Virus record (IMG/VR): IMGVR_UViG_3300042515_001753 | Coordinates: 1-64,000 of that record | Length of the DNA: 64,000 nt | Reading direction: 5' to 3' (one strand) | Part shown: piece by piece, positions 1 through 64,000 of the stretch | How the letters are laid out: each line of letters begins with the position of its first letter | How positions within the stretch are numbered: the stretch's first letter is position 1 | Made by a program: the position numbers and the translations under genes | The notes under the pieces: model-generated | What the model was told of the DNA's origin: nothing | What the model saw: the letters and a program-made list of their open reading frames with translations, nothing else | The model's database searches: none

Positions 1-1
1 T

Positions 2-3000
2 ATTGAATATAATCTGCTTATTAATACCAGCAACAGGACCAATTAATCCTTGAAGACCTTGTGTTCCTTGAATACCTTGAAGACCCTGAAGTCCTTGTGT
101 TCCTTGAGTACCTGTACCTCCTGTTCCTCCAGCAGTACCTTGAAGACCCTGAAGTCCTTGTGTTCCTTGAGTACCTGTACCTCCTGTTCCTCCAGCAGTA
201 CCTTGAAGACCCTGAAGTCCTTGTGAACCAACTGTACCTTGTGAACCTACTGTACCCTGAAGTCCCTGAAGACCTTGAGTTCCTTGTGAACCTACTATAC
301 CCTGAAGTCCCTGAAGACCTTGAGTTCCTTGTGAACCTACTATACCCTGAAGTCCCTGAAGACCTTGTGAACCAACTGTACCTTGTGAACCTACCGTACC
401 TTGAGTCCCCTGAAGACCTTGAAGACCTTGAGTTCCTTGTGAACCAACTGTACCTTGAGTCCCCTGAAGACCCTGACGACCTTGAAGACCTTGAGTTCCT
501 TGTGCTCCTTGAGTACCCTGAAGTCCTTGAGTACCCTGAAGTCCTTGAGTACCTTGAGTACCTTGAGTACCCTGGAGTCCTTGAATACCTTGAGTACCTT
601 GAGTTCCCTGGAGTCCTTGAGTACCTTGGAGTCCTTGAGTACCTTGAGTACCTTGAGTACCTTGAGTACCCTGGAGTCCTTGTGTACCTTGAGTACCTTG
701 AGTACCTTGAGTACCCTGGAGTCCTTGTGTACCTTGAGTACCTTGAGTACCTTGAGTACCCTGGAGTCCTTGAGTACCTTGAGTACCTTGAGTACCTTGT
801 TGACCTTGAGTTCCTTGAGTACCCTGGAGACCTTGAGTACCTTGAGTACCTTGAGTACCTTGTTCTCCCTGAAGACCTTGAGTACCTTGTGTTCCCTGCT
901 GACCTTGAAGACCTTGAGTACCCTGGAGACCCTGAGTACCTTGTATTCCCTGTAGGGCTGCATCCTGAATTGTTGATTTATAAATTTGGTCAGTTGCATT
1001 ATCATAAATTAAAATCAAATCATCAGAAGTTACACTACTTGTAGATATTTGACCTTTAATCGCTTGTTTTGTAACAATACCATCAAGGTATGGAGAAGTT
1101 ACAGTAGTATCAGTAACTTGCATTCCACCAGCAGCAAGTCTTACTCCATAAGGAACTTGAGTTGAACCAATACCTACACCATAATTAAATAACCAAGCAT
1201 CAGTTCCAAGTCCAGAATAAGTTCCAGACCTAACCCACATTATTTGCTTGTAACTTTCTGGAAGTGTATTAGCAGTACCAACTTGGAATGGAACTAATGG
1301 GATTCCTTCGGTAGATGCAATAGCAATACCACCGTGATTTGCGGTCGTATCAGTCGGTAAAGATATTGTTGTTAAACCCAGGACAATTTCTTTGTCCTGA
1401 ACTCTTAGTTCTGTTGCACTAATATAAACTGATGTACCACCAATTGTTAGATTATTTTGAACATTTAAATCATAGACATTTAATTGAGTCCCATCAAAAG
1501 TTAAATTATTAGAACCAGTTGGATTATTAGAACCATCTTTATAAACAACTTGGTTTGCAGAACCTGCTACTGGACCGGTTTGACCTTGAAGACCCTGGAG
1601 TCCTTGTGTACCTTGAGTACCTTGAGTACCTTGAAGACCCTGGAGACCCTGAGCACCCTGAGCACCCTGAGTACCTTGAGTACCTTGAGTACCTTGAAGA
1701 CCCTGAAGTCCTTGAAGTCCTTGAAGACCCTGAGTACCTTGAGTTCCTTGTGAACCTACTGTACCTTGTAGACCCTGAGTGCCTTGAGTCCCCTGAAGAC
1801 CCTGAGTACCTTGAGTACCTTGAGTACCTTGAGTACCTTGAGTACCCTGCTCACCCTGTAGTCCCTGAGTACCCTGGAGTCCTTGTGTACCTTGAGTACC
1901 TTGAAGACCCTGGAGACCCTGAGCACCCTGAGCACCCTGAGTACCTTGAGTTCCTTGTGAACCTACTGTACCTTGTAGACCCTGAGTGCCTTGAGTCCCC
2001 TGAAGACCCTGAAGACCTTGAGTACCTTGAGTACCTTGAGTACCCTGCTCACCCTGTAGTCCCTGAGTACCCTGGAGTCCTTGTGTACCTTGAGTACCTT
2101 GAGTACCTTGAAGACCCTGAGCACCTTGAGTACCCTGCTCACCCTGTAGTCCCTGAGTACCCTGGAGACCTTGTGTACCTTGAGTACCTTGAGTACCCTG
2201 AGTACCCTGAGTACCTTGAGTACCTTGAAGACCCTGAGTACCCTGAGTACCTTGAGTACCTTGAAGACCCTGAAGTCCTTGAAGACCTTGAGTACCTTGA
2301 AGACCTTGAGTACCTTGGAGACCTTGAGTACCTTGAAGTCCTTGAAGACCCTGAGTACCTTGAGTACCCTGAGTACCTTGAAGACCTTGTATTCCCTGAG
2401 TACCCTGAGTACCTTGAAGACCTTGTATTCCCTGAGTACCCTGAGTACCTTGAAGACCTTGAGTTCCCTGGAGTCCTTGCTCACCCTGGAGTCCTTGAGT
2501 TCCTTGCGTACCTTGAGTACCTTGCGTACCTTGAGTACCTTGCTCACCCTGGAGTCCTTGAGTACCTTGCTCACCCTGGAGTCCTTGAGTACCTTGAGTG
2601 CCTTGATGACCTTGAAGACCCTGAGTACCTTGAGTGCCTTGATGACCTTGAGTACCTTGTTCTCCTTGAAGACCCTGAAGTCCTTGAGTACCTTGTTCTC
2701 CTTGAAGACCTTGAGTACCTTGAAGACCTTGAGTACCTTGTTCCCCTTGAAGACCCTGAGTACCTTGAGTACCCTGAGTACCTTGAAGACCTTGTATTCC
2801 CTGAGTACCCTGAGTACCTTGAAGACCCTGAAGTCCTTGAAGACCTTGAGTACCTTGAAGACCTTGAGTACCTTGTTCTCCTTGAAGACCCTGAAGTCCT
2901 TGAGTACCTTGTTCTCCTTGAAGACCTTGAGTACCTTGAAGACCTTGAGTACCTTGAAGACCTTGAGTACCTTGTTCTCCTTGAAGACCCTGAAGACCTT

Positions 3001-4720
3001 GTATTCCCTGAGTACCCTGAGTACCTTGAAGACCTTGAGTACCTTGTTCTCCTTGAAGACCCTGAAGTCCTTGAAGACCCTGAAGTCCTTGAAGACCTTG
3101 AAGACCTTGAGTACCTTGTTCCCCTTGAAGACCCTGAAGTCCTTGAAGACCTTGAGTACCTTGAAGACCTTGAGTACCTTGAAGACCTTGAGTACCTTGT
3201 TCCCCTTGAAGACCCTGAAGTCCTTGAAGACCCTGAAGACCCTGAAGTCCTTGAGTACCTTGAAGACCTTGCAACGCAGCATTTTGAATTGTTGCCTTTC
3301 CTACAACTGTCCCACTTACATCATAAAGAGCAATAAAGTCTCCACTCTGCGGATCGGCAATTAAAGGAAGACCATTAATATCAAGATTTGATGCAGTTCC
3401 ATTAAAACGAGTCGCAGTTACTTCAGTATCAGTAATCTGAACATTACCAACTGCCAAACGAACTCCATAAGGAACTTGAGTTGAACCAATACCAACACCA
3501 TAATTAAATAACCAGGCATCAGTATTCAATCCGGCAAAAGCACCGGACTTGAACCACATTATTTTCTTATATGTGGCAGGTAATGTTTCAATACCAACAA
3601 TATTGAGACTTACAAGAGGAGTTCCTTCGGTAGATGCAATTGCAATACCACCGTGATTTGCCGTTGTATCTGTGGAAACATCATTACCCTGAGAATCGGT
3701 TGTAAATCCAAGAATAATGTCCGCATCACTAACTCTAAAGTTTTCAACAAGAATATAACCTGCTGTACCACCAACAGTAATATTTCCAGTTACATTAAGA
3801 TTATTATTAACCTGTAAATCATTTCCAATCGTTACATTTCCAGGTAAAGTTGGATTTGTTGAAATTGAAACAACAGGAGTTGAACTTTCTCCCGTTCCTC
3901 CTGATACATAAATCTGATTTGCCGCCCCAGAAATTGTCTGAATATAATCTCCAAATGTATCAGTTCCTAACCCAACACTATTTGGTTGAATAGTTGCTGC
4001 TAATGATACATTACCAGTTCCATCAAAACTAATTGGAGAAGCAACAACATCTCCAGTAATTTCAAAAGTTCTTGGAGTGACTAATTGAATTGCAGATGCG
4101 GCAATGCCTGTCAAGCTGCCTACAAATCCACCAAGAGATGTAGTTATACCTGTAATATAAGCGTCTCCAGAAATAGTAATCCCAGATTCGGTTGTTTCAA
4201 GTTTTACATTATTATTATAATAAAGTTGAGCACCACCATTAGGATTAAAAATTGCGCTTGTAACTGTGGCAAAAGGATCCGCAATTTGAATGTTGTTGCC
4301 TAAAATATAAAGAGTAGATCCAGAAATATCACGAATTATTGAACTATTACCATTAGAATAAATCTCTAAATCTGGATTATCACCAAAATATAATCTATCA
4401 TTAGATCTAAAATATGCATTATTTTCAAATGTTGTAATTCCAGAAATAATTAAATCCGAATTAATACCAACTCTACCACCAAAAGTAGAAACTCCCGTTA
4501 CATTTAAATTATCTGCAGTAAGATCATCAAAAAATACATCATCGGTTACATATAAATCACCAACAATATTTGTATCACCAATAACTTTAAGAGAATATTG
4601 TTCGGCATTTGTCGTTCCAATACCTACCTTTCCCGTTACCTGAATAACAGTCTTATCTTCACTATAGGATGATAAACCTACTTTGAGTTCTCTTTGCCTA
4701 CCGCTGACGTACTTATCCAT
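2..4720 (-). CDS. Giant collagen-like tail fibre/virion protein, 3' end beyond window (>1570 aa)
   Basis: ATG at 4720 (MDKYVSGRQRELKVGLSSYSEDKTVIQVTGKVGIGTTN). Frame checked at 3280, 1576 and 949. Two long Gly-X-Gln blocks and VGIGT/GIGST fibre motifs. Absent from the ORF track, consistent with no stop inside the window. Confidence 0.85.
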   Translation of the reverse strand, partial: MDKYVSGRQRELKVGLSSYSEDKTVIQVTGKVGIGTTNAEQYSLKVIGDTNIVGDLYVTDDVFFDDLTADNLNVTGVSTFGGRVGINSDLIISGITTFENNAYFRSNDRLYFGDNPDLEIYSNGNSSIIRDISGSTLYILGNNIQIADPFATVTSAIFNPNGGAQLYYNNNVKLETTESGITISGDAYITGITTSLGGFVGSLTGIAASAIQLVTPRTFEITGDVVASPISFDGTGNVSLAATIQPNSVGLGTDTFGDYIQTISGAANQIYVSGGTGESSTPVVSISTNPTLPGNVTIGNDLQVNNNLNVTGNITVGGTAGYILVENFRVSDADIILGFTTDSQGNDVSTDTTANHGGIAIASTEGTPLVSLNIVGIETLPATYKKIMWFKSGAFAGLNTDAWLFNYGVGIGSTQVPYGVRLAVGNVQITDTEVTATRFNGTASNLDINGLPLIADPQSGDFIALYDVSGTVVGKATIQNAALQGLQGTQGLQGLQGLQGLQGLQGEQGTQGLQGTQGLQGTQGLQGLQGLQGEQGTQGLQGLQGLQGLQGLQGLQGEQGTQGLQGTQGTQGIQGLQGLQGEQGTQGLQGTQGLQGTQGLQGEQGTQGLQGLQGEQGTQGLQGTQGLQGLQGLQGTQGTQGIQGLQGTQGTQGTQGLQGEQGTQGLQGTQGLQGEQGTQGLQGLQGEQGTQGHQGTQGTQGLQGHQGTQGTQGLQGEQGTQGLQGEQGTQGTQGTQGTQGTQGLQGEQGLQGTQGLQGTQGTQGIQGLQGTQGTQGIQGLQGTQGTQGTQGLQGLQGTQGLQGTQGLQGTQGLQGLQGLQGTQGTQGTQGLQGTQGTQGTQGTQGTQGTQGLQGTQGLQGEQGTQGAQGLQGTQGTQGTQGLQGTQGLQGEQGTQGTQGTQGLQGLQGTQGTQGLQGTVGSQGTQGTQGAQGAQGLQGLQGTQGTQGLQGTQGLQGEQGTQGTQGTQGTQGTQGLQGTQGTQGLQGTVGSQGTQGTQGLQGLQGLQGLQGTQGTQGTQGAQGAQGLQGLQGTQGTQGTQGLQGLQGQTGPVAGSANQVVYKDGSNNPTGSNNLTFDGTQLNVYDLNVQNNLTIGGTSVYISATELRVQDKEIVLGLTTISLPTDTTANHGGIAIASTEGIPLVPFQVGTANTLPESYKQIMWVRSGTYSGLGTDAWLFNYGVGIGSTQVPYGVRLAAGGMQVTDTTVTSPYLDGIVTKQAIKGQISTSSVTSDDLILIYDNATDQIYKSTIQDAALQGIQGTQGLQGTQGLQGQQGTQGTQGLQGEQGTQGTQGTQGLQGTQGTQGQQGTQGTQGTQGLQGTQGTQGTQGTQGLQGTQGTQGTQGTQGLQGTQGTQGTQGTQGLQGTQGLQGTQGTQGIQGLQGTQGTQGTQGLQGTQGLQGTQGAQGTQGLQGRQGLQGTQGTVGSQGTQGLQGLQGTQGTVGSQGTVGSQGLQGLQGIVGSQGTQGLQGLQGIVGSQGTQGLQGLQGTVGSQGTVGSQGLQGLQGTAGGTGGTGTQGTQGLQGLQGTAGGTGGTGTQGTQGLQGLQGIQGTQGLQGLIGPVAGINKQIIFN
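35..949 (-). repeat. Collagen block 2, about 101 Gly-X-Y triplets
   Basis: Same 9-bp units, same frame as block 1. Confidence 0.95.
1571..3268 (-). repeat. Collagen block 1, about 188 Gly-X-Y triplets (mostly GTQ/GLQ)
   Basis: 9-bp unit (ccttgagta / ccttgaaga / ccctgagta) tandemly repeated. Confidence 0.95.
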
Positions 4721-4723
4721 TTT

Positions 4724-5071
4724 TTAGTTAAGAGTTTCGAGAATACTGGATACAAACTTAATATCAGTATTATTACTTGCAGATAATTTTAAAACATCAC
4801 TAGATTCAAGAACCAACTTTCCGGATAATAAATTTGCACTATCACTTGAGGAGATTGGATATGATTTAAGAAGTTCGGTAGTCACCGCAATTCCTGTTCT
4901 CTTATTAGTTCTTTGATGAGATAAAGAAACTATTTGAGTATCTGACCCTACATTTGTTGCCTGTGCCAAAAGAACAACACCAGTATATCCAACGGGTGCA
5001 GTATAAATTCCAACCGTGTTTGTTGACCCAACAGAAGTAATTGTTTTAAATATATTAAGTGCTAGTGCCAT
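4724..5071 (-). CDS. Small virion structural protein (hypothetical)
   Basis: 115 aa, beta-rich, between fibre genes. Confidence 0.6.
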   Translation of the reverse strand: MALALNIFKTITSVGSTNTVGIYTAPVGYTGVVLLAQATNVGSDTQIVSLSHQRTNKRTGIAVTTELLKSYPISSSDSANLLSGKLVLESSDVLKLSASNNTDIKFVSSILETLN

Positions 5072-5074
5072 TCT

Positions 5075-7240
5075 TTAATCTCCTCCTAGTGCTAAAATAA
5101 ATGGTGTAAGGGTCGAAAACAAACTCTTAGAATAAAATGTACCAGAGATAGTACCAGTCTGTTGATTAATTACAACACCATCACCAATTCTAAAGTTCCC
5201 AGATTGGTCCGTACTTGTAAATACAACTAATCCTCCATTACGAGCATCAGTTTCATTTTCCTGAATTGGAACACCACCAGTTGTAGGAAGAGCAGTTGCA
5301 ATTTCAGTACCAGAACCAATATATTCTAATGAATGCCCAGATGCCAAAATACGACTCTGTTTAAAAAATGGCACCTGAGTTCCGATTCCAACTTCATAAG
5401 GAACATTATCATTTACCGTAACAGTACAAATACCGGCAGAAATTGGAGTAGAACTTAAGATTGAATAATAAGTTGGAACCATTACGGGAACCGCTATTGC
5501 TGTATTTATCCCAACTTCAGGACCGGTTAATGTAACTGTCGGAGTAGAAACATATCCCCTACCACTAGAAACCATATCAATTGCAACCACCGACCCATCT
5601 TTAACTTCCGCAACTGCTTGTGCAGTAACTCCAAAATTAGTTTCTGGATCAGATATAGTAATTTCGGGAGAAACAGAATATCCAGACCCACCAATACTTA
5701 CCAATATTTTTTCTACTGTATAGAAAAGTTCACCAAAATAAATCACCTGACCGTCAAAGGGTCTTATGACATTAATCTTTGCAGTTCCACCAGAGGCATA
5801 AGTATGGGAAAATGTAGAAACTCCAGTATAAACTGAGAATGATGTAGATGAAGCAATACTCACGACTTCAAAAATGTATCCATAATTTCCAGAAGGAAAA
5901 TTGGAAATAGTGCTAATTGATACAATACCATTATTCACATAATTATGAGTAATTGTAGAAGTCCCTACATTTACCACAAACTGATTAGATGCCGGTATTG
6001 ATATTACATTAAAAATATGATTAGAAGCTCCATTATTATCTCCCGGTGCTGGTGGAAAATATGCCGTAGATATACCACCACCAGAATTACAAGAAAATAC
6101 CAAATTAGACATCGTAACACTGATACCAACAGTAAAATTATGATTAGTAGATGTCGTTACGGTCAAAATACCAGTCGTATTAGTATAATTTGCAGTACTA
6201 ATATTATAATTAGTAACTGCATTTACCGAAGAACAGGTAAATTTCAATCCGGAAATTGAAACTCCCATTCCAACATTAAAATTATGTGGAGCATTTAAAG
6301 TAATTGTAGAGAGTCCTGTAGTATTATTATAAAGTGCGTTTGTAACATTTAAAGTTGGAGTATTTAAATTCAATACAAAAGTATCTGAATTTTCTGCCGC
6401 AGCACTTGTGACTATTCCCGTATATTTCAAGGGTCCAATACCATCCGCAACTAGTCCAAAATTACCAAAAGAGGAGTTTGAGTTTGTAAGGTCACATGCA
6501 GCACCAGACCCACAAAAAACTGCAACATCATCGCAAATAGTAAAGAGAGAAACTAACTGAGCATATCCCTCATTGGTCATCGATGCTCCAATACCACCCT
6601 GATTATATTGAGTATAGGAGTCAAGAACCATACTCTTAGTTGGTCCTATGGCATCATTTCCATCAATCTTTAATCCAATACTGTTTGGAATAAAGTTTGT
6701 ACAGTTCTGAATATAAGGTGATTGATTGAAGTATCCAATCTCTACTGGATTAAAGGCAAAAATTGCACCAGTATTTGCAGGTCCAACAAAGGACATTTCG
6801 GCAATATAATTTCCATTACTTACATAAAAAAGGTCTGCTTGATTTTGTGGAGTGACGGAGACCTCTCTTAAACTATCCCCAACAATACTAACTTGTTCGG
6901 GAATCTTAATTGGATTATTTTCTATATAACTTCCAGCACTAACCTTAATAACAGTTCCTGTTGTTGCTGCCTCAACTGCTCCTCGGATGGTTCGTTTTGC
7001 GTCTCCGAGTTTTTTTCCTGTATTTGTATCGCTTCCGTCTGTTGTGACATATAAAATATTTGTTACTGTTGCTCCGGCGCCGATGCGGATAATATCAGTT
7101 CCTATTCCAGTACGGTCCCTCCTTGCGGTTAATTCACCATCATAAGTGTTGTAGGCTAATTCTCCACTTAAGAGATTCTCTATTGTAGGTCTTTTACCTG
7201 GAACAGCAGACCTTCTAATCCTAATGGGGGTTCCGTCCAT
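5075..7240 (-). CDS. Tail fibre/baseplate-associated structural protein
   Basis: N-terminal IRIRRSAVPGKRP..GELAYNTYDG, YVTTDGSDTNTG motif, SGxGY repeats; late promoter TATAAATA at 7293-7300. Confidence 0.7.
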   Translation of the reverse strand: MDGTPIRIRRSAVPGKRPTIENLLSGELAYNTYDGELTARRDRTGIGTDIIRIGAGATVTNILYVTTDGSDTNTGKKLGDAKRTIRGAVEAATTGTVIKVSAGSYIENNPIKIPEQVSIVGDSLREVSVTPQNQADLFYVSNGNYIAEMSFVGPANTGAIFAFNPVEIGYFNQSPYIQNCTNFIPNSIGLKIDGNDAIGPTKSMVLDSYTQYNQGGIGASMTNEGYAQLVSLFTICDDVAVFCGSGAACDLTNSNSSFGNFGLVADGIGPLKYTGIVTSAAAENSDTFVLNLNTPTLNVTNALYNNTTGLSTITLNAPHNFNVGMGVSISGLKFTCSSVNAVTNYNISTANYTNTTGILTVTTSTNHNFTVGISVTMSNLVFSCNSGGGISTAYFPPAPGDNNGASNHIFNVISIPASNQFVVNVGTSTITHNYVNNGIVSISTISNFPSGNYGYIFEVVSIASSTSFSVYTGVSTFSHTYASGGTAKINVIRPFDGQVIYFGELFYTVEKILVSIGGSGYSVSPEITISDPETNFGVTAQAVAEVKDGSVVAIDMVSSGRGYVSTPTVTLTGPEVGINTAIAVPVMVPTYYSILSSTPISAGICTVTVNDNVPYEVGIGTQVPFFKQSRILASGHSLEYIGSGTEIATALPTTGGVPIQENETDARNGGLVVFTSTDQSGNFRIGDGVVINQQTGTISGTFYSKSLFSTLTPFILALGGD

Positions 7241-7305
7241 TTATAACATTCGGTATTTACCAAAATTAGACAGTATATACTGCCATTTGATTTATTTATA
7301 AAACC

Positions 7306-7677
7306 TCAAGAAGCATTATTTTTTCTTGGACGATAGGCATAAAGATTTGTGGGTAATGGAGGTTTCATCCATTCTTGTATTTTATCAAATCGTTCTTCAC
7401 TATAAAAATCTTGCTGAACATACCACAGTTTCCAGTGCTCGTGCCCCTTAGATTGATTACAGGAATGGCAAGAGCATACTACATTCGTAGTAGTATCTAA
7501 TCCACCTTTTGATTGAGGAACTATGTGGTCTATTGTAAGATTATCTTCGGACTCACAATAGGCACACTTATGATTCCAACTCTCTTTGATATCTTTTCTC
7601 CATATTCGTTTAGCATCCCCAGAACTTGCTGTACAAAGATTAAACAGATACTCTTTAGGCGAATGGAGAGGTCCCAT
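7306..7677 (-). CDS. HNH endonuclease (McrA-like)
   Basis: CAYC..LTIDHIVPQSKGG..NVVCSCHSCNQSKG. Confidence 0.9.
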   Translation of the reverse strand: MGPLHSPKEYLFNLCTASSGDAKRIWRKDIKESWNHKCAYCESEDNLTIDHIVPQSKGGLDTTTNVVCSCHSCNQSKGHEHWKLWYVQQDFYSEERFDKIQEWMKPPLPTNLYAYRPRKNNAS

Positions 7678-7861
7678 AAGTTACTGCGACTTATGATTAT
7701 TTAGAGTTATTGAGATGGTTTCTTTTAGACAAATCCAAATATAACTAAACTGTTCGGATAATGTTGTCTTATGATTCATTCTTCTTTATTTCTTCCAAAA
7801 TTATAACCCCAATAAATGATATACAAATCAAAGAAAACATTAAACCAATTGATATTTTGCA

Positions 7862-8182
7862 TCATACCACAAAAGGTTTTTGTTGACCCTCGGGAAGTTT
7901 AATTTGTGGTAGTGATCTGTTAGGTCCATTTCCACCAGTTGAGATTGGACTTTCCCAAGAACTACCAACAGCACCTTGCACTACCTCATTCGTAGGAAGT
8001 GCTTTCGGCATTTCAATATCAATCACCTGACCCATCAGGAACTTATTTCTTAAGATTGACCGATTAGCAGGGTCAAAAGCAACCATTGCCAGTGCATCTT
8101 GTTCTTCACCACAGTCTAGGATTTTTCTACCAGTCTTAGTCTCAATGACGGAAAAATAATCTTCTGTATTATACTTTTTCAT
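7862..8182 (-). CDS. Hypothetical protein
   Basis: 106-aa ORF overlapping the upstream gene. Confidence 0.65.
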   Translation of the reverse strand: MKKYNTEDYFSVIETKTGRKILDCGEEQDALAMVAFDPANRSILRNKFLMGQVIDIEMPKALPTNEVVQGAVGSSWESPISTGGNGPNRSLPQIKLPEGQQKPFVV

Positions 8183-8402
8183 TATTTGGTTGCGAAGGAA
8201 TTACTGGATTACGATTGACATTCTTAATGACGATAAAAGCATCTTTTTGATAAGTAACAGTACCAAAAGGTTTAGACCACTTTGGATTTGCATCTGGATG
8301 AGTTGCAGTACCAGTTATGGCACAACCACCGACTTGTACTACAATCTCATCCGTTGGTTCCCATCCAAGTTCTGCGATGAGTTCGTTAATCCTTTCTATC
8401 AT
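8169..8402 (-). CDS. Hypothetical protein
   Basis: 77-aa ORF behind TTTACA-17-TATAAT (8425-8453). Confidence 0.65.
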   Translation of the reverse strand: MIERINELIAELGWEPTDEIVVQVGGCAITGTATHPDANPKWSKPFGTVTYQKDAFIVIKNVNRNPVIPSQPNNEKV

Positions 8403-8494
8403 TTTGCTTTTGAGTTCTTTCAGTATTATAGACCATTTTTATCGGTCTGTAAAGATTAGGCCAAGTATCTTGGATAATCTCTGCGAGGATATCA

Positions 8495-9199
8495 TCAATA
8501 CTTTTCCAAACAATATATGCCGTTCTTTTCAGTAATCGCAGAGCAAGTATCCACAAAATCACCACAACACATATAAGTGATTTTACCAAAGTTACGAATA
8601 TTTCCAGAATGTATATGCCCGCAAATTACACCAGAATATTTCTTATCTCTTTGGGCACAATAAGAAGCAATATCGGTCTCATATTGATTGATATAATTCT
8701 TTCCTCTTACAGTATTCTTGAGGAAATATACTAAAGAAAATCTAAAGAATCTTTCCAACCAAATACTTAAGGGTGTAATTAATTCATAACCTTTATTGAA
8801 CATTAATTGCTTCCAAGACCCAGAAGAGTACTCAGAATACTTATCTCCGTGAATACAAAGAAACTTATTTCCCTTTGAGTCCTTATGAATATACTCTTCT
8901 ACCATCTTAAAGTTCTTGTGTTCAAAGTCAGTATAACGACGAATCATTCCCTCGTGATTACCAAGAATATAAACAATCTCGGTTCCTTTCTTTGCGAGAT
9001 TGAGTATTTGATGAACGCATTCAGTATGTTCCTTTTTCCAAAGAGTATTATATTTTTCCATACAGTAGATGTCTATAATGTCACCTACCAGAACTAACTT
9101 TTTGGTTTTGAGTTCTTTCAGAAACTTAAGAAACTTTTCGGTATTACATCTTGGAGTTCCTAAATGCACATCTGAAACAAATACCGTATCGTAAGTCAT
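8495..9199 (-). CDS. Calcineurin-like metallophosphoesterase (LpxH-like)
   Basis: SDVHLG, GDIID, GNHE, HGD, GHIH motifs. Confidence 0.85.
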   Translation of the reverse strand: MTYDTVFVSDVHLGTPRCNTEKFLKFLKELKTKKLVLVGDIIDIYCMEKYNTLWKKEHTECVHQILNLAKKGTEIVYILGNHEGMIRRYTDFEHKNFKMVEEYIHKDSKGNKFLCIHGDKYSEYSSGSWKQLMFNKGYELITPLSIWLERFFRFSLVYFLKNTVRGKNYINQYETDIASYCAQRDKKYSGVICGHIHSGNIRNFGKITYMCCGDFVDTCSAITEKNGIYCLEKY

Positions 9200-9284
9200 A
9201 AAGAGTTATGGTTTTATCTTATGTATTATAGCAGAGACATTATGAAAAGGAACACTCCGAATGCTATGAATGCTGCGAGGATTG

Positions 9285-9905
9285 TTAGCATCTTTCTATA
9301 AATGAAATTACTTCTTGAACTGGTAAAGTATCTATAAAGTGTTCGGTCATTCCACGACCCATACTCATTTCATTTAGTGGTGCCTTATATGAAGAAAAAT
9401 GATTAAGAACTTTCCTTTCCAAGTTCCAAATATCTATGGACTTCCCAGACCATTCTCCAATCAGTTCTGCGGTTTCTTTTTTACGATATAACCAACCCTT
9501 ATAAGACCTACCGACTTTATACTTACCATTATGGAGTTTTATGAAATAGAGTTTGTCTGGATGCTCTGGGTCTTTACATACCCACCCGATTGATTGTGGA
9601 TATGGTTTTCCTTTTCTAGGACTAACTTTTCCAGTATTTGCTTTTTTGGTTGCTTCTATTGCTTTTTGAGAACAAGATTTTCCATAGTTTGGATTATTTT
9701 CTCCAGCATAACTTCTTCTTTTACTTATAACTCTTTCAGCAAAATCTGGTGCTTGTGCCGGATTTCCATAGTCATTACGAATACGAATTTTTACACCACA
9801 TTCCTTAAGAACTTTACTGACCTTATGATGAGAGATGTTAAGTTGTTTAGCAACATCTCTCATTTTCATACCAGAATTATATAAATCTATTATTTCATTT
9901 ACCAC
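9285..9905 (-). CDS. Putative free-standing homing endonuclease (HTH + NUMOD3 + GIY-YIG-like C-terminal domain)
   Basis: N-terminal HTH, GENNPNYGK, LYFIKL..YKVGRS..LERKVL..GMTEHF; late promoter 9929-9936. Confidence 0.65.
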   Translation of the reverse strand: MVNEIIDLYNSGMKMRDVAKQLNISHHKVSKVLKECGVKIRIRNDYGNPAQAPDFAERVISKRRSYAGENNPNYGKSCSQKAIEATKKANTGKVSPRKGKPYPQSIGWVCKDPEHPDKLYFIKLHNGKYKVGRSYKGWLYRKKETAELIGEWSGKSIDIWNLERKVLNHFSSYKAPLNEMSMGRGMTEHFIDTLPVQEVISFIERC

Positions 9906-9935
9906 AACTTCTATACCAAAGTTATAACTATTTAT

Positions 9936-9961
9936 AAAAAAAGGAACTTCGAAGAGTTCCC
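9936..9961 (-). terminator. Intrinsic terminator after psbA
   Basis: GGAACT-CTTCGA-AGTTCC followed by T-tract. Confidence 0.8.
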
Positions 9962-9988
9962 TTATTATACCATTATTTGGTTTTTATA

Positions 9989-11774
9989 TCAACCGATTGA
10001 CGGTGCCGTTAAAGCAACTTCTTGAGTAGAAGCGGCAGCAAGGTCAAGTGGAAAATTGTGAGCATTCCGTTCATGCCGTTTTTGTTATCGTAAGAACTCT
10101 TTATTTCTTACTTCTTACTGTCGCCAGTAAGACCAGACTATCTCTTCATCCGTTCTGGATGCTGGGCATTCGTGGGTAGATTATTGTTGGAACTCACTAC
10201 CTAGTCGTTAGACCTGCCGAAGAACCTATGTCCTCTTCGGATTGGTACGGGATTGTCTACTTGAGAGTTTCCCCGTTTAACCCAGTTTCGTCAAGGAATA
10301 TTCCTATTCCAGGGTGACTACATTTAGGAAATCACTTCCATACCAAGACCAGCACGATTAAGAATGTCAGCCCAAGTAGGAATTACTCGGTTTTGACTAT
10401 CAACGATGGACTGGTTAAAATTAAAACCGTTGCACTAGACCCATAAGTTTTCCATCCTTATGGAGTGGACTATATCTTCATCCCAGTAGGATGTCGGACG
10501 CTTAAACCTGTTATTAAGGAAACTATATTCCTCAGGTAGTCTCTGAACCTTTCTTGAGTGTACTCAAGACTTGGCTGCTGATTGCCCTTTTATTTGGAGG
10601 GTTTCCAGCAATTCATCCGATGTTTGCCGTTAAATTGCTTTAACGGAACCCCAATTGAGGTTAAAAGCCATCGTAGAAACCCCGAGAGCAGTGAACCAAA
10701 TTCCAACAACAGGCCATGTAGCAAGAAAGAAATGAAGCGACCTAGAGTTATTAAACGAAGCATATTGAAAAATAAGGCGTCCAAAATAACCATGAGCGGC
10801 AACGATATTGTATGTCTCTTCTTCTTGTCCGAACTTGTAACCATAATTCTGTGATTCAGTTTCTGTAGTTTCACGAACGAGTGACGAAGTAACCAAAGAA
10901 CCGTGCATCGCAGAGAACAGTGAACCACCGAACACACCAGCAACTCCAAGCATGTGGAATGGGTGCATAAGGATGTTATGTTCTGCCTGGAATACAAGCA
11001 TATAGTTAAAAGTACCAGAGATGCCTAGTGGCATAGCGTCAGAGAAAGAACCTTGACCGAAGGGATAGACCAAGAATACGGCACTCGCAGCAGCAACAGG
11101 TGCTGAGTAAGCGACGCAAATCCAAGGACGCATACCTAGACGGTAAGAAAGTTCCCATTCACGACCCATATAAGCATAGATGCCGATGAGGAAGTGAAAT
11201 ACAACGAGTTGGAATGGACCCCCATTATAGCAATCGGGGGACTATATGTTTCCATATAGATTGGACTATATCTTCACCTTATTTCTATTTAAGGTGTTGG
11301 GCGCTAATCTGGTATTACTCAACACGCTTGTTGACCCCAGTAGTCTCTGAACCTTCCACAGAAGTATCGTCTGTGGCTTGGCTGCTGATTGCCTTGTCGT
11401 ATAAACGATTTAGGGTTCCAGCAATTCACCCAATTTATAGTGACCCTATTTTACTTAAGCCACTCATCAAGACTTGCAGCTTCCCAGATTGGGTAGAAAT
11501 GCAGTCCGATAGCATTAGAAGAAGGAACAACGGCACCAGAGATGATGTTGTTACCATACATTAGAGAACCCGCTACTGGTTCACGAATGCCGTCAATGTC
11601 CACTGGGGGAGCACCAACGAAAGCGATAATGAAGCAAACCGTTGCCGCAAGAAGGCAAGGCACCATCAATACACCAAACCACCCGACATAAAGACGATTA
11701 TTGGTAGATGTAATCCAGTCACAGAAATCGTTCCAAGTATTTGTGGAACGTTGTTGAGCAATTGTAGCAGTCAT
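9989..11774 (-). CDS. psbA: Photosystem II D1 protein; exons 11458-11774, 10658-11230, 10331-10432, 9989-10076
   Basis: Exons total 1080 nt = 359 aa + stop; junctions restore EWL-YNGGP, FNL-NGFNF and [16 protein letters not shown] with H332/E333 at canonical numbering. Confidence 0.97.
10077..10330 (-). mobile_element. Group I intron 3 in psbA (254 nt, codon 331)
   Basis: P AAACGGGGAA, Q AATCCCGTA, R GTCTAACGACTA, S AAGAGATAGTCT; P1 GTGAT/GTCAC; terminal G. Confidence 0.93.
10433..10657 (-). mobile_element. Group I intron 2 in psbA (225 nt, codon 297)
   Basis: Same P/Q/R/S words as intron 1; P1 AACCT/GGGTT; terminal G. Confidence 0.95.
11231..11457 (-). mobile_element. Group I intron 1 in psbA (227 nt, codon 106)
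   Basis: Exon ends in U, intron ends in G; P AATTGCTGGAA, Q AATCAGCAG, R GTTCAGAGACTA, S AAGATATAGTCC; P1 AGTGGCT/GGTCACT. Confidence 0.95.
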
Positions 11775-11789
11775 TTAAATAAAAAGGGT

Positions 11790-11911
11790 AAGTATGAGTT
11801 CGGGGGAACGAACTGGTTACATTATGTTCCACGACACCCTCCATCGTGGATATGAGGGATTCTTTACTTCTCGTGATCCCGGTTGGAGAAGACACGGTTC
11901 TTAATCCGTGT
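11790..11911 (-). ncRNA. Structured psbA 5' leader (probably PhotoRC-II-like)
   Basis: Hairpins CACGG/CCGTG, CCACGAT/GTCGTGG (loop GAGGG complementary to upstream CCCTC), AGTTCG/CGAACT; family name from memory. Confidence 0.65.
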
Positions 11912-11919
11912 ATGTATAT

Positions 11920-11948
11920 ATAATAACACTGTTAGGAAATCCTGTCAA
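11920..11948 (-). promoter_or_regulatory. Sigma70-type psbA promoter
   Basis: TTGACA-17-TATTAT. Confidence 0.8.
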
Positions 11949-11993
11949 TAGGTCCAATTACCTAAGTGGCACAGCATAAATAAGAACCCTTTG

Positions 11994-12155
11994 TCAGCAG
12001 GAATATTCGTTGATTTTATCCAAAACCATATTCAAGTATTGGTCCGCAAGTGCTTTTGGGTCCGAAGTATATCCAATATGTTCAGTCTGAAGTTTCTGCT
12101 TCAACTTCAGAACCTGATACTTCATTTCTTCTTTAGTCAATTGTCCTCTGGGCAT
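11994..12155 (-). CDS. Small hypothetical protein (53 aa)
   Basis: MPRGQLTKEEMKYQVLKLKQKL..; CTAAATA late promoter in the loop of the hairpin 12161-12190. Confidence 0.7.
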   Translation of the reverse strand: MPRGQLTKEEMKYQVLKLKQKLQTEHIGYTSDPKALADQYLNMVLDKINEYSC

Positions 12156-12281
12156 AAAAAATCCTTCTCTCCGTATTTAGAGAGAAGGATTGATATAATT
12201 ATTTTTTTAATGTGAGTTTCAATATATTAAGTGCTATTGCTGATATGAATACTCCGCAGAATATTGAGAGAATATCAGAAG

Positions 12282-12401
12282 TCACCATACTCCCGGAAGA
12301 ATTTGACCGGTGGTAAGATAAGTGCCTACGGCAATTACAAAACCAAGCATGGCAAGTCTTCCGTTTAAAATTTCTGCCTCGGGGGTAAATCCAAATTTCA
12401 T
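12282..12401 (-). CDS. hli: High-light inducible protein (39 aa)
   Basis: MKFGFTPEAEILNGRLAMLGF..TGQILPGVW; below the ORF-track cutoff. Confidence 0.95.
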   Translation of the reverse strand: MKFGFTPEAEILNGRLAMLGFVIAVGTYLTTGQILPGVW

Positions 12402-12498
12402 TTTGTTTCTCCTTAGTAAGTGTCGGAAAGTTGATTGATAGAGTGTGCAAGAAGCACAAGAAAAGAAATGCTCGTTACGGTAAAAATGAGTTCGTTCA

Positions 12499-12708
12499 TC
12501 AGATTACACCAAAGAAGAGGTTCCCTGTGAGTGCATAAGAAACAACTGCGGCAACAAATCCTAGCATTGCCCATCTTGAATTTGCCTTTTCTGCTCTTTC
12601 CGCATAAGTCTCAAGTGCATAACGCTCTGCATCAGTTGGAGACACATACATTTCAGGTTCCTTTGCGAACAGGTTTTGTTGCCCGTGCTCATTAGTCGTA
12701 ACGGTCAT
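12499..12708 (-). CDS. hli: High-light inducible protein (69 aa)
   Basis: AEKANSRWAMLGF motif; promoter TTGACA-17-TATAAT at 12733-12761. Confidence 0.92.
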   Translation of the reverse strand: MTVTTNEHGQQNLFAKEPEMYVSPTDAERYALETYAERAEKANSRWAMLGFVAAVVSYALTGNLFFGVI

Positions 12709-12781
12709 CGTAGTTTCATTAAGAACTATGTCATTATATATGCAGAGGAGGGCGTTGTCAAGTACCCAAAGTCAGAAGACC

Positions 12782-13573
12782 CTAACTTTGTGGCGGGGAT
12801 GGGTTTGTAATCCTACCAAGATATGGATCATAATTCATCAAGTCATCAATTTTCATATCATAACCCTGGCGTTCCCAAAAATGAAGAAGACCATCGTGAC
12901 TTTGACGATGAAAAACATCAATATGTTCTGGATGAATGGAAGAACCTAAAGCAATCTTATAAAGGAACAAAGGAATTGAAAAAGTATTACCAGAATTGTA
13001 AATCAAGTCATCAGCAACTGCTCTGGGCTTTACACCATTATCAAGTTTGTACTTATCTCCACGAACATGATGTCTTAGAATCTTTTCTGCATGATGTCGA
13101 GTAATCATATAAGCGGCAGTTGAAAAATCATTCACAAATCTCTTATGAAGTTTAACATGTAAATCACCGGTACAAATAATGGCAAGTTGAATTACATCAT
13201 AATCATAAGGAACTTTAGCAACAAAATCACTCCAAGTAAAGTTCCAGAATCTGACAAGTTGTAAATCTACATCATCTTCCATAATCACCGCATAGGGACT
13301 GTCAGAGGTCTCTATCCAGTGCTTGAGTGCCTTGAGATGAGAAGTTGTACATCCAATCTCACCAGAGGTCATATTGTCAGGATAGCGACCCTTAATGATG
13401 TCGCTCAGGTCATCTTCTCTTCCATCATAGGCAGAGATACGAGTATAGTTTTCTATCTCCCAGTACTTAAACTGCTCCTCCATATATTCCTTTCTTTCTG
13501 GTTGCCCATCAAGATTAAGATAATAAATAGGTCCAATATTCTTAAGTTTATATGCCGCTTTATTTTTGTCCAT
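12782..13573 (-). CDS. Glycosyltransferase family 25
   Basis: YYLNLD..ERK, GEIGCTTSHLKA, IMEDDV. Confidence 0.88.
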   Translation of the reverse strand: MDKNKAAYKLKNIGPIYYLNLDGQPERKEYMEEQFKYWEIENYTRISAYDGREDDLSDIIKGRYPDNMTSGEIGCTTSHLKALKHWIETSDSPYAVIMEDDVDLQLVRFWNFTWSDFVAKVPYDYDVIQLAIICTGDLHVKLHKRFVNDFSTAAYMITRHHAEKILRHHVRGDKYKLDNGVKPRAVADDLIYNSGNTFSIPLFLYKIALGSSIHPEHIDVFHRQSHDGLLHFWERQGYDMKIDDLMNYDPYLGRITNPSPPQS

Positions 13574-13579
13574 CGTAAA

Positions 13580-14425
13580 TTAAATTTTATTTAAATTGTA
13601 AGATTGATATTTTTTCAAGTATTTTTGAGACTGATAATATCTCTCTAGTTGTTTTTGATTTAGACTTTGTAAGTAATCCCACAACTCATTATTTCTCCTA
13701 ATGTGTGGATTACCAAAGCCAGAATTATGACCTCTAAAATGTTCTAGATGATATACATATGAATAATCAATTCTCCCAACATTATAACCTAAAATTTTAA
13801 AACGTAAATATCTTTCTTTGTCTTCCGGAGACCAAGAAATAAAGTTCTCATTTTCCATTCCGGCATTAATATAGGATTTTCTCTTAAAGAATTGAACATG
13901 TCCAAACTCAGACCTATAAATATTTGATTTTTTTTCTAAAATTGAAAAATCAAAATCATTATTAATAAAATCACTTACAAGTTCATCAGTTGTAAAAATT
14001 TGATACTGATAGTCTCCAAACCCATACGGATAGACTAAATCATAATTTTTTTCTACGATTAATTTTACTGCTTCTATACATGCCTCTGGTTTCAATAAAG
14101 CATCACAATCATAATTAACCACAACATCAGTTTTTACTTGATCTAGCATTTCGTTTAGAATTTTCATTCTATGAAATTCTAAACTATCAGATTCTTCAAA
14201 CAAATATATAAGATTATTAATTTCATCTTCATCCAAAAATTCTTTAATTTGTTCTATAACATACTCTTGAACAAGAGGTTTAGAATCAACTTCTTTTAAG
14301 ATTACTTTGGTGTTAAAAGTTTTAAGAAGATAGCAAAGAACTGTAGTAATATTTCTAGTTCTATCACCAGAATCAATCCTAATAGGAATTATGAAAGTAC
14401 AATCTGATAAGTCTATTTTTTTCAT
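13580..14425 (-). CDS. GT-A fold glycosyltransferase (GT2/GT7-like)
   Basis: FIIPIRID, NYDCD (DxD), GMENENFISWSPED. Confidence 0.8.
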   Translation of the reverse strand: MKKIDLSDCTFIIPIRIDSGDRTRNITTVLCYLLKTFNTKVILKEVDSKPLVQEYVIEQIKEFLDEDEINNLIYLFEESDSLEFHRMKILNEMLDQVKTDVVVNYDCDALLKPEACIEAVKLIVEKNYDLVYPYGFGDYQYQIFTTDELVSDFINNDFDFSILEKKSNIYRSEFGHVQFFKRKSYINAGMENENFISWSPEDKERYLRFKILGYNVGRIDYSYVYHLEHFRGHNSGFGNPHIRRNNELWDYLQSLNQKQLERYYQSQKYLKKYQSYNLNKI

Positions 14426-15204
14426 ATTTTAATCCACTCATCCAAATATAAATCTTGTGTTTGATTTTTAGAAGTATTACTATCTTCCCCAAACCACCGC
14501 AAAGGAGCAATCACTTTTTTAGATTTTGCTAACCATGCACCCCACCAAGAGAATGAAGAATTAGCAATAATATGATAATCGCACATACTCATCAAACACA
14601 AATCAATAAATCCATTATGAGATTCTGAAATAATAAATCGTTCCGATTCAAATAATTTTTGCGACTGACACCAACCAACATCATCGGAAAAAATTATTAC
14701 AGGAATATCAGAATCAAAGTGTTCTAGTGCTCGTTCATAATACGAAAGACTGCAAGGAGGGTGATTCGTAGAATTAGATACATAATCAGTTCGTCTTACA
14801 TGCAGAGCAATAATTTCATCAAACTTAAAATTAGATACACAGGGTTCTAAAATATAATTTTTAAATGTAAAATCTTCTCTGATACTATCTTCAATATGTT
14901 TGAAATATTTTTCACTCTGATAATATCCATGTAAATTTACATTATCTGGACAGTTATCAACATACTCTGGGTCATAGTGAAATTGTTTTTCGGGATAAAA
15001 ATCTGCAGGAATGAATCCAATATTCTTTACACTCTTCATCTCAAAAACATCAAAGAGTTTATTATCTTTCCATTTATCACCATAATCAGTTTTAGGAATA
15101 CAAAAATCATATCCTTTAGTTGCAGAAATACCTCTCAGTGAGGCATATTGAAACATTTGATTTGCCAGTCTACCATACTGACCAAGATAATTAAATCCAA
15201 TCAT
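14422..15204 (-). CDS. Alpha-1,2-fucosyltransferase, GT11
   Basis: GRLANQMFQYA, GYYQSEKYF, HVRRTDY, NSSFSWWGAWL. Confidence 0.92.
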   Translation of the reverse strand: MIGFNYLGQYGRLANQMFQYASLRGISATKGYDFCIPKTDYGDKWKDNKLFDVFEMKSVKNIGFIPADFYPEKQFHYDPEYVDNCPDNVNLHGYYQSEKYFKHIEDSIREDFTFKNYILEPCVSNFKFDEIIALHVRRTDYVSNSTNHPPCSLSYYERALEHFDSDIPVIIFSDDVGWCQSQKLFESERFIISESHNGFIDLCLMSMCDYHIIANSSFSWWGAWLAKSKKVIAPLRWFGEDSNTSKNQTQDLYLDEWIKI

Positions 15205-15208
15205 GCTA

Positions 15209-15997
15209 CTAAGAATAAAGAATAGTTTTTTTGTCAGCAGGAGAATGAATCATCCTTGCAGAAAAATCAAACTCATTATCAGGATAATTTCCAGGTTTTG
15301 CAAAGGAAGGATGCAGTATGTGGAAATCATCATAATTTTCAATCCTATATCTATTTAAATGACTTTCATCATGTGCCGCTGCCATTACATTATTTTCCAA
15401 ATCTTTTTTGATTCTTTCATCAAGTTCATCAATTAATTTAAAAATTTCTGGAATTTTACCACCCCAAATACATCCTTGAAGATATACATCGTCCTTTTCC
15501 TCTTCTTCAGTTACACATGATAAGGATCTTGTATTTCTTTCAAAAGGTAAATATTGAAGAAATTTACTCCAGTTAGCACTAAAAGTCGGATGTTGTACTC
15601 CGAAAAATGGTTTTTCATCATTGAAAAAATCTTGATATGTAATTAACTGATCGCAACAATACATATCAGCATCAAAGTATACATACCAATCATAATCCTT
15701 TAATTGGCTTTCAATTTTTTTAATCTCTCCAAATCTTCTCAATCCACCGATACTATTATACATCAAATTATACCAATTATCTGAAGAATAATCTGATGTG
15801 GTAATTTCAATATTTTCAGATGATGGTATAATTTTAATATTGTCTGGAATGTCATCTCCAAGATCTCCATCTGTAAAAACAAAAAAATCTTTCTGACATT
15901 CTGGAACAAAATATTCCATCAGTGTCTCATAATACTTTGGAAAGAATTTAAGATAATTTCCCGTTCCAATAAAGTTTATTGCTATTTTTTTATTCAT
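15209..15997 (-). CDS. Glycosyltransferase family 6 (alpha-1,3-Gal/GalNAc transferase-like)
   Basis: FIGTGNY, FVFTD, FDAD, HDESHLNRY; start moved to the ATG at 15997. Confidence 0.88.
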   Translation of the reverse strand: MNKKIAINFIGTGNYLKFFPKYYETLMEYFVPECQKDFFVFTDGDLGDDIPDNIKIIPSSENIEITTSDYSSDNWYNLMYNSIGGLRRFGEIKKIESQLKDYDWYVYFDADMYCCDQLITYQDFFNDEKPFFGVQHPTFSANWSKFLQYLPFERNTRSLSCVTEEEEKDDVYLQGCIWGGKIPEIFKLIDELDERIKKDLENNVMAAAHDESHLNRYRIENYDDFHILHPSFAKPGNYPDNEFDFSARMIHSPADKKTILYS

Positions 15998-15998
15998 A

Positions 15999-16946
15999 TT
16001 AACTATTGGTAATGATTTTTTCAACTGAAGAAATATAATATTTTTGAAGTATCTCTTTCCAATCAAACTGCTTTGAATATTCTACAATTTCTTTTCTATT
16101 ATTTACAGCATATTTCCTATTCTCAATAATTTTATTCTCAACATACTCCAAATCGGAGATTTTGTTTTCGGGAATGATTGTAATAAATTCTTTATTAATA
16201 TCTAAATTTGCTCTCCCCCATTCACAAACAACCACACCAAGTCCAGCGGAAAGTGCCTCCATACAAACAAGTGGATGTGCTTCGCCATCGGAAAGTAAAA
16301 CAAGGTTTCCGTATTGAGTTAATTCATTATATAATGTATCTTTTCCCCACTCACCCAAATAATTTTTAGAAGTATCAAATCTAGAATCAGCAATATTTCC
16401 AGCATACCAAAGACTAGGAATTGTCTGAAACATAAACTGACGCTTCCTATAATCTACCTTTGCAAGATAGATTGAACGATCTGGATACTCTGGATTATCT
16501 ACATAATTAAATTTTCCTCTGTTTACTCCATTTGGTGTTAAGAACAACTTGTCTTCAGGCAGATTCAATAATACTTTATACATATTTTGAATTCCCTCAG
16601 ACAGACAGAATGTATTCGGTCTGAGTCGAGCAAAGTCATTAGCAATATTCACATATCCACCAAAGAGTTCAGGTCTTTCTAAGTAACCATAATGACTTGT
16701 AATTGCCTTTGGTTGTTGAATATGAGGATATAAAGTAATAAATTCATCATAATGAATGTGAACAAAATCAGATCCAAAAGAATTAACATCTTTTATAATC
16801 TGATTATAATCTTTAGTATTCACAATTTGAACTTGATGTCCTAGAGATTCTAAAGCAATTTTAGTGTCCCATATAAGAATTTCTACCGCACCCCAACCAA
16901 GAGGTGGAATAGGCATAATTCCAGGACCGATTAAAGATATTTTCAT
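15999..16946 (-). CDS. GT-B glycosyltransferase (GT4-like)
   Basis: IPPLGWGAVE, EAHPLVCMEALSAG. Confidence 0.85.
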   Translation of the reverse strand: MKISLIGPGIMPIPPLGWGAVEILIWDTKIALESLGHQVQIVNTKDYNQIIKDVNSFGSDFVHIHYDEFITLYPHIQQPKAITSHYGYLERPELFGGYVNIANDFARLRPNTFCLSEGIQNMYKVLLNLPEDKLFLTPNGVNRGKFNYVDNPEYPDRSIYLAKVDYRKRQFMFQTIPSLWYAGNIADSRFDTSKNYLGEWGKDTLYNELTQYGNLVLLSDGEAHPLVCMEALSAGLGVVVCEWGRANLDINKEFITIIPENKISDLEYVENKIIENRKYAVNNRKEIVEYSKQFDWKEILQKYYISSVEKIITNS

Positions 16947-17839
16947 AGATTCTTTTCAACCCATTCCTCTAATTTTACACTTGGATTCCAACCAAAAATT
17001 TTATTAATTTTTTTATTATTTGCAAGAGTAATTCTTGACTCTCCAGGTCTAGGTGCTAGATTAATAACATTATTCGAAATCATTCTTGCAATTTGATTAA
17101 TAGAATGATTTGTTCCGGTGCCGACATTATATACTTGCCCAAATGCTTCCCAATCTGGATTGGAAATAGCAGCCATCACATTTGCCTTCACAACATCACT
17201 AACATGAGTAAAGTCTCTCCGCTGATTACCATCACCAACGATAGTCAGAGGTTCTCCTGCTGCCCTCTGACGAAGAAAAATACCAATCACAGGAGCATAT
17301 TGTCCACGTAAAGGTTGACGCTCACCATAAACATTAAAGTATCTAAAGCAAACAGTGGGAAGACCATAAAGACTAGTATACATTTTGCATAGTTTTTCGC
17401 CATTTACTTTTGAAACTGAATAAGGATTTAAACAGTCATCAGGTTGTGTTTCAATATTTGGTGATTGATTCATTCCATATGCAGAAGAGGTTGAGGAGTA
17501 CATCAATCGCTTTACCCCTGCTTCTCTTGAGCACTGAAGAACTGTACATGTACCAACAGAGTTAATACTTACTGCTTGAATAGGATTTTCAATTGCAGGT
17601 TGAATACGTGCCTCTGCAGCAATATGGAAGACATAATCTACTCCATCGTATAGGGGGCGAGTGTTTTCATAATCACGAATGTCATACTTATAATTTTGCG
17701 CTTTATCATTCCAGTAAAACTGTTCATGAACATCCGAATATTCATTATCAATTACAACAACCTCGTGCCCCATTTCAAGAAGACAATCTACTAGATTTGA
17801 TCCGATAAATCCTGCGCCGCCAGTAACTAAACTTTTCAT
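16943..17839 (-). CDS. NAD-dependent nucleotide-sugar epimerase/dehydratase
   Basis: VTGGAGFIGS, YSVSK, RYFNVYG. Confidence 0.92.
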   Translation of the reverse strand: MKSLVTGGAGFIGSNLVDCLLEMGHEVVVIDNEYSDVHEQFYWNDKAQNYKYDIRDYENTRPLYDGVDYVFHIAAEARIQPAIENPIQAVSINSVGTCTVLQCSREAGVKRLMYSSTSSAYGMNQSPNIETQPDDCLNPYSVSKVNGEKLCKMYTSLYGLPTVCFRYFNVYGERQPLRGQYAPVIGIFLRQRAAGEPLTIVGDGNQRRDFTHVSDVVKANVMAAISNPDWEAFGQVYNVGTGTNHSINQIARMISNNVINLAPRPGESRITLANNKKINKIFGWNPSVKLEEWVEKNL

Positions 17840-18642
17840 ACCATTTCTTGAAATAAACAAAGATGATTTTTACCATTAACTCTATGAAACTTAGTAAAAA
17901 GATTCTCTTTTGTTTTACAGAGATATCCAATTGCTATTTGTTCATTATTTACATTTTTATTCTTAATCATATAATCCAAAACATGATCGATTTCATTGCT
18001 GATATTTTTAATAGCAATTTTATTTCCACCAAACATGCTTCCACAGATAAAAGACCGATTATCCCAAAAATAACTTTCGGATAATGTTTGAGAATTTACA
18101 AGATCAGGATAACATTCAGTATTATACTGGATTAAGAAGGTATTGTCAATTTGTTCTAATGCTTGAAGAGTATCTTCACTGGGGTAATCATTTTCAAGAT
18201 TGCAGTCATATAAAAATCGACTGGCACCTGCGTCTAACCAAAAGAAAAATTTAGAGTCAAAAGAATTAATCTCAGATGCTTTTTTCAACCACTTAAATTT
18301 AGAATATTGAATGACAGGATACATTGAGTAGTTGCACTCAACTCTATTTGTGTCTGCCATATTTTCTTTATAAAATTCAGAATCGATAACTTCTTGAATT
18401 GAATCTTTCAGATGAAAATATGGTATTTGTTCCAAAGGTTCAACAATAATTTCGGTCGGTAAATCTTGCCTGACTTCTTTAATAGTTTCAACCAAAGACT
18501 CTTCTGTAAAAATAATAAATGGACATTTTACACTTAATGTCTTTGAAAACCATTCTAGATAATCTTCCCAACTTCTATTATCATCTCTTTGTAGTTCTTG
18601 AACATTATATAAAGAAGTAACAATTACAAAATCAGTTTTCAT
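17836..18642 (-). CDS. HtrL/WlaTC-like glycosyltransferase
   Basis: IVTSLY, YSKFKWL, FWLDAG, NNEQ. Confidence 0.7.
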   Translation of the reverse strand: MKTDFVIVTSLYNVQELQRDDNRSWEDYLEWFSKTLSVKCPFIIFTEESLVETIKEVRQDLPTEIIVEPLEQIPYFHLKDSIQEVIDSEFYKENMADTNRVECNYSMYPVIQYSKFKWLKKASEINSFDSKFFFWLDAGASRFLYDCNLENDYPSEDTLQALEQIDNTFLIQYNTECYPDLVNSQTLSESYFWDNRSFICGSMFGGNKIAIKNISNEIDHVLDYMIKNKNVNNEQIAIGYLCKTKENLFTKFHRVNGKNHLCLFQEMV

Positions 18643-19204
18643 TTTTATAGAGGTAGATAATATCGTCATACTTATTTTTATTTGCTCTCAAATCAACAAT
18701 TTCAAAAGTATCAAGATATTCAGAAACTTTCCATCCTGGATTATCATCAACATCTTCAATAATATAATAACCACCTGGTTTAAGTTTTGATTTAAGAATA
18801 TTCCAAGTTTTTAATGTAAGATCCGGATTATGGGAAGCATCATCAATAATTAAATCAAATTGTGGGCAGTTTTCAAATGAACTTGGATCATCTTGAGACC
18901 CTTCTGGTAGAAAAATAAATCTTTCTTTCTCTTCTTCTGTAAGTTGGAGATTAGAATATTCTTTATCAAATCCATAGATTTTAGTTTTATCTGAAAAAAT
19001 ATCTCTCCACATTCTCAAACTATAACCAGAAGATACTCCTACCTCTAAAACACAAAGATCTTTATTGTCTTTAACTTTTTCGAAAACTTCCGGATAAAAA
19101 AGTTCATAAGAATGATCTGATCCCTTATCACTACAACCAGTCCAGGGGGTAGAACTATAATGTTGAATGATTTCTTTTGCTTTTTGTTTGAATGATTTTG
19201 CCAT
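18632..19204 (-). CDS. Class I SAM methyltransferase
   Basis: SDKGSDHSY, LEVGVSSG, IIDDASH, LKPGGYYIIED. Confidence 0.85.
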   Translation of the reverse strand: MAKSFKQKAKEIIQHYSSTPWTGCSDKGSDHSYELFYPEVFEKVKDNKDLCVLEVGVSSGYSLRMWRDIFSDKTKIYGFDKEYSNLQLTEEEKERFIFLPEGSQDDPSSFENCPQFDLIIDDASHNPDLTLKTWNILKSKLKPGGYYIIEDVDDNPGWKVSEYLDTFEIVDLRANKNKYDDIIYLYKNEN

Positions 19205-19205
19205 T

Positions 19206-20084
19206 TTATTTCATATTTTTAAAATGTTCAAAGTTAACATGCTCAACCCAATTTGGCCACATATTAACTTGTAAAGGTTTGCAAGATTCGTAGTCAAAAT
19301 TATGAATATAAAATTTGGAATCAATTTTATATTTCTCATACCAATCTGTTGCTTGTTTATATATGATCGCTCCAAAGTCGCCCAATCCGATTTTTAAATT
19401 TTTCCTAGAGCAAACTTCTATGCAATAGTCTCTTACATGAATTACACCATTTTCATAAACACTTGGAATAAATTCATACCATCCAGATAAAAACTTTTCC
19501 ATAGATTCTGGGTTTCCCAAGAAAAACCAATCGCAAGGATTATTAGGAAACTCTCCGGCATACAAATGACCACCATTCATTGAACTTTGAAAATATATTG
19601 TATCTGACTCTAGAGTAACCTGGGATAATATATCTTTAATTGGTTTAGTTAAAATAACATCTGGTCTAGATTTAATAACGACATCGATATTATTATATTT
19701 TTTAGTTTGCAAAAATGCTTGATAGTTGGAATAAGTTTGACTTAGAAGACCATATAAAACTATTGGAGTAATGATTTTATAATGCTCTATACTTTCACCC
19801 TTCCAAACATCAAAATTAAATTTTTTAAAGAATGTAATATCAAAATCTTTATGCTTTTCAACACTACAATCAGTTACCTTATATCTTTCTATAAATTGTT
19901 TATCTAAATTTTCATCACCAAACCGATCAGTAAACCATAACTTATAAACTTTTTTATGATAAGATTTATCCCACCAAAGATGAGAGCAAACCTTATCATT
20001 TTCATCTATCTGATAATTGGAAAAATAACTAATATTTTCATCATAAAAAATAGGTTGTCCAGAAAATAAAAAAGCGCAATTCAT
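19206..20084 (-). CDS. Putative glycosyltransferase-like protein
   Basis: FSGQP start, KSRPD, DWFFLG; paralogue of 24643-25386. Confidence 0.55.
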   Translation of the reverse strand: MNCAFLFSGQPIFYDENISYFSNYQIDENDKVCSHLWWDKSYHKKVYKLWFTDRFGDENLDKQFIERYKVTDCSVEKHKDFDITFFKKFNFDVWKGESIEHYKIITPIVLYGLLSQTYSNYQAFLQTKKYNNIDVVIKSRPDVILTKPIKDILSQVTLESDTIYFQSSMNGGHLYAGEFPNNPCDWFFLGNPESMEKFLSGWYEFIPSVYENGVIHVRDYCIEVCSRKNLKIGLGDFGAIIYKQATDWYEKYKIDSKFYIHNFDYESCKPLQVNMWPNWVEHVNFEHFKNMK

Positions 20085-20782
20085 TTTTCAAAAATAAAAT
20101 TTGCAACTTGTAGAGTATATTTCCCACAATGAATTGTAAAAGGATCTGGTTCAGAATAATCACAAGAACCTATCAGAGTTAAACCCGTCGATTCAATCAG
20201 TTTAACAACTAATTCCGGTTTAATAAACTCACCAAATTTATTTTCAACATCAACATCAGAAACAATAATAAATTTACCGCCAGGTTTGAGGACTCTATAA
20301 ACTTGTTCTGCAATATCTTTCCATCCCTGATTATTAATTTTATTAGTATGAGATCCATTAAAATGTGTTACAGCGCAAGAATCTACAAAATAATCTACTG
20401 AATTATTTTCCATATCCTTAACTTCGGCAAGAGCATCATTCAAAACCATCCGAACTAAACTTCCGGAAAATGAATGACTAACATCGCTAATATCAATTCC
20501 GGTTACATCATGACCCAATGAAGAGATGATGTGAGGTAGGGGAGAACTAGAACATCCAAGATCTACGACAGTTTTTTCAGTTTGATCTAGTTTTTCAAAA
20601 TAATCTGCGATTAAACACCACTTCATCAAAGCATCATCATTTTCCCAAGTAACATGGGGAAATTTTTGAAGATACCCATACTCTTTAACTTTACTTCTAC
20701 AAAACTCTAAATCAATTGCATTCAATAATTTACTATTAAAATTCATTTCAAACAACCTCTTTCCACTGTGCTGAGTTTTCAA
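20081..20782 (-). CDS. SAM-dependent methyltransferase
   Basis: VDLGCS, RVLKPGGKF. Confidence 0.85.
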   Translation of the reverse strand: MKTQHSGKRLFEMNFNSKLLNAIDLEFCRSKVKEYGYLQKFPHVTWENDDALMKWCLIADYFEKLDQTEKTVVDLGCSSSPLPHIISSLGHDVTGIDISDVSHSFSGSLVRMVLNDALAEVKDMENNSVDYFVDSCAVTHFNGSHTNKINNQGWKDIAEQVYRVLKPGGKFIIVSDVDVENKFGEFIKPELVVKLIESTGLTLIGSCDYSEPDPFTIHCGKYTLQVANFIFEK

Positions 20783-21431
20783 TAACCTCCATATCAGTAA
20801 TCAATCCAACTCCAACAATATCTTCGTGATACTCTGAGGTAACATCAGTATATGTTGGAACATATAATTTAACCCCATTTAATGCTCCCATAACTTCTCC
20901 AGGTCCACAAATTTTTCCACCACAAACATCATACTTAGCATGTGAAACATATGGGTTTTGGAAGTCGTCAATAAAAATTGTATAATTTTTAAAATTAGTA
21001 GTTACAAAATTGACTTCATCAAACAAGGGCCAGGAATACATATGCTGTCCGTTTTCCATCCACTCCCCATGTGCATCGAACCAAAAAACGGTTTTCTTAT
21101 CTTTTAGATCTGGTTCTTTAGCAAAGACATAATGAAGAATTTCTGGTGATGGCATTTTTTGCATATCAACATTCTTAAAATCCTTTAAGATATCATAAGA
21201 CACCGAATATCTGTAGTCATCAATCTCACAGGTATATACCTTTTTGTCCGAAAAATTATCAGCAATAAAATAGGAACTTTCAGCATAAGCAGTTCCGGTT
21301 TCAATAAAAATATCCGAATCTTTCATACACTCATAAACAGTATCAATAATGTAAGTGTCTCCATGAAAGGGATTACCATGCTCCCAACCTGCGGGATCTT
21401 TACTAAAGTTGGCTATTTTGTATTTTGCCAT
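20748..21431 (-). CDS. Methyltransferase-like protein
   Basis: FIETGT, FWFDAH, IFIDD. Confidence 0.65.
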   Translation of the reverse strand: MAKYKIANFSKDPAGWEHGNPFHGDTYIIDTVYECMKDSDIFIETGTAYAESSYFIADNFSDKKVYTCEIDDYRYSVSYDILKDFKNVDMQKMPSPEILHYVFAKEPDLKDKKTVFWFDAHGEWMENGQHMYSWPLFDEVNFVTTNFKNYTIFIDDFQNPYVSHAKYDVCGGKICGPGEVMGALNGVKLYVPTYTDVTSEYHEDIVGVGLITDMEVIENSAQWKEVV

Positions 21432-22159
21432 TTTCCTCCGTAATTAGTTGAATAAAGTTCTCTATGTTGATGCAATAATGGATGACCAGAGTTTTTCCAA
21501 TTTGGATTTCTGATACACTCGGTTTGGTCTGGATTATCTGTATAAGTATACCCAAATAAAGAAAAAAGAAAAGCGAGTAAGTAATCGTAACAAATCATTC
21601 TTGGATCTAATTCCAAACCACCAGAAAGTTTATCAAGATCATTCATCAACTTATCATACATCCCATAAAATGAAGATGTTTTCATGATACCGCCAGCGGG
21701 TCCCCAAGTTCCATTATTTTTACCTCCATTCATTATAACATATTTCTGAATGATTTTGGGCATTACATTCGCCGTTGGTCCAACAAGATCAGCATCAAAT
21801 GGATGCAACTCTCCTCTTACCAAAACATCTGGTTCCATCAAAACCATATATTCGGTTTTACAAAAGTCACATCCATTTTTTAGTCTTCTCAAAAACTCAA
21901 GTGAGATTCCCATAAAAAGGTCAATATCTCCAGAGTTTTCTCTAATATATTGATCTACATCTCTAGCAATACCAACTACCTCCATAGTTTCTTTTATAGT
22001 CTCAATATTTCCAAAATTTTCTTTTAGATAAGAAAAATCTAAACCATTATCAGAAACAAGGTAAATTGGATTTTCTGGGTAAAATTGTCTAAATTTTTCC
22101 AAAGAATACTCAATCGCCGCTTGTTCTTTGTAGCAGATATAAAATACACCTAAGTCCAT
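21413..22159 (-). CDS. GT-A-like glycosyltransferase
   Basis: LVSDNG, LMEPDV. Confidence 0.6.
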   Translation of the reverse strand: MDLGVFYICYKEQAAIEYSLEKFRQFYPENPIYLVSDNGLDFSYLKENFGNIETIKETMEVVGIARDVDQYIRENSGDIDLFMGISLEFLRRLKNGCDFCKTEYMVLMEPDVLVRGELHPFDADLVGPTANVMPKIIQKYVIMNGGKNNGTWGPAGGIMKTSSFYGMYDKLMNDLDKLSGGLELDPRMICYDYLLAFLFSLFGYTYTDNPDQTECIRNPNWKNSGHPLLHQHRELYSTNYGGKWQNTK

Positions 22160-22160
22160 A

Positions 22161-23651
22161 CTATTTAATTACTAAAAGAATGTTATTATCAATATGATTA
22201 TTTGAATTTGGAAGATTCATCAATTTAATATAATCTAAAGAATACTCATTTTTCAAGTTTAAAAGTATTGCTTTAAATGAATCATAAGTTGAAATGGTTA
22301 AATCTTCTACAATAAAAATGCCACCTGGTTTAAGTTTATAAATGGACTCTTTAAAAAAGTTTAGATTGGAAATAAATTCGTGCTTTCCATCATCAATAAT
22401 CACATCAAACTCAATATCATTAAGAGAATCATTTTTCCACATATTTTGAATTGACTGTGGATTATCTTGGTTACAATAAAAATATTCAACATCAAGATCT
22501 GAAATGGTTAAAAACGTTTCTTCATCAACATCTGCGGCATAAATTTTTGCCTTTGAGAAATATTCTCTCCAGCTCTTTATTGAAGACCCGTGATAAATTC
22601 CCACTTCAAAAAAGTTAATTTTTTCGTCTCTAAAATTCTTAAAAAAGTAATTATAAAGAGCAGAGTAATTATGCCAATTCGAGCACTTGTCTGATCCATG
22701 CTTCTCAAGGATACTGCAAAGGTCAGTTCTGTTTGCTAACTTATCTAAATCTAAAAATGAAAGAATTTCATTCTCAGCAATTTCAAGTGAAGTATTTTCC
22801 ATGTAGTTTAATAATTCAGTATTTTTTAATTCGCTAATACCAGTAAAATGGTAGTTATCATTATTTACACCACTCCAAAGGAATGGTCTATTTTCGTATC
22901 TTAACACCCGATATAAGAAAGAAAATCTTGGAAAAGTTCTAGGTAATTTTCCATCTAGTATATATCGGTACACCAAACAGTTCAAAACATCTTGATCGCC
23001 ACAAGACCATTGAAATTCTGGGTCTGGATTATGATTAGGACTCTTTGCGATTAAATCTTTATTCTTACATAAGTCAAGATACTCAGAAATAAATTGTCTT
23101 CCAAAATTATTATTTCTTACCAAGACTCTTGCAGCATTGATGAGATGTGAATTTTTCACTACTCGTTTTTCATCTTCACTGAAGAAATAATCTAATGTAT
23201 ATTCTTTGACAGATGACTTTACATAACAACCTTCCCTTTCCATCTGAAACCAAACATCACTTGAGTTCTCACTCAACATAGTTTCAGAAATGGATGTAAT
23301 GTTCTCCCAATCAGTTTGCCAATACTGTTCGTTCTTAATAAAATTACCATCGTGATATAAAAGTAAAGAACCCTCTGGAATGTTCTTTAATGTATAGTCA
23401 ATCAGAAATGGTTTAAAGTCAAAATAACCAAAATTATGAACGTGAGTGTTTTGGTCTAAAGGTTCATCATAACAATTACAAATGTCTTCACTATTAGGAA
23501 GAAGTTTTAAAGTTCGTTTTGTATGAACAAAAATATCTTCAAAAAATGGTGCTAAACGTTCTTTAATTTGGTTAGATGTTTCTAATAAAGAAAATCCCTC
23601 ATCATATGGTGGACCTTCGGAGCAAAAAGATAATAGATACATAATAATCAA
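22161..23651 (-). CDS. Fusion: GT-like N-terminal domain + class I methyltransferase
   Basis: FKPFLI..YHDG..DQDVL, then GSDK..HNY, FEVGI, IIDDGKH, LKPGGIFIVED. Confidence 0.7.
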   Translation of the reverse strand: MIIMYLLSFCSEGPPYDEGFSLLETSNQIKERLAPFFEDIFVHTKRTLKLLPNSEDICNCYDEPLDQNTHVHNFGYFDFKPFLIDYTLKNIPEGSLLLYHDGNFIKNEQYWQTDWENITSISETMLSENSSDVWFQMEREGCYVKSSVKEYTLDYFFSEDEKRVVKNSHLINAARVLVRNNNFGRQFISEYLDLCKNKDLIAKSPNHNPDPEFQWSCGDQDVLNCLVYRYILDGKLPRTFPRFSFLYRVLRYENRPFLWSGVNNDNYHFTGISELKNTELLNYMENTSLEIAENEILSFLDLDKLANRTDLCSILEKHGSDKCSNWHNYSALYNYFFKNFRDEKINFFEVGIYHGSSIKSWREYFSKAKIYAADVDEETFLTISDLDVEYFYCNQDNPQSIQNMWKNDSLNDIEFDVIIDDGKHEFISNLNFFKESIYKLKPGGIFIVEDLTISTYDSFKAILLNLKNEYSLDYIKLMNLPNSNNHIDNNILLVIK

Positions 23652-24646
23652 TAATTAACTACTTCAATAAGTTCTTTAACTCTGCTTATATAAGTATGAT
23701 TTTCTTTAACAAAAAGCATTTGAGATTTAATTAAGTCATAGTTCTCTTTTTCTTTTTGAGCATCAAAGAATAATTGATATGTATCCTCATTATAAATGAT
23801 ATTACCATCAAAAAATTCATATACTGGTTTTGAATTAGTAACTCCCAGTTGACCATAACTAATGTTTTTGAAATTCCTACAAGGAATATAACCCCACTCT
23901 TTAAATGCTTTGTGTCTTACATCGGGCGCAAGATAAGATTTTTGAATTATTTTCCTCTGTTCTTCAAAAGATTGAGGACTAATCCAAGGGCAGTTATACT
24001 TAAATTCAATACCACCCTCTTCACAAGCCCGAATAAAAGGATTTAAATAAACTAAGTTATCATACTCGGGTGGTGCAGTTTTACAATCTTTTGGACCACC
24101 CTGCCCGCCGCCAATTGTTCCAGCAAAGAAGACATAATTTTCTTTGGGAATATACATATCTTCTAAATTTATTTCATCGGGCAATAAGTCAGTTGCCCAA
24201 GTTGTATAAAAATAATCATATTCCGAACCTTTCTCAAAATAACAACCAGAACCAATCTTTGCTGCTTTACTGCGGTCTAAAGAATAGTTGTAATTTTTAT
24301 CAACCCATTTATCAGCATTATATCTAACATCAATCAATCGTCCAACCTTACCAAGATAAGCGCCTGCTCCAGGATTACCTTCTACACGATTATCTTTGTT
24401 TCCAATATAATGAACTGCATAAGTAGAGTTGCTAAACAGTGGAATATTTGGATTTCCAATAACTGCCCACTGTTCAGTAAAAATCAAAGCATCATTGAAT
24501 ATTTGAGGATCAAAATTATCTGAACCATCAATCCAATAAGTTTCATATCCTAGTGCCTTAAAAGCATTATAATATCCGGAATGAATATATGAATGTGTAT
24601 GAGAATATAATTTATATCCCCACACAATAACTCTTTTATGTTTCAA
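23648..24646 (-). CDS. GT-B-like protein
   Basis: HTHSYIH, GYIPCR, HTYISR C-terminus. Confidence 0.55.
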   Translation of the reverse strand: MKHKRVIVWGYKLYSHTHSYIHSGYYNAFKALGYETYWIDGSDNFDPQIFNDALIFTEQWAVIGNPNIPLFSNSTYAVHYIGNKDNRVEGNPGAGAYLGKVGRLIDVRYNADKWVDKNYNYSLDRSKAAKIGSGCYFEKGSEYDYFYTTWATDLLPDEINLEDMYIPKENYVFFAGTIGGGQGGPKDCKTAPPEYDNLVYLNPFIRACEEGGIEFKYNCPWISPQSFEEQRKIIQKSYLAPDVRHKAFKEWGYIPCRNFKNISYGQLGVTNSKPVYEFFDGNIIYNEDTYQLFFDAQKEKENYDLIKSQMLFVKENHTYISRVKELIEVVNY

Positions 24647-25386
24647 AATGATACCCCCAAATCTAATGACTTTGTTTTAATTTGATTATTTTTTAAATGA
24701 TTTCTAAGTAATAGTTCAACACACCAAATATTTTCTTCAGACATTACTTGATGATAAACTGGTTCAAAATGATAATATAGACTACTCCAAACATTCATAA
24801 TTTTAGGAGATCCCATTCCAAACCAATCACTAATCATACCTGAAGGTTGATTTAAATCTTGATAATATAAGATATCTGATTCAAATTTTGAATTTAAAAA
24901 ATCTATCTTAACAGAAGGGCTTACATCATATCTTAAAGTAATTACAAAATCATACTTTACATTATTTTCAATAGAATAATTTTCCCTAAGAAAATTGACC
25001 ACCATTTTACTATAGCATTGACTATGGCATCTATCAATAGTATACTTTTCAAAAAATTCTATTCCATTTGGATCATCCAACCCATAATCAAAACATTTTT
25101 TAATGTTTTCTTCTGTTACTTTAATATTTGAATTTTCCCAAAGTTTTGGTTTTTCAAAGTAAAAAGATTTTGGAGCATAGATATCTAAAAGTTTTTTATC
25201 CATATCAATGTCACAAGATCTACCCCAATGCCCTGGAGTTCTTTTGCCATAATCTAGATTATTAGGATCATACCAACAATGTAGAAAAACGTCTACATCA
25301 TTACCATCTATGAGAGTTTGTTTAATTCTTTGAGAAGTTTGTATGGCATTACGTGGTTGACCAGACAAACATAATGCAATTTTCAT
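24643..25386 (-). CDS. Putative glycosyltransferase-like protein
   Basis: KIALCLSGQPR, DVFLHCW, LRYD. Confidence 0.55.
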   Translation of the reverse strand: MKIALCLSGQPRNAIQTSQRIKQTLIDGNDVDVFLHCWYDPNNLDYGKRTPGHWGRSCDIDMDKKLLDIYAPKSFYFEKPKLWENSNIKVTEENIKKCFDYGLDDPNGIEFFEKYTIDRCHSQCYSKMVVNFLRENYSIENNVKYDFVITLRYDVSPSVKIDFLNSKFESDILYYQDLNQPSGMISDWFGMGSPKIMNVWSSLYYHFEPVYHQVMSEENIWCVELLLRNHLKNNQIKTKSLDLGVSF

Positions 25387-26372
25387 AAGGAAATTTCTTT
25401 TACCACTTTTTTAATTAAAAATTCAATATTTGTATTAGGTTCCCATCCCAAAATTTGTTTTGCTTTTTGATAAGTTCCCTTAGAATATTTATTGGTTTCT
25501 TTTGCAACAATTTGCTTATCGAGTGAATAAAACCCATCGAATAGTTCTGGATAATTATCCCAAAGTTTTGATGCTTCTCTATAAATTGGTTTAATATTTG
25601 TGTTAAACACTTCACAGATATAACTTGCGATTTGATTTACAGAAACAAGTGTCCCCGTACAAACATTAAAGGTATCATCTGGTTTTTTCTCTAAACATAA
25701 ATCAATCAATTTGACAACATCATCAACATGAATATAATCTCTACTCTGTTCACCATTAGAATGTAGTATTGGAGAATTATTATTCATAATTTCCCTAACA
25801 ATATAGTTAATCAAAGGTGGGTGTTTTCTATGAATATCTTGTCTTGGACCAAATACATTAAAAAATCTGAGTGTAGTAACTGGCATACCATAATTTAATC
25901 GGTATGATTCGCAAACTTCCTCAGACATTTTTTTAGATAAAGAATACCAAAGTCTTGGATTTACTTTTAAATCTTCAGTAAAAACTTTTTCTTTATTATT
26001 CTCGTAAACTGCACTTGTACTTGCAAAAATTACATGGGGAACATTCCATTTCCTAGCACATTCAAGAATATTCATTGTGCCAGAAACATTTACATTAATA
26101 GTTTCAACTGCATTAGTTTCACAATCAGGAAGTGCGGTAATAGCGGCAAGATGAATAATACAATCATAATCATCTTTGATTAATTCATTTAGATTAGAAT
26201 TACAAATACTAAGATTATAAAATTTTCCAAAAGTTTCACCGTTAATGGTTAAATTTTCCAAATATCCATTTCTTAAATTATCAATAAATGTAAGTATGTG
26301 TCCTTTTTTATATAAGTAATATCCTAAAGTAGATCCTATTCCACCTGCCGCTCCTGTTAAAAGTATTTTCAT
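25383..26372 (-). CDS. NAD-dependent epimerase/dehydratase
   Basis: LTGAAGGIGS, YSLSK, RFFNVFGP. Confidence 0.9.
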   Translation of the reverse strand: MKILLTGAAGGIGSTLGYYLYKKGHILTFIDNLRNGYLENLTINGETFGKFYNLSICNSNLNELIKDDYDCIIHLAAITALPDCETNAVETINVNVSGTMNILECARKWNVPHVIFASTSAVYENNKEKVFTEDLKVNPRLWYSLSKKMSEEVCESYRLNYGMPVTTLRFFNVFGPRQDIHRKHPPLINYIVREIMNNNSPILHSNGEQSRDYIHVDDVVKLIDLCLEKKPDDTFNVCTGTLVSVNQIASYICEVFNTNIKPIYREASKLWDNYPELFDGFYSLDKQIVAKETNKYSKGTYQKAKQILGWEPNTNIEFLIKKVVKEISL

Positions 26373-27427
26373 TTTAAGAACTCCTTTAAATTATCACTAT
26401 TTCTTGGTATATTAATTGCCTCGCAAGAAGGATATGGATTACTTTTTGCAAAATCATTAATGATCACTCTCTTACAATGAGGTAATCCCATAACTAGTTC
26501 ATCATATAAAATATTTTTTTCTTCTAATTCAGAGACCGTTATATCTTTCATATGTTTTGGTCTACTTGTTGTCAAAATTATTTTTACTTTACCTGATGCA
26601 TATAAAGAATTTAAATAATTAATATTGTCTTGAAGAGGATCGGCATTACCAATATAAGGTGGAAAATGTATAGAAGAGTTTGTTACCAAAGTTCCATCGA
26701 TATCAACAAATAAACACTTATATTGAGATTTATACTTGTTCCAAGATTCAAGCGTTCCCCAATCTTTAAAATTAAAAGTTTTAAGACCATAAAAAGTAGA
26801 ACCAGATAACATCATCTCAAATATAATATGGCTAATATAGCACTCACCTTCCATGTCTTTTAGTTTCTCATAGGTAACACAAAATTCTTTTGCATCAGAG
26901 AAAGCATATCCACCACTGGAAAAAGTAGAACTAATAACTTGTTTTTCTACAATATTAGTTACTATTTCATTAATATCAAGTTCAATATAACTTTTAGTTC
27001 TAGCATTAATATTATCCATATCATTTAAGTCAAAATATGCAATTTGGTTTTTTTCTTCTACCAATTCACATTCATAATATCCATCAGAATCTTTAATAAA
27101 AATGAATCCATCTAATGAATTTTTATTTAAAAAATTATAAACAGTCTCTGACTGAGATTTAGTTTGATTGGATAGTAGAATAATATTTGATTTTTTATTT
27201 AATTGAAGTTCTTCAAGTTCTTCAGTAAAACCTTTTATAAAATTATATTTGTCTTCATGTTCTTGAAGGCAAATAAAATATATACTTTCAAAAAAATCTA
27301 AATTTAATCCTAATATAGATTCCGTAACCATAAATCTATTAGTCATTGGATGTGTTAGCATCCATTTTGGTCTCATATTTGGGAAACGACTAGACCTTCC
27401 CGCCATAGGAATTATTAAAGTCCGCAT
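26369..27427 (-). CDS. Nucleotidyltransferase fused to HAD phosphatase
   Basis: IIPMAGRSSRF..PKW, DWGT, then VDIDGT, TTSR, IIND. Confidence 0.85.
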   Translation of the reverse strand: MRTLIIPMAGRSSRFPNMRPKWMLTHPMTNRFMVTESILGLNLDFFESIYFICLQEHEDKYNFIKGFTEELEELQLNKKSNIILLSNQTKSQSETVYNFLNKNSLDGFIFIKDSDGYYECELVEEKNQIAYFDLNDMDNINARTKSYIELDINEIVTNIVEKQVISSTFSSGGYAFSDAKEFCVTYEKLKDMEGECYISHIIFEMMLSGSTFYGLKTFNFKDWGTLESWNKYKSQYKCLFVDIDGTLVTNSSIHFPPYIGNADPLQDNINYLNSLYASGKVKIILTTSRPKHMKDITVSELEEKNILYDELVMGLPHCKRVIINDFAKSNPYPSCEAINIPRNSDNLKEFLK

Positions 27428-28217
27428 ATAACTTTGACGATTTTACCATTGTATCAAGTATACTTCTTTGATCAGAAAAAGTCAAGTAAGGTTCAATTCT
27501 CAAACTATTCATTGCTTCTAAAATATCAAATTCATCAGTATCAATAAATTTAGAGTATCTATAATAAAGTTGATTCCAGATATGTTTATAAATTTGCTCC
27601 AATCTATTTGACTGTATGTTTTGAGTTTTGATACCCCAGAGATGGTAAAGATCTTGTTTCAATTTGACAAGATCAGAAATAAAACTATCAACATAACAGT
27701 CAAGAAAATCAATAAAAAATAATCTATTTTTATGAAAAATAATATTATTAAAAGTTAAATCTCCATGACAAAAAGTTTTAGGAACATAAACATCTTGCTT
27801 ACCAATTAAAAGTTCAATGTATTCCAAATAATTCTTATAACAAGTTTTATTTTTTAAAAATTTAATTTTTTCATCAATATTTGGTTGAACATTAATCAAT
27901 CGATAGTTTGAAATAAGAGAATCAAAATATTCAAATAAAGTATCAATGACAAATTCTATGTCCTTAATAGAAGATGTAGAAAAAAATTTCACAAAAGATT
28001 TTCCAGGAATGTATTCCATATCAAAATACCCGTCCTGAATATTATGAACTTTGGGGGTATCTATATTCTTTAAAATTCGATGAGAAAATAAAACTTGTTT
28101 ATTAACTTGTAAAGAAAGTCTTGAGTTATAATTGATTGATGAAGAATATTTTCTAAGTACTCTGCTATCAATTAATTCAAGTTTACATCCAGATAATCCT
28201 ACAGAAAAATCTAACAT
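27390..28217 (-). CDS. APH/choline-kinase-like phosphotransferase
   Basis: GLSG, MEYIPG, CHGDLTFNNI, FIDF. Confidence 0.8.
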   Translation of the reverse strand: MLDFSVGLSGCKLELIDSRVLRKYSSSINYNSRLSLQVNKQVLFSHRILKNIDTPKVHNIQDGYFDMEYIPGKSFVKFFSTSSIKDIEFVIDTLFEYFDSLISNYRLINVQPNIDEKIKFLKNKTCYKNYLEYIELLIGKQDVYVPKTFCHGDLTFNNIIFHKNRLFFIDFLDCYVDSFISDLVKLKQDLYHLWGIKTQNIQSNRLEQIYKHIWNQLYYRYSKFIDTDEFDILEAMNSLRIEPYLTFSDQRSILDTMVKSSKLYADFNNSYGGKV

Positions 28218-28260
28218 TGAGGATATTGATAAATTTTATGCTACTTTCATTAGAAATAAT

Positions 28261-29193
28261 TTAAATAATATTTTCCAAATACCACTTATAAGTTGATTGA
28301 ATACCTTCACGAAGACCAATTTTGGGATTCCAACCAAGTGCTTTAATTTTATCCACATTCAAAAGTTTTCTTGGTGTTCCATTTGGTTTTGTTGCATCCC
28401 AATTGATATGACGGTCATAACCAACAACATCAGAAATTGTTTCTGCCAGTTGTTTAATTGTCACATCCTCACCAGTCCCAACATTAATATGTTCTGGATT
28501 ATTATAATTTTTCATAGAAATATAACATGCTTCAGCCAAATCGTCAACATGAAGAAATTCTCTCATAGCAGAACCATCTCCCCATAGTTTCACTTCCCAA
28601 TGTTCGCTATGGTTAAGGGAATTATGAAACTTAGCAATCATCGCAGGAAGAACGTGCCCAGTCTCCCAATCAAAGTTATCATAAGGACCATAAAGATTTG
28701 TAGGCATTAAAGAAATTGCCTTAAACCCATATTGCTTATAATATGCTTGACACATTTTAACGCCAGCAATTTTTGCTATTGCATAAGCATCATTTGTAGG
28801 TTCTAGAGGGCTTGATAATAGTTGATCTTCAGTAATCGGTTGTTTAGCAAGTTTTGGATAAATGCAAGATGAACCAAGAAATAAAAGTTTCTTAACACCA
28901 AAATTATAAGATGAATTAATGATATTATTTTGTATCATTAAGTTATCATATATGAATTCTCCAGGATAATTGTAATTTGCCATAATACCACCAACTTTTG
29001 CAGCGGCAAGAAAAACATATTCAGGTTCTTCTGAGCAAAAATATCTTTCAGTTTCATCTTGATTTGTAAAATCTACATCGTCACGAGTTCCTTTGATGAT
29101 GTTAGTATATCCTTTACTTGCAAGATTTCTGACAATTGCAGATCCAACCATTCCGTTGGCACCTGCAACTAAAATTTTAGAATCACTGTCCAT
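28261..29193 (-). CDS. fcl: GDP-L-fucose synthase
   Basis: [39 protein letters not shown]. Confidence 0.95.
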
Positions 29194-30184
29194 AAATGCA
29201 CATATCCTCAACTAATTGATTAAAAGAAATCTTAGGTTCCCAACCTAATTTTTTCTTTGCCTTAGAGGCATCCCCCAATAAAGTCTCTACTTCAGCAGGT
29301 CTAAAATATTTAGGATTGACTTTAATGACTGCTTTCTTAGTATTCCAATCATATCCCACCTCATCAAGACCTTCACCCATCCATTCAATCTTCATACCAA
29401 AGTAAGGTGCTGCTGCCTCAACGAACTCACGCACCGAGTACTGCTCTCCTGTGGCAATTACATAATCATCTGCCTCATCTTGCTTAAGCATTAACCACAT
29501 CGCCTCTACGAAGTCCTTAGCGTGTCCCCAGTCCCTCTTTGAGTTTAGATTCCCGAGATATAATATATCTTGTTCCCCAGTTGAAATGCGTGATAATCCT
29601 CTAGTGATTTTTCTTGTAACAAAAGTTTCTCCTCTTCTAGGGGATTCGTGATTGAAAAGAATTCCAGAAGATGCATGTAATCCGTAAGATTCTCTGTAGT
29701 TTTTGACGATCCAGTATCCATATAATTTTGCAACTCCATAAGGTGAACGAGGATAAAATGGTGTGGTTTCTTTCTGAGGTATCTCTTGAACTTTACCGAA
29801 CATCTCAGAAGTAGATGCCTGATAAATTCGGGTTTTATTCTCCATACCAAGAAGACGAACTGCCTCAAGAATACGAAGAGTGCCGAGACCATCAACCATA
29901 CCAGTATACTCAGGTATCTCAAAAGACACTTTTACATGACTCTGAGCACCCAGATTATATATTTCATCTGGTTGAACTTGCTGAATAACTCTTACAAGAT
30001 TTGTGGAGTCAGTCAAATCACCATAGTGCAATTTGATTTGATTGTAAATATGATCAATTCTTTGAGTATTGATTTGAGAAGCACGACGAATAATACCATG
30101 AACTTCATATCCTTTCTCTAGGAGAAGTTCGGCAAGATATGATCCGTCTTGACCTGAAATTCCCGAAATTAAAGCAACTTTCAT
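29183..30184 (-). CDS. gmd: GDP-mannose 4,6-dehydratase
   Basis: [39 protein letters not shown]. Confidence 0.97.
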
Positions 30185-30204
30185 ATAAGAACTACTTTTT
30201 TATT

Positions 30205-30239
30205 ATTATAGCAAAAAAGGAGAGTTTATGCAACTCTCC
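30205..30239 (-). promoter_or_regulatory. Terminator with embedded promoter for the glycan operon
   Basis: GGAGAGTT-GCATA-AACTCTCC-T6 overlapping TTGCAT-17-TATAAT. Confidence 0.75.
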
Positions 30240-30293
30240 TTGTATAGCATGTAATAACCCTTTAATCAAGGGGGAGTTGCGCTTCTCCAGGTT

Positions 30294-30388
30294 GCTCGCC
30301 ACCAATTCTTTGACTGGAAATTGGAAACCAGACGGGAGTAACCTCCATCCGCACCAGTCGTCATTTATATCGCCCATACGACAAGGGC
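30294..30388 (-). ncRNA. wcaG-like RNA motif
   Basis: Two pseudoknot-like units each ending in UGGUG, upstream of gmd/fcl; family name from memory. Confidence 0.65.
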
Positions 30389-30412
30389 ATTAAGGGGTCA
30401 TATTTGACTCCA

Positions 30413-30487
30413 CCAGTACTTTTAGAGTCTCTCCGTGACTAAAGGGGGTTCATCACCGACCAGTACTTTTAGAGACTCTCCGTGTCT
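30413..30487 (-). repeat. Two 28-nt direct repeats (30413-30440, 30460-30487)
   Basis: 26/28 identical; the two differences are compensatory in a stem. Confidence 0.9.
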
Positions 30488-30726
30488 TCATCATCGTCTC
30501 TTATATAACAAGGTACTCTATCAGGGTCCAACCATTTAGCATAATTAAAGTCTTCCATAGCAGTCAAGCACTGCATCTGATTATCAAACAGATAGATATC
30601 ATTCCATCGTTTGGTATAATAATCTTTTTTCTGAAGGCGATAATCGGGTTTGTTGTTAAGTTCAATAATACCCTTTTCTACAAACCGATATTCTTCTCGT
30701 TCCAAGAGAACTTTAGATTGAATCAT
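30469..30726 (-). CDS. Hypothetical protein
   Basis: 85-aa ORF, ATGA overlap with the upstream gene. Confidence 0.7.
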   Translation of the reverse strand: MIQSKVLLEREEYRFVEKGIIELNNKPDYRLQKKDYYTKRWNDIYLFDNQMQCLTAMEDFNYAKWLDPDRVPCYIRDDDEDTESL

Positions 30727-30938
30727 TTTACTTCAACAGTTTCAAGGTCCTGAATAAGATAATCAATTAGAATGTCATAGTTATCCAAAGCATCCTCAGA
30801 GAACATTACACCTTCATTTTGATAATATCGACGAATTTTTTTGTAAAGTTTTGGACTCTTTACATCAAGATAAAAATCACCATTCGCGGCGGCACGAAGA
30901 GTACTAAGTTCTTTCTTGAATTTGATAGTCAGAGACAT
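30723..30938 (-). CDS. Hypothetical protein
   Basis: 71 aa; promoter TTGACA-17-TATAAT at 30962-30990. Confidence 0.7.
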   Translation of the reverse strand: MSLTIKFKKELSTLRAAANGDFYLDVKSPKLYKKIRRYYQNEGVMFSEDALDNYDILIDYLIQDLETVEVK

Positions 30939-31014
30939 CGCTTTGATTTGTTTACCTTGTTATTATAGAGTGATTTGAGTTTTATGTCAAGTGTACCAGT
31001 CTCGGAACTGGCAA

Positions 31015-31088
31015 TCGGGCATAGAGGATTTGAACCTCTGACCTTTCCGGCCCAAGCGGAACGCGCTACCAAACTGCGCTAATGCCCG
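31015..31088 (-). tRNA. tRNA-Pro(TGG)
   Basis: Cloverleaf; anticodon loop CTTGGGC. Confidence 0.93.
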
Positions 31089-31132
31089 TATTTCTTTATG
31101 TATAATACCATGACTACCCCATCATGTCAATA

Positions 31133-31215
31133 CGGAAAGAACAGGAATCGAACCTGCGAAGTTTTTACACCCAGCCGCTTTCAAGGCGGTGTCCTCGACC
31201 AACCGGACTCTTTCC
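31133..31215 (-). tRNA. tRNA-Ser(TGA)
   Basis: Cloverleaf with long variable arm; loop CTTGAAA. Confidence 0.9.
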
Positions 31216-31226
31216 AAAATAAGTCC

Positions 31227-31487
31227 TTAACGGACTTCAAAATCAAGTCGTCTTACTTTACGCTGACGCCTTGCTTCTTGAAAGGCAAGGTCTTCATTCG
31301 TAAGAACAGTAGACTTTTCTTTGATACTCATATAGTTTACCATAACGACCTTTGATAAGTCAAGTGCCGCAATATTTTCATTATTACGAATGGTTGCCAT
31401 ATTAGGACATCCACAAGTAATTGTTTTACCAGACTTCCCTTCAATCTCGCTTCCGCAAGGCTTACATCTAACTTTTAAGTTTTCCAT
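31227..31487 (-). CDS. Hypothetical Zn-ribbon protein
   Basis: CxxC..CGC. Confidence 0.7.
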   Translation of the reverse strand: MENLKVRCKPCGSEIEGKSGKTITCGCPNMATIRNNENIAALDLSKVVMVNYMSIKEKSTVLTNEDLAFQEARRQRKVRRLDFEVR

Positions 31488-31499
31488 CGCTATAATTAA

Positions 31500-31943
31500 T
31501 TATTCAGTAAATGATCTTAACATCCAAACTGCTTTTCCGTGAGATTCATTCAAATCGTCAACAAGATTAATAGTTCCTTTTGAGTTTTGTTTCTCTGCTT
31601 CATCGGACACCTCGGTAAGCATCTCAATAATTTTCTTATGGTCTCCCATCAATTGCTCAACCATAGTCTTGGCATCAATAGACTGTGTGCTATTTGACGC
31701 CTGCTCCACTCCAGAGACCTCTGTAATGCGTGTGAGGGTGCTTACAGGTTTCATACCCAGGAATCGCATATGCTCGGTGATACGGTCGATTTCCTCAAAC
31801 ATTTCCTCATATTGCCCACCAAACAAATCGTGATACTCCTTAAAATTGGGTCCAACAACATTCCAGTGATATATCCAAGTTTTATGAAATAAGACGAAAA
31901 GTGATGCCTGTGTATCACTCAATAGTTTGAATAGTTTTTCCAT
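31500..31943 (-). CDS. dps: Dps/ferritin-like DNA-protection protein
   Basis: HWNVVGPNFKEYHDLF..EIDRITE; late promoter 31963-31970. Confidence 0.92.
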   Translation of the reverse strand: MEKLFKLLSDTQASLFVLFHKTWIYHWNVVGPNFKEYHDLFGGQYEEMFEEIDRITEHMRFLGMKPVSTLTRITEVSGVEQASNSTQSIDAKTMVEQLMGDHKKIIEMLTEVSDEAEKQNSKGTINLVDDLNESHGKAVWMLRSFTE

Positions 31944-31971
31944 TACTCAAAGTAGTTTTGAGTATTTATAA

Positions 31972-32044
31972 TGAGCAATCGCAGATTCGAACTGCGGACT
32001 TTCTGAATGTAAATCAGACACTCTAACCGCTGAGTTAATCGCCC
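31972..32044 (-). tRNA. tRNA-Val(TAC)
   Basis: Cloverleaf; loop TTTACAT. Confidence 0.93.
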
Positions 32045-32050
32045 CTAAAG

Positions 32051-32215
32051 TCAAGACTGATTCATCATATATTCTACCGTAGTTGCTATATCATTCATAG
32101 CATCACGGAGATTTTCTCTTTGACCAGATTCTTGTTTACGAATTGGACGAGAACTATCACACAGAGTCCACCTCCACTGATTCATTTCTGAGCAGAACCA
32201 TAGATTTATCTTCAT
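32051..32215 (-). CDS. Small hypothetical protein (54 aa)
   Basis: MKINLWFCSEMNQWRWTL..ESGQRENLRDAMND; read manually. Confidence 0.7.
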   Translation of the reverse strand: MKINLWFCSEMNQWRWTLCDSSRPIRKQESGQRENLRDAMNDIATTVEYMMNQS

Positions 32216-32399
32216 TCTTATAGTGTTCTAACTTAATCCAATTTATAAGAGCATTTACTTCCATCATTTTTTGTTCATCTTGTTTAATGACGATATCAGA
32301 AGGAAGTTCTCCAAAGTTAATGATTAATGGAATTGCAGTTTTATAGTATTCTAATGCTTCTATAGCAAGTTTTCTATCACGTTGAGAAATAAGCGACAT
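32157..32399 (-). CDS. Hypothetical protein
   Basis: MSLISQRDR after an AGGAGG RBS; promoter at 32421-32449. Confidence 0.65.
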   Translation of the reverse strand: MSLISQRDRKLAIEALEYYKTAIPLIINFGELPSDIVIKQDEQKMMEVNALINWIKLEHYKNEDKSMVLLRNESVEVDSV

Positions 32400-32464
32400 A
32401 GACCTCCTAACTCGTTTCTTATTATACGACAAAAGGGAGGTTTCGTCAACCCCCCATATCTATA

Positions 32465-33427
32465 TCAGTTACCGATACGCTTTACGGCAATTCTTGATTT
32501 GTTGAGAATGCTACCGGCAAGAGGAACATAACCCAGATCATCAGCAAGCATTTGTGCCTTAGAACTCAAAGCATAATTGAGTGCCTGTTGAATATCACCA
32601 GTCTTTGCACCATTTCCAGTCTTATAGGCAAGAATCCAAGTCAGAGTGGAGATAGGATATGCACCAGAGGCAGAAGGATTAGGATTTTCGCCAGCAAGAT
32701 TTGCATCCAGTTTGATAGAGTTTAGAGCAATAGCACCAGACTTAGCAGTAGGAAGAACAAACTGCCCTGCCTTATTTTGAACTGCTGCTGTCTGAAGTTT
32801 ATTTGCTTTCACAAATCCGGTATTCACATAACCAATAGAACCAGGAGTGGTCTTAACAGTACCAGAAACACCTTCATTTCCTTTACCACCAATACCAACA
32901 GGCCATTTTACTGACTTACCAACTCCAGGTTTCCAACCACCAAAAGCATCCAGAGAATTAGTAAATGCAAAAGTAGTTCCAGAACCATCAGAACGATGAA
33001 CCACAAGAATAGGTCCAGCAGCACATCCAAGTGCCTTCCAGTTCTTGATGGTTCCAGAAAACACATCTACAGTTTGCTTCTGAGTGAGTTTCAGAGTGCA
33101 TCCAGGTTTGTTATAAGCAACGGCAATAGTTCCACCCACCATAGGAATTTGAACCACGCCACGCTTAACTTTACTTGCCTCTTTTGACGAAATAGGTTCA
33201 TCAGTTGCACCAAAATCGACAGTTCCTGCGACATACTGACGGACACCAGAACCAGAACCAACTGACTGATAATTCACACGATTGCCAGTTTCAGAAGCAT
33301 AACCTTGGAACCAGCGTTGATAGATGGGTGCTGGAAAGGTGGCACCAGCACCATTCAAAGGAGGTCCAGCAAGAGCGGCAACAGGAGCAGCAACCAGACC
33401 AGCAACAATAAGATTTTTGAGTTTCAT
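32465..33427 (-). CDS. pstS: Phosphate ABC transporter substrate-binding protein
   Basis: Signal peptide, GAGATFPAP, YQSVGSGSG, HRSDGSGTT. Confidence 0.97.
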   Translation of the reverse strand: MKLKNLIVAGLVAAPVAALAGPPLNGAGATFPAPIYQRWFQGYASETGNRVNYQSVGSGSGVRQYVAGTVDFGATDEPISSKEASKVKRGVVQIPMVGGTIAVAYNKPGCTLKLTQKQTVDVFSGTIKNWKALGCAAGPILVVHRSDGSGTTFAFTNSLDAFGGWKPGVGKSVKWPVGIGGKGNEGVSGTVKTTPGSIGYVNTGFVKANKLQTAAVQNKAGQFVLPTAKSGAIALNSIKLDANLAGENPNPSASGAYPISTLTWILAYKTGNGAKTGDIQQALNYALSSKAQMLADDLGYVPLAGSILNKSRIAVKRIGN

Positions 33428-33450
33428 AAAAAGTGAATAACTACAGAGTA

Positions 33451-33495
33451 ATTATAAGGTAAAGGAAAGATAAAATCAACTAAGATTTGGTTAAG
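33451..33495 (-). promoter_or_regulatory. Putative pho box and -10 for pstS
   Basis: CTTAACCA-N3-CTTAGTTG plus two degenerate TTTA units at ~11-bp period, then TATAAT. Confidence 0.6.
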
Positions 33496-33497
33496 AC

Positions 33498-33527
33498 AAA
33501 AAAAAGCACCCAAAGAATGGGTGCTTC
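33498..33527 (-). terminator. Terminator after porin
   Basis: AAGCACCCA-TTCTT-TGGGTGCTT + T-tract. Confidence 0.85.
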
Positions 33528-33549
33528 TACTCATATTATGAGTTGTTTA

Positions 33550-35034
33550 TCAGAATGTGAACTTAGTCTGGACTACACCACCCCACTTGCTGGAATCTTG
33601 ATAACGCTGATTGTTATCAACATAGAACAGAGCAGGAGTAATGCTGATGTTATCGGTGACTTGGAACTTGTAGAAGATTTCAAGCAGAGTTGCATCATCT
33701 ACACCAGCGGTTTCGGCAGAAGGTGCTTGACCCAAAGCAATACCAGCAGAGTTACCCTTAGCAAAGACATCGCTCCACTGAAGACCAACCATCCAAGAAT
33801 TGGAATCAGTAGCATCACCCGAACCAGGAGTACCACTTACACCATTATATCCATAAGCAGCAGAAACGGAAGGAACCCAACCAGATTGTTGTGGTTGCCA
33901 ATAAGCATTAAGAGCAACACTATTGGATTCTTGACCAGCAGCAAGAGTACCATTAGCACTCAAGAGACCGTTGTAGGTGCGCGAACGAGTGCCTTCAGTA
34001 CCATAACGGTAACCTACGGCAACACCCCACTGAGGAGCACGATAACCAACTTGAGCAAGCAGGTTCAGAGCACCATCAGCATTGAATACACCAGTTTCGG
34101 AATCATCACCGTTCTGAGCAACATAGTTCAGACCAGCAACAAATCCACCTTGACCTTTCTTGGTAGGTTGTTTCCACTGAGCACCAAAACCAGCACCAGT
34201 TGCCTTGTTATAGACACCGGGAACACCAGAAACAGCAAAGAAGTCAAGAATTTCTGACTTATAAGCAGAAGGAATCCATGCCATCTCGGTATTACGAACC
34301 AGAGGACCAGCAGTTAGAGTTAGACTCTTACTTACAGGGAACTGGTAGTAAAGACGATCGATCTCTACAGTTCTATCGGTAGATTCTGCCTTATCAAGTT
34401 TGAACAAAGAAGAACTAGAACCAAAAGGATCGCTACTGAAGTTACCGGAACGAAGACGAGTACGGAGCAAGTCCTTACCAGTAAACGAGGTATCAAAGTT
34501 CAGACGCAGATCATAGTTGAATGCGGTGTTACCCACATCAGCACCTTTATTGGTTTCAAGACTAGGAACTCCACCAAGCATGAAATTGACTTCACCCTTG
34601 AGTTTAGTAGTGGTAGAGAATTGTGTTGCTTCCAAGTTTCCAACACGGTTCTCCAGACCATCTACACGACCCTTGAGTACTGCAAGTTCACTCTTGAATT
34701 CGTTCAGCAGTCGTTGAAGTTCATCTGTAGTTTCAGTCACACGATCCAAACAGGCATTCAGCAGTGCTGCTGCTTCAAAGCGAGTCATTGCCTGACCACC
34801 TTTGTATGTGCCGTTAGGATAACCAGCAACGCAACCATAACGGTCTACGAGGTTGGTAAGTGCCTGATATGCCCAATCAGTAGGTTGGACATCAGAGAAT
34901 TGAGTAACACTTGTAACCTGTGCTGCCGAAGCATACTTATTGACATCCTCAGTATTGAGTTCTGCAGCGATAGCAGCAGGAGCAACAAGACCCAGAGCAA
35001 CAGGGACGAGCATTAGTTTTTTAAGAAAATTCAT
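33550..35034 (-). CDS. Cyanobacterial outer-membrane porin (Som/OprB-type with SLH domain)
   Basis: FSDVQPTDWAYQAL..YGCVAGYP, TRFEAAALL, QFSTTTKLKGE, terminal Phe. Confidence 0.95.
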   Translation of the reverse strand: MNFLKKLMLVPVALGLVAPAAIAAELNTEDVNKYASAAQVTSVTQFSDVQPTDWAYQALTNLVDRYGCVAGYPNGTYKGGQAMTRFEAAALLNACLDRVTETTDELQRLLNEFKSELAVLKGRVDGLENRVGNLEATQFSTTTKLKGEVNFMLGGVPSLETNKGADVGNTAFNYDLRLNFDTSFTGKDLLRTRLRSGNFSSDPFGSSSSLFKLDKAESTDRTVEIDRLYYQFPVSKSLTLTAGPLVRNTEMAWIPSAYKSEILDFFAVSGVPGVYNKATGAGFGAQWKQPTKKGQGGFVAGLNYVAQNGDDSETGVFNADGALNLLAQVGYRAPQWGVAVGYRYGTEGTRSRTYNGLLSANGTLAAGQESNSVALNAYWQPQQSGWVPSVSAAYGYNGVSGTPGSGDATDSNSWMVGLQWSDVFAKGNSAGIALGQAPSAETAGVDDATLLEIFYKFQVTDNISITPALFYVDNNQRYQDSSKWGGVVQTKFTF

Positions 35035-35093
35035 ATAGTTCGTTAAGAATTACAACTACGAAGTTTATTTAGACCCCCTGATATTTTAGGGGA

Positions 35094-35164
35094 AGCGGAT
35101 ACACGGATTTGAACCGAGGATAAAAGTTTGGAAAACTCTTGTGTTACCACTACACCATATCCGC
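35094..35164 (-). tRNA. tRNA-Gly(TCC)
   Basis: Cloverleaf; loop TTTCCAA. Confidence 0.92.
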
Positions 35165-35166
35165 AA

Positions 35167-35240
35167 TGTTGAGAGTGGAAGGTTTCGCATCCTTCTACTG
35201 TATCCCTTGTCGGGGTGCCTTACTTTTGGCATCACTCTCA
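35167..35240 (-). ncRNA. tRNA-sized cloverleaf RNA without a canonical anticodon arm
   Basis: TGAGAGTG/CACTCTCA, TGCC/GGCA, CCC/GGG, GAAGG/CCTTC. Confidence 0.6.
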
Positions 35241-35291
35241 GCGTACTTCCTTCACACCATGGAATTATAAGACATAATGAGTATTATGTCA

Positions 35292-35362
35292 AGCCCCATA
35301 ACAGAATTGAACTGTTCTCTGCAGTTTACAAAACTGCTGCATCACCACAATGCTTATAGGGC
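35292..35362 (-). tRNA. tRNA-Thr(TGT)
   Basis: Cloverleaf; loop TTTGTAA. Confidence 0.9.
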
Positions 35363-35670
35363 GGATTGTGTAATTCTCTATGGCAGTTAGCACAAACAAG
35401 AATACACTTTTTTGCTTCTTCTCTTTGTTTTTCAAGAGAAAGAGTAGACCCAATTATACCACCTTCCTTTACGGTTGGGTCAAGATGGTGGAAATCTAAT
35501 GCGGCAATGCACTTATTATACCCACATATAGAGCAACAGTTTCCTGCTTCCTCTTTTAGAATAGCAACATTTTTCCTTCTGGTAGCGGATACACGCTCTG
35601 CGCTTTTCTTTGCCCAATCAGGATTTTTTGCTTTTCTTTCAGCATAAGTTCGTGTTTCTATTTTTGCCAT
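35326..35670 (-). CDS. HNH endonuclease in the tRNA cluster
   Basis: CSICGY..ALDFHHLDP..KCILVCANCHRELH; late promoter 35692-35699. Confidence 0.88.
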   Translation of the reverse strand: MAKIETRTYAERKAKNPDWAKKSAERVSATRRKNVAILKEEAGNCCSICGYNKCIAALDFHHLDPTVKEGGIIGSTLSLEKQREEAKKCILVCANCHRELHNPPYKHCGDAAVL

Positions 35671-35706
35671 TATTATTGGTATAACTTTTATTATTTATAC
35701 CGATAA

Positions 35707-35779
35707 CTCCCCCACCTGGACTCGAACCAGGAACACTTTGATTAACAGTCAAATACTCTGCCAATTGAGCTATAGGGGA
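35707..35779 (-). tRNA. tRNA-Asn(GTT)
   Basis: Cloverleaf; loop CTGTTAA. Confidence 0.95.
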
Positions 35780-35783
35780 ATAT

Positions 35784-35898
35784 TGGTAGGAGGGGGAGAA
35801 CAAAGTGACTACCTCATCCCTCTTGCACATCATCTAGACTTTTGGACAGACCAGAGAGAGGTGTTGCACTTCCTACATTTTGATAGAGGCGCCTATCA
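35784..35898 (-). ncRNA. Structured RNA of unknown function ending in CCA
   Basis: GTAGGA/TCCTAC closing stem, ACCTC/GAGGT inner stem; own promoter 35904-35933. Confidence 0.55.
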
Positions 35899-35934
35899 GT
35901 TTATATAGTAACAAACTTTTGAAGGTTTGTCAAG

Positions 35935-36008
35935 CGTCCTTTGAGAGATTCGAACTCCCGACACATAGGTTCGTAGCCTACTGCTCTAATCCACTGAGCT
36001 AAAAGAAC
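35935..36008 (-). tRNA. tRNA-Arg(ACG)
   Basis: Cloverleaf; loop CTACGAA. Confidence 0.93.
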
Positions 36009-36012
36009 AAGG

Positions 36013-36084
36013 CGAAGGGTGAGGGATTTGAACCCCCATCGCAAGGTTTTGGAGACCTGCATCTTACCGTTAGACTAACCCAAC
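36013..36084 (-). tRNA. tRNA-Trp(CCA)
   Basis: Loop CTCCAAA; two U-U mismatches in the acceptor stem. Confidence 0.82.
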
Positions 36085-36106
36085 AAAATTTGGATATAAA
36101 ATCCAA

Positions 36107-36180
36107 TGCCCGATACAGGACTCGAACCTGTAAAACCTTGTTTCTAAGACAAGTATGTATTCCAATTCCATCAATCGGGC
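36107..36180 (-). tRNA. tRNA-Leu(TAG), short variable loop
   Basis: Loop CTTAGAA; 74 nt. Confidence 0.88.
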
Positions 36181-36254
36181 TGGCTGAGAAACTAGGACTC
36201 GAACCTAGATAAACGCCTTCAAAGGGCGGTGTCCTACCATTAGACGATTTCTCA
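36181..36254 (-). tRNA. tRNA-Gln(TTG)
   Basis: Loop CTTTGAA; encoded CCA. Confidence 0.93.
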
Positions 36255-36255
36255 T

Positions 36256-36330
36256 TGGGGTGTCGTGAGGGAATCGAACCCTCGTAGGGAGAATCACAAT
36301 CTCCAGTCTTAACCACTAGACTAACGACAC
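36256..36330 (-). tRNA. tRNA-His(GTG)
   Basis: Loop TTGTGAT; C73, encoded CCA. Confidence 0.92.
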
Positions 36331-36332
36331 AG

Positions 36333-36405
36333 TGGCTGTAGATGGATTCGAACCACCGACGACTTCCGTATGAAAGAAGCGTTCTACCAACTGAACTATA
36401 CAACC
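36333..36405 (-). tRNA. tRNA with CAT anticodon (elongator Met or Ile2)
   Basis: Loop TTCATAC; no initiator features. Confidence 0.88.
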
Positions 36406-36491
36406 TGGTGGAAGATGTTGGATTCGAACCAACGGAGGTTTTATCCTCACGGTTTAGCAAACCGATGCATTAACCGCTCTGCCAATCTTCC
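36406..36491 (-). tRNA. tRNA-Ser(GCT)
   Basis: Loop TTGCTAA; long variable arm; encoded CCA. Confidence 0.92.
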
Positions 36492-36494
36492 AAG

Positions 36495-36585
36495 TGGGGA
36501 GAAGGTGGAATCGAACCACCATTGCCAAAGGACGGAATCGAACCGTCTCTAACACCGTCGTGCTCACCATCCAAGGTGCTCTCCC
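36495..36585 (-). ncRNA. tRNA-like RNA with two T-arms and no anticodon arm
   Basis: GGGAGAG/TTCTCCC; GACGG-TTCGATT-CCGTC and GGTGG-TTCGATT-CCACC. Confidence 0.75.
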
Positions 36586-36588
36586 AAG

Positions 36589-36695
36589 TTGATAAGGGCG
36601 CCTGATTTAAAGTGCGCTTGGGTCGTTTAACTAGGGGACTATTTCACCCTCCTCCCCCGTCACACTAATGTTTGGTGGGGGTGGACCCTTATCAA
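36589..36695 (-). ncRNA. Structured RNA of unknown function (107 nt)
   Basis: Perfect 10-bp terminal stem TTGATAAGGG/CCCTTATCAA spanning the whole spacer. Confidence 0.6.
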
Positions 36696-36767
36696 TAGGA
36701 ATACCCAGATTTGAACTGGAATCTATCGGTTATCAACCGATTGCTCTAACCATTGAGCTATATTCCT
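36696..36767 (-). tRNA. tRNA-Ile(GAT)
   Basis: Loop TTGATAA. Confidence 0.93.
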
Positions 36768-36771
36768 GAGG

Positions 36772-36845
36772 CGGGAACAATTGGATTTGAACCAATAACA
36801 CCTTGTTCTTCAAACAAGTGCTCTACCAATTGGAGCTATGTTCCC
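36772..36845 (-). tRNA. tRNA-Phe(GAA)
   Basis: Loop TTGAAGA. Confidence 0.92.
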
Positions 36846-36849
36846 AAGG

Positions 36850-36923
36850 TCTGAGAGGCAGGATTTGAACCTGCGACTTGAGCGTTCCAAACACCCAGCT
36901 CTACCAAACTGAGCTACTCCCAG
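36850..36923 (-). tRNA. tRNA-Pro(TGG), second divergent copy
   Basis: Loop TTTGGAA; C1-G72, A73. Confidence 0.88.
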
Positions 36924-36926
36924 ATA

Positions 36927-36998
36927 CATTCCTAACGGGATTCGAACCCGTGTTACCTCCTTGAAAGGGAGGTGACCTAACCGCTAGTCGATAGGAAC
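36927..36998 (-). tRNA. tRNA-Glu(TTC)
   Basis: Loop CTTTCAA. Confidence 0.93.
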
Positions 36999-37003
36999 TT
37001 GAT

Positions 37004-37068
37004 TTGAAGGCAGGTGCGGTATCATCCCGAAGGCGTTCCCATGCTCCTTTTACTTTCCTTGCCTCCAA
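37004..37068 (-). ncRNA. Small structured spacer RNA (65 nt)
   Basis: TTGGAGGCA/TGCCTTCAA terminal stem. Confidence 0.45.
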
Positions 37069-37140
37069 CGACCCTAACGAGATTCGAACTCGTGATTCTT
37101 CTTAGACAGAGAAGTATGATAACCACTTCATCATAGGGTC
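37069..37140 (-). tRNA. tRNA-Asp(GTC)
   Basis: Loop CTGTCTA. Confidence 0.9.
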
Positions 37141-37144
37141 AAGG

Positions 37145-37233
37145 TGGGAGAAGAGGGAATTGCACCCCCAACGGTTCTTATGTAACAGTTTTACAGACTG
37201 CCGCCACACATATCTAATAGTAGCCTTTCTCCC
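37145..37233 (-). tRNA. Atypical tRNA-Tyr(GTA)
   Basis: Loop CTGTAAA; enlarged D-arm; T-loop TGCAATT. Confidence 0.8.
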
Positions 37234-37236
37234 AAA

Positions 37237-37309
37237 TGGGTCGTAGAGGAGTTGAACCTCTCTCTACCGGTTAAAAGCCGGGTGCATAAAACCGATCTGC
37301 CAACGACCC
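37237..37309 (-). tRNA. tRNA-Lys(TTT)
   Basis: Loop CTTTTAA. Confidence 0.9.
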
Positions 37310-37331
37310 AAATAATATGGATAAATATTCG

Positions 37332-37385
37332 GTTGTCTAGGTTCTGGTGGAGAGGCAATCCCTCAACCACTTGATTAGAATACCA
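37332..37385 (-). promoter_or_regulatory. tRNA-array leader: extended -10, boxB-like hairpin, boxA-like element
   Basis: TGGTATTCT, hairpin 37347-37370, AGAACCTAGACAAC 37332-37345. Confidence 0.6.
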
Positions 37386-37439
37386 CCGTTTGGTCTCTGG
37401 GGGGAGATTGGTGGGCACTTAGGAAACTGGTACAGGCAA

Positions 37440-37477
37440 CAAAAAAGGGGAGGAAACTTTTGGTTTCTCTCCCCCTT
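37440..37477 (-). terminator. Intrinsic terminator
   Basis: GGGGAG-AGAAAC..GTTTC-CTCCCC + T6. Confidence 0.8.
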
Positions 37478-37503
37478 CTTATTTGCTTTTTATGGATTAC
37501 ATC

Positions 37504-37605
37504 TTACATATGTCTTTCCATATCCGCAAACAGGGGAGAACCCTCAATATGCCAATAGCGGCAATCGAGATTACTAATCTGTTTTGTGGGCATCGGATAA
37601 GACAT
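37504..37605 (-). CDS. 33-aa peptide
   Basis: MSYPMPTKQISNLDCRYWHIEGSPLFADMERHM between TATAAATA (37627-37634) and a terminator. Confidence 0.45.
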   Translation of the reverse strand: MSYPMPTKQISNLDCRYWHIEGSPLFADMERHM

Positions 37606-37658
37606 TGTTTTCGACCTAAGTGTTTTTATTTATAAGACTTTTTTGTTAAAAAGTCAAG

Positions 37659-37732
37659 TGGAGAATATCGGACTCGAACCGATGACATCTTGCTTGCAAA
37701 GCAAGTGCTACTACCAACTGAGCTAATTCCCC
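37659..37732 (-). tRNA. tRNA-Ala(TGC)
   Basis: Loop TTTGCAA; G3-U70. Confidence 0.95.
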
Positions 37733-37735
37733 AAG

Positions 37736-37809
37736 CGTCCCGAGCTGGATTCGAACCAGCGACCCACATCTTAGAAGGATGTTGCACTAATCCGCTGTGC
37801 TATCGGGAC
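37736..37809 (-). tRNA. tRNA-Arg(TCT)
   Basis: Loop CTTCTAA. Confidence 0.95.
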
Positions 37810-37922
37810 ATAAGGAACCTCCCTGTTTGTGCTTCTATGAGAGGCATGGGAGGTGTGGGATTTATAAGAAGTTTGGACCTCCTCCACCCGTGAACCTACT
37901 ATAAGGCATCAGGGTACTAAAG

Positions 37923-38111
37923 TCAACCCTTTGCTTCCTTACGGGCGTTCTTCTCTTCGGTAATCTCGCCTCTACGGGTCTTGACGAGTTTGGCAACTTC
38001 CTGAAGTGCCTTACGGGCACGAGTACCGGCGGCACTATTACCAGCAGTGAACTTTTCGTCTTCTACTTTCCACGCTTCAATAGCAGTCAGTAGTTCTTGT
38101 GATACAGACAT
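37923..38111 (-). CDS. Small basic protein, histone H1-like Hc1 N-terminal-like
   Basis: EKFTAGNSAAGTRARKALQE; GGAG RBS before the ATG at 38111. Confidence 0.7.
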   Translation of the reverse strand: MSVSQELLTAIEAWKVEDEKFTAGNSAAGTRARKALQEVAKLVKTRRGEITEEKNARKEAKG

Positions 38112-38148
38112 AATAATCTCCAAAATAAAATAGGATATGTTTATATAG

Positions 38149-38556
38149 CTAGTTTTTGGGGCAATCAGGCATCCAGGGAGCACATAAACGCATTTCTCCG
38201 CCGAGTGACTTACATTCTTCGGTATAACACACGGATTCATCAACAGGTTTTTCTGAAAATATTGGAGCAGGAACTTCTACTGGTTTCTCTCCAGATTGTT
38301 TCCAATAATCATCAATTGCTCTATCCACATCCCGTCCAATTCTTCTTTTGAGTTTTTCATCATCTTTGATAATAAACTCATTTAGTATAGTTTGTGGAAA
38401 ATATTTTCTTTGTATCTCATCCAGTAAATCCCAAAGTTGATTGCTGGGAATACTAGAGCACTGTGAAAGTATTGCAATCACAGAAGATAGTACGACTCCT
38501 ATAATTGCATATTGTTTAATATCAGGTTTCTTCTTACCAAAATTGAAATTAAACAT
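38149..38556 (-). CDS. Hypothetical membrane-anchored protein
   Basis: N-terminal TM segment, Cys-rich C-terminus. Confidence 0.65.
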   Translation of the reverse strand: MFNFNFGKKKPDIKQYAIIGVVLSSVIAILSQCSSIPSNQLWDLLDEIQRKYFPQTILNEFIIKDDEKLKRRIGRDVDRAIDDYWKQSGEKPVEVPAPIFSEKPVDESVCYTEECKSLGGEMRLCAPWMPDCPKN

Positions 38557-38610
38557 AAAAAAAGAGGAGTATAGAACTCCTCAGTATTTATTGTGGACTT
38601 ATGATTTTTA

Positions 38611-39255
38611 TCATACTTCAGTAAGAACCATCTTATTAGCATAACCATAAGCAAAGTCAGTTCGGGCACCGTGATGACCCCAACGAATCCACTTTCTAGC
38701 AAGTCTCATATAATCAGTAATGGACTTACCAGGGGTTTTCATTTGGTTCTCAATCATCTTCCAATCACCTTCGTGTAACATATACTGCAATTGAGTATCA
38801 AGAGTGGAAGGGTCTCCACCAATACGGGCAGCAAACTTACCAAGTCCATAGTATCTTGGAGCATTTGTCCATTGGAGTATTCCTACCCCACCGCTCCTAC
38901 ACTGGTGATAAGGCACTCTAGCACCACCCTCACATATGTTAGGAGTGAAGGTAGATTCTTGTTTAATATTGCCCATAATGGTTGCTAGGGCGTTTTTGTC
39001 AGTGATTCCTCGTTTCTGTAAGAATTCCAGAGTACGGGACTCATTAGTATTACATCCTTTACAAACTAATCGTTTTACCTTAGGTTTTTCGGGAACAACC
39101 TCTTTGGTCTCTGTCTCTTGAGTTGGCGCTTCAGGAACAATTGAAAATGGTTGTACTACTGAAGATGTTGCCATACTCGGTGTTGGCAGTGTTGCCGCTG
39201 ATGTTGCAACCGCACCCAAAATCGCTACGGTTACATTTGTTAGGTTTTTAAGCAT
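38611..39255 (-). CDS. Exported cell-wall hydrolase (phage tail-lysozyme family)
   Basis: Signal-like N-terminus; ATIMGNIKQES, GILQWT, LDTQLQY. Confidence 0.85.
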   Translation of the reverse strand: MLKNLTNVTVAILGAVATSAATLPTPSMATSSVVQPFSIVPEAPTQETETKEVVPEKPKVKRLVCKGCNTNESRTLEFLQKRGITDKNALATIMGNIKQESTFTPNICEGGARVPYHQCRSGGVGILQWTNAPRYYGLGKFAARIGGDPSTLDTQLQYMLHEGDWKMIENQMKTPGKSITDYMRLARKWIRWGHHGARTDFAYGYANKMVLTEV

Positions 39256-39263
39256 TTAGTTTA

Positions 39264-39416
39264 ATAGAATTCGGCATCCGTATAGAAGAGGGGTACACCC
39301 AACTCTCGGAGGGCATCTTCCACGGCTCTAAGTGTCACGTCACAGACTCATTATGACAAAACCCACCTTTTGAGTGGGTTCCTTTGCATTATATGAGATT
39401 ATTTAGGTTTTGTCAA
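39264..39416 (-). promoter_or_regulatory. Promoter and structured 5' leader of the hydrolase gene
   Basis: TTGACA-17-TATAAT 39388-39416; stems CCCAC/GTGGG and CCGTGGAAGA/TCTTCTATACGG. Confidence 0.65.
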
Positions 39417-39494
39417 GTGTGCCAGTTTGAGAAGTGGTTAGGGGTGAATAAGTCTCCCAAGAATCTAAATACTTCAAACTACTTTTCACATTTT

Positions 39495-39689
39495 ATGCCA
39501 CGGGAGTGGAATACACCTCATAGAGAAGACTGGAACGCACCGATACATAATATGCTTAAAGCAATAGATAATCACACTCACGAGTACTTCAAGAGTGGTG
39601 ATGAATGGCATCTAAATAAGGCACAAGAACTCAGAAAATATGTTGCTGAGTTGAAGGAATGGATACACCAAACCGAAGGACGATTATGA
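39495..39689 (+). CDS. Hypothetical protein
   Basis: MPREWNTPHREDWNAPIH; late promoter CTAAATA 39465-39471. Confidence 0.7.
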   Translation: MPREWNTPHREDWNAPIHNMLKAIDNHTHEYFKSGDEWHLNKAQELRKYVAELKEWIHQTEGRL

Positions 39690-39979
39690 AATTCAAATAT
39701 CCAACACTTGATAATATAGTTCCTGTGATGGTTGCATTTGTAGCAGCAGCAATTGTTGGAATGACTTTCACAAATTATGTAATATGTAATTTCAAGGTAA
39801 TGACTAGTTTACATTATCTGTATCTTGTAAAGGCATTTGATAAAAGTGGAGCAAAACCTCCAAGTAAATGTGACGATAATACATCAGAATCAATTCAAGT
39901 TTTGATGTCTCTTCTAGCAACTATTATTGCTTTGAAGGCAAACTTAAATAAAAAACCCGAAGAAAAAGAAAATGACTGA
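39686..39979 (+). CDS. Hypothetical membrane protein
   Basis: Two hydrophobic segments; ATGA overlap. Confidence 0.65.
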   Translation: MKFKYPTLDNIVPVMVAFVAAAIVGMTFTNYVICNFKVMTSLHYLYLVKAFDKSGAKPPSKCDDNTSESIQVLMSLLATIIALKANLNKKPEEKEND

Positions 39980-40082
39980 CCCAGTATGGAGTGTAAATAT
40001 ACTATTAGGTATTGGACTTGCCGGTGCTGCTTATATCATATACTATATACTTAAATTAGCATACGAAGAAGATAATGTATAA
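39972..40082 (+). CDS. 36-aa single-TM peptide
   Basis: MTDPVWSVNILLGIGLAGAAYIIYYILKLAYEEDNV. Confidence 0.6.
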   Translation: MTDPVWSVNILLGIGLAGAAYIIYYILKLAYEEDNV

Positions 40083-40416
40083 CTATAGAATCAAGAAGAT
40101 AGAAAGAATTGTTGATGGAGACACATTAGATGTTTCAATAGATTTGGGATTCAATCTTACAACTGTTCAAAGAGTTCGTCTCAAAGGTATTAATGCAGCA
40201 GAAACAAGAACCAAAGACCTTAAAGAAAAGGCAGAAGGTCTTGCGACAAAAGCGTGGTTAGAAAAAGAACTGTCCCGAGAAGGTGAATGGGTAATTGAAA
40301 CTTTCAAAGAAGATAAGTATGGAAGAATACTCGGCACTCTTTATTTTGTTGGAGACCCAGTTACGGTGAATGAGAGAATGATAAATGAAGGAATAGCAAA
40401 ACCTTTTATGGTGTAG
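40075..40416 (+). CDS. Thermonuclease (SNase-like)
   Basis: IVDGDT, RVRLKGINAAE, DKYGRILG. Confidence 0.9.
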   Translation: MYNYRIKKIERIVDGDTLDVSIDLGFNLTTVQRVRLKGINAAETRTKDLKEKAEGLATKAWLEKELSREGEWVIETFKEDKYGRILGTLYFVGDPVTVNERMINEGIAKPFMV

Positions 40417-41023
40417 ACCAAAGTTTTCCTTCTGCTTTTCTCCTTCTTAATAATCCTGCTTCAACATTAGTTCCAGGATTACGATAGAGTTTAAGTGCTT
40501 CCGGAACTTTATCCCATTCCTTATTCTTTAGGACTCTTGTAATAGTATTGAAGTCAGGATTACCATAAAAATCTGCACCGAGATTATAAGCAAAGCAAAG
40601 TAGAGCCCCTTTTTGACTGTCATTCATTTCACTCCAGTAAGGTATTTTTTGGAGAGCAGGAATAAACTCACGACGCAGTTGATAGTAGAACAAATCATCT
40701 GCTTCTTCTTGAGTGATTTTGTTTCCAATCATAAATCGGGTTCCATCCTTTCTACGAGTGCTTCCCCAACCTATCGTAATGGGCAAACCACCTGTAAGAG
40801 GATCGTAATATGCTTTAAGATGACATTTCTCAAATTCCTTAATAAGTTCTACACCTTCAATAGGCAATCCATCAAGTGTTGGTTCTATCTTTTGATTTCT
40901 ATAAATCCTAGCAAACTCATCCAAGATTTCTTTGTGAACTGATGCCTGAAGAAATGCCCAGGCACGATTTTGATGCTCCAGGTCTTTATGGTTCTCTACG
41001 GCATCTATGAATTTGATAGTCAT
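40406..41023 (-). CDS. Lysozyme GH24 (endolysin)
   Basis: IKEFE..AYYD..TIGWG, ALLCFAYNLG, GLLRRRKAE. Confidence 0.92.
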   Translation of the reverse strand: MTIKFIDAVENHKDLEHQNRAWAFLQASVHKEILDEFARIYRNQKIEPTLDGLPIEGVELIKEFEKCHLKAYYDPLTGGLPITIGWGSTRRKDGTRFMIGNKITQEEADDLFYYQLRREFIPALQKIPYWSEMNDSQKGALLCFAYNLGADFYGNPDFNTITRVLKNKEWDKVPEALKLYRNPGTNVEAGLLRRRKAEGKLWSTP

Positions 41024-41718
41024 TTAAAGATTCTTCCCCAACCAGTTTTATCCTTACCGTTCTCTAACCATCTATACTTTAGAACTTCAACAGGATAAAC
41101 GGCACCTTTACCTTTATTTACGGGTGTAGTATAACCCGACATCAAATCCCCATATGGGTCATTACAGATATAAGATTTTCCATCAGGACTTTTTCCTATT
41201 ACACACAGCATGTGCCCACCAGTAGGAGAAGATAGAGTACCACGGTGGAGTATGCCAATAACAACGGGTCTCCCAGCAGATAACTCACGATCAAGATCAG
41301 CAAAAGAAAGATTGTAACTAAAGCGTGACTTAATTCCATAAGAATCAAGAACTTTGGTCTGAACCGTGTGATCAGTTGAGTCACCGATTGCAAACACTTT
41401 CTGAACATAGGCATCATCGCCCTTTGCTCCCTTTAAAGTACCTGGCTTAAAATACTCAAGGCACATAGCACAGGAAGAACTATTGCAAGTACGATTAGCG
41501 TCTCTATAATTATCTGTCTGAGGATAATATGGAACATTCAAAATTCCAGGAATGACTGCTTCTATTTTTGTTCTAAAGATTTTGACCCAGTTAGCAGTAT
41601 CCTCTATCAGGTCCGGACACTTACTTGCAAGATTCACTTCAAGTTGCTCTACTGCCGCAACATGTTTTGGGTTCTTTGGGTCATAATGTAGAAAAAAGTT
41701 GTGAAGGTCTATTCTCAT
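41020..41718 (-). CDS. Peptidase C39-like protein
   Basis: LNVPYYPQ, CNSSSCAM, GGH, NDPYG. Confidence 0.85.
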   Translation of the reverse strand: MRIDLHNFFLHYDPKNPKHVAAVEQLEVNLASKCPDLIEDTANWVKIFRTKIEAVIPGILNVPYYPQTDNYRDANRTCNSSSCAMCLEYFKPGTLKGAKGDDAYVQKVFAIGDSTDHTVQTKVLDSYGIKSRFSYNLSFADLDRELSAGRPVVIGILHRGTLSSPTGGHMLCVIGKSPDGKSYICNDPYGDLMSGYTTPVNKGKGAVYPVEVLKYRWLENGKDKTGWGRIFK

Positions 41719-41900
41719 TATTCGTCTCCTAAGTATTCAAGTGAAAAAACATCGTGTTCAGAAATATCGGGGTCCATCCATTCTCTAAACTCTGCCTGAA
41801 TTGCCTGAGCATCTTCAGTACCTTTATTCTCACATAATGTATGTATGCGATCAACTGCCCAATCATGTGATGTTCTTAGAGTCTGCTCTAGTAGTGTCAT
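41718..41900 (-). CDS. Hypothetical protein
   Basis: ~60-aa ORF in operon. Confidence 0.6.
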   Translation of the reverse strand: MTLLEQTLRTSHDWAVDRIHTLCENKGTEDAQAIQAEFREWMDPDISEHDVFSLEYLGDE

Positions 41901-42318
41901 CATAATAATCTTTCCGAAAATAACGATTTAGAATATTAGAATTATAGTACGCTGGAACCCCAGAGTCAAGTGATTCGGTCAGTACATTATTTAGAAAAAG
42001 TTGTCTTGTTTCCTCAAAGTTACACTTACCTTTGGTCTTATGAAGACTTATAATTTCTCTACTGAACAACTCTTTGCCATACTGAATTATATCTTCTTTC
42101 AGTTCGGGGCAAGAACCATAATAATTTTTCCAATCAGATTCTGACTTTACTTTTCTCTTCTTTCCTTTTGGTGTTCTGAACTGCCAAAGGTACTTGCGTC
42201 CAATATAATTTCTACCGGTGGTCTTACAGGATATGAGATATACGAATCCAAAATAATCTTCTATATGAGTTGACTCAAAAATCTCCCCATTATATCTCCA
42301 AGGATTCTCATAGCTCAT
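41863..42318 (-). CDS. GIY-YIG-like endonuclease
   Basis: GFVYLI..YIGRK..YYGS..YYN. Confidence 0.75.
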   Translation of the reverse strand: MSYENPWRYNGEIFESTHIEDYFGFVYLISCKTTGRNYIGRKYLWQFRTPKGKKRKVKSESDWKNYYGSCPELKEDIIQYGKELFSREIISLHKTKGKCNFEETRQLFLNNVLTESLDSGVPAYYNSNILNRYFRKDYYDDTTRADSKNIT

Positions 42319-42425
42319 TTAGTAGTCTTATAGAGCTATTATTTATCCTTCAACGGAGACAAACCTAGTCTACATAAAAAAAGGAGACTTGTCAAGCCTC
42401 CTTTAAGTTATGTTAGGATTTTAGA

Positions 42426-42824
42426 TTATAAACCTAACATTTTTTTCAGTTGTTCTCTTTTTGAATCTTCACGCTTATTGCGTTCTCCAAATAAATCGTC
42501 TCTACGACTTTTTAGACGACCTCCCATTCTTTTTGCCTTTTCTTCTCTTTCGCCTCTTGGAAGTTTATTCAATCCTTTACTTCTACCTTGATGTTGATTA
42601 TCAAGAACATTTTGTGCCTTATAAGTCGTCTTTACACCTTTATCAATTTGCTTATCAGATTGGTCTGCCGCTGCCTCAACAATAGTTCCAATAGCTTCGG
42701 CATCCATCTCCATCATTACATAATGTGCCTCTTCTACGGTCTCTACGTGCCCCTGTGAGAGGAGATACTCAAGCACAAGGTCATAGGCATCACACTCGTA
42801 AGAGTCGGTAGTAAATGTTTTCAT
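42426..42824 (-). CDS. Late hypothetical protein (possible internal head protein)
   Basis: YDLVLEYLLSQGHVETVEEA motif; TATAAATA 42843-42850. Confidence 0.65.
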   Translation of the reverse strand: MKTFTTDSYECDAYDLVLEYLLSQGHVETVEEAHYVMMEMDAEAIGTIVEAAADQSDKQIDKGVKTTYKAQNVLDNQHQGRSKGLNKLPRGEREEKAKRMGGRLKSRRDDLFGERNKREDSKREQLKKMLGL

Positions 42825-42899
42825 TTTTTTTACTTTTTTAGTTATTTATAAAAAAACCCCTCCGGGTGGAGAGGTCTTGTGATTACTTGAAAAATAATA

Positions 42900-44012
42900 T
42901 CAACCTTCTTTTTTTGGCATTTTGGCGCCAGAAGTGTGCCTTTCAGTGCCTGCAGAATCTCTATAGGTTTCTCTTTCTCTTCTTGGTGTTACATAACCTA
43001 CGCCGGGAACAGCACCAGTCTTTCCAGCATCTCTGGCAGCATTTCTTTCTGCTGCTCTTTTTGCTGCTCTTTGACGATTTTTATCGTAATTATCACCCTC
43101 ATCTAAAATACTCTGTCTCCACTCTTCACTCATATTTGCCATAATGACCAGAGCCGCTTCATTTGTATCAGCATAACCTTCGGCAACTAGGTGCTCAAGC
43201 ACAGTATCAAAAGTATCATACTCCATTTCCATATTCAGGCGCTGCTGTCTAGGAGTTGGTTTTGCAGCAGGAGTAGGCGATGTTTTTGCAACAGCAGGAG
43301 TTGGACTAAATGCAGCAGGTTTTGATGCTGCTGCTACAGTATTACTTAGTGTATTACTTGGAGCAACTTTAGGGGCACCGGCAGACTTTGCTGCCTGAAG
43401 TGCTTTCTCTGGAGATGCTCCAGATGCTCTTGCTGCTTGTGCTGCCTTCAATTCGGAGGAAGTTGGAGTTCTTCTCTCAAATGAAGTTTTACCTAACATA
43501 CCAGTTGCTGGTTTTGCCGGTGCTGTGGGTTTTGTGGGTGCTACTTTAGCGCCAGCGGGTGCTGGTGTAGCAGGTCTAGCGGCAGCGGGTGCTGCTGGTT
43601 TTGTGGCAGCGGGTGCTGGTGCTGCTGGTTTTGCGCCAGCGGGTGCTGGTGCTGCTGCTGGTTTTGCGGCAGGAGCAGGAGTAGTAGCGGGTCGTACTGA
43701 ACCAGGAGAAGAACCACTACCTCTCCTACCACCACTACCAGACCCACCAGCACTACCTGCGCCAGGAGTTGTTGGTAATGTAAAAACTGAAGAATTTTGT
43801 CCCGTGGTTCTTGCTCGACCTTGCTCTTCAAGATAAGACTCATACATCTCTTCCCAAGTATAATCACTCAGGTCATAACCCTCTTCAATAAGGCCATTTA
43901 CCCAAGTCTCAACTTCTTCCCAAACCTGCTCTTCGGTGAGTTCTTGAGGGGCATATACATTATTATATGCCTCCATCAAACCATATGCATCAGTACCAGT
44001 AAGTCTAGACAT
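42900..44012 (-). CDS. Late Pro/Ala-rich hypothetical protein
   Basis: Low-complexity PAA linker; FDTVLEHLVAEGYADTNEAA motif; TATAAATA 44039-44046. Confidence 0.7.
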   Translation of the reverse strand: MSRLTGTDAYGLMEAYNNVYAPQELTEEQVWEEVETWVNGLIEEGYDLSDYTWEEMYESYLEEQGRARTTGQNSSVFTLPTTPGAGSAGGSGSGGRRGSGSSPGSVRPATTPAPAAKPAAAPAPAGAKPAAPAPAATKPAAPAAARPATPAPAGAKVAPTKPTAPAKPATGMLGKTSFERRTPTSSELKAAQAARASGASPEKALQAAKSAGAPKVAPSNTLSNTVAAASKPAAFSPTPAVAKTSPTPAAKPTPRQQRLNMEMEYDTFDTVLEHLVAEGYADTNEAALVIMANMSEEWRQSILDEGDNYDKNRQRAAKRAAERNAARDAGKTGAVPGVGYVTPRRERETYRDSAGTERHTSGAKMPKKEG

Positions 44013-44059
44013 CTTTTCTTATAAGTTCTTTATAGTTTTATTTATAAAAAAAGAGAGCC

Positions 44060-44221
44060 TCAAGGACTCTCATTAGTTTTATTATTCAACCAAATATAAG
44101 AATAGTCGTGGTCTCCAAAAAGCACATCATCATATTCGGCAGCATCCTTATAACATTTTATAATTTCTTCTTCACACCACTCATCGTAATTTCCATCACT
44201 ATTGAGTATTTTTGGTGTCAC
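44060..44221 (-). CDS. Small acidic protein (53 aa)
   Basis: GTGA overlap with the nrdB stop; read manually. Confidence 0.5.
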   Translation of the reverse strand: MTPKILNSDGNYDEWCEEEIIKCYKDAAEYDDVLFGDHDYSYIWLNNKTNESP

Positions 44222-45399
44222 AACTTGAATCCGGAGAAAGTGTCGGGTTTTACATCAGACTTAATACCTCCAACCAAATATGAAGTTATCTCTGATTCTT
44301 GTGGTGCTATTTGTACTTCTCTTGAATTCAACCAGTGTGAGGTCCAAGGAAGAGGATTATTCTTCGCAGGAATATCATAAAGTGGGCGAAGACCAATTGC
44401 CTTCATTCTGCGGTTGGCAGTCCATTCAACATACTGGCAAAGAAGTTTATCATTCAGTCCGATCATAGAACCATCCTTGAACAAATATTCTGCCCAGAGT
44501 TTTTCTTGATTGACTGCATTCTCAAAAGTCTTATAGACCCACTGCTCTTCTTCCTGTGAGATTTTCTTCATATCTGGGTCATCACCTTCCTTCCACTTGT
44601 TGAGGATGTTCTGGGTAATGACTAGGTGCTGACTCTCATCACGGGCAATTAGACCGATGATTTTTGCACTTCCTTCCATAAGTTTGAGTTCGCCAAATGC
44701 AAAACTGCAAGCGAAACTGACGTAAAAGCGAATACCTTCAAGAATATTAACGTTTGCAACTGCTCTGAAAAGTTTTCGTTTGAGTTCATATCTTTCTGCC
44801 TGTGCGTAGGGAACTGATTCTTGGGCATGTTTCCAAAGTTCAGAAGTTCCATAATGATGGGCACTATTGATGAAATCATTATATGCTTCGGTGACACTCA
44901 CGGCACGTTCTAGGATTCTTTCATCACGAAGAATTGTATCAAAGACATCCGCAGGGTCCGAATAAACATTCTTAATGATATAGGTATATGAGCGACTATG
45001 AATCATCTCCATAAACTCCCAGACCTTCATACACGCTTCCAGTTCAGGAAGAGAGCAGTAGGGAGCAAATGCCATACCAGGACCTCTTCCCTGAACCGAA
45101 TCAAGCATAATCTGATATTTCAGATTACTCGTAAAAATATGTTTTTGTTCCTGGCGTAATGTTTGATAATCACCACGATCTTTTTGTAAGGAGATTTCTT
45201 CGGGTCTCCAAAAGTATCCAAGTTGTTGTTGAGTTAATTTATCAAAGATTGGATACTTGTAAGAATCATAACGCTGAATGCCCAGAGGTGCTCCAAAAAA
45301 CATCGGTTGCTTTTTAGTATCTACCTCCTGAGAGTTAAAAACTGTCATTTGATTGACCACATTTTTCTCCTCTAGTTTTGTTTTAAAGTTAAAATCCAT
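44218..45399 (-). CDS. nrdB: Ribonucleotide reductase class Ia beta subunit
   Basis: FWRPEEI, LDSVQGR, EMIHSRSY, LEGIRFY, RDESQH. Confidence 0.97.
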   Translation of the reverse strand: MDFNFKTKLEEKNVVNQMTVFNSQEVDTKKQPMFFGAPLGIQRYDSYKYPIFDKLTQQQLGYFWRPEEISLQKDRGDYQTLRQEQKHIFTSNLKYQIMLDSVQGRGPGMAFAPYCSLPELEACMKVWEFMEMIHSRSYTYIIKNVYSDPADVFDTILRDERILERAVSVTEAYNDFINSAHHYGTSELWKHAQESVPYAQAERYELKRKLFRAVANVNILEGIRFYVSFACSFAFGELKLMEGSAKIIGLIARDESQHLVITQNILNKWKEGDDPDMKKISQEEEQWVYKTFENAVNQEKLWAEYLFKDGSMIGLNDKLLCQYVEWTANRRMKAIGLRPLYDIPAKNNPLPWTSHWLNSREVQIAPQESEITSYLVGGIKSDVKPDTFSGFKL

Positions 45400-45444
45400 A
45401 ATTTTTTTTCTCCAAATTAACTCACACTTTTATATTTACTCAGG

Positions 45445-47745
45445 TCAGATTTTGCAACTTTCACAGTCGTCTTCATCAGAACTCATAATATCATACAGGA
45501 GGGATTGAAGTTCTTCTTTAGATTCTTCAACCACTTCATCAGTCTTAATATCATAAGTATTCTGATAATAACTTGTTTTCCAACCTAGTTTATAAGTTGT
45601 AAGAAGGTCTTGTGCCATTACCGACACAGGTACTTCATTATTGGGATAATTTTCTGGATTATACGACCAGTTTCCAGAAATTGCCTGATCAAAGAACTTT
45701 TGCATAACAGCAACAATATTGATATAACCAGTATTGCTAGGCATATCCCAAAGAAGCGTATAGTTGTTCTTAAGAGTTTGATACTGGGGGACAATCTGCT
45801 TGAGAGGTCCTTTCTTTGATTTCTTAATGGACAAGTATCCCCGAGGTGGTTCAATTCCATTTGTTGCATTTGACACAACGGAACTGCTCTCCGAAGGCAT
45901 TTGTGCCGACAGTGTTGAGTTCCGTACTCCATATTGCTTAACTTGTTCCCTAAGACTATCCCAATCATACTTTAAGTTATTCGGAACAATTTCATCAACA
46001 TCCTTCTTGTATGTATCAATCGGTAGAATACCCTGACCATACTTAGTACGATGAGAATACTCACAGGCACCTTTTTCTTTCGCAAGATTTACGGTTGCCT
46101 TAATCAGATAATATTGGAATGCCTCACTCAAGTCGTGTACTAGTTTCCAGGCACCAGGGTCTCCATAGTTTTCTCCATTCTTGGCAAGATAGTGTGCCAG
46201 ACCAATATAACCTATCCCAAGTGATCGGCGCCTCTTGGTGAAGTTCTCTGCTGCCTTTACGGGGTAATTTTGATAGTCAATAATCTCATCCAAAGCACGA
46301 ACAGAAAGATCGCAAAGTTCTTTCATATCATCAAAGTGCTTTAATTTTCCAACATTTATCGCAGATAGAATACAAGTTGCGACTTCTCCATTCTCATCAT
46401 CAATATGCTGTATTGGAGTCGTGGGTTCGGTGATCTCCATACAAAGGTTACTCATATTAACCTTATCCAGATAAGAACTATGAGAGTTGCAGTGGTCAAT
46501 ATTCATAATGTAAATACGACCGGTCTCTGCTCTTTCCTTCAGAAGATCCAGAAAAAGTTCTTGTGCTCCAATAGTTTTTCTTGGAATAGACTCATCTTGC
46601 TCCGCATTTACATATATCTCATCGAATGAATCTGTACCAAAAGCATCATACAATCCGGGAACTGAGTGTGGGGAGAAAAGTGTGATCTCCTGATTCTTGA
46701 TGAATCTTTCATAGAACAGTTTGGATATTTGAATTCCATAATCCAATTTACGAACACGATTATCTTCAGTTCCTTTGTTATTTTTGAGAACTAGAATGTC
46801 TTCTATTTCTTGGTGCCAGATAGGAAAGAAAACTGTAGCAGAACCACCTCTGATGCCGTTCTGAGTGCAGCATCGGACAGTTGCCTCAAACTTCTTAAGG
46901 AAGGGCACCACGCCTGTGTGTTGTACCTCTCCGCCTCTGATTTTGCTGTTGATGCCACGTATTCTACCAGCGTTAATGCCGATACCAGCCCTTTGTGAGA
47001 CATATTTACCAATAGCCACATCGCTGCTAAAGATGCTATCGAGGGTGTCATCAACATCAACGAGAACACAAGATGCAAATTGACGAAGTGGAGTTCTGAC
47101 TCCTGCCATAATCGGCGTTGGGATGTTGATTTTGTGTTTGCTGATTGCGTCATAATATTTTTTAACGTAATCCAAACGAGTTTCCTTTGGATATTTAGAG
47201 AAGATGGTAGCAGCAATCATCAGGTACATAAACTGAGGAGTCTCATAAAGAGCACCGGAACTTCTGTCCTGAACCAGATACTTATCAACCACCTGACGGA
47301 GACCCGCATAGGTGAAGAGATAATCACGCTCATGTACAATAAAGGACTGAAGTTTCTCAAACTCTTCATCACTATAAAGACTCAGAATCTCGGCATCATA
47401 GACACCCTTATCAACACAATTATGAACGTGTTCAATCAGAGTAGGGCACTCGTGCATACGACCGAATAACTGCTTGCGGAGAGCGAACAGAAGCAGGCGA
47501 GCGGCAACAAACTGATAGTTAGGGTGGTCTAGGTCAATCAAGTCGCTTGCAGAGCGAATTAGAATCTCCTGAACCTCCGATGTGGTAATGCCATCATAAA
47601 ACTGAATACCGGACTGCATTTCAACTTGAGATGCCGATACTCCTGCTAAGTCCTTACACGCTTCTTCTACCATTAGGTGAAGTTTGTTTAAGTCAAGACC
47701 CTCAATCGATCCGTTTCTTTTAATAACCTTTGTTCCGTTGCTCAT
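45445..47745 (-). CDS. nrdA: Ribonucleotide reductase class Ia alpha subunit
   Basis: ATP cone, QFASC, SNLCME, C-terminal CESC. Confidence 0.97.
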   Translation of the reverse strand: MSNGTKVIKRNGSIEGLDLNKLHLMVEEACKDLAGVSASQVEMQSGIQFYDGITTSEVQEILIRSASDLIDLDHPNYQFVAARLLLFALRKQLFGRMHECPTLIEHVHNCVDKGVYDAEILSLYSDEEFEKLQSFIVHERDYLFTYAGLRQVVDKYLVQDRSSGALYETPQFMYLMIAATIFSKYPKETRLDYVKKYYDAISKHKINIPTPIMAGVRTPLRQFASCVLVDVDDTLDSIFSSDVAIGKYVSQRAGIGINAGRIRGINSKIRGGEVQHTGVVPFLKKFEATVRCCTQNGIRGGSATVFFPIWHQEIEDILVLKNNKGTEDNRVRKLDYGIQISKLFYERFIKNQEITLFSPHSVPGLYDAFGTDSFDEIYVNAEQDESIPRKTIGAQELFLDLLKERAETGRIYIMNIDHCNSHSSYLDKVNMSNLCMEITEPTTPIQHIDDENGEVATCILSAINVGKLKHFDDMKELCDLSVRALDEIIDYQNYPVKAAENFTKRRRSLGIGYIGLAHYLAKNGENYGDPGAWKLVHDLSEAFQYYLIKATVNLAKEKGACEYSHRTKYGQGILPIDTYKKDVDEIVPNNLKYDWDSLREQVKQYGVRNSTLSAQMPSESSSVVSNATNGIEPPRGYLSIKKSKKGPLKQIVPQYQTLKNNYTLLWDMPSNTGYINIVAVMQKFFDQAISGNWSYNPENYPNNEVPVSVMAQDLLTTYKLGWKTSYYQNTYDIKTDEVVEESKEELQSLLYDIMSSDEDDCESCKI

Positions 47746-48713
47746 ACTTTCTTCCATTCGTTAAACTTTACTTTTGCTTCTAAACCTGTTCGTGTATTCA
47801 ATTTTAACACATCCATAACCGAAAGTCCAGCAAGCACCATATCATTAATGTCCTTTTGCTGAATAGATTTTGACCAAATCACAACCTTACTTCCACTCTC
47901 AATAATCTTATTCATACGATTACAGATTTCTCGATTTCGTGGTTCATTATCAAAGACATAAACAACATCCTTAAAATTGCAGGATGATACATCAACATCG
48001 GCACCACACATAGCGATTCCATTCTCTACAAACTCAGAGTCAAATGGTCCTTCGACAATATAAACCGTCTCATTTGCATTTACCTTATTGAGTCCATAAA
48101 GTTTGGGAATCGAATCATCCAAGATGACGGTAATGTATTTAACACTATTCGGTCCTAGTGCTCTTCCTTGAAATCCGAAGACTTCTCCTTCCCTAGTGTA
48201 TAGTGGTATGACTATACGACTCTCATCCTTTACAATCCTACTAAATGTAGGTTTTTGAGTATTCACCCACTCCTGAAACTTGTCAGCAAAATAAAACTTT
48301 TCCGGATTGAGTTTTCTTTTTTCCAAGTATTCTTTAGCAATTTGATTGGACGATGCTTTAGGAAGATTTAGTTTCTTTTGGAAGACTGGTTTTGAGAACT
48401 CAAACTTTGGTTCTTCAACCACAAAGTTCTTACCAGTATGACCTTCCTTAAATTTCTCAAGTGTATATTGTTTGTGAAGAGTTGGGTCCAGTTCTTTGAG
48501 GAAGTTATTAAATGATAAACTTGACCCACAGTTATGGCACTTAAAGTTTGTATTAGTCTTTACGGCATACAAATATCCCCTTGTCTTACTTTTATTCTTT
48601 TGAGAATCTCCACAAAGAGGGCAGCGAAAATTGTAGAGGTTTGATTTAACTCTTTTAAATTTCTGAAGGCGTGACGAAACTAATCCAATATACTTGGAAT
48701 CAATCAAATCCAT
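47742..48713 (-). CDS. 61: DNA primase (T4 gp61)
   Basis: FRCPLCGDS..CHNC, IVEGPFDS, FDNEPRN. Confidence 0.95.
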   Translation of the reverse strand: MDLIDSKYIGLVSSRLQKFKRVKSNLYNFRCPLCGDSQKNKSKTRGYLYAVKTNTNFKCHNCGSSLSFNNFLKELDPTLHKQYTLEKFKEGHTGKNFVVEEPKFEFSKPVFQKKLNLPKASSNQIAKEYLEKRKLNPEKFYFADKFQEWVNTQKPTFSRIVKDESRIVIPLYTREGEVFGFQGRALGPNSVKYITVILDDSIPKLYGLNKVNANETVYIVEGPFDSEFVENGIAMCGADVDVSSCNFKDVVYVFDNEPRNREICNRMNKIIESGSKVVIWSKSIQQKDINDMVLAGLSVMDVLKLNTRTGLEAKVKFNEWKKV

Positions 48714-48724
48714 TATAAAGGGTA

Positions 48725-49168
48725 CTATTTTGCTTTTTCTATTCTAATCTTTTCTGCGTCTGGTGTCAAGACATCCACAACCATACTTGACTGAGAAAAC
48801 GCAAAAGAAACTATTACTAAAGCACCCGCAACTAACCAACGAAACTTTGTTACGTCATCAACCTTTTTATCTACAGATTCTATACGATTATCTATCTTTT
48901 TTTCTAATGATTCAAACCTTTCGATTACTCTACCGTGCTCTTCTGTATTTTTATCTTCCATCACCCGAATTCGACTAAAAATTACCTCATCAGTCTTATT
49001 AGTATTATCCAACTTTTCTTCATGGACTGCTAACATCTTCGATATGCTTTGACTAGTCTGTCCCATTATCTGAATGGCTTCATCTATCTTTTTCATCATA
49101 ACCTCATAGGAAGTAAGACGTTCTTCGAGAACCGCTATTTTTGTTTCGTTAGATGATTTGGTAAACAT
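48725..49168 (-). CDS. Coiled-coil protein with C-terminal TM segment
   Basis: KIAVLEER..MLAVHEEK..FRWLVAG. Confidence 0.65.
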   Translation of the reverse strand: MFTKSSNETKIAVLEERLTSYEVMMKKIDEAIQIMGQTSQSISKMLAVHEEKLDNTNKTDEVIFSRIRVMEDKNTEEHGRVIERFESLEKKIDNRIESVDKKVDDVTKFRWLVAGALVIVSFAFSQSSMVVDVLTPDAEKIRIEKAK

Positions 49169-49232
49169 TTTTTTTGTTGGTGGGTATATGGTTCTACAAA
49201 ACAAAAAAATCAAGTAGTGGTCTTGCTATTAT

Positions 49233-49445
49233 TTATTTGGGTTTTCTTCTTTGCATTCTGGCAAGATTTTTGAAGAATGGGTTCCAATTCCTTCTCTTTC
49301 CTTTTCTCAAATCTACTGGAGGATTATCACCTGCTTCTACTGTACCGGCAATCTTTCCACCAGCAAGACTATTAGTAGGGGCAGCACCACCCTCACCCTC
49401 CTCTTTGAGATTATGAATAATATCAATAATCTTGTTTATATCCAT
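49233..49445 (-). CDS. Hypothetical protein
   Basis: EE..PTNSLAGGKIAG. Confidence 0.6.
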   Translation of the reverse strand: MDINKIIDIIHNLKEEGEGGAAPTNSLAGGKIAGTVEAGDNPPVDLRKGKRRNWNPFFKNLARMQRRKPK

Positions 49446-49816
49446 TAGATTTTTTGTAGTTGAGATAGGCACTCAGAATCTTCAACAATTTCGTGTATCT
49501 GAGTTTTGGGATATTCCGGTAAACGATTTAAGAACAGTAAAAAACTTTTAATAGACGGCCACAGTTCCTTTTCTAAGTTATAGAATAATAAAGGAACTGC
49601 GGCATCATTAAAAACATTAAAGAGAATAATGAGATGATTTAAGATGAGATGAGTTTTTAATTCTCCGGTATTTTTATATCTTTTTAATAATCTTTTTACA
49701 TATCTTATTCTTTTCAAATCAGACTCAAAGTCCTCCATCGTGACTGATTGAGGATTTTCATAATACTTAATGGCAAATAATATATAATTATTCTCATTCA
49801 ACTCATCAAATCTCAT
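49445..49816 (-). CDS. Conserved T4-like cyanophage protein
   Basis: FAIKYYENP..HLILNHLIILFNVF. Confidence 0.75.
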   Translation of the reverse strand: MRFDELNENNYILFAIKYYENPQSVTMEDFESDLKRIRYVKRLLKRYKNTGELKTHLILNHLIILFNVFNDAAVPLLFYNLEKELWPSIKSFLLFLNRLPEYPKTQIHEIVEDSECLSQLQKI

Positions 49817-49822
49817 AGGTTA

Positions 49823-50695
49823 TTATGCGTAATCAAGAGTTGCTGCGTTAGAAGTTGCTGTTGCTCCACCAGTTGAAGTAACCACGGTACGATACTGGTA
49901 TCCATCAGGAATATTAGCACCGACAGTTGTTGAACCAATTCCGACTGTTGCCGTAGTTACATTACTGTAAATTCCACCGTTGGCAAGGTTAGTAAATCCT
50001 GCACCAACATAAGAAGCATACTGCCACTGGAATGTGAGAGGTGCTGTTGGGGTTGCACTTGCTACAACACTAAATGATTGTGCCGCAGTTGTAGAAACTC
50101 CACTCAGACTTACTGGTTGAGTAGTAATTGTAATGTAACGGTCTGGGAATACGGCATCATCAAGAGCATCACCTGTTGCACCATAAGTTGCGGGTACATT
50201 AGAACTAATACCAGACATAGCTACGAGAACTTCTGATTTGACTCTTAAGTATCCGTGCTGGTCAATGTAAGTGTGAATCCCAACCCAACCGGCGTGTGCT
50301 ACTTTATACTTAGAACCAGTTGCGGCGTTGGCAGCAGCTTCGTATTCATCTACACCATAAACTGCATTGGTTAAACCAGTAGAAGTGGTTTGAATACCTG
50401 CGTAATTTGAATCTTCTAATGTATAAACTGGTTTTTGCGTTAAAGTATATCCAACTCCAGAAATTGCTGCTCCACTCAGATATTGAGTTGTTGCAATTGA
50501 AACAACTAGATCCGAAGTAATTCCGGAAATTACTGCCTGCCCGTATGTACCTCCTACACCAATAACAATTGTAGTTCCAGTTGAAATACCAGCAGCGGTA
50601 AATGAAGTACCAGCTCCAGTAATAGTTTCAGTAGAGTAGTTTACTGAAACTGTACCGGGAGAAAATAAATTGTCTGCCTTGCCCCAAAGAGCCAT
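49823..50695 (-). CDS. Virion structural protein with C-terminal Ig-like domain
   Basis: MALWG, AHAGWV, ITTQP..FQWQ..GYQYR..SNAATL; late promoter 50727-50734. Confidence 0.75.
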   Translation of the reverse strand: MALWGKADNLFSPGTVSVNYSTETITGAGTSFTAAGISTGTTIVIGVGGTYGQAVISGITSDLVVSIATTQYLSGAAISGVGYTLTQKPVYTLEDSNYAGIQTTSTGLTNAVYGVDEYEAAANAATGSKYKVAHAGWVGIHTYIDQHGYLRVKSEVLVAMSGISSNVPATYGATGDALDDAVFPDRYITITTQPVSLSGVSTTAAQSFSVVASATPTAPLTFQWQYASYVGAGFTNLANGGIYSNVTTATVGIGSTTVGANIPDGYQYRTVVTSTGGATATSNAATLDYA

Positions 50696-50783
50696 GTTTC
50701 TTACCTATAAAATTCTTTTCTGATAATATTTATAAAAAAAGGAGACCTTGGTTTTGGTCTCCTTATTATTAACTTAGTTTAAT

Positions 50784-50969
50784 TCAGGGAGTAGGGTCTA
50801 CTGCACCTTTTTTCTTAAGATGTGTTTGAATTTGAAGAATTACAAAAGAAACAATTCCATTTGCTTTTAGTTGTGGAATTGAACCAAGTAATTCGGAAAC
50901 AACTAGAAGAATAGTTGCTACTGTCGCTTCATTTGCAACAATCCATGCCCAGATAAGTCCAGTGGTCAT
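50784..50969 (-). CDS. Small membrane protein
   Basis: Hydrophobic 61 aa; GAGG RBS. Confidence 0.6.
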   Translation of the reverse strand: MTTGLIWAWIVANEATVATILLVVSELLGSIPQLKANGIVSFVILQIQTHLKKKGAVDPTP

Positions 50970-51006
50970 AATTACCTCGTGTGAAGAGTTCTGTTTTATT
51001 TATGAA

Positions 51007-52485
51007 CTAGGTTCCTCTAGTATCCATTCTAAAGTCTGCTGCTGCTTTTCTAGCATTACGGCGTAGTGCTGCTTTACGTTCTAAAGGACTAAGAACACCC
51101 TTTTTTCTAGCCTCCTCACTAGGAGAGGGTGGTTTTTCTCCACTCTTTGGTTCTTGCCTTGAACCACCATACTTCAGGGGTGGTTTATTTCTTTCTTTAA
51201 CTCTAGGGTCGCCACCTTTTTGAGTTGGTCTACCAGTCTTTGTATTAATACCGGTTTCTCTTTCGGAACGATTCAGCTCATCAATCTGCTCACCTTCTGG
51301 TTCATAAGACATCTTAAGACCCATCAATCCAAGTTTAGTTCTTAATCTATCCCTCACAGTTTTCATAGAACGGGGGTCTTCCTCTTCACCATTCTTTTTT
51401 TTCTTATCATCAGAACCACATTCCATTTCTTCCTTTACTTTTTCTGGAAGACCTTTGTGCTTGGTTGATGCAAACTTCTTTGCTTCTTTTTTGGTAATTT
51501 CTTTTGCAGCTTGGGCAACTTCAGGACTTGCGGCAGGTTTTCCTTTTTTGGCAGCATAAACCATACCCATAAAACGCTGTTGTGCCTGACTAACTGCCTT
51601 TTCGGCAATCAGTTCACCCTCAAGTTCATTATGTGCCATTAGTCCCTTACCTTGTTCGGGAGCAACAACTACTTTATTCTTAACTTTTCCTTTTTTATAA
51701 TCAATTTTTGTGGTATTAGAATCTTCGGTTTCTGCTTCGTGAATGAACTCTTCTTTACGAGTTGCGATAGCATTTCCAATCGCACCACGCCTCTTCATTA
51801 GGTACTTATCGGACTTATCCTTATCTCCATCATTATCAACATCACCATCTTCTTGACCTACGGGGTCTAATCCTTTACCTGCCGCAACTCTTGCCGTTTG
51901 AGAACCCTTCTTTCTCTCACCCTCATAAGGTTCGCCATACTGAGTCATCTCAACGGATTCAATATTTGGATTCGCACGAAGTTGATTAATTTTCTCACGG
52001 GTTGCCATTCTCACATAAGACCTTTTAGTATTCTTATCGGTTACTCTTACCTTATACTTTCTGTGCTCTGCCGAATCCAATTCTTCAACATAGGTTAGAG
52101 AAATTGGTTCTTGTTCTTGCTCGGTTCCTTCAACAAAAACCTTAAAGAGTGCCTTCGCAAGAGAATCTGATGCGGCACTCTTAAATGCAGGATTAAAATC
52201 TTCTGCCTTCATACTACTACCTTCTTTGCCGAATAGTTTTGCCTTGACCATCTTTCTTTCCTCACCTCCCATACTGCTATTTTGCATATATTGAGAAAAT
52301 GCCTGAGGAAGTGGAATATCTTCTCTTCTTGCTCTATAACGAATATCATATACTGCCTGCTTTGCCTTTTTCTCAGGAGACTTTCCAGAATCTTCTTTTT
52401 TATCGTTCTTGTCAGTAGGACCAGAACCGGCAGCAGCAGGAGCAAATTTTCTTGCTGGCAATTCTTCGGCAATATGATTTTTCAT
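51007..52485 (-). CDS. Large charged hypothetical protein
   Basis: DGDVDNDGDKDKSDKYL, AVSQAQQRFMGMV..FASTKHKGLPE. Confidence 0.7.
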   Translation of the reverse strand: MKNHIAEELPARKFAPAAAGSGPTDKNDKKEDSGKSPEKKAKQAVYDIRYRARREDIPLPQAFSQYMQNSSMGGEERKMVKAKLFGKEGSSMKAEDFNPAFKSAASDSLAKALFKVFVEGTEQEQEPISLTYVEELDSAEHRKYKVRVTDKNTKRSYVRMATREKINQLRANPNIESVEMTQYGEPYEGERKKGSQTARVAAGKGLDPVGQEDGDVDNDGDKDKSDKYLMKRRGAIGNAIATRKEEFIHEAETEDSNTTKIDYKKGKVKNKVVVAPEQGKGLMAHNELEGELIAEKAVSQAQQRFMGMVYAAKKGKPAASPEVAQAAKEITKKEAKKFASTKHKGLPEKVKEEMECGSDDKKKKNGEEEDPRSMKTVRDRLRTKLGLMGLKMSYEPEGEQIDELNRSERETGINTKTGRPTQKGGDPRVKERNKPPLKYGGSRQEPKSGEKPPSPSEEARKKGVLSPLERKAALRRNARKAAADFRMDTRGT

Positions 52486-52505
52486 ATTAAGACTTTACTA
52501 CTTTA

Positions 52506-53825
52506 CTATTTTCTATACTTATTTATAAACTCCCTGATATTGGATACCTTATAACCACGATAGGGTTTTGCTCCGTATTGTAGATTTGTTTCGGGTGCCT
52601 CGGGAGTCATATCCGCAACATACTTATAGAATCCAGATGTTCCAACTAAAGTATTTGGTTTTCCAGGTTCTCTCATCTTTCTATTCATCGTAACTTCGGT
52701 ATATTTCTTTGTTTCCATTACATCCTTAATCCAGGACTTAAACATCATACCAGATTCGGTTACACAAATCAGATAGTTAGTACCACGACGCAGGATTCTT
52801 CCAACAAGTCCGGTATTCAGATTCTCAACTAGTTGACCGATTTGGAAGATTTTTTCTGAAATATAATTCTCACGAAGAGTCTGGTAATCAAACTTAGGAG
52901 CAATTTCCCAGAGGTTCCAACTTTCATTAATACCCATAGATGCTCTTACGGAATCAAATAATTCCTGTGCCGATTTACGCTTCATCTCTGGCGGAAGACC
53001 TTCTCTAAACTTACGAAAATCTCCTTCGGCAGCGGCAAGTCTCATTCTGGAAGCCGACATTCCCTCAACACCTTTGGCATCGGGGTCTCTATCACCGGCA
53101 GAAACTACTTCAATATTATCAAAGGCATACAGTTGCCCGTTATAATTACCAGAAAGTTTCTCAAACTCCTTTACACGGTCAGAACCACCCACAATTCTAA
53201 CATTCGTATATCCATCATTATGTGCCTTCTTAAGAACATCAAAGATAGTTTTATTTGCGGCATCATTCACAATTCTTTCACTATGAGCAGGAAACATCTG
53301 TCTCATATATGAAATCTTTGTATCAGGGTCCAGCGGATTCTTTTTCTTATCCTGACTTCTGGATGGATAGATTAGATAGTCTCCACCATCTGCCTGTGAT
53401 GAAGCAGCGGCAACATCCATCAATTGCTGGTGTCCGACCGTAGGGGGATTAAAACGACCAAAAGCAATCGTAAGAGTTCCCTTGGTCTTAGGAACTGGTG
53501 GTGGCGTTGCCACCGGTTGTTGAGGTTCCTGTGCTACTGGTTGCTGCTCTGGTGCTGGTTCTTGCTGCTGCTGTGGTGGTTGTTGAGCATTTGGGTCATT
53601 ATAACTTGGAGAAGGAACATCCTTTTCGTGTGGAGTTTGATTTGGGTCCTTTCCTACTCTCTGTCTCTTATTATAGAACTTTAACTTTCCACCTTCTGTT
53701 TTGGCAACAAACTCATTAGTTCTTCTATCATACCAACCACCGTGCCCGTCACCCTGCAATCCAACACGCTGAGCTTGGTCTGCTGCAGAAGTTGCTTCTG
53801 ATATGAACTGAAAGAAACTTTTCAT
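52506..53825 (-). CDS. Cytidylyltransferase-like nucleotidyltransferase
   Basis: FGRFNPPTVGH, VGGSDR, SAGDRDPD, MSASRMR. Confidence 0.85.
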   Translation of the reverse strand: MKSFFQFISEATSAADQAQRVGLQGDGHGGWYDRRTNEFVAKTEGGKLKFYNKRQRVGKDPNQTPHEKDVPSPSYNDPNAQQPPQQQQEPAPEQQPVAQEPQQPVATPPPVPKTKGTLTIAFGRFNPPTVGHQQLMDVAAASSQADGGDYLIYPSRSQDKKKNPLDPDTKISYMRQMFPAHSERIVNDAANKTIFDVLKKAHNDGYTNVRIVGGSDRVKEFEKLSGNYNGQLYAFDNIEVVSAGDRDPDAKGVEGMSASRMRLAAAEGDFRKFREGLPPEMKRKSAQELFDSVRASMGINESWNLWEIAPKFDYQTLRENYISEKIFQIGQLVENLNTGLVGRILRRGTNYLICVTESGMMFKSWIKDVMETKKYTEVTMNRKMREPGKPNTLVGTSGFYKYVADMTPEAPETNLQYGAKPYRGYKVSNIREFINKYRK

Positions 53826-54073
53826 TACTTACTTAATTTTTTCTTACGAATATTCGCCATTATTGCTTCTTTATTAGCAACAATATAGTTTAATCCATTT
53901 TTTCTAATCTTAATATATTTATTCTTTAACAATTCTGATTTATTTAATTTAATTTCATTATCAAGAGTAAAGTAAAAATACTTTATAAAATCATTCATTA
54001 CATCTTTTGGTAATGATTTTTTAGTGGTGAAGATATCAATAATATTATTAAGAAATGCTTGGAGGTCTTTCAT
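53825..54073 (-). CDS. Hypothetical protein
   Basis: 82-aa ORF, coupled on both sides. Confidence 0.6.
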   Translation of the reverse strand: MKDLQAFLNNIIDIFTTKKSLPKDVMNDFIKYFYFTLDNEIKLNKSELLKNKYIKIRKNGLNYIVANKEAIMANIRKKKLSK

Positions 54074-55203
54074 ATTAGAAACATTCCTGGTTGTGCTTCA
54101 AGGTAATTTCTTGGATAAAATCTATATGATTTTCCCATAGAAGCATTTGAACTTGCTACTTCCATTTTATATCTAATTTGAATAATTAAATTACTATTAC
54201 CAGAAAGTCTAGTTCCATCCGGTTTTGAAAGATAAATCTCTATTTTGGGGTCTCCAGATGCATTCATTCTAGCACTATATCTACTGTTTGCAAGTATATC
54301 TCTAAACTCTCTATTGGCAACTCTGGTCTTTACTTGACCTGTGCTTGTAAATTTAACTAGTTCGGTATTTACATTTCTAGATAGTCCAAAAATAATATAA
54401 TCAGCAAATTTAACTTTAGTATCCGTAGATTCTACAGTATCTAATCCTTCATTTAATTTTTCAGTTGCATATGCATAAACAAGTCTTGCCGCTTTTTTTA
54501 ACTGTTCTCCACCACCAGTAGACTTTGCCGATTCCCTTGATGGATACTTTTTAGTGTATACTTCAATATCAAAAAAATTATCAATAAATTTCTGATATTT
54601 TTCTTGAATTGGAGATACATCTAAACCCATCTCACCAAAAATACTTAAAAACTTATCAAATCCTTGTCCCGATACTTGATGGAATTGTTCCCCACCAGAA
54701 ACCTTTAAAGAATAGTCAATATTTCTAAACCTTTTATCAGGATTGGTGGGGGAATTAACTTCTACGTTAACATCTGCTTTAGTTCCTTTTTGGTCTAATG
54801 TTCCTGCAGCAGATATTCTAATATTATCTTCTCTTTCATTAATTGATAGTCCCCTTGCTTGAGCATTCAATCTACTATGAGAATTAACAAATGATACTGC
54901 ACCGGATCTTAAATCTGAAACTTTATTCCAATTTGCTCTAACTGATAAAAAATCTTGAGCCTTTCTAGGAACAGATACTGTTACTGAAACCGTATCAATT
55001 ACAGCACTCCCAACATCATTAACTTGTTTAGCATACCCACGCTTCATCATTTCAGTCAATATAATATCAACATCAGATGTATTTACAGTTGGTAATGTTT
55101 TTGAAGTCTTTAGTTTTGCTCTTTTTACAAACCGAGCAGCAACTGCGGCAGCAAAAAATACCTCAAATAAATCACCTCTATTTGCTGGAATAGATTCTGC
55201 CAT
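54070..55203 (-). CDS. Hypothetical protein, possible PD-(D/E)XK nuclease fold
   Basis: RGDLFE..KADV..YSLK; late promoter CTAAATA. Confidence 0.5.
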   Translation of the reverse strand: MAESIPANRGDLFEVFFAAAVAARFVKRAKLKTSKTLPTVNTSDVDIILTEMMKRGYAKQVNDVGSAVIDTVSVTVSVPRKAQDFLSVRANWNKVSDLRSGAVSFVNSHSRLNAQARGLSINEREDNIRISAAGTLDQKGTKADVNVEVNSPTNPDKRFRNIDYSLKVSGGEQFHQVSGQGFDKFLSIFGEMGLDVSPIQEKYQKFIDNFFDIEVYTKKYPSRESAKSTGGGEQLKKAARLVYAYATEKLNEGLDTVESTDTKVKFADYIIFGLSRNVNTELVKFTSTGQVKTRVANREFRDILANSRYSARMNASGDPKIEIYLSKPDGTRLSGNSNLIIQIRYKMEVASSNASMGKSYRFYPRNYLEAQPGMFLI

Positions 55204-55244
55204 AAGTATTTTATTTTTATTTAGTGCTTAAGACTACCGAAGGG

Positions 55245-55424
55245 TCATTCACCAACTACAGCACCAATCTTTTCATCAAGGTCTAAAATCACGGCACGAA
55301 TGTCAGAAATACGAGGAGGAACAGAAAGTTCATCATAGGTATAACCTTTTTGATTCTCAAAAAGAATTTGACGAACGGCAGCGGCAGTCCGAACATCCAT
55401 CTTAACAGATACTGTTTTAGTCAT
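55245..55424 (-). CDS. Hypothetical protein
   Basis: ~60-aa ORF. Confidence 0.6.
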   Translation of the reverse strand: MTKTVSVKMDVRTAAAVRQILFENQKGYTYDELSVPPRISDIRAVILDLDEKIGAVVGE

Positions 55425-55834
55425 CAAATGTCTCCATCTTCACGATTTTCACTATAGTATGCGTCAAAAAATCCGTCTGGATAACGCTTCATCAGTTTAT
55501 CAATATTAGTCTGAATTACTTCATCAAAAGAGACATCAAGAGCAATACACGCTTGTGCCACATACCACATCGTATCACCCAGTTCCTTAATCAAGTGAGT
55601 ACGGGTCTCATCATTCCAAGACTTACCTTGAAAGACCATTTTCTTGACTATTTCTAAAAACTCACCACCCTCGGCATTAATTCCCACAGAGGCAGTCAGA
55701 AGACGCTCAATATTAGCACCTTTCTCATCCAACTGAACCATACGGTCAGAAAGAGCAAGGAAATCTTTGGATGCATCAGAAGTTACGGCATCTACGAAGT
55801 TCTGATACTTATTAAAATCAACTCGTTGTGTCAT
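55424..55834 (-). CDS. mazG: MazG-like nucleotide pyrophosphohydrolase
   Basis: AEGGEFLEIVKK, KELGDTMWY, NIDKLMKRYP. Confidence 0.92.
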   Translation of the reverse strand: MTQRVDFNKYQNFVDAVTSDASKDFLALSDRMVQLDEKGANIERLLTASVGINAEGGEFLEIVKKMVFQGKSWNDETRTHLIKELGDTMWYVAQACIALDVSFDEVIQTNIDKLMKRYPDGFFDAYYSENREDGDI

Positions 55835-57003
55835 GAAAATTTAAATCCCTCAAATGATTTTTTTGGTTTATTTTCTTCATTATTATACTCCTCTTCTTTA
55901 CCGCTGTCAAGTATGTCGTTTTGTGCGGACTGTTCTACATCATAAAGTCTCATTTTGGCACGGTCAATTCCAACAACGAAACGCTTAAAGATTGTTGGGT
56001 CATTATATCTGTTTTTAAGTTGCTTCACCATAATCTGCCCTAGACCTTCTAATTCCTCGGTACTAATCAGAGCAAACATAAGGTCGGCAGTAGCAGGAAG
56101 ACCGAACGATTCAGAAGTATCGGTCAATTCTACATCGGAAGAACCAAAACCGCTCCTAGTCGTCTGTGTCGCACTCATAATAGGAACATTAAACTCTACT
56201 GCCAAACCACGAAGTTCTTCGGCAATAGACTTAACCAAAGTATAAGAATTGATATTACTACCACTCTTAAATCGTGAGGAGGAGCAAATATTCAAATAGT
56301 CAATAAAGATAATATCAGGTCTAAATGATTTCTTCAGAGCAAGTTCATTCAGAAGTGCCTTGAAGTGCCCGGAGTGTGCCGAAGCAGTAGGATATTCTTT
56401 GATTACCAAAGAACCCCGAGTCTTCTTGGAAATACCATTTACTTTATTCTCAAATGCTGAGCGTGGTAAATCAATCAGTTGTTGAATTGGAACATTAAGA
56501 AGATTCGCATCAATTCTTTCGGCAATTCTTTCTTCTGCCATTTCAAGAGTAATATAAAGAACATTTCTATTCTGTAGTAAGGCAGAACTGGCAACGTGAC
56601 ACATAAAGAGAGATTTTCCAACTCCAGTATTGTGAGAGGAAACTCCATTAGTGTAATATCTATGATTTGGATGATTTACATTAATATCTACAATAGGTAT
56701 TTGTTTATTGTTTTTATAAACCCGACCAATTTTAATACCCTCGTTAGTAATCAATTTGTATATTAAGTTAGATTGTTCCATTTCTTTAGCGGAAATCCAA
56801 CCTTCAGTAGTTTCAAACAAATGGGACTCATTACAACTAACTTTATTACCCCCCATCATAAGCAATTCATATTCTTCATACATCCCCTTATTAATAAAAA
56901 AATTAACAGGAACATATCCATCGGGAGAATCAACCTCCACTTCATATCCATTATCAAGTAATGTTTTGATTTCAGCAATCGATGTTTCTTTTTCAATCCA
57001 CAT
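55831..57003 (-). CDS. 41: gp41 helicase C-terminal half preceded by split-intein IntC
   Basis: 125-aa Hint region ending SSHN, then TGVGKS, ITLEMAEE, IDYLNI, SATQTTR, KNRY. Confidence 0.95.
   Translation of the reverse strand: MWIEKETSIAEIKTLLDNGYEVEVDSPDGYVPVNFFINKGMYEEYELLMMGGNKVSCNESHLFETTEGWISAKEMEQSNLIYKLITNEGIKIGRVYKNNKQIPIVDINVNHPNHRYYTNGVSSHNTGVGKSLFMCHVASSALLQNRNVLYITLEMAEERIAERIDANLLNVPIQQLIDLPRSAFENKVNGISKKTRGSLVIKEYPTASAHSGHFKALLNELALKKSFRPDIIFIDYLNICSSSRFKSGSNINSYTLVKSIAEELRGLAVEFNVPIMSATQTTRSGFGSSDVELTDTSESFGLPATADLMFALISTEELEGLGQIMVKQLKNRYNDPTIFKRFVVGIDRAKMRLYDVEQSAQNDILDSGKEEEYNNEENKPKKSFEGFKFS
56629..57003 (-). mobile_element. Split intein C-fragment (125 aa)
   Basis: Block B CNESH, block F VDINV..HRYYTNG, terminal HN followed by Thr. 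Confidence 0.93.
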
Positions 57004-57035
57004 TTTGTATAAATACCATTAGCAGGGACAGGGAA

Positions 57036-57704
57036 ATGTTTAATCAAATCTATTCTAACTTATGTGAAGGCAATAAGTCAAGAAAAGAAAACTATAAAAA
57101 ATATTCTGGGTTACACGAACATCATATTATTCCCAAACATATGGGGGGAAGTGATGAAGATTTTAATCTAACATATTTAAATGTTAGAGAACATATATTG
57201 GCACATTATTTGTTGTGGAAGATATATAAAAATCCAAATGATTTAAGGTCTATGAAAATGTTGGGAGCAAACTTATCTCCACAATATAGAAAAATAACAG
57301 GAGAATTTTGTCGTGACAATAATATTGGTATTTTTTCCATTCCATCAAATGAAAGAAAAAAATGGACAATAAAAGGAATAGAAAGTCAAAAACAAGATTA
57401 CTTAACAAATCAAACAAAAAATTTTTACTATTGGAGCACCGAAGAGGGAAGAAAAGAAAGGGCATCTCTTGGAGGAAAGAAGATGGGGTCAAAAGAATTT
57501 AGTTATTGGGCATCTAATGAAGGAAGAAAAACACGATCATCATTAGGGGGAAAGGCGCATAAAGGAAAAAAGGTAATGCATTTGCCCGGAACAAAGGGAT
57601 GGAAAAGAATATCACCAGAAGAAGTTGATATAAAACTAAATGAAGGTTGGAAGTTTGGAACTGGAGAACCAGCACCAAACTCCAAAATCAAGAAATCTTC
57701 CTAA
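57036..57704 (+). CDS. HNH homing endonuclease, inverted between the gp41 halves
   Basis: HEHHIIPKHMGG..NLTYLNVREHILAHYLL; late promoter TATAAATA 57008-57015. Confidence 0.9.
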   Translation: MFNQIYSNLCEGNKSRKENYKKYSGLHEHHIIPKHMGGSDEDFNLTYLNVREHILAHYLLWKIYKNPNDLRSMKMLGANLSPQYRKITGEFCRDNNIGIFSIPSNERKKWTIKGIESQKQDYLTNQTKNFYYWSTEEGRKERASLGGKKMGSKEFSYWASNEGRKTRSSLGGKAHKGKKVMHLPGTKGWKRISPEEVDIKLNEGWKFGTGEPAPNSKIKKSS

Positions 57705-58320
57705 ATCTAATTTTAACTATAGTTTCTGGATGAACGCAACCGGCAAGAGCAATATTCAGAGTCTTATTAGGTAATCCACCTTTTGTGATTTTGTTGAAAT
57801 ATTCTAGGTCAAATTCAATCTTATCTTCTTTACGATGATAAAACTCATATCGTTCCTCATAATTCTGAAGATAATCGTGACCTATATTATTATCAAAAGA
57901 TACTGCCAAGGCATCGGAAAGAATACTGGGAATGGCATCTCTACCTTTTTTATCATCCTTACCATCGGCAATATGAATGGACTCCATGAGTGCCAAGTAA
58001 ATAGCACGGTCACGGCACCACTTTTCGGTAGTATCCAGTATCCACTGCTTATCCACAGGACTATCATTAAGTTTAGAAAGTAATTCTACTATTTCCTTAT
58101 TTTCAGATTCTGTCAAATCTCTACGATTATCAATCTCAATATTGAGTGCTTCTATTGTAATTGAAGAACCATACTTAACGATGAACTCAACAATTTCCTC
58201 AAAAACTATCTTTTCTACTCTTTGCTCATAGTACTCCGGTTGAATAAAAGGAATAACCTTTCTGGCATAGTCTTCATTAAATACTAAGTTTCTAAGGATT
58301 GTAAGTTCAAGTCGTTCCAT
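57688..58320 (-). CDS. 41: gp41 helicase N-terminal half with split-intein IntN
   Basis: TEKWCRDRAIY, SFDNNIGHDY, TKGGLPNKTLNIALAG. Confidence 0.95.
   Translation of the reverse strand: MERLELTILRNLVFNEDYARKVIPFIQPEYYEQRVEKIVFEEIVEFIVKYGSSITIEALNIEIDNRRDLTESENKEIVELLSKLNDSPVDKQWILDTTEKWCRDRAIYLALMESIHIADGKDDKKGRDAIPSILSDALAVSFDNNIGHDYLQNYEERYEFYHRKEDKIEFDLEYFNKITKGGLPNKTLNIALAGCVHPETIVKIRFRKIS
57691..57738 (-). mobile_element. Split intein N-fragment (16 aa)
   Basis: CVHPETIVKIRFRKIS-stop directly after IALAG. Confidence 0.9.
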
Positions 58321-58328
58321 TATTTTAA

Positions 58329-58874
58329 TTAAAGATTTCGTTTATGATGCGGAACATCGAATACAAAAGTAATTCTAATGTTGTCGCCAATATTAACTGC
58401 CTTATGGGGTAGTTTATTATTGAACCAAAATAGTGTTCCCGGTTCAATAGTTGTAGTTTCATCCCCAACAGTATACTCGTATTTTCCCTGAATGGAAAGG
58501 TGATATCTATCCTTCGTAAGATAATAAGTTCCTTCGTCAATATGAGAACCCACAATTTCACCGACTGGAAGTGCCAAGAATCCACAACGACGGAGTTTCT
58601 TAAAATACTTTCCCAAGTAATTAAGAATCTCCGTATGTTTTTCATATGCCGGGGTTTTAATACATATTTCAGTATTCCCGACATATTGGTTCTCTTTTTC
58701 AACTCCACCCATTATAAGTTGCAACACATCCACAGTAACAGTATATTCTGTGGGGTCTAGTTGTTCGGAGTCTTCAATATTTTTTTGAGAACCCCAGTCT
58801 TCAGGATATTGCTTAAGTTGTTCTAATATTTTAGAAACATTTACATTAGTTTTTATTATACGAATATTTTTCAT
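58329..58874 (-). CDS. Asp/Asn beta-hydroxylase-like 2OG-Fe(II) oxygenase
   Basis: HIDEG, RYHL, WFNNKLPH, RITFVFD. Confidence 0.85.
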   Translation of the reverse strand: MKNIRIIKTNVNVSKILEQLKQYPEDWGSQKNIEDSEQLDPTEYTVTVDVLQLIMGGVEKENQYVGNTEICIKTPAYEKHTEILNYLGKYFKKLRRCGFLALPVGEIVGSHIDEGTYYLTKDRYHLSIQGKYEYTVGDETTTIEPGTLFWFNNKLPHKAVNIGDNIRITFVFDVPHHKRNL

Positions 58875-59899
58875 ACACCATAACTAAACTCACCCTTGGC
58901 AATCACATCAAGTTTTTCCATTACTTCTGGTGTAAAATATTTTTCGGTATTTTTTAAGATTTCTTTGGCATAAAGTTTCTTACCATCAATCTCATAACGA
59001 CCTGCTACATTCTTCCAGAGTCCACCAATCTCACCAAGTTCAAGAAGACCGTAGTAACGATCAAGACCGCGCTCATCATAATACAGACGGATTTCAACAT
59101 CTTGATTCTCCTTACTTAAACGTGATTTGTGAGTCTTTGCCCTGATAATGTTTCCAATTACTTCCGTTCCATCTTTTTCTTTTGACTTAGAAAGATAGAT
59201 AATTGTAGACGCTGCATATTGCAATCCAGAACCACCAGACATTTGTTTACCACCATAAAGAGACATCGACTCATAGGTGTGATTTGTCACTAGCATAGGA
59301 ATCTTTGCCTGTCCCAATTTGAGAGTCAGCATACGGAAGGCACCTTTGATAAGTTGTGCCTTCGTCATATCACGAGTATCCTTCTCTGCCAGAGCATCAT
59401 TAATTTCTTTGTTGGTAGAAAGCATTCCCAGAGAATCTAATACAAAGATACAAGGGTTTCTTTCATCCTCTTTTTTCTTTAGGTAAATATCAACTGCCTT
59501 GAGTGTTTTGGTACGAAACTCTTCTACCGTAACTACATTGACAACCACCAGACGACTTGTGTCAACTCCCCTACTTTCCAGAAGGGATTTTGTGATTGCT
59601 GCTTCAGTATCAAAATACAGACAATATCCAGTAGGATTATTATCAAGGAAATTTTTAACGACGGCAAGACTGAAGAAAGTTTTTCCAGTAGAAGTTTCAC
59701 CAGCGATTGCAGTAATCTTATTCCCAGATACACCACCAAATATACTGCCGGATACAAGAGCATTAAAAATGTACGAACCCGTATCCACATAAGTTTCAGT
59801 TTCATCAATATCCGAAGCGAGTTGAGTGTATTCTCCACCAATCTCCTTCACTATGTCACGCAAAAAATTTAATCCAGAATCTGCCATTTTTCTACCCAT
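58871..59899 (-). CDS. uvsX: RecA-like recombinase
   Basis: AGETSTGKT, YFDTE, LDSLG, GGSGLQYAAS. Confidence 0.95.
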   Translation of the reverse strand: MGRKMADSGLNFLRDIVKEIGGEYTQLASDIDETETYVDTGSYIFNALVSGSIFGGVSGNKITAIAGETSTGKTFFSLAVVKNFLDNNPTGYCLYFDTEAAITKSLLESRGVDTSRLVVVNVVTVEEFRTKTLKAVDIYLKKKEDERNPCIFVLDSLGMLSTNKEINDALAEKDTRDMTKAQLIKGAFRMLTLKLGQAKIPMLVTNHTYESMSLYGGKQMSGGSGLQYAASTIIYLSKSKEKDGTEVIGNIIRAKTHKSRLSKENQDVEIRLYYDERGLDRYYGLLELGEIGGLWKNVAGRYEIDGKKLYAKEILKNTEKYFTPEVMEKLDVIAKGEFSYGV

Positions 59900-59932
59900 T
59901 TTTAATGATTATACTACAAAAACCACTTCAAG

Positions 59933-60721
59933 TCAACTTTGTTGAGGAACAGCACGATAACCTTTATGTGATTTCGTATTCCTTTTATAATTAAGAAGAT
60001 TCCAAGTAGTTCCAACATCTAAATTATTTTCTTTACAAAATTTAGTAATATTTTTCCCACAAATAATTTCACCCTGAGGATTTATAATTGAAAATTCTTT
60101 ACTTTTCTTCTCCACTATTTTATTTACAATTTCAATATCTCGTTTCTTTCCATAAAGATAATGCTTTTCCCCACTTCTTGCTTCACTCCATTTTTTCTTG
60201 GTTTCTTCTGTGTGAATTCTGCCTTTATTTGCTTCACTTATTTTTAACTTAGATTCTTCACTATGAATTTTTCCTTTCCAAGAATCTAATAATTTATTTC
60301 TATGTTCTTGAGTTAAGGGTATTCCATATTTTGGATGATTTTCTCCACTTTTAGATATACTCATTTTATTTCTAGTTTCCTCAGTCATAACATATGGTTT
60401 TTTACCTTTCTTTGATTCGGACATTCTAATTCTTGCGATTCCATAAAGATGAGAATTATAATATCTACCTTTTGATTTCATTAAAATATGAGCGTGAATC
60501 ATTTTAGTAGTTTTTTTATCCTTAATTCCACACCTCTTAATATAAATCTTTTCCAATAAAGCGTGAGCGATATAATGTTCCCTTGATGTTAGAACTACAA
60601 TCCTTTTATTATTTCCAAAGATACTTTTTGGAAATGTATGATGCTTTTCTGTATAACCTTCAGGTGGAGTTCTGTTCTCTACTTTCCTGATAAGATTGCA
60701 ATAATGCTTTAGATAGTTCAT
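59933..60721 (-). CDS. HNH homing endonuclease with NUMOD3 repeats
   Basis: EKHHTFPKS..LTSREHYIAHALL; repeated HSEESK/HTEETK, GENHPKYG. Confidence 0.9.
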   Translation of the reverse strand: MNYLKHYCNLIRKVENRTPPEGYTEKHHTFPKSIFGNNKRIVVLTSREHYIAHALLEKIYIKRCGIKDKKTTKMIHAHILMKSKGRYYNSHLYGIARIRMSESKKGKKPYVMTEETRNKMSISKSGENHPKYGIPLTQEHRNKLLDSWKGKIHSEESKLKISEANKGRIHTEETKKKWSEARSGEKHYLYGKKRDIEIVNKIVEKKSKEFSIINPQGEIICGKNITKFCKENNLDVGTTWNLLNYKRNTKSHKGYRAVPQQS

Positions 60722-60731
60722 TTATATTCTA

Positions 60732-60823
60732 TTGAGAGTGCATTACTATTTATAATAGAAAAGGTGCCCTGAAGCACCTAATCTTCCTGTGAAATTGCAC
60801 TCTCAACAGGTGTAGTTATTTAT
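60732..60823 (-). promoter_or_regulatory. Tandem late promoters, terminator and 11-nt inverted repeat upstream of the HNH gene
   Basis: ATAAATA 60817-60823, hairpin 60762-60779 + T, TATAAATA 60747-60754, TTGAGAGTGCA/TGCACTCTCAA. Confidence 0.7.
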
Positions 60824-60953
60824 CTTCCTGTTTTTGTTTATTGAGATAATTCATTTTATAAGACCAAAGTTTTTGATAAAGAGCAGTATCTCCACCAATC
60901 CTCATAGCACTAATAATAGTATTCAGTTCTTTTTCGTTAATAGGTAAATTCAT
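60816..60953 (-). CDS. Small hypothetical protein (45 aa)
   Basis: MNLPINEKELNTIISAMRIGGDTALYQKL; TGATG coupling to gp43. Confidence 0.65.
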   Translation of the reverse strand: MNLPINEKELNTIISAMRIGGDTALYQKLWSYKMNYLNKQKQEDK

Positions 60954-63454
60954 CAGGTAAAAAATGAATCAAGATTTGTTGTATGTTCGGTTTTCCATCC
61001 AATCGAATCCAAAATAGACTTGAGTGGGTCTAAGAAACTCTTCTCAAATTGTAGTTCATAATCAATATATTTGTCAAGTCCCAATTCCTTTGGAAATTCG
61101 GAGATGAAGGAAATAACATTCTCTTGTATAATATTGGGTTTTTTTAAGAAAATATACTTAACTTTCTCACCATTATTAATAAGTGAATATTTGTTAGTAA
61201 GTTTTTTCTCTTTTATATAATGATTGAAGAGAAGTGCTCCACGAACATGAATTGGAGTTTTGGATGCGTAAATATTTGATGATGAATAATATTTACGGAC
61301 ATCAGATGCCGTTCGGGGAAAAGCAATTTGCTCTGGTGGAAGAGATTTAAATTCTTGGAGGCACTCATCAATAAATCGAATCACCTCATCTTCAGTTCCA
61401 CTCATCATAATCTTCAGACCATCTTTAATCATCTTGCGGCAAGGTGCCGGAGTTGAAGACTTGACTGCCTCAATACCCATCATCTTCAATTTAGGTTCGG
61501 TGTATCGCACACCTTCACTATCCCAAACATTCAGAATGTAACGCTTCTTGGCAGTCCAAATTCCACGGTCGGCAATATTCTCCCGTTTCATTTGCATCTT
61601 TTGATCGTATGCGTTTACATAGTCCGCCAGTTCTTGGTAGCAACCTTCAATATACTTTTCAAGTTCCACCTTACAGATCTTATCAAGGAACGAAACAACG
61701 CTTTCAGTAGTTTTCTCTCTTCCCTGGTATACAGTTTCAACCAAAGGACCCATATTGAGATAAATGGAGTCAGTATCAGAAGCAATAACATAATCAACAC
61801 TCTTAGTTTTAAGAACTTTGTTTAGATAAGAGTTCATCTTCTCTTCAATCCAACGAATGGCAACCTGACCCGAAAGAGTAATTGCCTCAGCATTTGCTAG
61901 TTTGAAATAACGGAAATACTGATTCCCAATAGCACCATAAGCAGAGTTAAGAGAAATCTTTTTTGCCATTTGGATGTTATTACATCTTGCAATTTCTTTC
62001 TCAAGTTCTTTTGATTTTTTCTTCTCATACTGTTTTTTTGCCTCAATCATCTTCTCCTTATATACAACACGATCATTATACATTTTCTCCATTAGTTCTG
62101 GAAGAAAACCACGAATGTCCTTACGGTACATAGCACCATTAGGGCAAACTGCATAATCCTTATACATATCAAAAGTAAGTTCCTGATTGAGAATTTTATC
62201 CACGGTTACACTAGGATGCCTTTCTTCAACAAGTGTTTCGGGACTTACATTAAATTGCATAATCAAATGTGGATAAAGACTGTTTAAGTCAAAATTAACC
62301 ACCCAATCATACTTTCCAGGAATTGGTTCTTTTACATAAGCTCCAGCATACTTGGAATCTTTATCAGTTTTTTCTTTCGGAGGAATTACAATATTCCTCT
62401 GCTTAAGATAATTATAGATAATCGTATCCCACATTCTTACCTGAGAAAACACATCCTCATAGTTTACCTTACCATCATATGCCATAGTCAAGGCAAGTTC
62501 AATCAGTTTCATCTTGTCTTCCAAACGGTCAACAAGTTCTACGTCAACGATGTTGTATTCTACAAACTTCTGCCAACCTTTAGTATAGAAGTCCTTAAAA
62601 GTATCAAACTCAGAGTGATCCAGTTTTTTCTGATTGAGTTCTACGCTGGCAATATGATCTAGACGATAAGATTCCTGCGCTTTATAAGTGAATTTCTTAT
62701 AAAGTTTAATGTAATCTAATTGACTAATACCACCAATATCATAGGAAATGTGCTTTCTTCCAGATATGTAAACTTCATCCTCAGTCACAAGACCCCAGGG
62801 TGACATACGCTTCATCAATTTCTCACCCAAAACTCTATCCAGGCGACGAACGAGATAGGGAATATCATAAAGTTCACTGTTCCAACCAGTAATAACCTCT
62901 GGAGTATTATCCTCAATCATCCACCAGTGAATAAAATCATTTAATAGACTATACTCATCAGAGAATCCTCGGTAAGAAACATTTGATTGATTATTATCAA
63001 ACTTACCCAATCCCCAAGTACGAATTTGTTTCGTATTATAGTCTTGAAGTGTAATGAGTAGTACTTCTTCTGCCGCATTTTCCACATCAGGAAATCCATT
63101 TTCGGATGCAACCTCAATGTCAATTGTGGTAAGTTTAATTTTACTAATATCAAACTTAATTTCATTTTCCGGATATTTGTCCGAAATATATTGATAGATG
63201 TACTTGTCGTTTCCGTAAATTTTAAAGTTTTGTACATCAGTATACTTCTTAATAAACTCTCTACAATCCCTTACAGAACCAGGTTGAATAGGTTCTACAT
63301 ATTCTCCCTGAAGTGTCGTATATTTGGTTGTTTTTTTAGACGGAACAAAAAGAGTAGGAGAGAACTTCTCACGGGTCATAAAATGTCTACCATTTTCATA
63401 ACCACGAACCAAGAAGTGGTCCCCAACCATTTGCACGTTTGTATAAAAATTCAT
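60953..63454 (-). CDS. 43: Family B DNA polymerase (T4 gp43)
   Basis: DIEV, DLNSLYP, KISLNSAYG, SDTDS, KKRY. Confidence 0.97.
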   Translation of the reverse strand: MNFYTNVQMVGDHFLVRGYENGRHFMTREKFSPTLFVPSKKTTKYTTLQGEYVEPIQPGSVRDCREFIKKYTDVQNFKIYGNDKYIYQYISDKYPENEIKFDISKIKLTTIDIEVASENGFPDVENAAEEVLLITLQDYNTKQIRTWGLGKFDNNQSNVSYRGFSDEYSLLNDFIHWWMIEDNTPEVITGWNSELYDIPYLVRRLDRVLGEKLMKRMSPWGLVTEDEVYISGRKHISYDIGGISQLDYIKLYKKFTYKAQESYRLDHIASVELNQKKLDHSEFDTFKDFYTKGWQKFVEYNIVDVELVDRLEDKMKLIELALTMAYDGKVNYEDVFSQVRMWDTIIYNYLKQRNIVIPPKEKTDKDSKYAGAYVKEPIPGKYDWVVNFDLNSLYPHLIMQFNVSPETLVEERHPSVTVDKILNQELTFDMYKDYAVCPNGAMYRKDIRGFLPELMEKMYNDRVVYKEKMIEAKKQYEKKKSKELEKEIARCNNIQMAKKISLNSAYGAIGNQYFRYFKLANAEAITLSGQVAIRWIEEKMNSYLNKVLKTKSVDYVIASDTDSIYLNMGPLVETVYQGREKTTESVVSFLDKICKVELEKYIEGCYQELADYVNAYDQKMQMKRENIADRGIWTAKKRYILNVWDSEGVRYTEPKLKMMGIEAVKSSTPAPCRKMIKDGLKIMMSGTEDEVIRFIDECLQEFKSLPPEQIAFPRTASDVRKYYSSSNIYASKTPIHVRGALLFNHYIKEKKLTNKYSLINNGEKVKYIFLKKPNIIQENVISFISEFPKELGLDKYIDYELQFEKSFLDPLKSILDSIGWKTEHTTNLDSFFT

Positions 63455-63708
63455 CAGGCAGTTAATTCAAGATACTTGTTAACGATTTCGGGAGTTGGTT
63501 CTGCGATTGTGAGAATACTATCAGAATGAATCATTAATTCGGTCTGATTAGTAACCTCGGGCCAGGGTTTCATATCATCCACACTAAAAAATTCATATGG
63601 ATTAATTAACTTACAATCAGGTTCACCAAGTTCGGATCCAATCTCAACAATTTCGGTAATTAAGATAGTATCAACCTTCAAGAGAAGACACTTCACATTC
63701 CTTTCCAT
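63454..63708 (-). CDS. Hypothetical Sm-like protein
   Basis: LGEPDCKLINP..PWP. Confidence 0.6.
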   Translation of the reverse strand: MERNVKCLLLKVDTILITEIVEIGSELGEPDCKLINPYEFFSVDDMKPWPEVTNQTELMIHSDSILTIAEPTPEIVNKYLELTA

Positions 63709-64000
63709 TTACTTTTTCCTCATACATTTGTTTGATAGCCTCTACTGGTTCAACAATTGTCACAACCCAATCTAGACGAACTGGAATCTCATTATCACTT
63801 GTAAAGAGAATCCAGGAAGAAAATGTTACACTAACTGTACCATCTTCTGGTTCTATTGGTTCTTCTGTTAAGAAGATTGAATTGCTGATCTTCATTTTAT
63901 GCGGATTCGTGAACAAATATCCACATACTTTATCTTCAGAAATCAACTCCTTAATATCGGCAATTACTGATTCTCCAGATTTTAATAGAGCAATTTTTAC
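63671..64000 (-). CDS. Hypothetical Sm-like protein, start beyond window
   Basis: VKIALLKSGESVIADIKE.. open to the right edge. Confidence 0.6.
   Translation of the reverse strand, partial: VKIALLKSGESVIADIKELISEDKVCGYLFTNPHKMKISNSIFLTEEPIEPEDGTVSVTFSSWILFTSDNEIPVRLDWVVTIVEPVEAIKQMYEEKVNGKECEVSSLEG

Follow-up and report, generated by a model that had tools for sequence, protein, structure and literature searches.

A cyanophage related to S-PM2 starts its main tRNA gene array with a hairpin followed by a boxA of the type found in the rRNA operons of its hosts, and the exact phage form of this boxA occurs in rrn leaders and rpsJ UTRs of other picocyanobacteria, suggesting that the phage might borrow the host Nus antitermination machinery to transcribe its tRNAs. 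The stretch analyzed (hereafter the window) comprises 64,000 nucleotides of the IMG/VR virus record IMGVR_UViG_3300042515_001753, a 146-kb record that is about 68% complete, and all its tRNA genes lie on the minus strand. On this strand, an extended -10 element (TG-n-TATTCT, 37385-37377) is followed by the hairpin GTGG-TT-GAGG/GATTG/CCTC-T-CCAC (37370-37347), and then by the boxA CAGAACCTAGACAAC (37346-37332), also written as (C)AGAACCTAGACAAC. An A+U-rich spacer of 21 nt (CGAATATTTATCCATATTATT, 37331-37311) separates the boxA from tRNA-Lys(ttt), which starts at 37310 according to ARAGORN or at 37309 (a distance of 22 nt) according to Rfam. The first bases of this spacer (YGAAWA.TTTA) continue the resemblance to the host rrn leader, and RNase P would cut at its 3' end.

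The tRNA-Lys gene heads a tight block of 14 tRNA genes (37310-35934, minus strand) in the order Lys, Tyr-like, Asp, Glu, Pro, Phe, Ile, Ser, Met, His, Gln, Leu, Trp and Arg, which is the presumed transcription unit served by the leader, and further tRNAs follow down to 31015. The count of 14 tandem tRNAs given in the initial annotation is right, provided that the divergent tRNA-Tyr(gta)-like gene at 37233-37146 is included, which was missed by ARAGORN but is supported by Rfam and by synteny with S-PM2 tRNA-Tyr. This gene, with an odd T-loop, and a tRNA-Ser(tga)-like gene at 31216-31133 are both long-arm tRNA-like genes that ARAGORN missed and that score as weak tRNA-Sec hits in Rfam. Much of the gene order of the block is shared by S-PM2 and S-CREM1, with gains and losses. 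A gap of 204 nt without any Rfam or ARAGORN hit was observed between tRNA-Ile and tRNA-Ser (36695-36492), an area where S-PM2 has a second tRNA-Ser.

Though all the elements described in the initial annotation were confirmed, its picture needed two corrections. The leader heads the main array and not the whole tRNA region, since tRNA-Arg(tct) and tRNA-Ala(tgc) (37809-37658, minus strand) lie upstream of it and outside the boxA-led unit. They are separated from the leader by a cassette (37634-37504, minus strand) with a T4-type late promoter, TATAAATA (37634-37627), and a 33-codon micro-ORF (37605-37504), closed by an intrinsic terminator (37475-37441, a G+C-rich hairpin followed by T6, with the hairpin detected at 37472-37447) that insulates the leader promoter and is conserved in S-PM2 and in relatives. 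In addition, the leader hairpin is not exceptional by energy alone. It is both the MFE and the centroid structure at -11.5 kcal/mol, with the following boxA unpaired, but it is not significantly more stable than shuffled sequences (z = -1.1). Covariation support for the stem, judged without formal statistics, is also weak, as the stems differ mainly by indels and the outer stem GTGG/CCAC hardly varies.

The promoter of the leader is predicted only. A conserved stretch ends in CGGTGGTATTCT, the extended -10, and CGGTGGTAT is invariant between the window and S-PM2. Relatives with unrelated upstream sequence still place a sigma-70 -10 element 7-13 nt before the hairpin, either as TGcTATGAT or as TTGACA-17-TATTGT, so the RNA should begin at the foot of the hairpin, with the transcription start predicted at about 37370-37372.

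To compare the phage element with that of its hosts, host-type genomes were reached through the psbA fragment of the phage, their rrn operons were located with the Rfam SSU model, and the flanks were read. In Synechococcus WH7803 (the host of S-PM2), RCC307, MIT S9451, MIT S9507 and MIT S1220, the 16S-23S spacer (ITS) has AGCAGAACCTTGACAACTGCATAGG with the boxA CAGAACCTTGACAAC, and the sequence given in the initial annotation as the picocyanobacterial rrn boxA, AGAACCTTGACAAC, is exactly the ITS boxA of all five genomes. The rrn leader, about 380 nt before the 16S gene, has CAGAACCTGGACAAC followed by TGAAAAGTTTAGG, with the natural variants GCAC..AAC, GAAC..AAT and GCAC..AAT. The phage 15-mer matches both the leader and the ITS copies at 14 of 15 positions, and differs only at the one position where those two differ from each other. 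In a sample of 81 genomes of the same family, the exact phage form (15 of 15 positions) is the rrn-leader boxA of one genome (G065), with the ..AAT ending in another (G010), and it is also the rpsJ-UTR copy of two others (G081 and G007). In an alignment the core G.ACCT.GA.AA is invariant. The published cyanobacterial ITS boxA, GAACCTTGAAAA, which is followed by D4 CTGCATA (10.1101/2021.01.08.426015), agrees with the host ITS read here.

The motif is also specific in the host genomes. The pattern GMACCTNGACAAY hits only the leader and ITS of each rrn operon plus one further conserved place in each of the five genomes, with three stray hits in one genome. This further place is the tufA-rpsJ spacer, 55-75 nt before the start codon of ribosomal protein S10, which is NusE itself, and a conserved hairpin and boxA (G[A/C]ACCT[C/A]GACAA[C/T]) was found in this spacer in seven picocyanobacterial genomes as the only conserved non-rrn boxA. 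A boxA in front of rpsJ has been reported as a sign of NusE autoregulation in other bacteria (PMC5725501), which supports the motif being the true NusB-NusE site and suggests NusE autoregulation in picocyanobacteria. Every host copy is preceded by a hairpin, and in both phage and host the hairpin lies 0-12 nt 5' of an unpaired boxA. In three strains the leader hairpin is CUCC-UGAGA-GGGAG, which is reminiscent of the commonest phage hairpin, GGUY-GAGA-GACC. The hosts encode NusA, NusB, S10 (NusE), NusG and IMPase-family (SuhB-like) proteins, but no Rho, and the S. elongatus control lacks it too. In four of the five Synechococcus genomes, an inositol-monophosphatase-family (SuhB-like) gene lies about 300-500 nt upstream of the rrn leader boxA on the same strand.

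The relaxed boxA pattern occurs twice in the 146-kb phage record against 0.33 expected, and the other copy (GAACCTGGAAAAC, 52670-52658, minus strand) sits in a coding-looking stretch with no tRNA nearby and is taken as chance. The whole spacer between tRNA-Arg/Ala and tRNA-Lys is 72-79% identical to the corresponding spacer of S-PM2, which has a different hairpin (GGTGGG...CCCACC) and CAGCACCTTGAAAAC. However, the boxA of S-PM2 itself (GCACCTTGAAAAC) differs from each WH7803 site at 2-3 positions. A pattern combining promoter and boxA found 31 IMG/VR loci, of which all 30 with enough downstream sequence have tRNA-Lys 9-22 nt after the motif, heading arrays of up to 22 tRNAs, while the 31st ends 37 nt after the motif. 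As that search required boxA, the sampling was repeated with an anchor independent of it, namely the DCRYWHI codons of the upstream micro-ORF. Of 76 distinct viral leaders, 70 carry G[A/C]AC[C/A]TNGA[C/A]AA[C/T] with at most two mismatches to the host form, ending 8-37 nt (nearly all 8-22 nt, with 37 nt in one) before tRNA-Lys. Two more (the leaders L278 and L293) carry the same recognisable boxA at three mismatches, and of the remaining four, two are tRNA-calling artefacts and two are real exceptions. Most of the sampled relatives form one fairly close clade in which the flanks are conserved too. Nevertheless, boxA persists in sub-lineages where the promoter was replaced (the L245, L277 and L329 types, including TTGACA-17-TATTGT set inside the terminator loop), and at least five stem types of the hairpin were observed, while two of 57 distinct segments (L301 and L312) have lost the hairpin altogether, as is tolerated for rrn boxB, and keep boxA. 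The phage variants at boxA positions 2 (A/C) and 13 (C/T) are the same ones seen among host leaders.

Among the four cultured cyanophages with more than 20 tRNAs (PMC9964418), three, belonging to three genera, have the element at the head of the array. In the complete S-PM2 genome the homologous leader is the only hit. S-CREM1 has a terminator, TGcTATGAT, a hairpin and AGCACCTTGACAAT, then 8 nt to tRNA-Lys and 11 further tRNAs, while S-CBWM1, which is outside Kyanoviridae, has GAACCTAGACAAT 7 nt before tRNA-Lys(ctt) and at least 10 tRNAs, and the flanks of both are unalignable. The laboratory systems of S-PM2 with Synechococcus WH7803 and of S-CREM1 with CB0101 both carry the element. However, S-CRM01, with 33 tRNAs, does without it, as do five cyanomyoviruses (S-RSM4, Syn19, RN05-S, S-SRM01 and S-CAM3) whose few tRNAs are embedded among protein genes. 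In T4 and T5, whose tRNA clusters are likewise transcribed by host RNA polymerase as multi-tRNA precursors, no gamma-proteobacterial boxA (GYTCTTTAANA) lies upstream in sense orientation of the tRNA genes. The device therefore belongs to cyanophages with large, free-standing tRNA arrays, though it is not found in all of them. A blastn search of the 85-nt leader against cultured phages found nothing meaningful, because the query is too short and divergent, and in one search only two hits were homologous leaders.

Four strand-specific RNA-seq runs that hold the S-PM2 sequence, presumably from infected cultures, were examined as assembled contigs. The contigs begin at 2896/2897 of the locus L233, about 3-6 nt after the late promoter TATAAATA, and run through the micro-ORF, the terminator and the leader into tRNA-Lys, with one continuing to the third tRNA. 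The adjacent mature tRNA-Arg has zero depth in all runs, which argues that the signal is RNA and not DNA carry-over. Leader-containing precursors therefore exist and some transcription reads through the terminator from the upstream late promoter, but these contigs cannot locate a start at the predicted promoter or separate promoter activity from read-through.

Taken as the transcribed leader of the main tRNA operon of the phage, the segment is built like the leader of the host rRNA operons, and the most economical reading, to which we assign a probability of about 0.6, is that of an rrn-type, N-independent Nus-loading leader. In this proposal, a host sigma-70-type promoter starts the RNA at the foot of the boxB-like hairpin, and host NusB-S10 binds the single-stranded boxA as it emerges and, with NusG, NusA and possibly a SuhB-like protein, stays tethered to RNA polymerase. 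The polymerase would become an rrn-type complex that is fast, resists pausing and termination and chaperones RNA folding through 14 or more closely packed, highly structured, untranslated tRNA genes, after which RNase P removes the leader. As the hosts lack Rho, the benefit cannot be anti-Rho, and should instead be faster elongation, read-through of tRNA-hairpin/U-run pause and terminator mimics (weak terminator-like matches were detected inside tRNA-Leu and tRNA-Ile), and orderly co-transcriptional folding. The interpretation in the initial annotation, that the phage recruits the host Nus complex to transcribe or fold its stable-RNA operon like an rrn operon, is thus supported, in that the match to host boxA and the conservation were strongly upheld, though the transcription start, NusB/S10 binding and any effect on transcription or folding are inferred. 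It is also possible, though more tentative, that lytic cyanophages assemble a complete host rrn-type antitermination and chaperone complex on their tRNA operon with nothing but a copied boxB-boxA leader and no phage antiterminator, which would make phage tRNA synthesis rRNA-like and show that the Nus-boxA system has a Rho-independent core function in stable-RNA transcription and folding. As a further step, the abundant leader would compete with the host rrn and rpsJ boxA sites for limiting NusB-S10, tying expression of the array to the shut-down of host ribosome synthesis.

Other explanations were considered less likely. The element might be a genuine NusB-NusE site used for a different purpose, either as a brake or regulator of the tRNA operon, as boxA is at suhB and probably at rpsJ, or as an abundant decoy RNA that titrates NusB/S10 away from host rrn and rpsJ transcripts during host takeover. 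In the known non-rRNA case of suhB in E. coli, boxA represses rather than promotes expression, boxA sits before rpsJ in several genera (PMC5725501) as it does before host rpsJ here, and the leader lies at the 5' end of a presumably strongly expressed stable-RNA unit. However, suhB-type repression acts on translation and on Rho, whereas the array is untranslated and the hosts lack Rho, and the hairpin-boxA layout directly ahead of stable RNA genes copies the rrn leader and not a 5'UTR, and neither abundance nor titration was measured, so this reading is unlikely. A role in RNA stability or processing, in which the hairpin protects the precursor from 5'-end-dependent nucleases and the A/U-rich single strand guides RNase E or RNase P, is also unlikely as the sole explanation, but could coexist with the main one. 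The predicted position of the hairpin at the very 5' end of the transcript and the A+U-rich spacer before the RNase P site are in its favor, but it does not explain a 13-15-nt identity to a motif that in host genomes is confined to the rrn leader, ITS and rpsJ, and boxA survives where the hairpin is lost and does not vary while the length and sequence of the spacer do.

Very unlikely is a passive relic of DNA captured from a host rrn leader along with tRNA genes, or a chance match without present function. The likeness to the host rrn leader does run about 10 nt beyond boxA, as expected for common descent, and a tRNA-Ala(tgc), as found in the host ITS, lies upstream, but the element is retained at the same place in 70 of 76 distinct leaders and in three genera while promoter, hairpin sequence and spacer were all replaced, and about 0.3 relaxed matches per genome, and about 1e-3 for the exact 15-mer, are expected by chance. 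The reading of boxA as the -35 element of a promoter acting on DNA was rejected. A consensus scan reports TAGACA-16-TATTAT at 37339-37312 with 10 of 12 matches, and many variants read TTGACA. Nevertheless, the start site would fall inside the acceptor stem of tRNA-Lys, relatives with 8-13-nt spacers (S-PM2, S-CREM1, S-CBWM1 and the L245 type) have no -10 at the right distance, conservation extends 5' of the hexamer (G[A/C]ACC) as in host boxA, and the host ITS boxA also contains TTGACA.

The bacterial rrn leader/spacer antiterminator (boxB-boxA-boxC, with the rrnTAC complex of NusA, B, E, G, SuhB and S4) in its picocyanobacterial form shares with the phage element the host-type boxA sequence, the order of hairpin and then single-stranded boxA, and the position ahead of untranslated stable RNA genes, downstream of a promoter that in the phage is predicted. 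The phage element, however, sits on a lytic phage genome and serves a pure tRNA operon with no rRNA, its hairpin lies 0-6 nt from boxA at the predicted 5' end of the RNA, no boxC equivalent is defined, and the anti-Rho rationale of E. coli does not apply. Lambdoid nut sites also contain a host-type boxA next to a hairpin and exploit NusB/NusE to modify host RNA polymerase, but there boxA comes before boxB, the boxB loop binds phage N, and delayed-early mRNAs are the target. In the cyanophage element the order is reversed, the loop is not conserved (GAGA, GAGAGA, GATTG, AAGA and others), the target is a tRNA array in a T4-like lytic phage, and no N-like gene is known in these phages, although N-like proteins were not searched for and the record is incomplete. 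The boxA elements in 5'UTRs of Nus-factor genes (suhB in E. coli and rpsJ in several genera; Baniulyte et al. 2017, PMC5725501) are likewise used outside rRNA operons, and the host copies in the tufA-rpsJ spacer are of this kind and share the exact phage sequence in some genomes, but those elements repress translation and promote Rho termination of an mRNA, while the phage element precedes untranslated tRNAs. Though boxA elements and their use by lambdoid phages are textbook knowledge, how phages express large tRNA arrays is essentially unstudied, and no description of a host-type boxA leader on a phage tRNA array was found in the literature searched, the S-CREM1 paper discussing its tRNAs without mentioning promoters. 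It would be the first phage use of the rrn antitermination signal that we could find without an N-type protein, and the first attached to tRNA genes, and it bears on what Nus/boxA complexes are for when there is no Rho to antagonise.

The micro-gene between the two tRNA groups is itself conserved, with an ORF of 32-34 codons and an invariant DCRYWHI that is intact in 59 of 62 distinct versions from more than 100 viral contigs, although a tblastn search found only S-PM2 among cultured phages. In S-PM2 this stretch is annotated only as an opposite-strand hypothetical CDS (S-PM2p162), which is probably spurious. An Rfam abiF RNA motif (37853-37817, minus strand; 44.8 bits, gathering score 37) ends 7 nt before tRNA-Arg(tct), and in S-CREM1 the annotated abiF motif likewise ends 5 nt before a tRNA (Gly). 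Near-perfect sigma-70 promoters (TTGACA-17-TATAAT) at 35292-35264, 35933-35905, 30990-30962 and 31130-31102 (minus strand) sit immediately after tRNA-Thr, tRNA-Arg(acg) and near tRNA-Pro, so the distal tRNAs and the 494-codon ORF at 35034-33550 may have promoters of their own. A wcaG RNA motif (71 bits), a cis-regulatory RNA known from cyanophages, was also detected at 30390-30288 (minus strand). In addition, psbA (11774-10630, minus strand) is split into exon-like ORFs at 11774-11451 and 11169-10630 with stop codons between them, suggesting one or more introns.

What the first reader, a model, noticed from the sequence alone, without database searches (positions are those of the whole stretch)
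55831..58320. gp41 helicase fractured by an atypically split intein (16-aa IntN, Thr+1)
Seen: one gene ends IALAG-CVHPETIVKIRFRKIS. The other starts with 125 aa ending HPNHRYYTNGVSSHN-TGVGKS. Trans-splicing restores Walker A (AGTGVGKS) and a 459-aa helicase (194+265). Known: gp41-1-type split inteins have a long IntN, and very short IntN pieces (AceL-TerL, VidaL) are rare; this pair resembles VidaL as I recall it. An essential replicative helicase thus depends on trans-splicing. A 16-aa synthetic tag with a Thr nucleophile would be useful for protein labelling.
Basis: partly seen in the sequence, partly recalled or inferred. Interest (0 to 1): 0.88.

Follow-up and report, generated by a model that had tools for sequence, protein, structure and literature searches.

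The report
Split intein in cyanophage helicase gene
An uncultured T4-like cyanophage encodes its replicative helicase as two genes that are very likely joined by a self-removing protein element (a split intein) with a 16-residue first half; it is a real and common wild relative of the laboratory tool VidaL, not a new kind of system.

Summary
The gene at 57688..58320(-) ends in ...IALAG followed by a 16-residue tail that starts with Cys. The gene at 55831..57003(-) starts with 125 non-helicase residues ending in His-Asn, followed by TGVGKS. An intein-less cyanophage gp41 reads ...IALAG|TGVGKS... across exactly this point, inside Walker A.

The closest solved structure to the 125-residue head, by sequence and by fold, is the VidaL intein, with the same split point after the second strand.

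Eighty related viral contigs show this intein at this site in every stage:
- contiguous;
- split without an endonuclease;
- split with one of several endonucleases, in either orientation;
- split with endonuclease remnants, or with extra cargo genes in the gap.

One contig is a clean empty-site allele. The intein, the endonuclease and the helicase parts are all under purifying selection, and the cassette is more conserved in DNA than the helicase around it.

Verdict: a functional, mobile, atypically split class-1 intein, and a new member of a known kind. VidaL itself is closer to a UvsX-borne branch of the family. Relatives with a 14-residue first half are the most useful lead.

The parts
57739..58320 (-). 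N-extein: gp41 helicase residues 1-194, ending ...LNIALAG (the first two residues of Walker A)
   Evidence: ORF. phrog_19 match of residues 2-194 to profile 161-361. Alignment to intein-less S-SM2 gp41.
57691..57738 (-). IntN, 16 aa (CVHPETIVKIRFRKIS), net charge +3. The first 14 residues are the conserved core; the last two are part of a variable tail. The stop codon is at 57688..57690.
   Evidence: Core conserved across about 70 loci, tails vary from 0 to 9 aa. Aligns to the IntN part of VidaL via a natural contiguous allele. Forms the strand before the split loop in the model. Charge.
57036..57704 (+). Free-standing HNH (MobE-like) homing-endonuclease gene, 222 aa counted from Met19 of the mechanical ORF 56982..57704. 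It lies antisense to the helicase, and its last codons overlap the last codons of IntN.
   Evidence: phrog_655 'homing endonuclease' 7e-15. Weak Pfam HNH hit, 0.012. 34% identity to annotated MobE/homing endonucleases of T4-like Klebsiella phages. Homologous ORFs in L025 and L026 start at the equivalent Met. dN/dS 0.11-0.14.
57008..57015 (+). TATAAATA, which is the T4 late-promoter consensus. It is followed by AGGGACAGGGA, about 20 nt before the endonuclease ATG.
   Evidence: Read from the sequence. Conserved in all endonuclease-bearing loci, including those with an unrelated (36% identity) endonuclease. Its function is inferred.
57052..57081 (-). Sigma-70-like element TTGACT-18-TAGAAT on the helicase strand, about 50 nt upstream of the IntC start. 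It is a candidate promoter for the C half.
   Evidence: Consensus scan (24 sites found against 17 expected, so weak on its own). Conserved in related loci. The unrelated endonuclease cassette in L001 and L035 has TTTACA-17-TATGAT at the same place. It lies inside the endonuclease coding sequence, so the conservation is ambiguous.
56629..57003 (-). IntC, 125 aa (MWIEKE...VSSHN), net charge -7. It contains the block B His (CNESH), block F (IVDINVNHPNHRYY) and the terminal His-Asn.
   Evidence: VidaL match at 1.1e-11. Columns invariant in 37 sequences. dN/dS median 0.26. Charge.
55831..56628 (-). C-extein: gp41 residues 195-459 plus the stop codon. It starts with Thr+1 (TGVGKS, the rest of Walker A) and continues into the RecA-like ATPase domain. 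The second intein site (TRSGF|GSS) is unoccupied here.
   Evidence: Pfam DnaB_C 3.7e-16 for residues 126-312. phrog_19 match of residues 126-378 to profile 362-598. Alignment to S-SM2 gp41. Relatives with a gp41-1-like intein at the second site.

Best explanation
The replicative helicase gp41 of this uncultured T4-like cyanomyovirus is encoded as two genes. They are separated by a homing-endonuclease gene that sits inside a class-1 mini-intein, in the loop after its second beta-strand.

How the helicase is made:
- The N product is the helicase N-domain plus a basic 16-residue IntN. The C product is an acidic 125-residue IntC plus the ATPase domain.
- The two are inferred to associate and complete the Hint fold.
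- They then splice in trans. Cys1 forms a thioester, the acyl group is transferred to the hydroxyl of Thr+1, and the terminal Asn cyclises with help from the preceding His. An O-to-N shift then forms the Gly194-Thr195 bond.
- This restores Walker A (AGTGVGKS) and yields a 459-residue helicase.

How the element spreads:
- The endonuclease is probably made late in infection, from a T4-type late promoter.
- It is inferred to cut endonuclease-free alleles during co-infection, so that repair copies the cassette and the neighbouring intein DNA.

What is shown: the anatomy, the homology, the fold of a natural contiguous allele, purifying selection, the mosaic conservation pattern and an empty-site allele.

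What is inferred: the splicing chemistry, the timing of expression and the endonuclease target.
For: - Junction: exact extein abutment against a helicase profile and against intein-less S-SM2 gp41.
- Homology: IntC and a natural contiguous allele match VidaL (6vgv) at 1.1e-11 and 1.8e-13, with the same split position and the same 16-residue N part.
- Fold: the AF2 model of the contiguous allele L064:3935-4390 has pLDDT 90.1. The split falls in the loop at model residues 19-23, between strands 12-18 and 24-29. The best structural match is VidaL (TM 0.84/0.88), followed by about 45 other inteins.
- Catalytic set: Cys1 is present in every N piece. The block B His, block F Asp, His-Asn and Thr+1 are invariant in 37 sequences.
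- Selection: IntC dN/dS 0.26, C-extein 0.10, endonuclease 0.11-0.14.
- Mobility: L001 shares 99% IntC DNA with the window, but only 78% in the exteins and 61% in the gap. In general the endonuclease (83-88%) and IntC (76-91%) are more conserved in DNA than the exteins (66-78%).
- Empty site: L082 reads ...AGGAAGATA|ATGTGGATT..., with IntC DNA 97.9% identical to the window.
- Stages of invasion and loss: contiguous, split without an endonuclease, split with an endonuclease, and endonuclease remnants are all seen at this one site, as in the gene-breaking model of PMC2677866.
- Other support: no second helicase copy in the window, no intron model matches, and opposite net charges of the two halves (+3 and -7).
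Against: - No experimental evidence of a spliced product exists for this allele or any member of this helicase branch.
- Pfam Hint models are below threshold.
- The usual Thr of block B (TxxH) is Asn here.
- Only 64 kb of a genome of about 234 kb is in hand, so a second helicase elsewhere cannot be excluded.
- How the C half is transcribed past an antisense gene is unresolved.
- The endonuclease target is unknown.
Confidence: 0.85

Rival explanations
1. The helicase gene is a decaying pseudogene that was broken by an endonuclease insertion. The phage relies on another helicase.
For: Only 64 kb of the genome was examined. Some related loci carry endonuclease remnants (L051, L056), so decay does occur in this region.
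Against: Both exteins and the intein are under purifying selection across dozens of divergent loci. All catalytic intein residues are invariant. The same architecture recurs in about 60 contigs, some longer than 100 kb. No second copy is present in the window.
Confidence: 0.04
2. The two halves associate through the intein pieces without splicing and work as a non-covalent helicase.
For: Split intein halves bind tightly, and the two halves carry opposite charges.
Against: The intein sits inside Walker A, between AG and TGVGKS. An unexcised 141-residue domain would disrupt the nucleotide-binding loop. The conserved Cys1, His-Asn and Thr+1 would not be needed for binding alone.
Confidence: 0.04
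3. The halves are joined at the RNA level (an intron, trans-splicing or translational bypass), or the split is an assembly artefact.
For: None was found.
Against: No Rfam intron or other RNA family matches in 55400..58900. The gap is a protein-coding gene on the other strand that is under purifying selection. The flanks encode Hint-fold blocks. Identical loci occur in four separate metagenome assemblies.
Confidence: 0.01

Closest known systems
VidaL intein (atypically split; PDB 6vgv/6vgw; Burton et al. 2020, as cited in PMC13014065)
   Same: Closest solved structure by both sequence and fold. It has a 16-residue IntN with Cys1 and is split right after the second strand (the S1 position, PMC13014065). 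IntC is about 123-125 residues and ends ...HPNHRYY..G..SH-N. It sits next to a P-loop-like G...|[ST]G context.
   Different: Only about 29-37% identical. VidaL matches a UvsX/RecA-borne split IntC (P0237, SHN|SGKS) at 4e-34, against 1e-11 for this one, so its native host is probably a recombinase and not gp41. The crystal construct has Ser at +1; here it is Thr. VidaL has been tested experimentally and this intein has not. My recollection that a 'T4-like helicase' VidaL-type intein was listed in the original metagenomic survey could not be checked, because the papers are not held.
Fractured genes and the gp41-1 split intein (Dassa et al. 2009, PMC2677866)
   Same: The same host gene (cyanophage gp41, next to uvsX and a 2OG oxygenase-like gene). 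[quoted passage not shown] The same proposed invasion-and-loss model fits. Relatives of this locus carry a gp41-1-like intein as well, at TRSGF|S.
   Different: The insertion site differs: Walker A at about residue 194, against position 356 of P-SSM2 gp41. The split is atypical (16 + 125 aa) rather than canonical (88-105 + 33-54 aa). The endonuclease is HNH/MobE-like rather than GIY-YIG or Vsr-like. It lies on the opposite strand, whereas all three genes were on one strand in all 26 loci of that paper.
AceL-TerL and GOS-TerL atypically split inteins
   Same: Natural phage-derived split inteins with a short IntN and a long IntC (PMC13014065). The GOS terminase case with a 122-residue C part is in PMC2677866.
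   Different: These are split one element later, after the first helix (the S2 position), with IntN of 25-37 aa. The host is terminase, not helicase.
PolB16 OarG intein (PMC10189870)
   Same: Split at S1, with IntN of 15 aa, which that paper calls the shortest characterised.
   Different: It is cysteine-less (Ser1/Ser+1), has a 168-residue IntC and a PolB host, and is a weak structural match (TM about 0.55). Relatives of the present intein have 14-residue IntN pieces (L025, L075), which are untested.

Membership tests
Class-1 intein (Hint domain) | Nucleophile (Cys/Ser/Thr) at intein position 1 | tested here: met
   Cys follows ...ALAG in the window and in all about 70 N pieces.
Class-1 intein (Hint domain) | Block B histidine, block F, C-terminal His-Asn, and Cys/Ser/Thr at +1 | tested here: met
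   CNxxH, IVDINV.H.NHRY, SHN and T+1 are invariant in 37 aligned sequences. The block B Thr position is Asn.
Class-1 intein (Hint domain) | Hint fold | tested here: met
   The model of a natural contiguous allele has pLDDT 90.1. The top 46 PDB matches are inteins or BIL domains, with VidaL best at TM 0.84-0.88. Pfam Hint HMMs are below threshold.
Class-1 intein (Hint domain) | Demonstrated protein splicing | not testable with these tools
   This needs expression and mass spectrometry.
Atypically split intein of the S1 / VidaL type | IntN far shorter than IntC, with the split directly after the second beta-strand | tested here: met
   16 aa against 125 aa. The split loop lies between strands 12-18 and 24-29 of the model. 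The split column is the same as in VidaL. The S1 definition is from PMC13014065.
Atypically split intein of the S1 / VidaL type | Significant sequence similarity to VidaL | tested here: met
   E = 1.1e-11 and 1.8e-13.
Atypically split intein of the S1 / VidaL type | Same host protein and insertion site as VidaL (an allele of it) | tested here: inconclusive
   The native exteins of VidaL could not be read from any held paper. VidaL matches a UvsX-borne piece far better than this helicase-borne one, which argues against allelism.
Fractured gene in the sense of Dassa et al. 2009 | [quoted passage not shown] | tested here: met
Fractured gene in the sense of Dassa et al. 2009 | All three coding regions on the same strand, with a GIY-YIG or Vsr-like endonuclease | tested here: not met
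   The endonuclease is on the + strand and the helicase halves are on the - strand. It is of HNH type. One relative, L072, has it on the same strand.
gp41-1 split-intein family | Insertion at the SGF|S site of gp41, with a canonical split (IntN about 88 aa) | tested here: not met
   That site is intact in the window (TRSGF|GSS). The gp41-1 structure is only a distant match (E 1.7e-4).

The most novel reading that the evidence does not exclude
This helicase-borne lineage is separate from the characterised VidaL. Its functional IntN is only the 14-residue core CVHPET.VKIRFRK, with a Thr+1 nucleophile. Natural alleles such as L025 and L075 would then be the shortest natural IntN known. In addition, the split loop may serve as a landing pad where endonuclease cassettes and cargo genes arrive with their own outward-facing promoter. 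The ATPase half would then be transcribed separately from the N half, and helicase assembly would be set by the timing of the two transcripts.
Probability: 0.25. Interest if true: 0.55.

Novelty: new member of a known kind. Interest (0 to 1): 0.38.

Why it matters
For phage biology, this one site shows the whole life cycle of an intein and its endonuclease. Contiguous, invaded, endonuclease-lost and endonuclease-decayed forms all occur, there is a clean empty-site allele, and the DNA conservation pattern points to horizontal movement. It is a natural test set for the gene-breaking model proposed in 2009.

It also shows that an essential replication enzyme of abundant marine phages is routinely made from two polypeptides. 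In relatives with a second split intein it would be made from three.

For protein engineering, the family offers dozens of natural variants of a VidaL-like intein, with 14-23-residue first halves and a Thr at +1. These could give orthogonal or shorter tags. None of this changes what is known about how split inteins work.

Tried and rejected
- Papers: the two papers that describe VidaL (PMC7275667, PMC10241006) are not held. A text search for 'T4Lh' found only unrelated papers. No held supplement gave the VidaL exteins. VidaL's native host therefore had to be inferred from database relatives.
- Short query: a 30-residue query covering IntN alone found nothing in the PDB. The IntN comparison was made instead through a natural contiguous allele. 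The two window halves were never joined.
- Pfam: Hint and intein models give only sub-threshold hits.
- Alignments: two alignments that included short N-tail fragments were misaligned by MAFFT and were discarded (A2 and A3). A4 was used.
- Ankyrin/DARPin hits to IntC residues 9-60 were rejected as multi-repeat score inflation.
- The endonuclease has no solved relative by sequence.
- The sigma-70-like promoter for the C half is not statistically supported by the scan alone and overlaps coding sequence, so it is kept only as a hypothesis.
- No cultured cyanophage carries this intein. The nearest matches in isolates are cis-inteins of about 30% identity in Pseudomonas phage UvsX and Salmonella phage terminase.
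Full report
**1. The observation**

- The gene at 57688..58320 on the minus strand gives 210 residues. It ends in ...TLNIALAG, then CVHPETIVKIRFRKIS, then a stop.
- The gene at 55831..57003 on the minus strand gives 390 residues. The first 125 end in ...HPNHRYYTNGVSSHN and are followed by TGVGKSLF....
- Pfam finds DnaB_C only from residue 126 of the second protein.
- The PHROG helicase profile phrog_19 matches residues 2-194 of the first protein to profile positions 161-361. It matches residues 126-378 of the second to positions 362-598. The two helicase parts therefore abut exactly, and the 16-residue tail and 125-residue head are foreign to the helicase.
- The gp41 of Synechococcus phage S-SM2 (458 residues, no intein) reads ...LNIALAG|TGVGKSLF... 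across the point.
- The insertion lies inside Walker A. The predicted product of 194 + 265 = 459 residues has the expected length.

**2.

The 684 bases between the stop of the first gene and the start of the second are not empty.
- On the plus strand lies an ORF (mechanically 56982..57704). It matches PHROG homing-endonuclease families (phrog_655, 7e-15).
- It has a weak Pfam HNH match.
- It is 34% identical to genes annotated as MobE or homing endonuclease in T4-like Klebsiella phages.
- In related loci the homologous ORF starts at the Met that corresponds to residue 19. The gene is therefore most likely 57036..57704, 222 residues.
- About 20 bases upstream of that ATG is TATAAATA (57008..57015), the T4 late-promoter consensus, followed by a purine-rich stretch. 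Both are conserved in every endonuclease-bearing relative, including those with an unrelated endonuclease.
- The endonuclease is under purifying selection (dN/dS 0.11-0.14).

**3. Is it an intein, and which one**

- The 125-residue head has VidaL (6vgv) as its best PDB match (E = 1.1e-11), with gp41-1 as a distant match.
The databases hold natural relatives in which the same intein is contiguous (P0041, P0117, and loci L062-L066 and L068).
- One of these, L064:3929-4399, aligns to the fused VidaL chain from the Gly before position 1, through the 16-residue N part, to the C-terminal His (E = 1.8e-13). VidaL's break between its N and C parts falls in the same column as the break in the window.
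- An AlphaFold model of that natural contiguous allele, built with 37 natural sequences, has mean pLDDT 90.1. It places the break in the loop (model residues 19-23) between a strand formed by the N part and the next strand, which is followed by the first helix.
- Foldseek returns the VidaL crystal structure first (TM 0.84/0.88, rmsd 1.8 A), followed by some 45 other intein structures.
- The literature defines VidaL as split right after the second strand, with a 16-residue N part (PMC13014065).
- Cys1 is present in all N pieces. The block B His, the block F Asp, the terminal His-Asn and Thr+1 are invariant.
- Pfam Hint models miss the domain (E about 0.06).

**4. Population evidence**

A search of 5.8 billion proteins with the IntC part found 809 relatives, nearly all of them IntC-plus-helicase pieces of about 390 residues from metagenomes. 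Eighty IMG/VR viral contigs were fetched. Four of them are identical to the window over the whole locus. One of these is a 233,886-base contig. Seventy loci carry both sides of the junction:

| Architecture | Loci |
|---|---|
| Antisense endonuclease of the window's type | 49 (18 of them with gaps of 1.1-1.6 kb) |
| Antisense endonuclease, 36% identical | 5 |
| Antisense endonuclease, 47-50% identical | 3 |
| Endonuclease on the helicase strand (L072) | 1 |
| Endonuclease remnants only | 2 |
| Split, no endonuclease (stop and start overlapping or 5 bases apart) | 4 |
| Contiguous intein | 6 |

- The larger gaps hold additional ORFs.
- The N part has a nearly invariant 14-residue core, CVHPET.VKIRFRK, followed by 0-9 variable residues. 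Two loci (L025, L075) stop right after the core.
- The +1 residue is always Thr.
- L082, the contig that encodes P0041, is an empty-site allele. It reads ...AGGAAGATA|ATGTGGATT..., and its IntC DNA is 97.9% identical to the window.

**5. Selection and mobility**

- Pairwise dN/dS is 0.26 (median of 695 pairs) for IntC and 0.10 for the first 150 codons of the C-extein.
- In DNA identity to the window allele, the endonuclease (83-88%) and IntC (76-91%) are more conserved than the flanking helicase (66-78%).
- L001 combines 99% identical IntC DNA with 78% identical exteins and a different endonuclease.
- This is the pattern expected if the cassette and the adjacent intein DNA move between helicase alleles by homing and recombination.
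- All the stages fit the model of Dassa et al. (PMC2677866, section on gene breaking): a contiguous mini-intein, invasion by an endonuclease, then loss of the endonuclease leaving a split intein.

**6. How it most likely works**

- Shown: two ORFs, an exact junction, the fold, conserved catalytic residues, and opposite net charges of the halves (+3 and -7).
- Inferred: the halves associate and undergo standard class-1 splicing through a Cys1 thioester and a Thr+1 oxyester. This restores AGTGVGKS.
- Excision is necessary, because 141 foreign residues would otherwise sit inside the nucleotide-binding loop.
- No second helicase gene is present in the 64 kb, and no intron model matches the region.
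- How the C half is transcribed is open. No terminator-like site lies between the halves on the helicase strand, so read-through is possible.
- A sigma-70-like element (57081..57052) sits about 50 bases upstream of the IntC start. The unrelated cassette of L001 and L035 has a similar element at the same place. That element overlaps endonuclease coding sequence, and the scan is not significant on its own.

**7. Comparison with what is known**

The closest characterised relative is VidaL, but it is not an allele.
- A split IntC attached to a UvsX/RecA-like extein (P0237, SHN|SGKS) matches VidaL at 4e-34, far better than the window's piece.
- A search of 1.8 billion cluster representatives found 483 relatives.
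- Among the best 150, the family sits in the P-loops of gp41/DnaB-like helicases in two registers and of RecA/UvsX proteins. It also sits in a UvrD-type helicase (after SVHN|CQD) and in an unidentified protein.
- It occurs in both contiguous and split forms. Thr is the commonest +1 residue: 42 of 57 recognisable junctions.
- Compared with the fractured gp41-1 loci of Dassa et al., this locus has the same host gene and the same principle. It differs in the insertion site, the split position, the endonuclease family and the orientation of the endonuclease.
- No cultured phage in the 50,697-record collection carries a close relative. The window itself is only about 77% identical to cultured Synechococcus phages, and only in uvsX.

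**8. Verdict**

This is a new, untested member of the known class of atypically split, phage-borne inteins. It is abundant in nature and well documented here by comparative data. It is not a new kind of system. Its main value is as a natural series for studying intein and endonuclease evolution, and as a source of very short N parts for protein ligation.

Noticed in passing
window 59933..60721 (-): A second free-standing HNH homing-endonuclease-like ORF (262 aa, about 30% identical to the one in the intein gap). It has repeated G..H..YGK-type motifs and sits between uvsX and the gp43 DNA polymerase gene (60953..63454). S-SM2 has only a 56-residue ORF at that position.
   Followed up: partly
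window 56824..56977 (-), IntC residues 9-60: This stretch gives multi-stretch hits to designed ankyrin repeat proteins in the PDB and to giant ankyrin-repeat proteins in the 1.8-billion-protein library. Single stretches are not significant. It looks like a chance resemblance between a helix-plus-hairpin and one ankyrin repeat.
   Followed up: partly
P0001, P0092, P0121; L030, L049, L056, L063-L066: In relatives the same helicase carries a second intein, gp41-1-like, at TRSGF|S, and sometimes a third at ...TSE|C. The helicase is then made from three pieces or has three inteins. The window has only the first.
   Followed up: partly
L026 2590..3225 (+); L025 2924..3295 (+): Extra ORFs of 211 aa and 123 aa lie inside the split gap, between the IntN stop and the endonuclease. 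The first has no family match. The second has an HExxH motif and weak metallopeptidase-like hits. The intein's split loop seems to collect cargo genes.
   Followed up: partly
P0153 (605 aa), P0173 (222 aa): The same intein family occurs in an unidentified protein (SHN|TRRYKNSS...), again with Thr+1, in both contiguous and split forms. P0153 also begins with a second IntC-like piece.
   Followed up: no
L082 534..3324: In the empty-site contig the cupin/2OG-oxygenase-like gene that separates uvsX from gp41 in the window (58329..58874) is absent, and uvsX overlaps the start of gp41.
   Followed up: no
window 57430..57570 (+), endonuclease residues about 130-180: The C-terminal half of the endonuclease contains two copies of a W-[ST]-x-E-G-R-K-x-R-[AS]-S-L-G-G-K motif. 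This is probably a repeated DNA-binding module.
   Followed up: no

Follow-up and report, generated by a model that had tools for sequence, protein, structure and literature searches.

Among the closest described systems are the 'fractured genes' (Dassa 2009; PMC2677866), which include cyanophage-like gp41-1 to gp41-9 and in which the adjacent, ordered halves of an enzyme gene carry an in-frame split intein and flank a free-standing endonuclease gene; in the model proposed for them, stop, start and control signals all come from the invading element. Free-standing HNH genes that break or adjoin essential genes are likewise known from T4-like phages, namely mobE, which splits nrdA in Aeh1, and segG, mobE and segD of T4 (PMC2988022, PMC2790892). 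T4 homing-endonuclease genes hold embedded promoters for host genes (segG for gene 32), and segD lies antisense to its neighbours (PMC2988022); T4-like free-standing endonuclease genes share control by late promoters, and mobE mobilises neighbouring sequence in trans (PMC2988022, PMC2790892). In cyanophage S-PM2, the free-standing endonuclease gene F-CphI lies next to a self-splicing element, the psbA intron, and in this 'collaborative homing' the two are believed to pass jointly into alleles that have neither (PMC6083498). VidaL, finally, is an atypically split intein with a 16-residue IntN and an S1 split site (PMC13014065).

A fractured gp41 gene with an inverted endonuclease

The stretch analysed here (the window; 64,000 nucleotides) belongs, judged from its sequence, to an uncultured T4-like cyanophage of lake water, and the same sequence is also present in lake-water metagenomes. 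The essential helicase gene of this phage, gp41, is fractured in this sense, broken inside an intein by an inverted HNH gene, and the locus is a new layout of the known arrangement (Dassa 2009). The N-extein and the C-extein, the latter 80-86% identical to gp41 of cultured cyanophages, lie 1.1 kb apart at a single locus, in their original order and on the minus strand (Table 1), and intein-less relatives read straight through the same point as ...LAG/TGVGKS. The first-pass annotation had described the HNH gene as interlocked with both helicase halves, with a 17-nt overlap between its 3' end and the IntN coding end; every coordinate of this description was confirmed.

Table 1. Features of the fractured gp41 locus (positions in the window)
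Feature	Position	Strand	Details
gp41 N-half ORF	57688-58320	minus	194 N-extein residues + 16-residue IntN; TGA stop at 57688-57690
gp41 N-extein (DnaB-like replicative helicase)	57739-58320	minus	194 residues, C-terminal end ...NIALAG; PHROG 19, E 5.6e-42
IntN	57688-57738	minus	16 codons (residues 57691-57738 + TGA), CVHPETIVKIRFRKIS
C-half ORF	55831-57003	minus	ATG = complement of 57001-57003; begins with IntC
IntC	56629-57003	minus	125 residues, MWIEKE...VSSHN, then TGVGKS (Walker A)
gp41 C-extein	55831-56628	minus	265 residues + stop codon; first motif Walker A TGVGKS; Pfam DnaB_C, E 3.7e-16
HNH ORF	57036-57704	plus	ATG 57036, TAA 57702-57704, 222 residues
HNH/N-half tail-to-tail overlap	57688-57704	both	17 nt; last ~5 HNH codons antisense to IntN
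Spacer between divergent HNH and IntC ATGs	57004-57035		32 nt
Predicted sigma-70-type promoter of C-half	57052-57081	minus	-35 TTGACT (57081-57076), N18, -10 TAGAAT (57057-57052)
T4-type late promoter	57008-57015	plus	TATAAATA; in 32-nt spacer, 20 nt upstream of HNH ATG
HNH leader (ribosome-binding region)	57021-57035	plus	AGCAGGGACAGGGAA; conserved across loci
Insert relative to natural contiguous-intein alleles	57002-57688		687 nt; ends ATTTTG...CAAAAT

With the loci of Dassa 2009 (PMC2677866) the window shares, beyond the adjacent ordered enzyme halves, the in-frame split intein and the free-standing endonuclease between them, the TATAAATA motif upstream of the endonuclease gene, a neighbourhood with uvsX and a 2OG-oxygenase-like gene upstream, stop and start codons contributed by the invading element, and the occurrence of split alleles that lack the endonuclease gene. 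The layout differs in several respects. All three ORFs lie on one strand in the earlier loci, whereas here the endonuclease gene is inverted; the earlier endonucleases are GIY-YIG or Vsr-like, with an HNH type predicted but unseen, and the window has an HNH gene; IntN has 88-105 residues there and 16 here; a hairpin at the ribosome-binding site (RBS), ahead of the endonuclease start and usually including TATAAATA, is present in 15 of 16 of those loci and absent from the window; the endonuclease gene overlaps IntC with its 3' end in those loci but IntN, tail to tail, in the window; the 5' end of the endonuclease gene in the window holds a predicted outward promoter; and the insertion site in gp41 is the P-loop rather than P-SSM2 position 356.

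The T4-like parallels are also partial. The halves of Aeh1 NrdA assemble non-covalently and without an intein, whereas those of gp41 carry intein halves, and none of segG, mobE and segD lies inside an intein as the window HNH gene does. The embedded T4 promoters are co-oriented with the endonuclease gene (PMC2988022), whereas the candidate promoter in the window is antisense to it, and segD has no promoter of its own, unlike the window gene with its late promoter. F-CphI, for its part, belongs to another endonuclease family, is partnered with a group I intron and lies beside its element, whereas the window gene lies inside an intein.

The intein, its alleles and their mobility

The best solved relative of IntC is the VidaL intein (6vgv, E 1.5e-11), which also matches a contiguous allele of the intein with E 2.4e-12. 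The junction of contiguous allele L061, RKIS/WWIEKE (RKIS/MWIEKE in the window), aligns with TKKG/MIEEKK of VidaL, and through this allele the window IntN region can be aligned with the N-terminal strand of VidaL. In a comparison covering the intein sequence and the split site, the window intein is homologous across the HINT fold to VidaL, an atypically split class 1 intein (PDB 6vgv/6vgw; PMC13014065), with about one-third of residues identical, and shares with it a split after the second strand, a 16-residue IntN, Cys1 and a terminal His-Asn; unlike VidaL, it has Thr at +1, in the helicase P-loop. Residues 1-14 of IntN are conserved across loci and its tail is variable; Cys1 is present in every listed IntN, and in 52 distinct IntC sequences, judged by eye from their conservation line, His61 (the block B His) is conserved, as is the terminal HN. 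The essential nature of the host gene and an IntC dN/dS of 0.24 point to an intein that is active in trans-splicing. VidaL itself may come from a T4-like helicase, an origin on which no argument here rests. IntC residues 10-60 also matched designed ankyrin repeats; no single stretch was significant, and these matches were taken as an artefact of repeat summation.

Contiguous-intein relatives, for which the first-pass annotation had advised a search, were found (L061-L065 and L067), and they account for the split to the nucleotide. These alleles read ...TCT TGG TGG..., and the window has the same sequence with 687 nt inside TGG (TCT TGG TGG ATT GAA in L061, TCT TG[A...AT]G TGG ATT GAA in the window), such that the single split Trp codon yields a TGA stop with the A of the insert and an ATG start with its AT. 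The first-pass suggestion that insertion of the HNH gene had split the intein is thereby supported, although insertion and precise loss look alike, because the contiguous alleles are nested inside clades of split alleles; in the nested lineages precise loss could have re-fused the intein. Among 78 classified alleles (the window and related loci), the HNH gene is on the strand opposite to the helicase halves in 57 and on the same strand in one. Some phages have a gp41 divided into three pieces by two orthogonal split inteins, the VidaL-like intein and gp41-1 in one helicase making a natural orthogonal pair.

The earlier suggestion that the HNH gene may home the whole unit finds support in population data, by which the IntN-HNH-IntC unit appears to behave as a mobile cassette; this reading is well supported. 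A precise empty site occurs in RNA-library contigs of relatives that are ~90-95% identical (the metatranscriptome matches, X15-X17 and X19, being contigs that could include DNA carry-over), and all 79 scorable N-extein relatives among the matches listed, a set drawn from outside the loci already retrieved, are intein-less, 8 of them at 98-99% identity. Median dS is 0.54 for HNH and 0.44 for IntC, against 1.5-1.6 for the exteins; that is, the cassette (~0.5) has about one-third of the synonymous divergence of the flanking helicase (~1.5), and HNH dS is below extein dS in 429 of 435 pairs.

The nuclease could instead have the contiguous, HNH-less intein as its target, at codon 17, with the intein spreading by other means, a reading that is compatible with the cassette model, corresponds to what Dassa et al. 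(PMC2677866) have as step II of their model and that we regard as a tentative possibility. It is favoured by the contiguous alleles, with their exactly matching 'empty' junction, that are nested among HNH-bearing ones, and by the window and locus L001, whose IntC DNA is 99% identical although their HNH genes differ, so that intein and nuclease gene are not invariably transferred as a pair. Nevertheless, HNH dS follows IntC dS (rho 0.71) and hardly extein dS (rho 0.11), both cassette components being decoupled from the exteins; identity steps sharply at the intein/extein junctions and not at the ends of the HNH gene; and the nearest, near-isogenic relatives of the window phage have a precise empty site that lacks the entire unit and not merely the HNH gene.

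The HNH gene and the promoters of the unit

The predicted HNH core spans approximately residues 20-60, with two SxEGRKxRxSLGGK repeats after it. In profile searches the window copy matches the homing endonucleases of PHROG 655 (E 6.8e-15); its match to Pfam HNH (PF01844; E 0.012, 16.2 bits) lies below the 21.4 cut-off, and the same family matches 14 of 16 relatives, with a best E of 1.1e-4. An AlphaFold model of the protein is of mediocre confidence (pLDDT 71): Foldseek gave a 42-residue local match to HNH cores (rmsd 1.1 Å, E > 0.5) and, for the whole model against the PDB, nothing at E <= 0.001, and an exhaustive VIA-align search returned generic helical matches only (Z <= 6.2), neither search shedding light on the C-terminal region of the protein. 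We take 57036 as the real start, because the start of the ORF finder's longer ORF, at 56982, lies 5' of the late promoter and has no conserved counterpart in relatives. An I-TevI-style operator, sought by comparing the 5' region of the gene with the empty site and the contiguous junction, was rejected (best match 10/16, equalled by 323-425 of 500 shuffles).

The late promoter that the first-pass annotation had placed in the gap between the HNH and IntC ATGs is indeed there (Table 1). The window holds 12 copies of TATAAATA where 6.8 are expected, and their placement is not that of chance, because 10 of the 12 lie 18-59 nt upstream of a same-strand ORF start (the HNH copy counted by hand); of the 38 distinct type-1 loci whose HNH gene is intact, 37 retain the motif. 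At the HNH start of the window, folding is weaker than in shuffled sequence and no hairpin that would sequester the RBS was found; the inverted forms have none (z +1.8, the window value, and +0.6), and the same-strand variant L071 has a strong hairpin between TATAAATA and the RBS (-11.5 kcal/mol, z -3.8, 0 of 200 shuffles).

The same annotation had seen no clear minus-strand promoter for the C-half, and in this it was wrong: a conserved sigma-70-type promoter is predicted within HNH codons 6-16 on the opposite strand, 48 nt ahead of the IntC ATG, with 10 of 12 consensus positions matched and an 18-nt spacer, one above the optimum. The window contains 14 instances of the pattern TTGAC-N17-19-TAnAAT, where shuffles give 1.24 (maximum 6); 12 of the 14 are on the coding strand, and most lie upstream of ORF starts. 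Of 44 distinct type-1 upstream regions, 43 have the candidate, all four loci with an HNH remnant among them, and it was not found in contiguous alleles or in those lacking the endonuclease gene. The four third-codon positions that fall inside the two hexamers show no variation among 40 distinct sequences (P ~0.0018), as is the case for 1 of 167 quartets of equal geometry, and HNH residue 7 varies among S, Y and F while the -10 stays TAnAAT. At the same place, a divergent HNH lineage, with 47-48% protein identity to the window copy by alignment and 36-37% by tblastn, has TTTACA-N17-TATGAT. The conserved hexamers fall in a coding region, and protein constraint could explain part of their conservation.

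Remnant loci keep this promoter-bearing 5' end and have lost the rest of the gene, which favours a reading in which the HNH protein no longer homes and its gene is a passenger, kept for the C-half promoter in its first 16 codons and for its stop and start ends, and spread by ordinary recombination. The window copy, moreover, is without the C-terminal DNA-binding domain of I-TevI type that L001, L014 (268 residues) and L034 carry and, as noted, scores below the Pfam threshold, and in T4 embedded promoters favour the retention of homing-endonuclease genes (PMC2988022). We nevertheless consider such a passenger unlikely: purifying selection extends along the whole ORF (dN/dS = 0.125), core residues including the catalytic His are invariant, with H29, H30, H53 and H57 among the unchanged positions of the alignment, and the low synonymous divergence of the cassette, the empty sites in near-isogenic phages and the identity steps exactly at the intein/extein junctions all argue against it.

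With a promoter of this kind in front of it, the C-half is probably independent of the read-through from the N-half that had been proposed; read-through may add to its expression, since the stretch from the N-half stop to the start of the C-half has no predicted terminator-like site. That missing terminator, the convergence of the transcription units, with the late promoter firing into the gp41 unit, and the antisense transcripts that inverted homing-endonuclease promoters can yield (Edgell et al., PMC2988022) would suit a promoterless C-half, fed by read-through across antisense HNH sequence and throttled as a form of regulation by late convergent HNH transcription, but we hold this to be unlikely, because the conserved promoter belongs to a genome-wide early class and is kept where the HNH gene has decayed, because 20 loci with 0.4-0.9 kb of extra genes (cargo ORFs) between the halves retain it, and because stable spliced helicase would presumably already exist by late infection. 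The first-pass idea that late HNH transcription may damp helicase supply is, taken by itself, a conjecture.

A probable self-sufficient cassette and what it would mean

We return to the cassette, and consider it likely that the locus carries a self-sufficient inverted HNH element in intein codon 17 that has its own promoters and homes late in infection, the helicase halves being rejoined by trans-splicing. The analysis directly shows how the locus is built and conserved, the alleles before and after the insert, and their population-genetic pattern; promoter activity, trans-splicing and cleavage are what we infer from these. A VidaL-family mini-intein occupies the P-loop codons (ALAG/TGVGKS), with the 687-bp cassette within the 17th intein codon and opposite to gp41, one cassette end completing the TGA of IntN and the other the ATG of IntC. 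The antisense strand of HNH codons 6-16 would serve as an outward early promoter driving the C-half, and the N-half would be transcribed from the uvsX operon promoter (59936-59908), so that both helicase halves would be made early as separate proteins, the C-half from its own promoter and possibly by read-through as well. Protein trans-splicing would then join the halves and restore the Walker A motif. Early helicase transcripts would be untranslatable as nuclease, the inverted gene being expressed only from its late promoter, and an RBS-sequestering hairpin would not be needed because the gene faces away from early helicase transcription. Late in mixed infections, the nuclease would cut cassette-less alleles of gp41, and during their repair the whole IntN-HNH-IntC unit would be copied into them, together with ~10-35 nt of flanking extein.

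A more adventurous reading, which we offer as possible though doubtful, is that the inversion is adaptive and no accident: the backwards cassette would be a 'plug-and-play' module for fracturing genes, its orientation would stand in for the RBS hairpin in silencing the nuclease early, the antisense outward promoter would make the host dependent on retaining the element, late convergent transcription may tune the helicase, and the split would become a landing pad for further genes.

Ultra-short split inteins of the VidaL type are valued labelling tools, and for protein engineering some 50 distinct natural IntC sequences of the family are now catalogued. A single invasion of an intein by an endonuclease is represented in nature by coexisting alleles ('before', 'after', 'decayed', 'lost'), which opens the proposed origin of split inteins to direct test instead of modelling. 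For the phages themselves, the locus would be a case of a selfish gene that earns its keep: the gene that it has broken receives from it a stop, a start and a predicted promoter, and the host would then depend on that promoter.

Organization of the split helicase gene

The gp41 helicase is encoded in two minus-strand pieces, the N-half ending in IntN and the C-half starting with IntC, with an HNH homing-endonuclease gene (HEG) inverted between them. The layout given in the first-pass annotation proved exact: the HNH gene and the N-half share 17 nt (57688-57704) in a tail-to-tail overlap, and 32 nt separate the divergent ATGs.

Features of the gp41 locus and of the uvsX and mazG regions
Feature	Position	Strand	Description
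N-half	57688-58320	minus	194 N-terminal residues of DnaB-like/gp41 replicative helicase; PHROG 19, E 5.6e-42
IntN		minus	in frame after helicase residue 194; 16 residues, CVHPETIVKIRFRKIS, then TGA stop
C-half	55831-57003	minus	125 residues (IntC) ending ...VSSHN, then TGVGKS... and remaining helicase; Pfam DnaB_C E 3.7e-16, PHROG 19 E 1.2e-81
HNH gene	57036-57704	plus	222 residues; phage homing-endonuclease families, PHROG 655, E 6.8e-15
Spacer between ATGs	57004-57035		contains TATAAATA at 57008-57015, 20 nt 5' of HNH ATG
Predicted C-half promoter	57081-57052	minus	TTGACT-N18-TAGAAT, 48 nt 5' of IntC ATG
687-nt insert	57002-57688		relative to contiguous alleles
mazG promoter	55910-55882	minus	perfect TTGACA-N17-TATAAT within gp41 C-extein 3' end, 47 nt 5' of mazG start
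uvsX early promoter	59936-59908		abuts stop codon of second HNH gene
Second HNH gene	59933-60721	minus	free-standing, between DNA polymerase gp43 and uvsX; 262 residues, three NUMOD3 motifs, E 3.8e-25
Its late promoter	60747-60754	minus	TATAAATA, 25 nt upstream

The solved structure closest to IntC is that of VidaL (PDB 6vgv, E 1.5e-11), an intein described as "atypically split": its N-piece is 16 residues long and the break comes after the second strand (PMC13014065). When the unsplit (contiguous) intein of locus L061 is aligned to VidaL over residues 5-141, the split points of both coincide. Cys1 is found in all IntN sequences; on inspection of 52 distinct IntC sequences, the His of block B, the His-Asn at the C-terminus and Thr+1 are conserved as well, and an IntC dN/dS of 0.24 indicates purifying selection. 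Excision of the intein in silico gives ...NIALAG-TGVGKS..., identical to the coding of intein-less relatives, and we infer that the two halves are joined by trans-splicing. In its middle (56700-56880, residues ~42-100) IntC varies as much as the exteins, with a mean pairwise identity of 0.58-0.77 compared with 0.90-0.97 at both ends, and its tree divides into two deep clades. Many weak PDB matches of 56824-56973 (IntC residues 11-60) to designed ankyrin-repeat proteins contain no single significant stretch and are probably an artefact of summing over repeats.

The exteins are 80-86% identical to gp41 of cultured cyanomyoviruses (S-SRM01, P-SSM2 and S-SM2 among them), in all of which matches the gene is uninterrupted, and no close relative of the intein was found among the cultured phages of the collection. 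DNA of the window is found in lake-water metagenomes and also matches a 234-kb IMG/VR contig (L004).

Predicted transcription of the two halves and of the HNH gene

The first-pass annotation saw no clear minus-strand promoter for the C-half and had it depend on read-through of antisense HNH sequence. A consensus scan finds one that was missed, antisense to HNH codons 6-16. A lone consensus match in an AT-rich phage carries little weight; the class TTGAC-N17-19-TAnAAT, however, occurs 14 times in the window compared with 1.24 times in shuffles (maximum 6), 12 of the 14 are coding-strand copies and most are found shortly 5' of ORF starts, those of uvsX and mazG included, so that on motif statistics it appears to be a real early-promoter class of this phage. 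Third-codon positions in the spacer vary among 40 distinct HNH sequences, and the four within the hexamers do not; only 20.5% of HNH third positions are invariant overall (P about 0.0018 for the four), and of 167 codon quartets with matching geometry only 1 is invariant. Where HNH residue 7 changes from Ser to Tyr to Phe, the -10 element remains TAGAAT, TATAAT or TAAAAT, and a divergent HNH lineage (47-48% identical to the window protein in alignment, 36-37% by tblastn) has TTTACA-N17-TATGAT at the matching position, in other codons (HHS vs YSN). Of 44 distinct upstream regions of the window's HNH lineage (type-1), 43 carry the strict motif, among them all four distinct ones from alleles with only the HNH 5' end detected. 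HEG-less and contiguous alleles, whose halves are fused or coupled in translation, lack it.

This conserved promoter means that the C-half probably does not depend on read-through, although read-through may contribute, since no terminator is predicted between the halves. Late HNH transcription from TATAAATA is directed against gp41 transcription, and antisense damping of helicase supply is kept as a side hypothesis. Host promoters embedded in homing-endonuclease genes of T4 are thought to favour gene retention (PMC2988022); the promoter described here differs in pointing outward from an inverted gene. The mazG promoter is a further one embedded in a coding region.

TATAAATA is retained by nearly all relatives, and 10 of its 12 copies in the window lie 18-59 nt before an ORF start. 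In same-strand fractured genes (PMC2677866) and T-even endonuclease genes (PMC2988022) a late promoter is accompanied by a hairpin, which masks the ribosome-binding site when early transcripts read through. Folding against shuffles gives no such hairpin in the inverted forms (z +1.8 and +0.6), compared with a strong one (-11.5 kcal/mol, z -3.8, 0/200 shuffles) in the same-strand relative L071; inversion presumably substitutes for the hairpin. In L071 (L071:695-1444) IntN is followed by a different HNH gene, whose TATAAATA and ribosome-binding site lie inside the hairpin and whose stop overlaps the IntC start, the canonical fractured-gene layout; the L071 N-half has a 15-residue duplication around the splice junction.

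Alleles of the locus and mobility of the unit

Searching IMG/VR with IntC gave 80 loci, 77 of which have a complete IntC start and, with the window, make 78 classified alleles. The compact layout of the window accounts for 29 of these (window counted), the same inverted HNH gene, its 3' end separated from IntN by additional same-strand ORFs, for 20, and other inverted HNH lineages for 8; in six only the HNH 5' end is detected (four decayed, L050, L055, L069 and L070; two cut by the contig end, L049 and L051), four are split without an endonuclease gene, one has a same-strand HNH gene (L071), and four either have an inverted type-1 HNH gene on a contig that stops short of the IntN side or are unclassifiable. 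The remaining six are contiguous-intein relatives of the kind the first-pass annotation had proposed to look for. They read ...AGG AAG ATT TCT TGG TGG ATT GAA AAA..., and the window at the same place ...AGG AAG ATT TCT TG[A + 685 nt + AT]G TGG ATT GAA AAA...; the 687-nt insert thus lies within one Trp codon, creating both the N-half stop and the C-half start, and there is no target duplication. The earlier proposal that HNH insertion split the intein is supported by this exact difference. In the IntC tree, contiguous and HEG-less split alleles sit within HNH-bearing clades, a nesting compatible with either direction of the event: homing into contiguous alleles on several occasions, loss on several occasions, or a combination of the two. 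The HEG-less split alleles carry three types of scar (TAATG, TGAttATG and overlapping frames), indicating at least three independent HEG losses.

The insert has an inverted repeat of 6 bp at its termini (57002-57007 and 57683-57688), ATTTTG...CAAAAT read in the direction of gp41, possibly a chance occurrence given the AT-rich DNA. Additional sequence separates the IntN stop from the HNH 3' end in L008, L018, L023-L025, L027, L028, L031-L033, L036, L037, L039-L041, L043, L044, L056 and L074 (for example L025:2590-3222); most of those with ORFs listed carry same-strand ORFs of 106-257 residues with no function assigned (PHROG 3708 or no match), and the intein gap seems to have turned into a landing pad for other genes. 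In L022, L029, L048, L055, L062-L065 and L080 (for example L055:3350-3661) the C-extein is broken again after about residue 161, leaving gp41 in three pieces. The middle piece ends in a gp41-1 split-intein N-piece in L022 and L055 (that of L055 matches PDB 6qaz, E 5e-48), so two different split inteins occur in one helicase there; in the others a second interruption is suggested by the same gap in the match.

The window HNH protein scores 16.2 bits against Pfam HNH, under the 21.4 cut-off, and 14 of 16 relatives match the family; its structure model (pLDDT 71) has local matches only, to solved HNH cores, and an exhaustive structure search with it gave nothing further. The candidate catalytic histidines H29, H30, H53 and H57 are invariant and dN/dS is 0.125 (30 distinct loci), which counts against decay. 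The window copy lacks the I-TevI-type C-terminal DNA-binding domain of L001, L014 and L034 (PF20987, E 3e-8); L014 (L014:3158-3961), in which a body of the window type carries this tail, is perhaps the more complete form.

That the whole unit is mobile, as first suggested, is supported by near-isogenic intein-less alleles, low cassette dS and steps in the identity profile. Median dS is 0.54 for HNH and 0.44 for IntC compared with 1.59 in the N-extein and 1.52 in the C-extein; HNH dS is below extein dS in 429 of 435 pairs and follows IntC dS (rho 0.71) rather than extein dS (rho 0.11). Mean pairwise identity rises from about 0.7 in the exteins to 0.89-0.93 in IntN, 0.82-0.91 across the bulk of HNH and 0.94-0.97 at the end of IntC, and falls again to about 0.74 beyond it. 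In a second search the unit was absent from 79 of 79 scorable N-extein relatives among the matches listed, eight of them with 98-99% identical N-exteins and 97-100% identical C-exteins, and RNA-library contigs of 90-95% relatives skip 56629-57739, which differs from the intein only by an adjoining Gly-codon base. Near-isogenic empty alleles (L082, L087) differ from the window by 4-5 mismatches clustered at 56596-56629, the first 35 nt of the C-extein adjoining IntC, followed by about 40 nt without mismatch, and the window and L001 are nearly identical for about 20 nt beyond the IntC end; the cluster is possibly a short co-conversion tract. Window and L001 are 99% identical in IntC DNA, 51% in HNH nucleotides and 79% in the exteins, so the cassette appears modular, near-identical IntC pairing with different HNH genes. 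Near uvsX, near-isogenic L081 is without the second HNH gene (alignment gap 59872-60823).

Relation to described systems

There are precedents for the fractured gene (PMC2677866), the VidaL-type split (PMC13014065), late-promoter control, embedded promoters and an antisense endonuclease gene (T4 segD; PMC2988022), and trans or collaborative homing (PMC2790892, PMC6083498). A full-text literature search combining cyanophage, split intein, helicase and HNH returned Dassa et al. 2009 only, who predicted HNH genes in fractured genes and did not see them (PMC2677866). We have not found described, in the literature searched, the combination of a helicase P-loop intein interrupted at the atypical S1 site by a backwards HNH gene, an overlap of the HNH 3' end with IntN, an early promoter that faces outward, antisense within the first HNH codons, and a set of natural alleles running from contiguous through invaded and cargo-loaded to decayed and cleaned-up; the VidaL source papers lie outside that literature, so an earlier similar locus is possible. 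The event proposed here is the same as step II of the Dassa et al. model (PMC2677866), which, judging from the loci compared, appears to be visible here as natural alleles.

What the first reader, a model, noticed from the sequence alone, without database searches (positions are those of the whole stretch)
60721..60823. Candidate tandem antisense sRNA controlling a homing endonuclease
Seen: late promoter, ~55-nt unit with hairpin CCTG..CAGG carrying TTGAGAGTGCA, terminator, second late promoter, then a leader starting with the exact complement TGCACTCTCAA 10 nt before the ATG. Inference: either cis pairing on read-through RNA, or a separately transcribed sRNA acting in trans like a type I antitoxin.
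Basis: partly seen in the sequence, partly recalled or inferred. Interest (0 to 1): 0.6.

Follow-up and report, generated by a model that had tools for sequence, protein, structure and literature searches.

The report
Homing-endonuclease control module in cyanophage
The flagged repeat is real: it belongs to a mobile control module that sits in front of homing-endonuclease genes in T4-like cyanophages, where an upstream sequence pairs with the gene's leader RNA so that only transcripts from an internal late promoter can be translated. Whether that upstream piece is also made as a separate small RNA is still open.

Summary
In order, the region holds a late-promoter-like GATAAATA (60824-60817), a hairpin (60810-60786), a terminator (60779-60757), TATAAATA (60754-60747), a 20-nt leader and the ATG (60721) of a Mob-like HNH endonuclease gene. 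A 14-bp RNA helix (60809-60796 with 60742-60729) ends 7 nt before the ATG.

The pairing is not chance. In 46 distinct homologous elements it holds in 99.3% of cells, and 9 of 13 pairs show compensatory changes. A wider scan found 103 cassettes with 51 arm types. G-U pairs outnumber A-C mismatches 48 to 2, so the constraint acts on RNA of this strand.

The same module precedes at least five homing-endonuclease families, and 68 of 68 units with the common terminator core are followed by one. The window's phage has four copies.

Best explanation: T4-style gating, as in I-TevI, segB and Aeh1 mobE. The terminator and the anti-leader silence transcripts that enter from upstream, and only mRNA from the internal late promoter is open. 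Dassa et al. 2009 saw such hairpins in similar metagenomic loci.

Possibly new: the upstream unit looks like a ~55-nt RNA gene, with an invariant [AC]TAAATA at fixed spacing, a covarying hairpin and a terminator. Trans action is plausible (about 0.3) but untested. The reads tool gave only contigs, so no RNA ends could be seen.

The parts
60817..60824 (-). P1: the upstream late-promoter-like box GATAAATA. Its TAAATA core (60822-60817) forms the first bases of the inserted cassette and supplies the stop codon of the upstream small ORF.
   Evidence: Sequence read. TAAATA is invariant and the preceding base is A or C in 46/46 elements and 68/68 elements. In this genome, ATAAATA and CTAAATA lie 8-45 nt before ORF starts in 54-56% of cases, against 2-6% for G/T-TAAATA. 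The spacing from TAAATA to the 5' arm is 7 nt in 45/46 elements. The empty-site comparison places the left boundary just before TAAATA.
60786..60810 (-). Hairpin 1 (stem CCTGT/ACAGG). Its loop and 5' side carry the anti-leader. The predicted +1 of a P1 transcript is 60811, at the base of this hairpin.
   Evidence: Folding of the unit. All 46 units fold as hairpin 1 plus a terminator hairpin. The 6-pair stem is 93.4% paired and 4 pairs show compensatory changes; slid controls give 15-42%.
60796..60809 (-). 5' arm, the 'anti-leader' (CTGTTGAGAGTGCA).
   Evidence: pair I2. Covariation.
60757..60779 (-). Intrinsic-terminator-like GC hairpin (60779-60762) plus a T-rich tail.
   Evidence: 1 found, 0.2 expected. 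The terminator stem sequence differs between cassette families while pairing is kept.
60747..60754 (-). P2: consensus late promoter TATAAATA, lying between the two arms. The predicted +1 is about 60741.
   Evidence: Nearly invariant in alignment A1. T4 late promoters occupy -13 to -6 (PMC2988020). The cyanophage consensus is NATAAATA (PMC2984593).
60729..60742 (-). 3' arm, in the leader of the endonuclease mRNA (TGCACTCTCAATAG). It ends 7 nt before the ATG.
59933..60721 (-). Free-standing homing endonuclease gene (262 aa): a Mob-like HNH N-terminal part followed by three NUMOD3 repeats.
   Evidence: Pfam NUMOD3, E 3.8e-25. phrog_655 'homing endonuclease', E 1e-32. tblastn to RB16 Mob-like and mobD-type genes at 30-40% identity. 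The gene is absent from this site in S-SM2 and in a related allele seen in metatranscriptome contigs.
59908..59936 (-). Sigma-70-type promoter-like site (TTGACT, 17 nt, TATAAT) at the 3' edge of the cassette, just upstream of uvsX.
   Evidence: 11 of 12 matches. A similar site is found at 26 of 90 distinct cassette 3' ends, against 0 in internal controls and 0.4 in shuffles.
60816..60953 (-). Upstream small conserved ORF (T4-GC179, 45 aa). It is part of the host backbone, not the cassette, and its stop codon is supplied by P1.
   Evidence: phrog_38428.

Best explanation
The region is the 5' control module of a mobile homing-endonuclease cassette, inserted between the gp43/GC179 genes and uvsX of a T4-like cyanophage.

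How it most likely works:
1. Transcripts that enter from upstream mostly stop at the terminator. These come from the early/middle DNA-polymerase operon, or from the P1 box.
2. Transcripts that read through carry both arms. The 14-bp helix (-21 to -8 relative to the AUG) then closes the short leader, so the nuclease is not translated.
3. The consensus late promoter P2 lies between the arms. Its mRNA starts at about the second base of the 3' arm, lacks the 5' arm, has an open 20-nt leader, and is the only translatable form. The nuclease is therefore made late and at a low level.
4. A sigma-70-like promoter at the cassette's 3' edge restarts transcription of uvsX.

What is shown: the sequence anatomy, the thermodynamics, strand-specific covariation of the helix and of hairpin 1, the exclusive link to endonuclease genes, and the insertion boundaries.

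What is inferred: promoter activity, terminator efficiency, the existence of read-through RNA, and the effect on translation.
For: Anatomy and folding:
- Anatomy.
- The read-through RNA's minimum-energy fold contains the 14-bp helix with the terminator nested inside (-38.8 kcal/mol, z -4.66, 0 of 200 shuffles as good).
- The P2 leader alone folds at only -2.6 kcal/mol (z +0.77).
- Across 46 elements, accessibility of -21..+3 is 0.55 in the P2 mRNA and 0.29 in the read-through RNA.

Covariation:
- 13 pairs, 99.3% of cells paired, 9 pairs with compensatory changes, slid controls 36-49%.
- 583 Watson-Crick, 48 G-U, 2 A-C and 11 other mismatches, with 22 arm types among the 46 elements.
- 103 unique cassettes with 51 arm types.

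Association with endonuclease genes:
- The module precedes HNH genes and several GIY-YIG-type families.
- 68 of 68 units with the common terminator core are followed by such an ORF.
- Upstream genes are almost always co-oriented.
- An RNA-library contig spans 60664-60893 across the terminator (record 11).

Insertion:
- The site is empty in S-SM2 and in a related allele.

Precedent:
- I-TevI/II/III, segB and Aeh1 mobE use a hairpin that sequesters the ribosome-binding site, with a late promoter inside it (PMC2988022, section 12).
- Dassa et al. found hairpins containing TATAAATA upstream of endonuclease ORFs in cyanophage-like loci (PMC2677866, section 14).
Against: - No Shine-Dalgarno sequence is recognisable in the leader, and the helix stops 7 nt before the AUG. 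Occlusion of initiation is therefore inferred, not evident from sequence.
- If the terminator is efficient, as the restart promoter at the 3' edge suggests, few read-through RNAs would exist. That sits oddly with the near-perfect conservation of the pairing.
- The cis model gives no role to P1, to its fixed spacing, or to the covarying hairpin 1, which competes with the long-range helix.
- No transcript ends were observable. The RNA runs were available only as contigs, which may also include DNA carry-over.
Confidence: 0.62

Rival explanations
1. The stretch from P1 through hairpin 1 to the terminator is a small-RNA gene in its own right, predicted at 53 nt here and 49-60 nt in homologues. It would be transcribed late from P1, or released from the 3' end of upstream mRNAs. 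It would pair in trans with the first 13 nt of the P2 mRNA, repressing its translation or changing its stability. Each cassette would carry its own 'address'. This may act alongside the cis effect.
For: - P1 is [AC]TAAATA in 46/46 and 68/68 elements. These are the two heptamers that mark gene starts in this phage.
- The P1-to-hairpin spacing is fixed (7 nt in 45/46) although indels are common elsewhere in the module.
- The predicted +1 falls at the base of hairpin 1, whose stem covaries.
- Every unit folds as two hairpins plus a U tail, a typical small-RNA shape.
- Trans pairing is favourable: cognate duplex -23.3 kcal/mol, with a net gain of -14.2 kcal/mol after opening hairpin 1.
- Non-cognate duplexes have a median of -11.2 kcal/mol.
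- The arms are far more diverse than the equally pairing-constrained terminator stem: 14 arm types against 4 stem variants among 31 elements.
- P1 persists where the cassette follows a tRNA gene, so it is not merely a stop codon for an upstream ORF (L037, L065 and L062).
Against: - No small RNA has been observed.
- All 68 units sit directly upstream of their target, so nothing separates trans from cis action.
- No orphan units were found.
- The test for distinct arms within one genome was underpowered: 0 of 16 pairs shared arms, against 0.57 expected.
- About a third of P1 boxes have C at -12, off the published NATAAATA consensus.
- The simpler T4 precedent needs no trans RNA.
Confidence: 0.3
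2. The inverted repeats act at the DNA level, for example as an invertible promoter switch or a protein-binding palindrome flanking P2.
For: Inverted repeats of 11-14 bp flank a 53-bp segment that holds a promoter.
Against: - Departures from Watson-Crick pairing are strongly strand-asymmetric: 48 G-U against 2 A-C. One position is G-U in 32 and A-U in 14 of the 46 elements. That fits RNA of the coding strand and not a DNA palindrome.
- A second, overlapping RNA hairpin also covaries.
- The segment is very short for inversion.
- None of the neighbouring genes identified here is a recombinase.
Confidence: 0.02
3. The complementarity is a chance feature, or a by-product of insertion such as a target-site duplication, with no function.
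For: In the window alone, an 11-nt perfect inverted repeat arises in 0.3% of shuffles. That is rare but not impossible across a whole genome scan.
Against: 51 different arm pairs keep their complementarity in 103 cassettes, at many insertion sites and in front of several endonuclease families.
Confidence: 0.01

Closest known systems
Late-promoter-in-hairpin translational gating of T-even homing endonucleases (I-TevI, I-TevII, I-TevIII, segB, Aeh1 mobE; also T4 e, soc, 49). Source: PMC2988022, section 12.
   Same: The endonuclease gene is embedded in a co-oriented early/middle transcription unit. An RNA helix closes the initiation region on long transcripts. A TATAAATA late promoter lies inside the helix, so late transcripts lack the 5' arm. 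For mobE there are several layers of control.
   Different: - Here the loop of the helix holds a full intrinsic terminator.
- The 5' arm is itself presented in a conserved local hairpin.
- A second, invariant late-promoter-like box sits 5 nt before that hairpin.
- No Shine-Dalgarno sequence is sequestered.
- The whole module is a portable unit shared by at least five endonuclease families, with 51 arm variants.
Hairpins upstream of free-standing endonucleases in 'fractured gene' loci of cyanophage-like metagenomic DNA (Dassa et al. 2009; PMC2677866, section 14).
   Same: The source is likewise cyanophage-like environmental DNA, and both have an RNA hairpin before the endonuclease start codon. 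Ten of their hairpins contain TATAAATA, and they report two conserved motifs that complement each other. This is probably the same module.
   Different: The main text I read (sections 10-16; figures and supplement not held) mentions neither the internal terminator, nor the upstream promoter-like box, nor hairpin 1, nor a small-RNA reading, nor a covariation analysis. Their endonucleases were GIY-YIG and Vsr-like, not Mob-like HNH.
Same-strand antisense RNAs of temperate phages: P1/P7 c4 RNA acting on the downstream icd/ant ribosome-binding site, and P4 CI RNA. This comparison is recalled from my own knowledge and was not checked in a paper here.
   Same: A small RNA is encoded upstream of its target, on the same strand and in the same transcription unit. 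It pairs with short complementary sequences at the translation start. Specificity is set by a few covarying bases.
   Different: Those RNAs are processed from the operon transcript and control immunity genes. Here the putative RNA would have its own promoter and terminator, its target is a nuclease gene, and trans action is not shown.
CfrI antisense RNA of cyanophage S-PM2 (Millard et al. 2010, as summarised in PMC2984593).
   Same: It is a non-coding RNA linked to a homing-endonuclease gene in a T4-like cyanophage.
   Different: CfrI is about 225 nt long and is transcribed from the opposite strand across the endonuclease gene and psbA. The element here lies on the same strand, upstream, and pairs through a 14-nt segment.
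Type I toxin-antitoxin systems with non-overlapping small RNAs
   Same: A short RNA with limited complementarity to the leader of an mRNA that encodes a potentially harmful protein.
   Different: The target is a 262-aa DNA endonuclease, not a small membrane peptide. The arrangement is tandem and co-oriented, and there is no evidence of post-segregational or abortive function.

Membership tests
T4-type hairpin plus internal late promoter gating of homing endonucleases | An RNA helix that covers the translation initiation region of the endonuclease on long transcripts | tested here: met
   The 14-bp helix spans -21 to -8 and is part of the minimum-energy fold. It is 99.3% paired across 46 elements. 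Caveat: no Shine-Dalgarno motif is visible, and 7 nt before the AUG stay free.
T4-type hairpin plus internal late promoter gating of homing endonucleases | A late promoter placed so that late transcripts lack the 5' arm | tested here: met
   TATAAATA at 60754-60747 lies between the arms, 4 nt (range 3-5) before the 3' arm in all 46 elements. Promoter activity itself was not tested.
T4-type hairpin plus internal late promoter gating of homing endonucleases | The endonuclease lies within a co-oriented upstream transcription unit, so that read-through RNA exists | tested here: inconclusive
   Upstream genes are co-oriented in nearly all loci. One RNA-library contig bridges the terminator. Contigs cannot show strand, ends or RNA origin.
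T4-type hairpin plus internal late promoter gating of homing endonucleases | Translation is delayed to late infection and depends on the hairpin | not testable with these tools
   Needs infection time courses or reporters.
Independently transcribed trans-acting antisense small RNA | Its own promoter | tested here: inconclusive
   [AC]TAAATA is invariant with fixed spacing and matches the gene-start-associated heptamers of this genome. No transcription start data are available.
Independently transcribed trans-acting antisense small RNA | Its own terminator, giving a discrete small RNA | tested here: inconclusive
   A terminator-like hairpin plus T run is present. The predicted length is 49-60 nt. 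No RNA was observed.
Independently transcribed trans-acting antisense small RNA | Complementarity to the target that is maintained by covariation | tested here: met
Independently transcribed trans-acting antisense small RNA | Regulation when the RNA is supplied from a separate molecule | not testable with these tools
   All units sit directly upstream of their target. No orphan or relocated units were found.
Type I toxin-antitoxin | A small (under about 60 aa) hydrophobic toxin as the target | tested here: not met
   The target ORF is a 262-aa HNH/NUMOD3 endonuclease.
Any curated Rfam family | A match at the family's gathering score | tested here: not met
   The only hit in 60500-61000 is STnc420 at 17.4 bits, against a gathering score of 70 (E 1.4).
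Mob-like HNH free-standing homing endonuclease (the protein) | An HNH-type N-terminal domain plus NUMOD DNA-binding repeats, similarity to T-even Mob genes, and presence/absence polymorphism at the site | tested here: met
   NUMOD3 in three copies. phrog_655. RB16 Mob-like and mobD-type hits. The site is empty in S-SM2 and in a related allele. Nuclease activity was not tested, and no solved homologue was found by sequence.

The most novel reading that the evidence does not exclude
Each endonuclease cassette would encode, from its own late promoter P1, a ~55-nt 'address-coded' small RNA. That RNA would pair in trans with the extreme 5' end of the cognate endonuclease mRNA and set a threshold or delay for nuclease synthesis. 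The 51 or more arm variants would then be orthogonal addresses that let four to six or more endonuclease genes coexist in one phage genome without cross-talk. This would be a natural, modular, same-strand small-RNA/target system spread by mobile elements in lytic phages.
Probability: 0.3. Interest if true: 0.8.

Novelty: new variant of a known kind. Interest (0 to 1): 0.55.

Why it matters
Homing endonucleases are selfish nucleases that must be expressed without harming the phage that carries them. This analysis shows that T4-like cyanophages solve the problem with one portable, insulated expression cassette:
- a terminator plus an anti-leader at the front;
- an internal late promoter;
- often a restart promoter at the back.

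The cassette is reused by unrelated endonuclease families and is kept intact by strong RNA-level selection. It extends a mechanism known from a handful of T-even genes to more than a hundred environmental cases, with unusually clean covariation. It also provides a ready structural model for annotating such cassettes.

If the upstream unit proves to be a trans-acting RNA, it would be a rare case of a lytic-phage small RNA with a defined target, and a natural library of orthogonal RNA-RNA pairs.

Tried and rejected
- **RNA evidence.** It showed exact-identity pieces of the endonuclease gene, one contig bridging the terminator, and an endonuclease-free allele. It gave no transcript ends, strand or levels, so it cannot separate cis from trans action.
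- **Rfam.** No family matched.
- **Solved structures.** No match by sequence.
- **Orphan units, or units placed away from their target.** None was seen in about 1.4 Mb of related loci or in three whole records. Every strong hit that I examined is followed by an endonuclease ORF.
- **Within-genome orthogonality of arms.** 0 of 16 pairs shared arms, against 0.57 expected. The test is underpowered and supports nothing.
- **The module in T-even phages.** The RB16 Mob-like gene has only a 23-nt upstream gap and no such module. Among cultured phages, only S-SRM01 carries it.
- **P1 as merely a stop codon for the upstream ORF.** Considered, and judged insufficient. The box persists after tRNA genes. 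Its second stop codon is not invariant. The base at -12 is restricted to A or C.
- **DNA-level inverted repeat (inverton).** Rejected on the G-U against A-C asymmetry.
- **Literature.** The two Gibb and Edgell mobE papers and the supplement of Dassa et al. were not held. I relied on the Edgell review and on the main text of Dassa et al.

Full report
**1. What is in the window**

The window comes from a T4-like cyanomyovirus. The neighbouring genes, all on the minus strand, are:
- DNA polymerase gp43 (63454-60953);
- a small conserved ORF, T4-GC179 (60953-60816);
- a 262-aa ORF (60721-59933);
- uvsX (59899-58871);
- a cupin/2OG-type gene.

The 262-aa ORF is a free-standing homing endonuclease of the Mob-like HNH type. 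It has three NUMOD3 repeats and matches phrog_655 at E 1e-32. It is 30-40% identical to RB16 Mob-like and mobD-type genes of T-even phages.

In Synechococcus phage S-SM2, GC179 abuts uvsX directly. Metatranscriptome contigs of a related phage skip 59854-60829. The 94-nt spacer and the endonuclease gene are therefore an insertion.

**2. Checking the observation**

- GATAAATA at 60824-60817, whose last bases form the stop codon of GC179;
- a hairpin CCTGT/ACAGG at 60810-60786, carrying TTGAGAGTGCA;
- a GC hairpin plus T run at 60779-60757, the only terminator-like site in 59800-61100;
- TATAAATA at 60754-60747;
- a leader in which TGCACTCTCAA lies 10 nt before the ATG at 60721.

The complementarity extends to 14 positions (60809-60796 with 60742-60729), one of them a G-U pair in RNA.

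The exact 11-mer occurs once per strand in the 64 kb window. A perfect inverted repeat of 11 nt or more appears in 10 of 3000 shuffles of the region.

**3. Folding**

- An RNA that spans both arms has the 14-bp long-range helix, with the terminator hairpin nested inside, as its minimum-energy structure (-38.8 kcal/mol, z -4.66).
- The upstream unit alone folds as two hairpins (-22.5 kcal/mol, z -4.42).
- The leader that would start after TATAAATA is essentially unstructured (-2.6 kcal/mol, z +0.77).

**4. Comparative evidence**

I fetched relatives from viral contigs in three ways: by protein search, by a pattern across the leader and start codon, and by a pattern across the terminator and P2.

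In 46 distinct elements (alignment A1) the order of parts is constant. It runs [AC]TAAATA, 5 nt, hairpin 1, terminator hairpin with T run, TATAAATA, 3-5 nt, 3' arm, 7 nt, ATG. The arm sequences, by contrast, differ completely between lineages.

For the long-range helix:
- 99.3% of cells form a standard pair.
- 9 of 13 pairs show changes on both sides.
- Sliding the partner by 1-3 columns drops pairing to 36-49%.
- My own count gives 583 Watson-Crick pairs, 48 G-U, 2 A-C and 11 other mismatches, with 22 arm types.
- A broader scan finds 103 unique cassettes with 51 arm types.

The excess of G-U over A-C shows that the constraint acts on RNA transcribed from this strand, not on a DNA palindrome. 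One position is G-U in 32 and A-U in 14 of the 46 sequences.

Hairpin 1 is also under selection. Its 6 pairs are 93.4% paired, 4 of them with compensatory changes, and slid controls give 15-42%. All 46 units fold as hairpin 1 plus a terminator hairpin.

**5. The module is general and specific to endonuclease genes**

A covariance model of the unit (R1) finds many copies:
- four in the complete 233,886-bp genome of the window's phage;
- at least six in cultured phage S-SRM01;
- up to six within 14 kb of one contig.

The ORFs downstream belong to at least five different endonuclease families. These are the Mob-like HNH family, another HNH type, and several GIY-YIG-type families.

All 68 distinct units that share the common terminator core are followed by such an ORF. 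The same arm type recurs in front of different endonuclease families. The 5' module is therefore an evolutionary unit of its own.

One natural recombinant (L103, first cassette) joins a unit of one type to the leader of another, and its arms do not match.

The cassette sits at many genomic sites, almost always co-oriented with the upstream gene.

**6. Most likely mechanism**

The layout matches the scheme documented for T-even endonucleases. In I-TevI, I-TevII, I-TevIII, segB and Aeh1 mobE, a stable RNA structure sequesters the ribosome-binding site on transcripts from upstream early and middle promoters. A late promoter is placed so that late transcripts cannot form the structure (PMC2988022, section 12).

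Dassa et al. reported hairpins upstream of endonuclease ORFs in cyanophage-like metagenomic loci. Ten of them contain TATAAATA, and two motifs complement each other (PMC2677866, section 14). This is probably the same module.

I therefore favour a layered insulation model:
- the terminator stops most incoming transcription;
- the anti-leader silences whatever reads through;
- P2 gives the only open mRNA.

T4 late promoters occupy -13 to -6 (PMC2988020). On that basis the P2 mRNA should start at about 60741 and have a 20-nt leader.

A sigma-70-like promoter at the cassette's 3' edge (59936-59908) would restart uvsX. Similar sites occur at 26 of 90 distinct cassette 3' ends, against 0 in internal controls and 0.4 in shuffles. 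Here the cassette also supplies a new uvsX N-terminus.

**7. What the cis model leaves unexplained**

- The first box is invariant TAAATA preceded by A or C in 46/46 and 68/68 elements. In this phage, ATAAATA and CTAAATA both lie 8-45 nt before an ORF start in 54-56% of occurrences, against 2-6% for G- or T-TAAATA. The box therefore fits the phage's own promoter-like signal. The published cyanophage consensus is NATAAATA (PMC2984593).
- Its distance to the 5' arm is 7 nt in 45 of 46 elements, although indels are frequent elsewhere in the module. The predicted +1 falls at the base of hairpin 1.
- The box persists where the cassette follows a tRNA gene.
- A P1 transcript ending at the terminator would be 49-60 nt long (53 nt here). 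Its cognate duplex with the P2 leader is -23.3 kcal/mol, with a net gain of -14.2 kcal/mol after hairpin 1 opens. Non-cognate pairs have a median of -11.2 kcal/mol.
- The arms are much more diverse than the terminator stem, which is under the same kind of pairing constraint.

I put it at about 0.3, and it may act in addition to the cis effect.

I could not test it. The RNA runs were available only as contigs. No unit was found away from its target. The within-genome orthogonality test was underpowered.

**8. Comparison with known systems and novelty**

No Rfam family matches. The literature searches I ran returned no description of the internal terminator, the P1 box, hairpin 1 or a small-RNA reading of this module.

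- It works like the T4 hairpin/late-promoter gates, and it meets the sequence-level criteria for that kind.
- It is not a type I toxin-antitoxin system, because the target is a 262-aa nuclease.
- If it acts in trans, the nearest analogues are the same-strand antisense RNAs c4 of P1/P7 and CI of P4 (recalled, not checked here).
- It differs from CfrI of S-PM2, which is a 225-nt RNA from the opposite strand (PMC2984593).

I rate it a new variant of a known kind. The core mechanism is precedented, and the possibly new component is unproven.

Noticed in passing
window 55831-58320: The gp41 primase-helicase gene is in two pieces on the minus strand (58320-57688 and 57003-55831). The first piece ends with a short Cys-initiated segment (CVHPETIVKIR...). 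The second begins with about 125 intein-like residues that end in ...SSHN before TGVGKS, and it carries the DnaB_C domain. This looks like a 'fractured gene' with an atypical split intein that has a very short N-part, of the kind described by Dassa et al. (PMC2677866). A second HNH-like ORF lies between the halves on the opposite strand (56982-57704). That ORF has no copy of the control module.
   Followed up: partly
window 59908-59936 (minus strand): A sigma-70-type promoter-like site (TTGACT, 17 nt, TATAAT; 11 of 12 matches) overlaps the endonuclease stop codon just before uvsX. A similar site is present at 26 of 90 distinct cassette 3' ends, against 0 internal controls. The cassette seems to bring a restart promoter, and here also a new uvsX N-terminus.
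   Followed up: partly
whole genome G000 (146 kb): CTAAATA is as strongly associated with a downstream ORF start (10 of 18) as ATAAATA (25 of 46). GTAAATA and TTAAATA are not (3 of 50 and 1 of 52). This suggests that this phage's late-promoter core is [AC]TAAATA rather than NATAAATA.
   Followed up: partly
G001:C1 145030-145111, 155958-156035 and 159163-159241 (the first is also G000:C1 877-958): The window's phage carries three further cassettes with the same module, each with different arms. All three precede GIY-YIG-type endonuclease ORFs.
   Followed up: yes
L103:304-411: A natural recombinant cassette. Its unit is of the type seen at G001:155958, and it is joined to the leader of a Mob-like HNH gene. 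The arms no longer match: 11 of 14 positions pair, 4 of them G-U, and the duplex is -6.4 kcal/mol against about -23 for matched pairs. It is a ready-made 'broken complementarity' allele.
   Followed up: partly
window 59854-60829, seen in runs X1 and X3: Metatranscriptome contigs of a roughly 90%-identical relative join GC179 to uvsX through 34 other letters. They lack both the module and the endonuclease gene. This is the empty allele of the site.
   Followed up: yes
L129 (14.4 kb): Six copies of the module lie on one strand within 14 kb. Five precede a complete ORF, four of them GIY-YIG-type; the sixth is cut by the locus end. This is a dense endonuclease cluster.
   Followed up: partly
L015, L022, L054, L038; G001:145030: Some cassettes carry a degenerate extra copy of the P2 box (TATAAAC or TATAAAG, then 3-4 nt) just before the consensus TATAAATA.
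   Followed up: no
L026:1370-1510: One 67%-identical homologue of the endonuclease sits directly after the gp43 stop codon. It has only TATAAATA and a leader, with no upstream unit. This is a natural variant that lacks the anti-leader and terminator.
   Followed up: no
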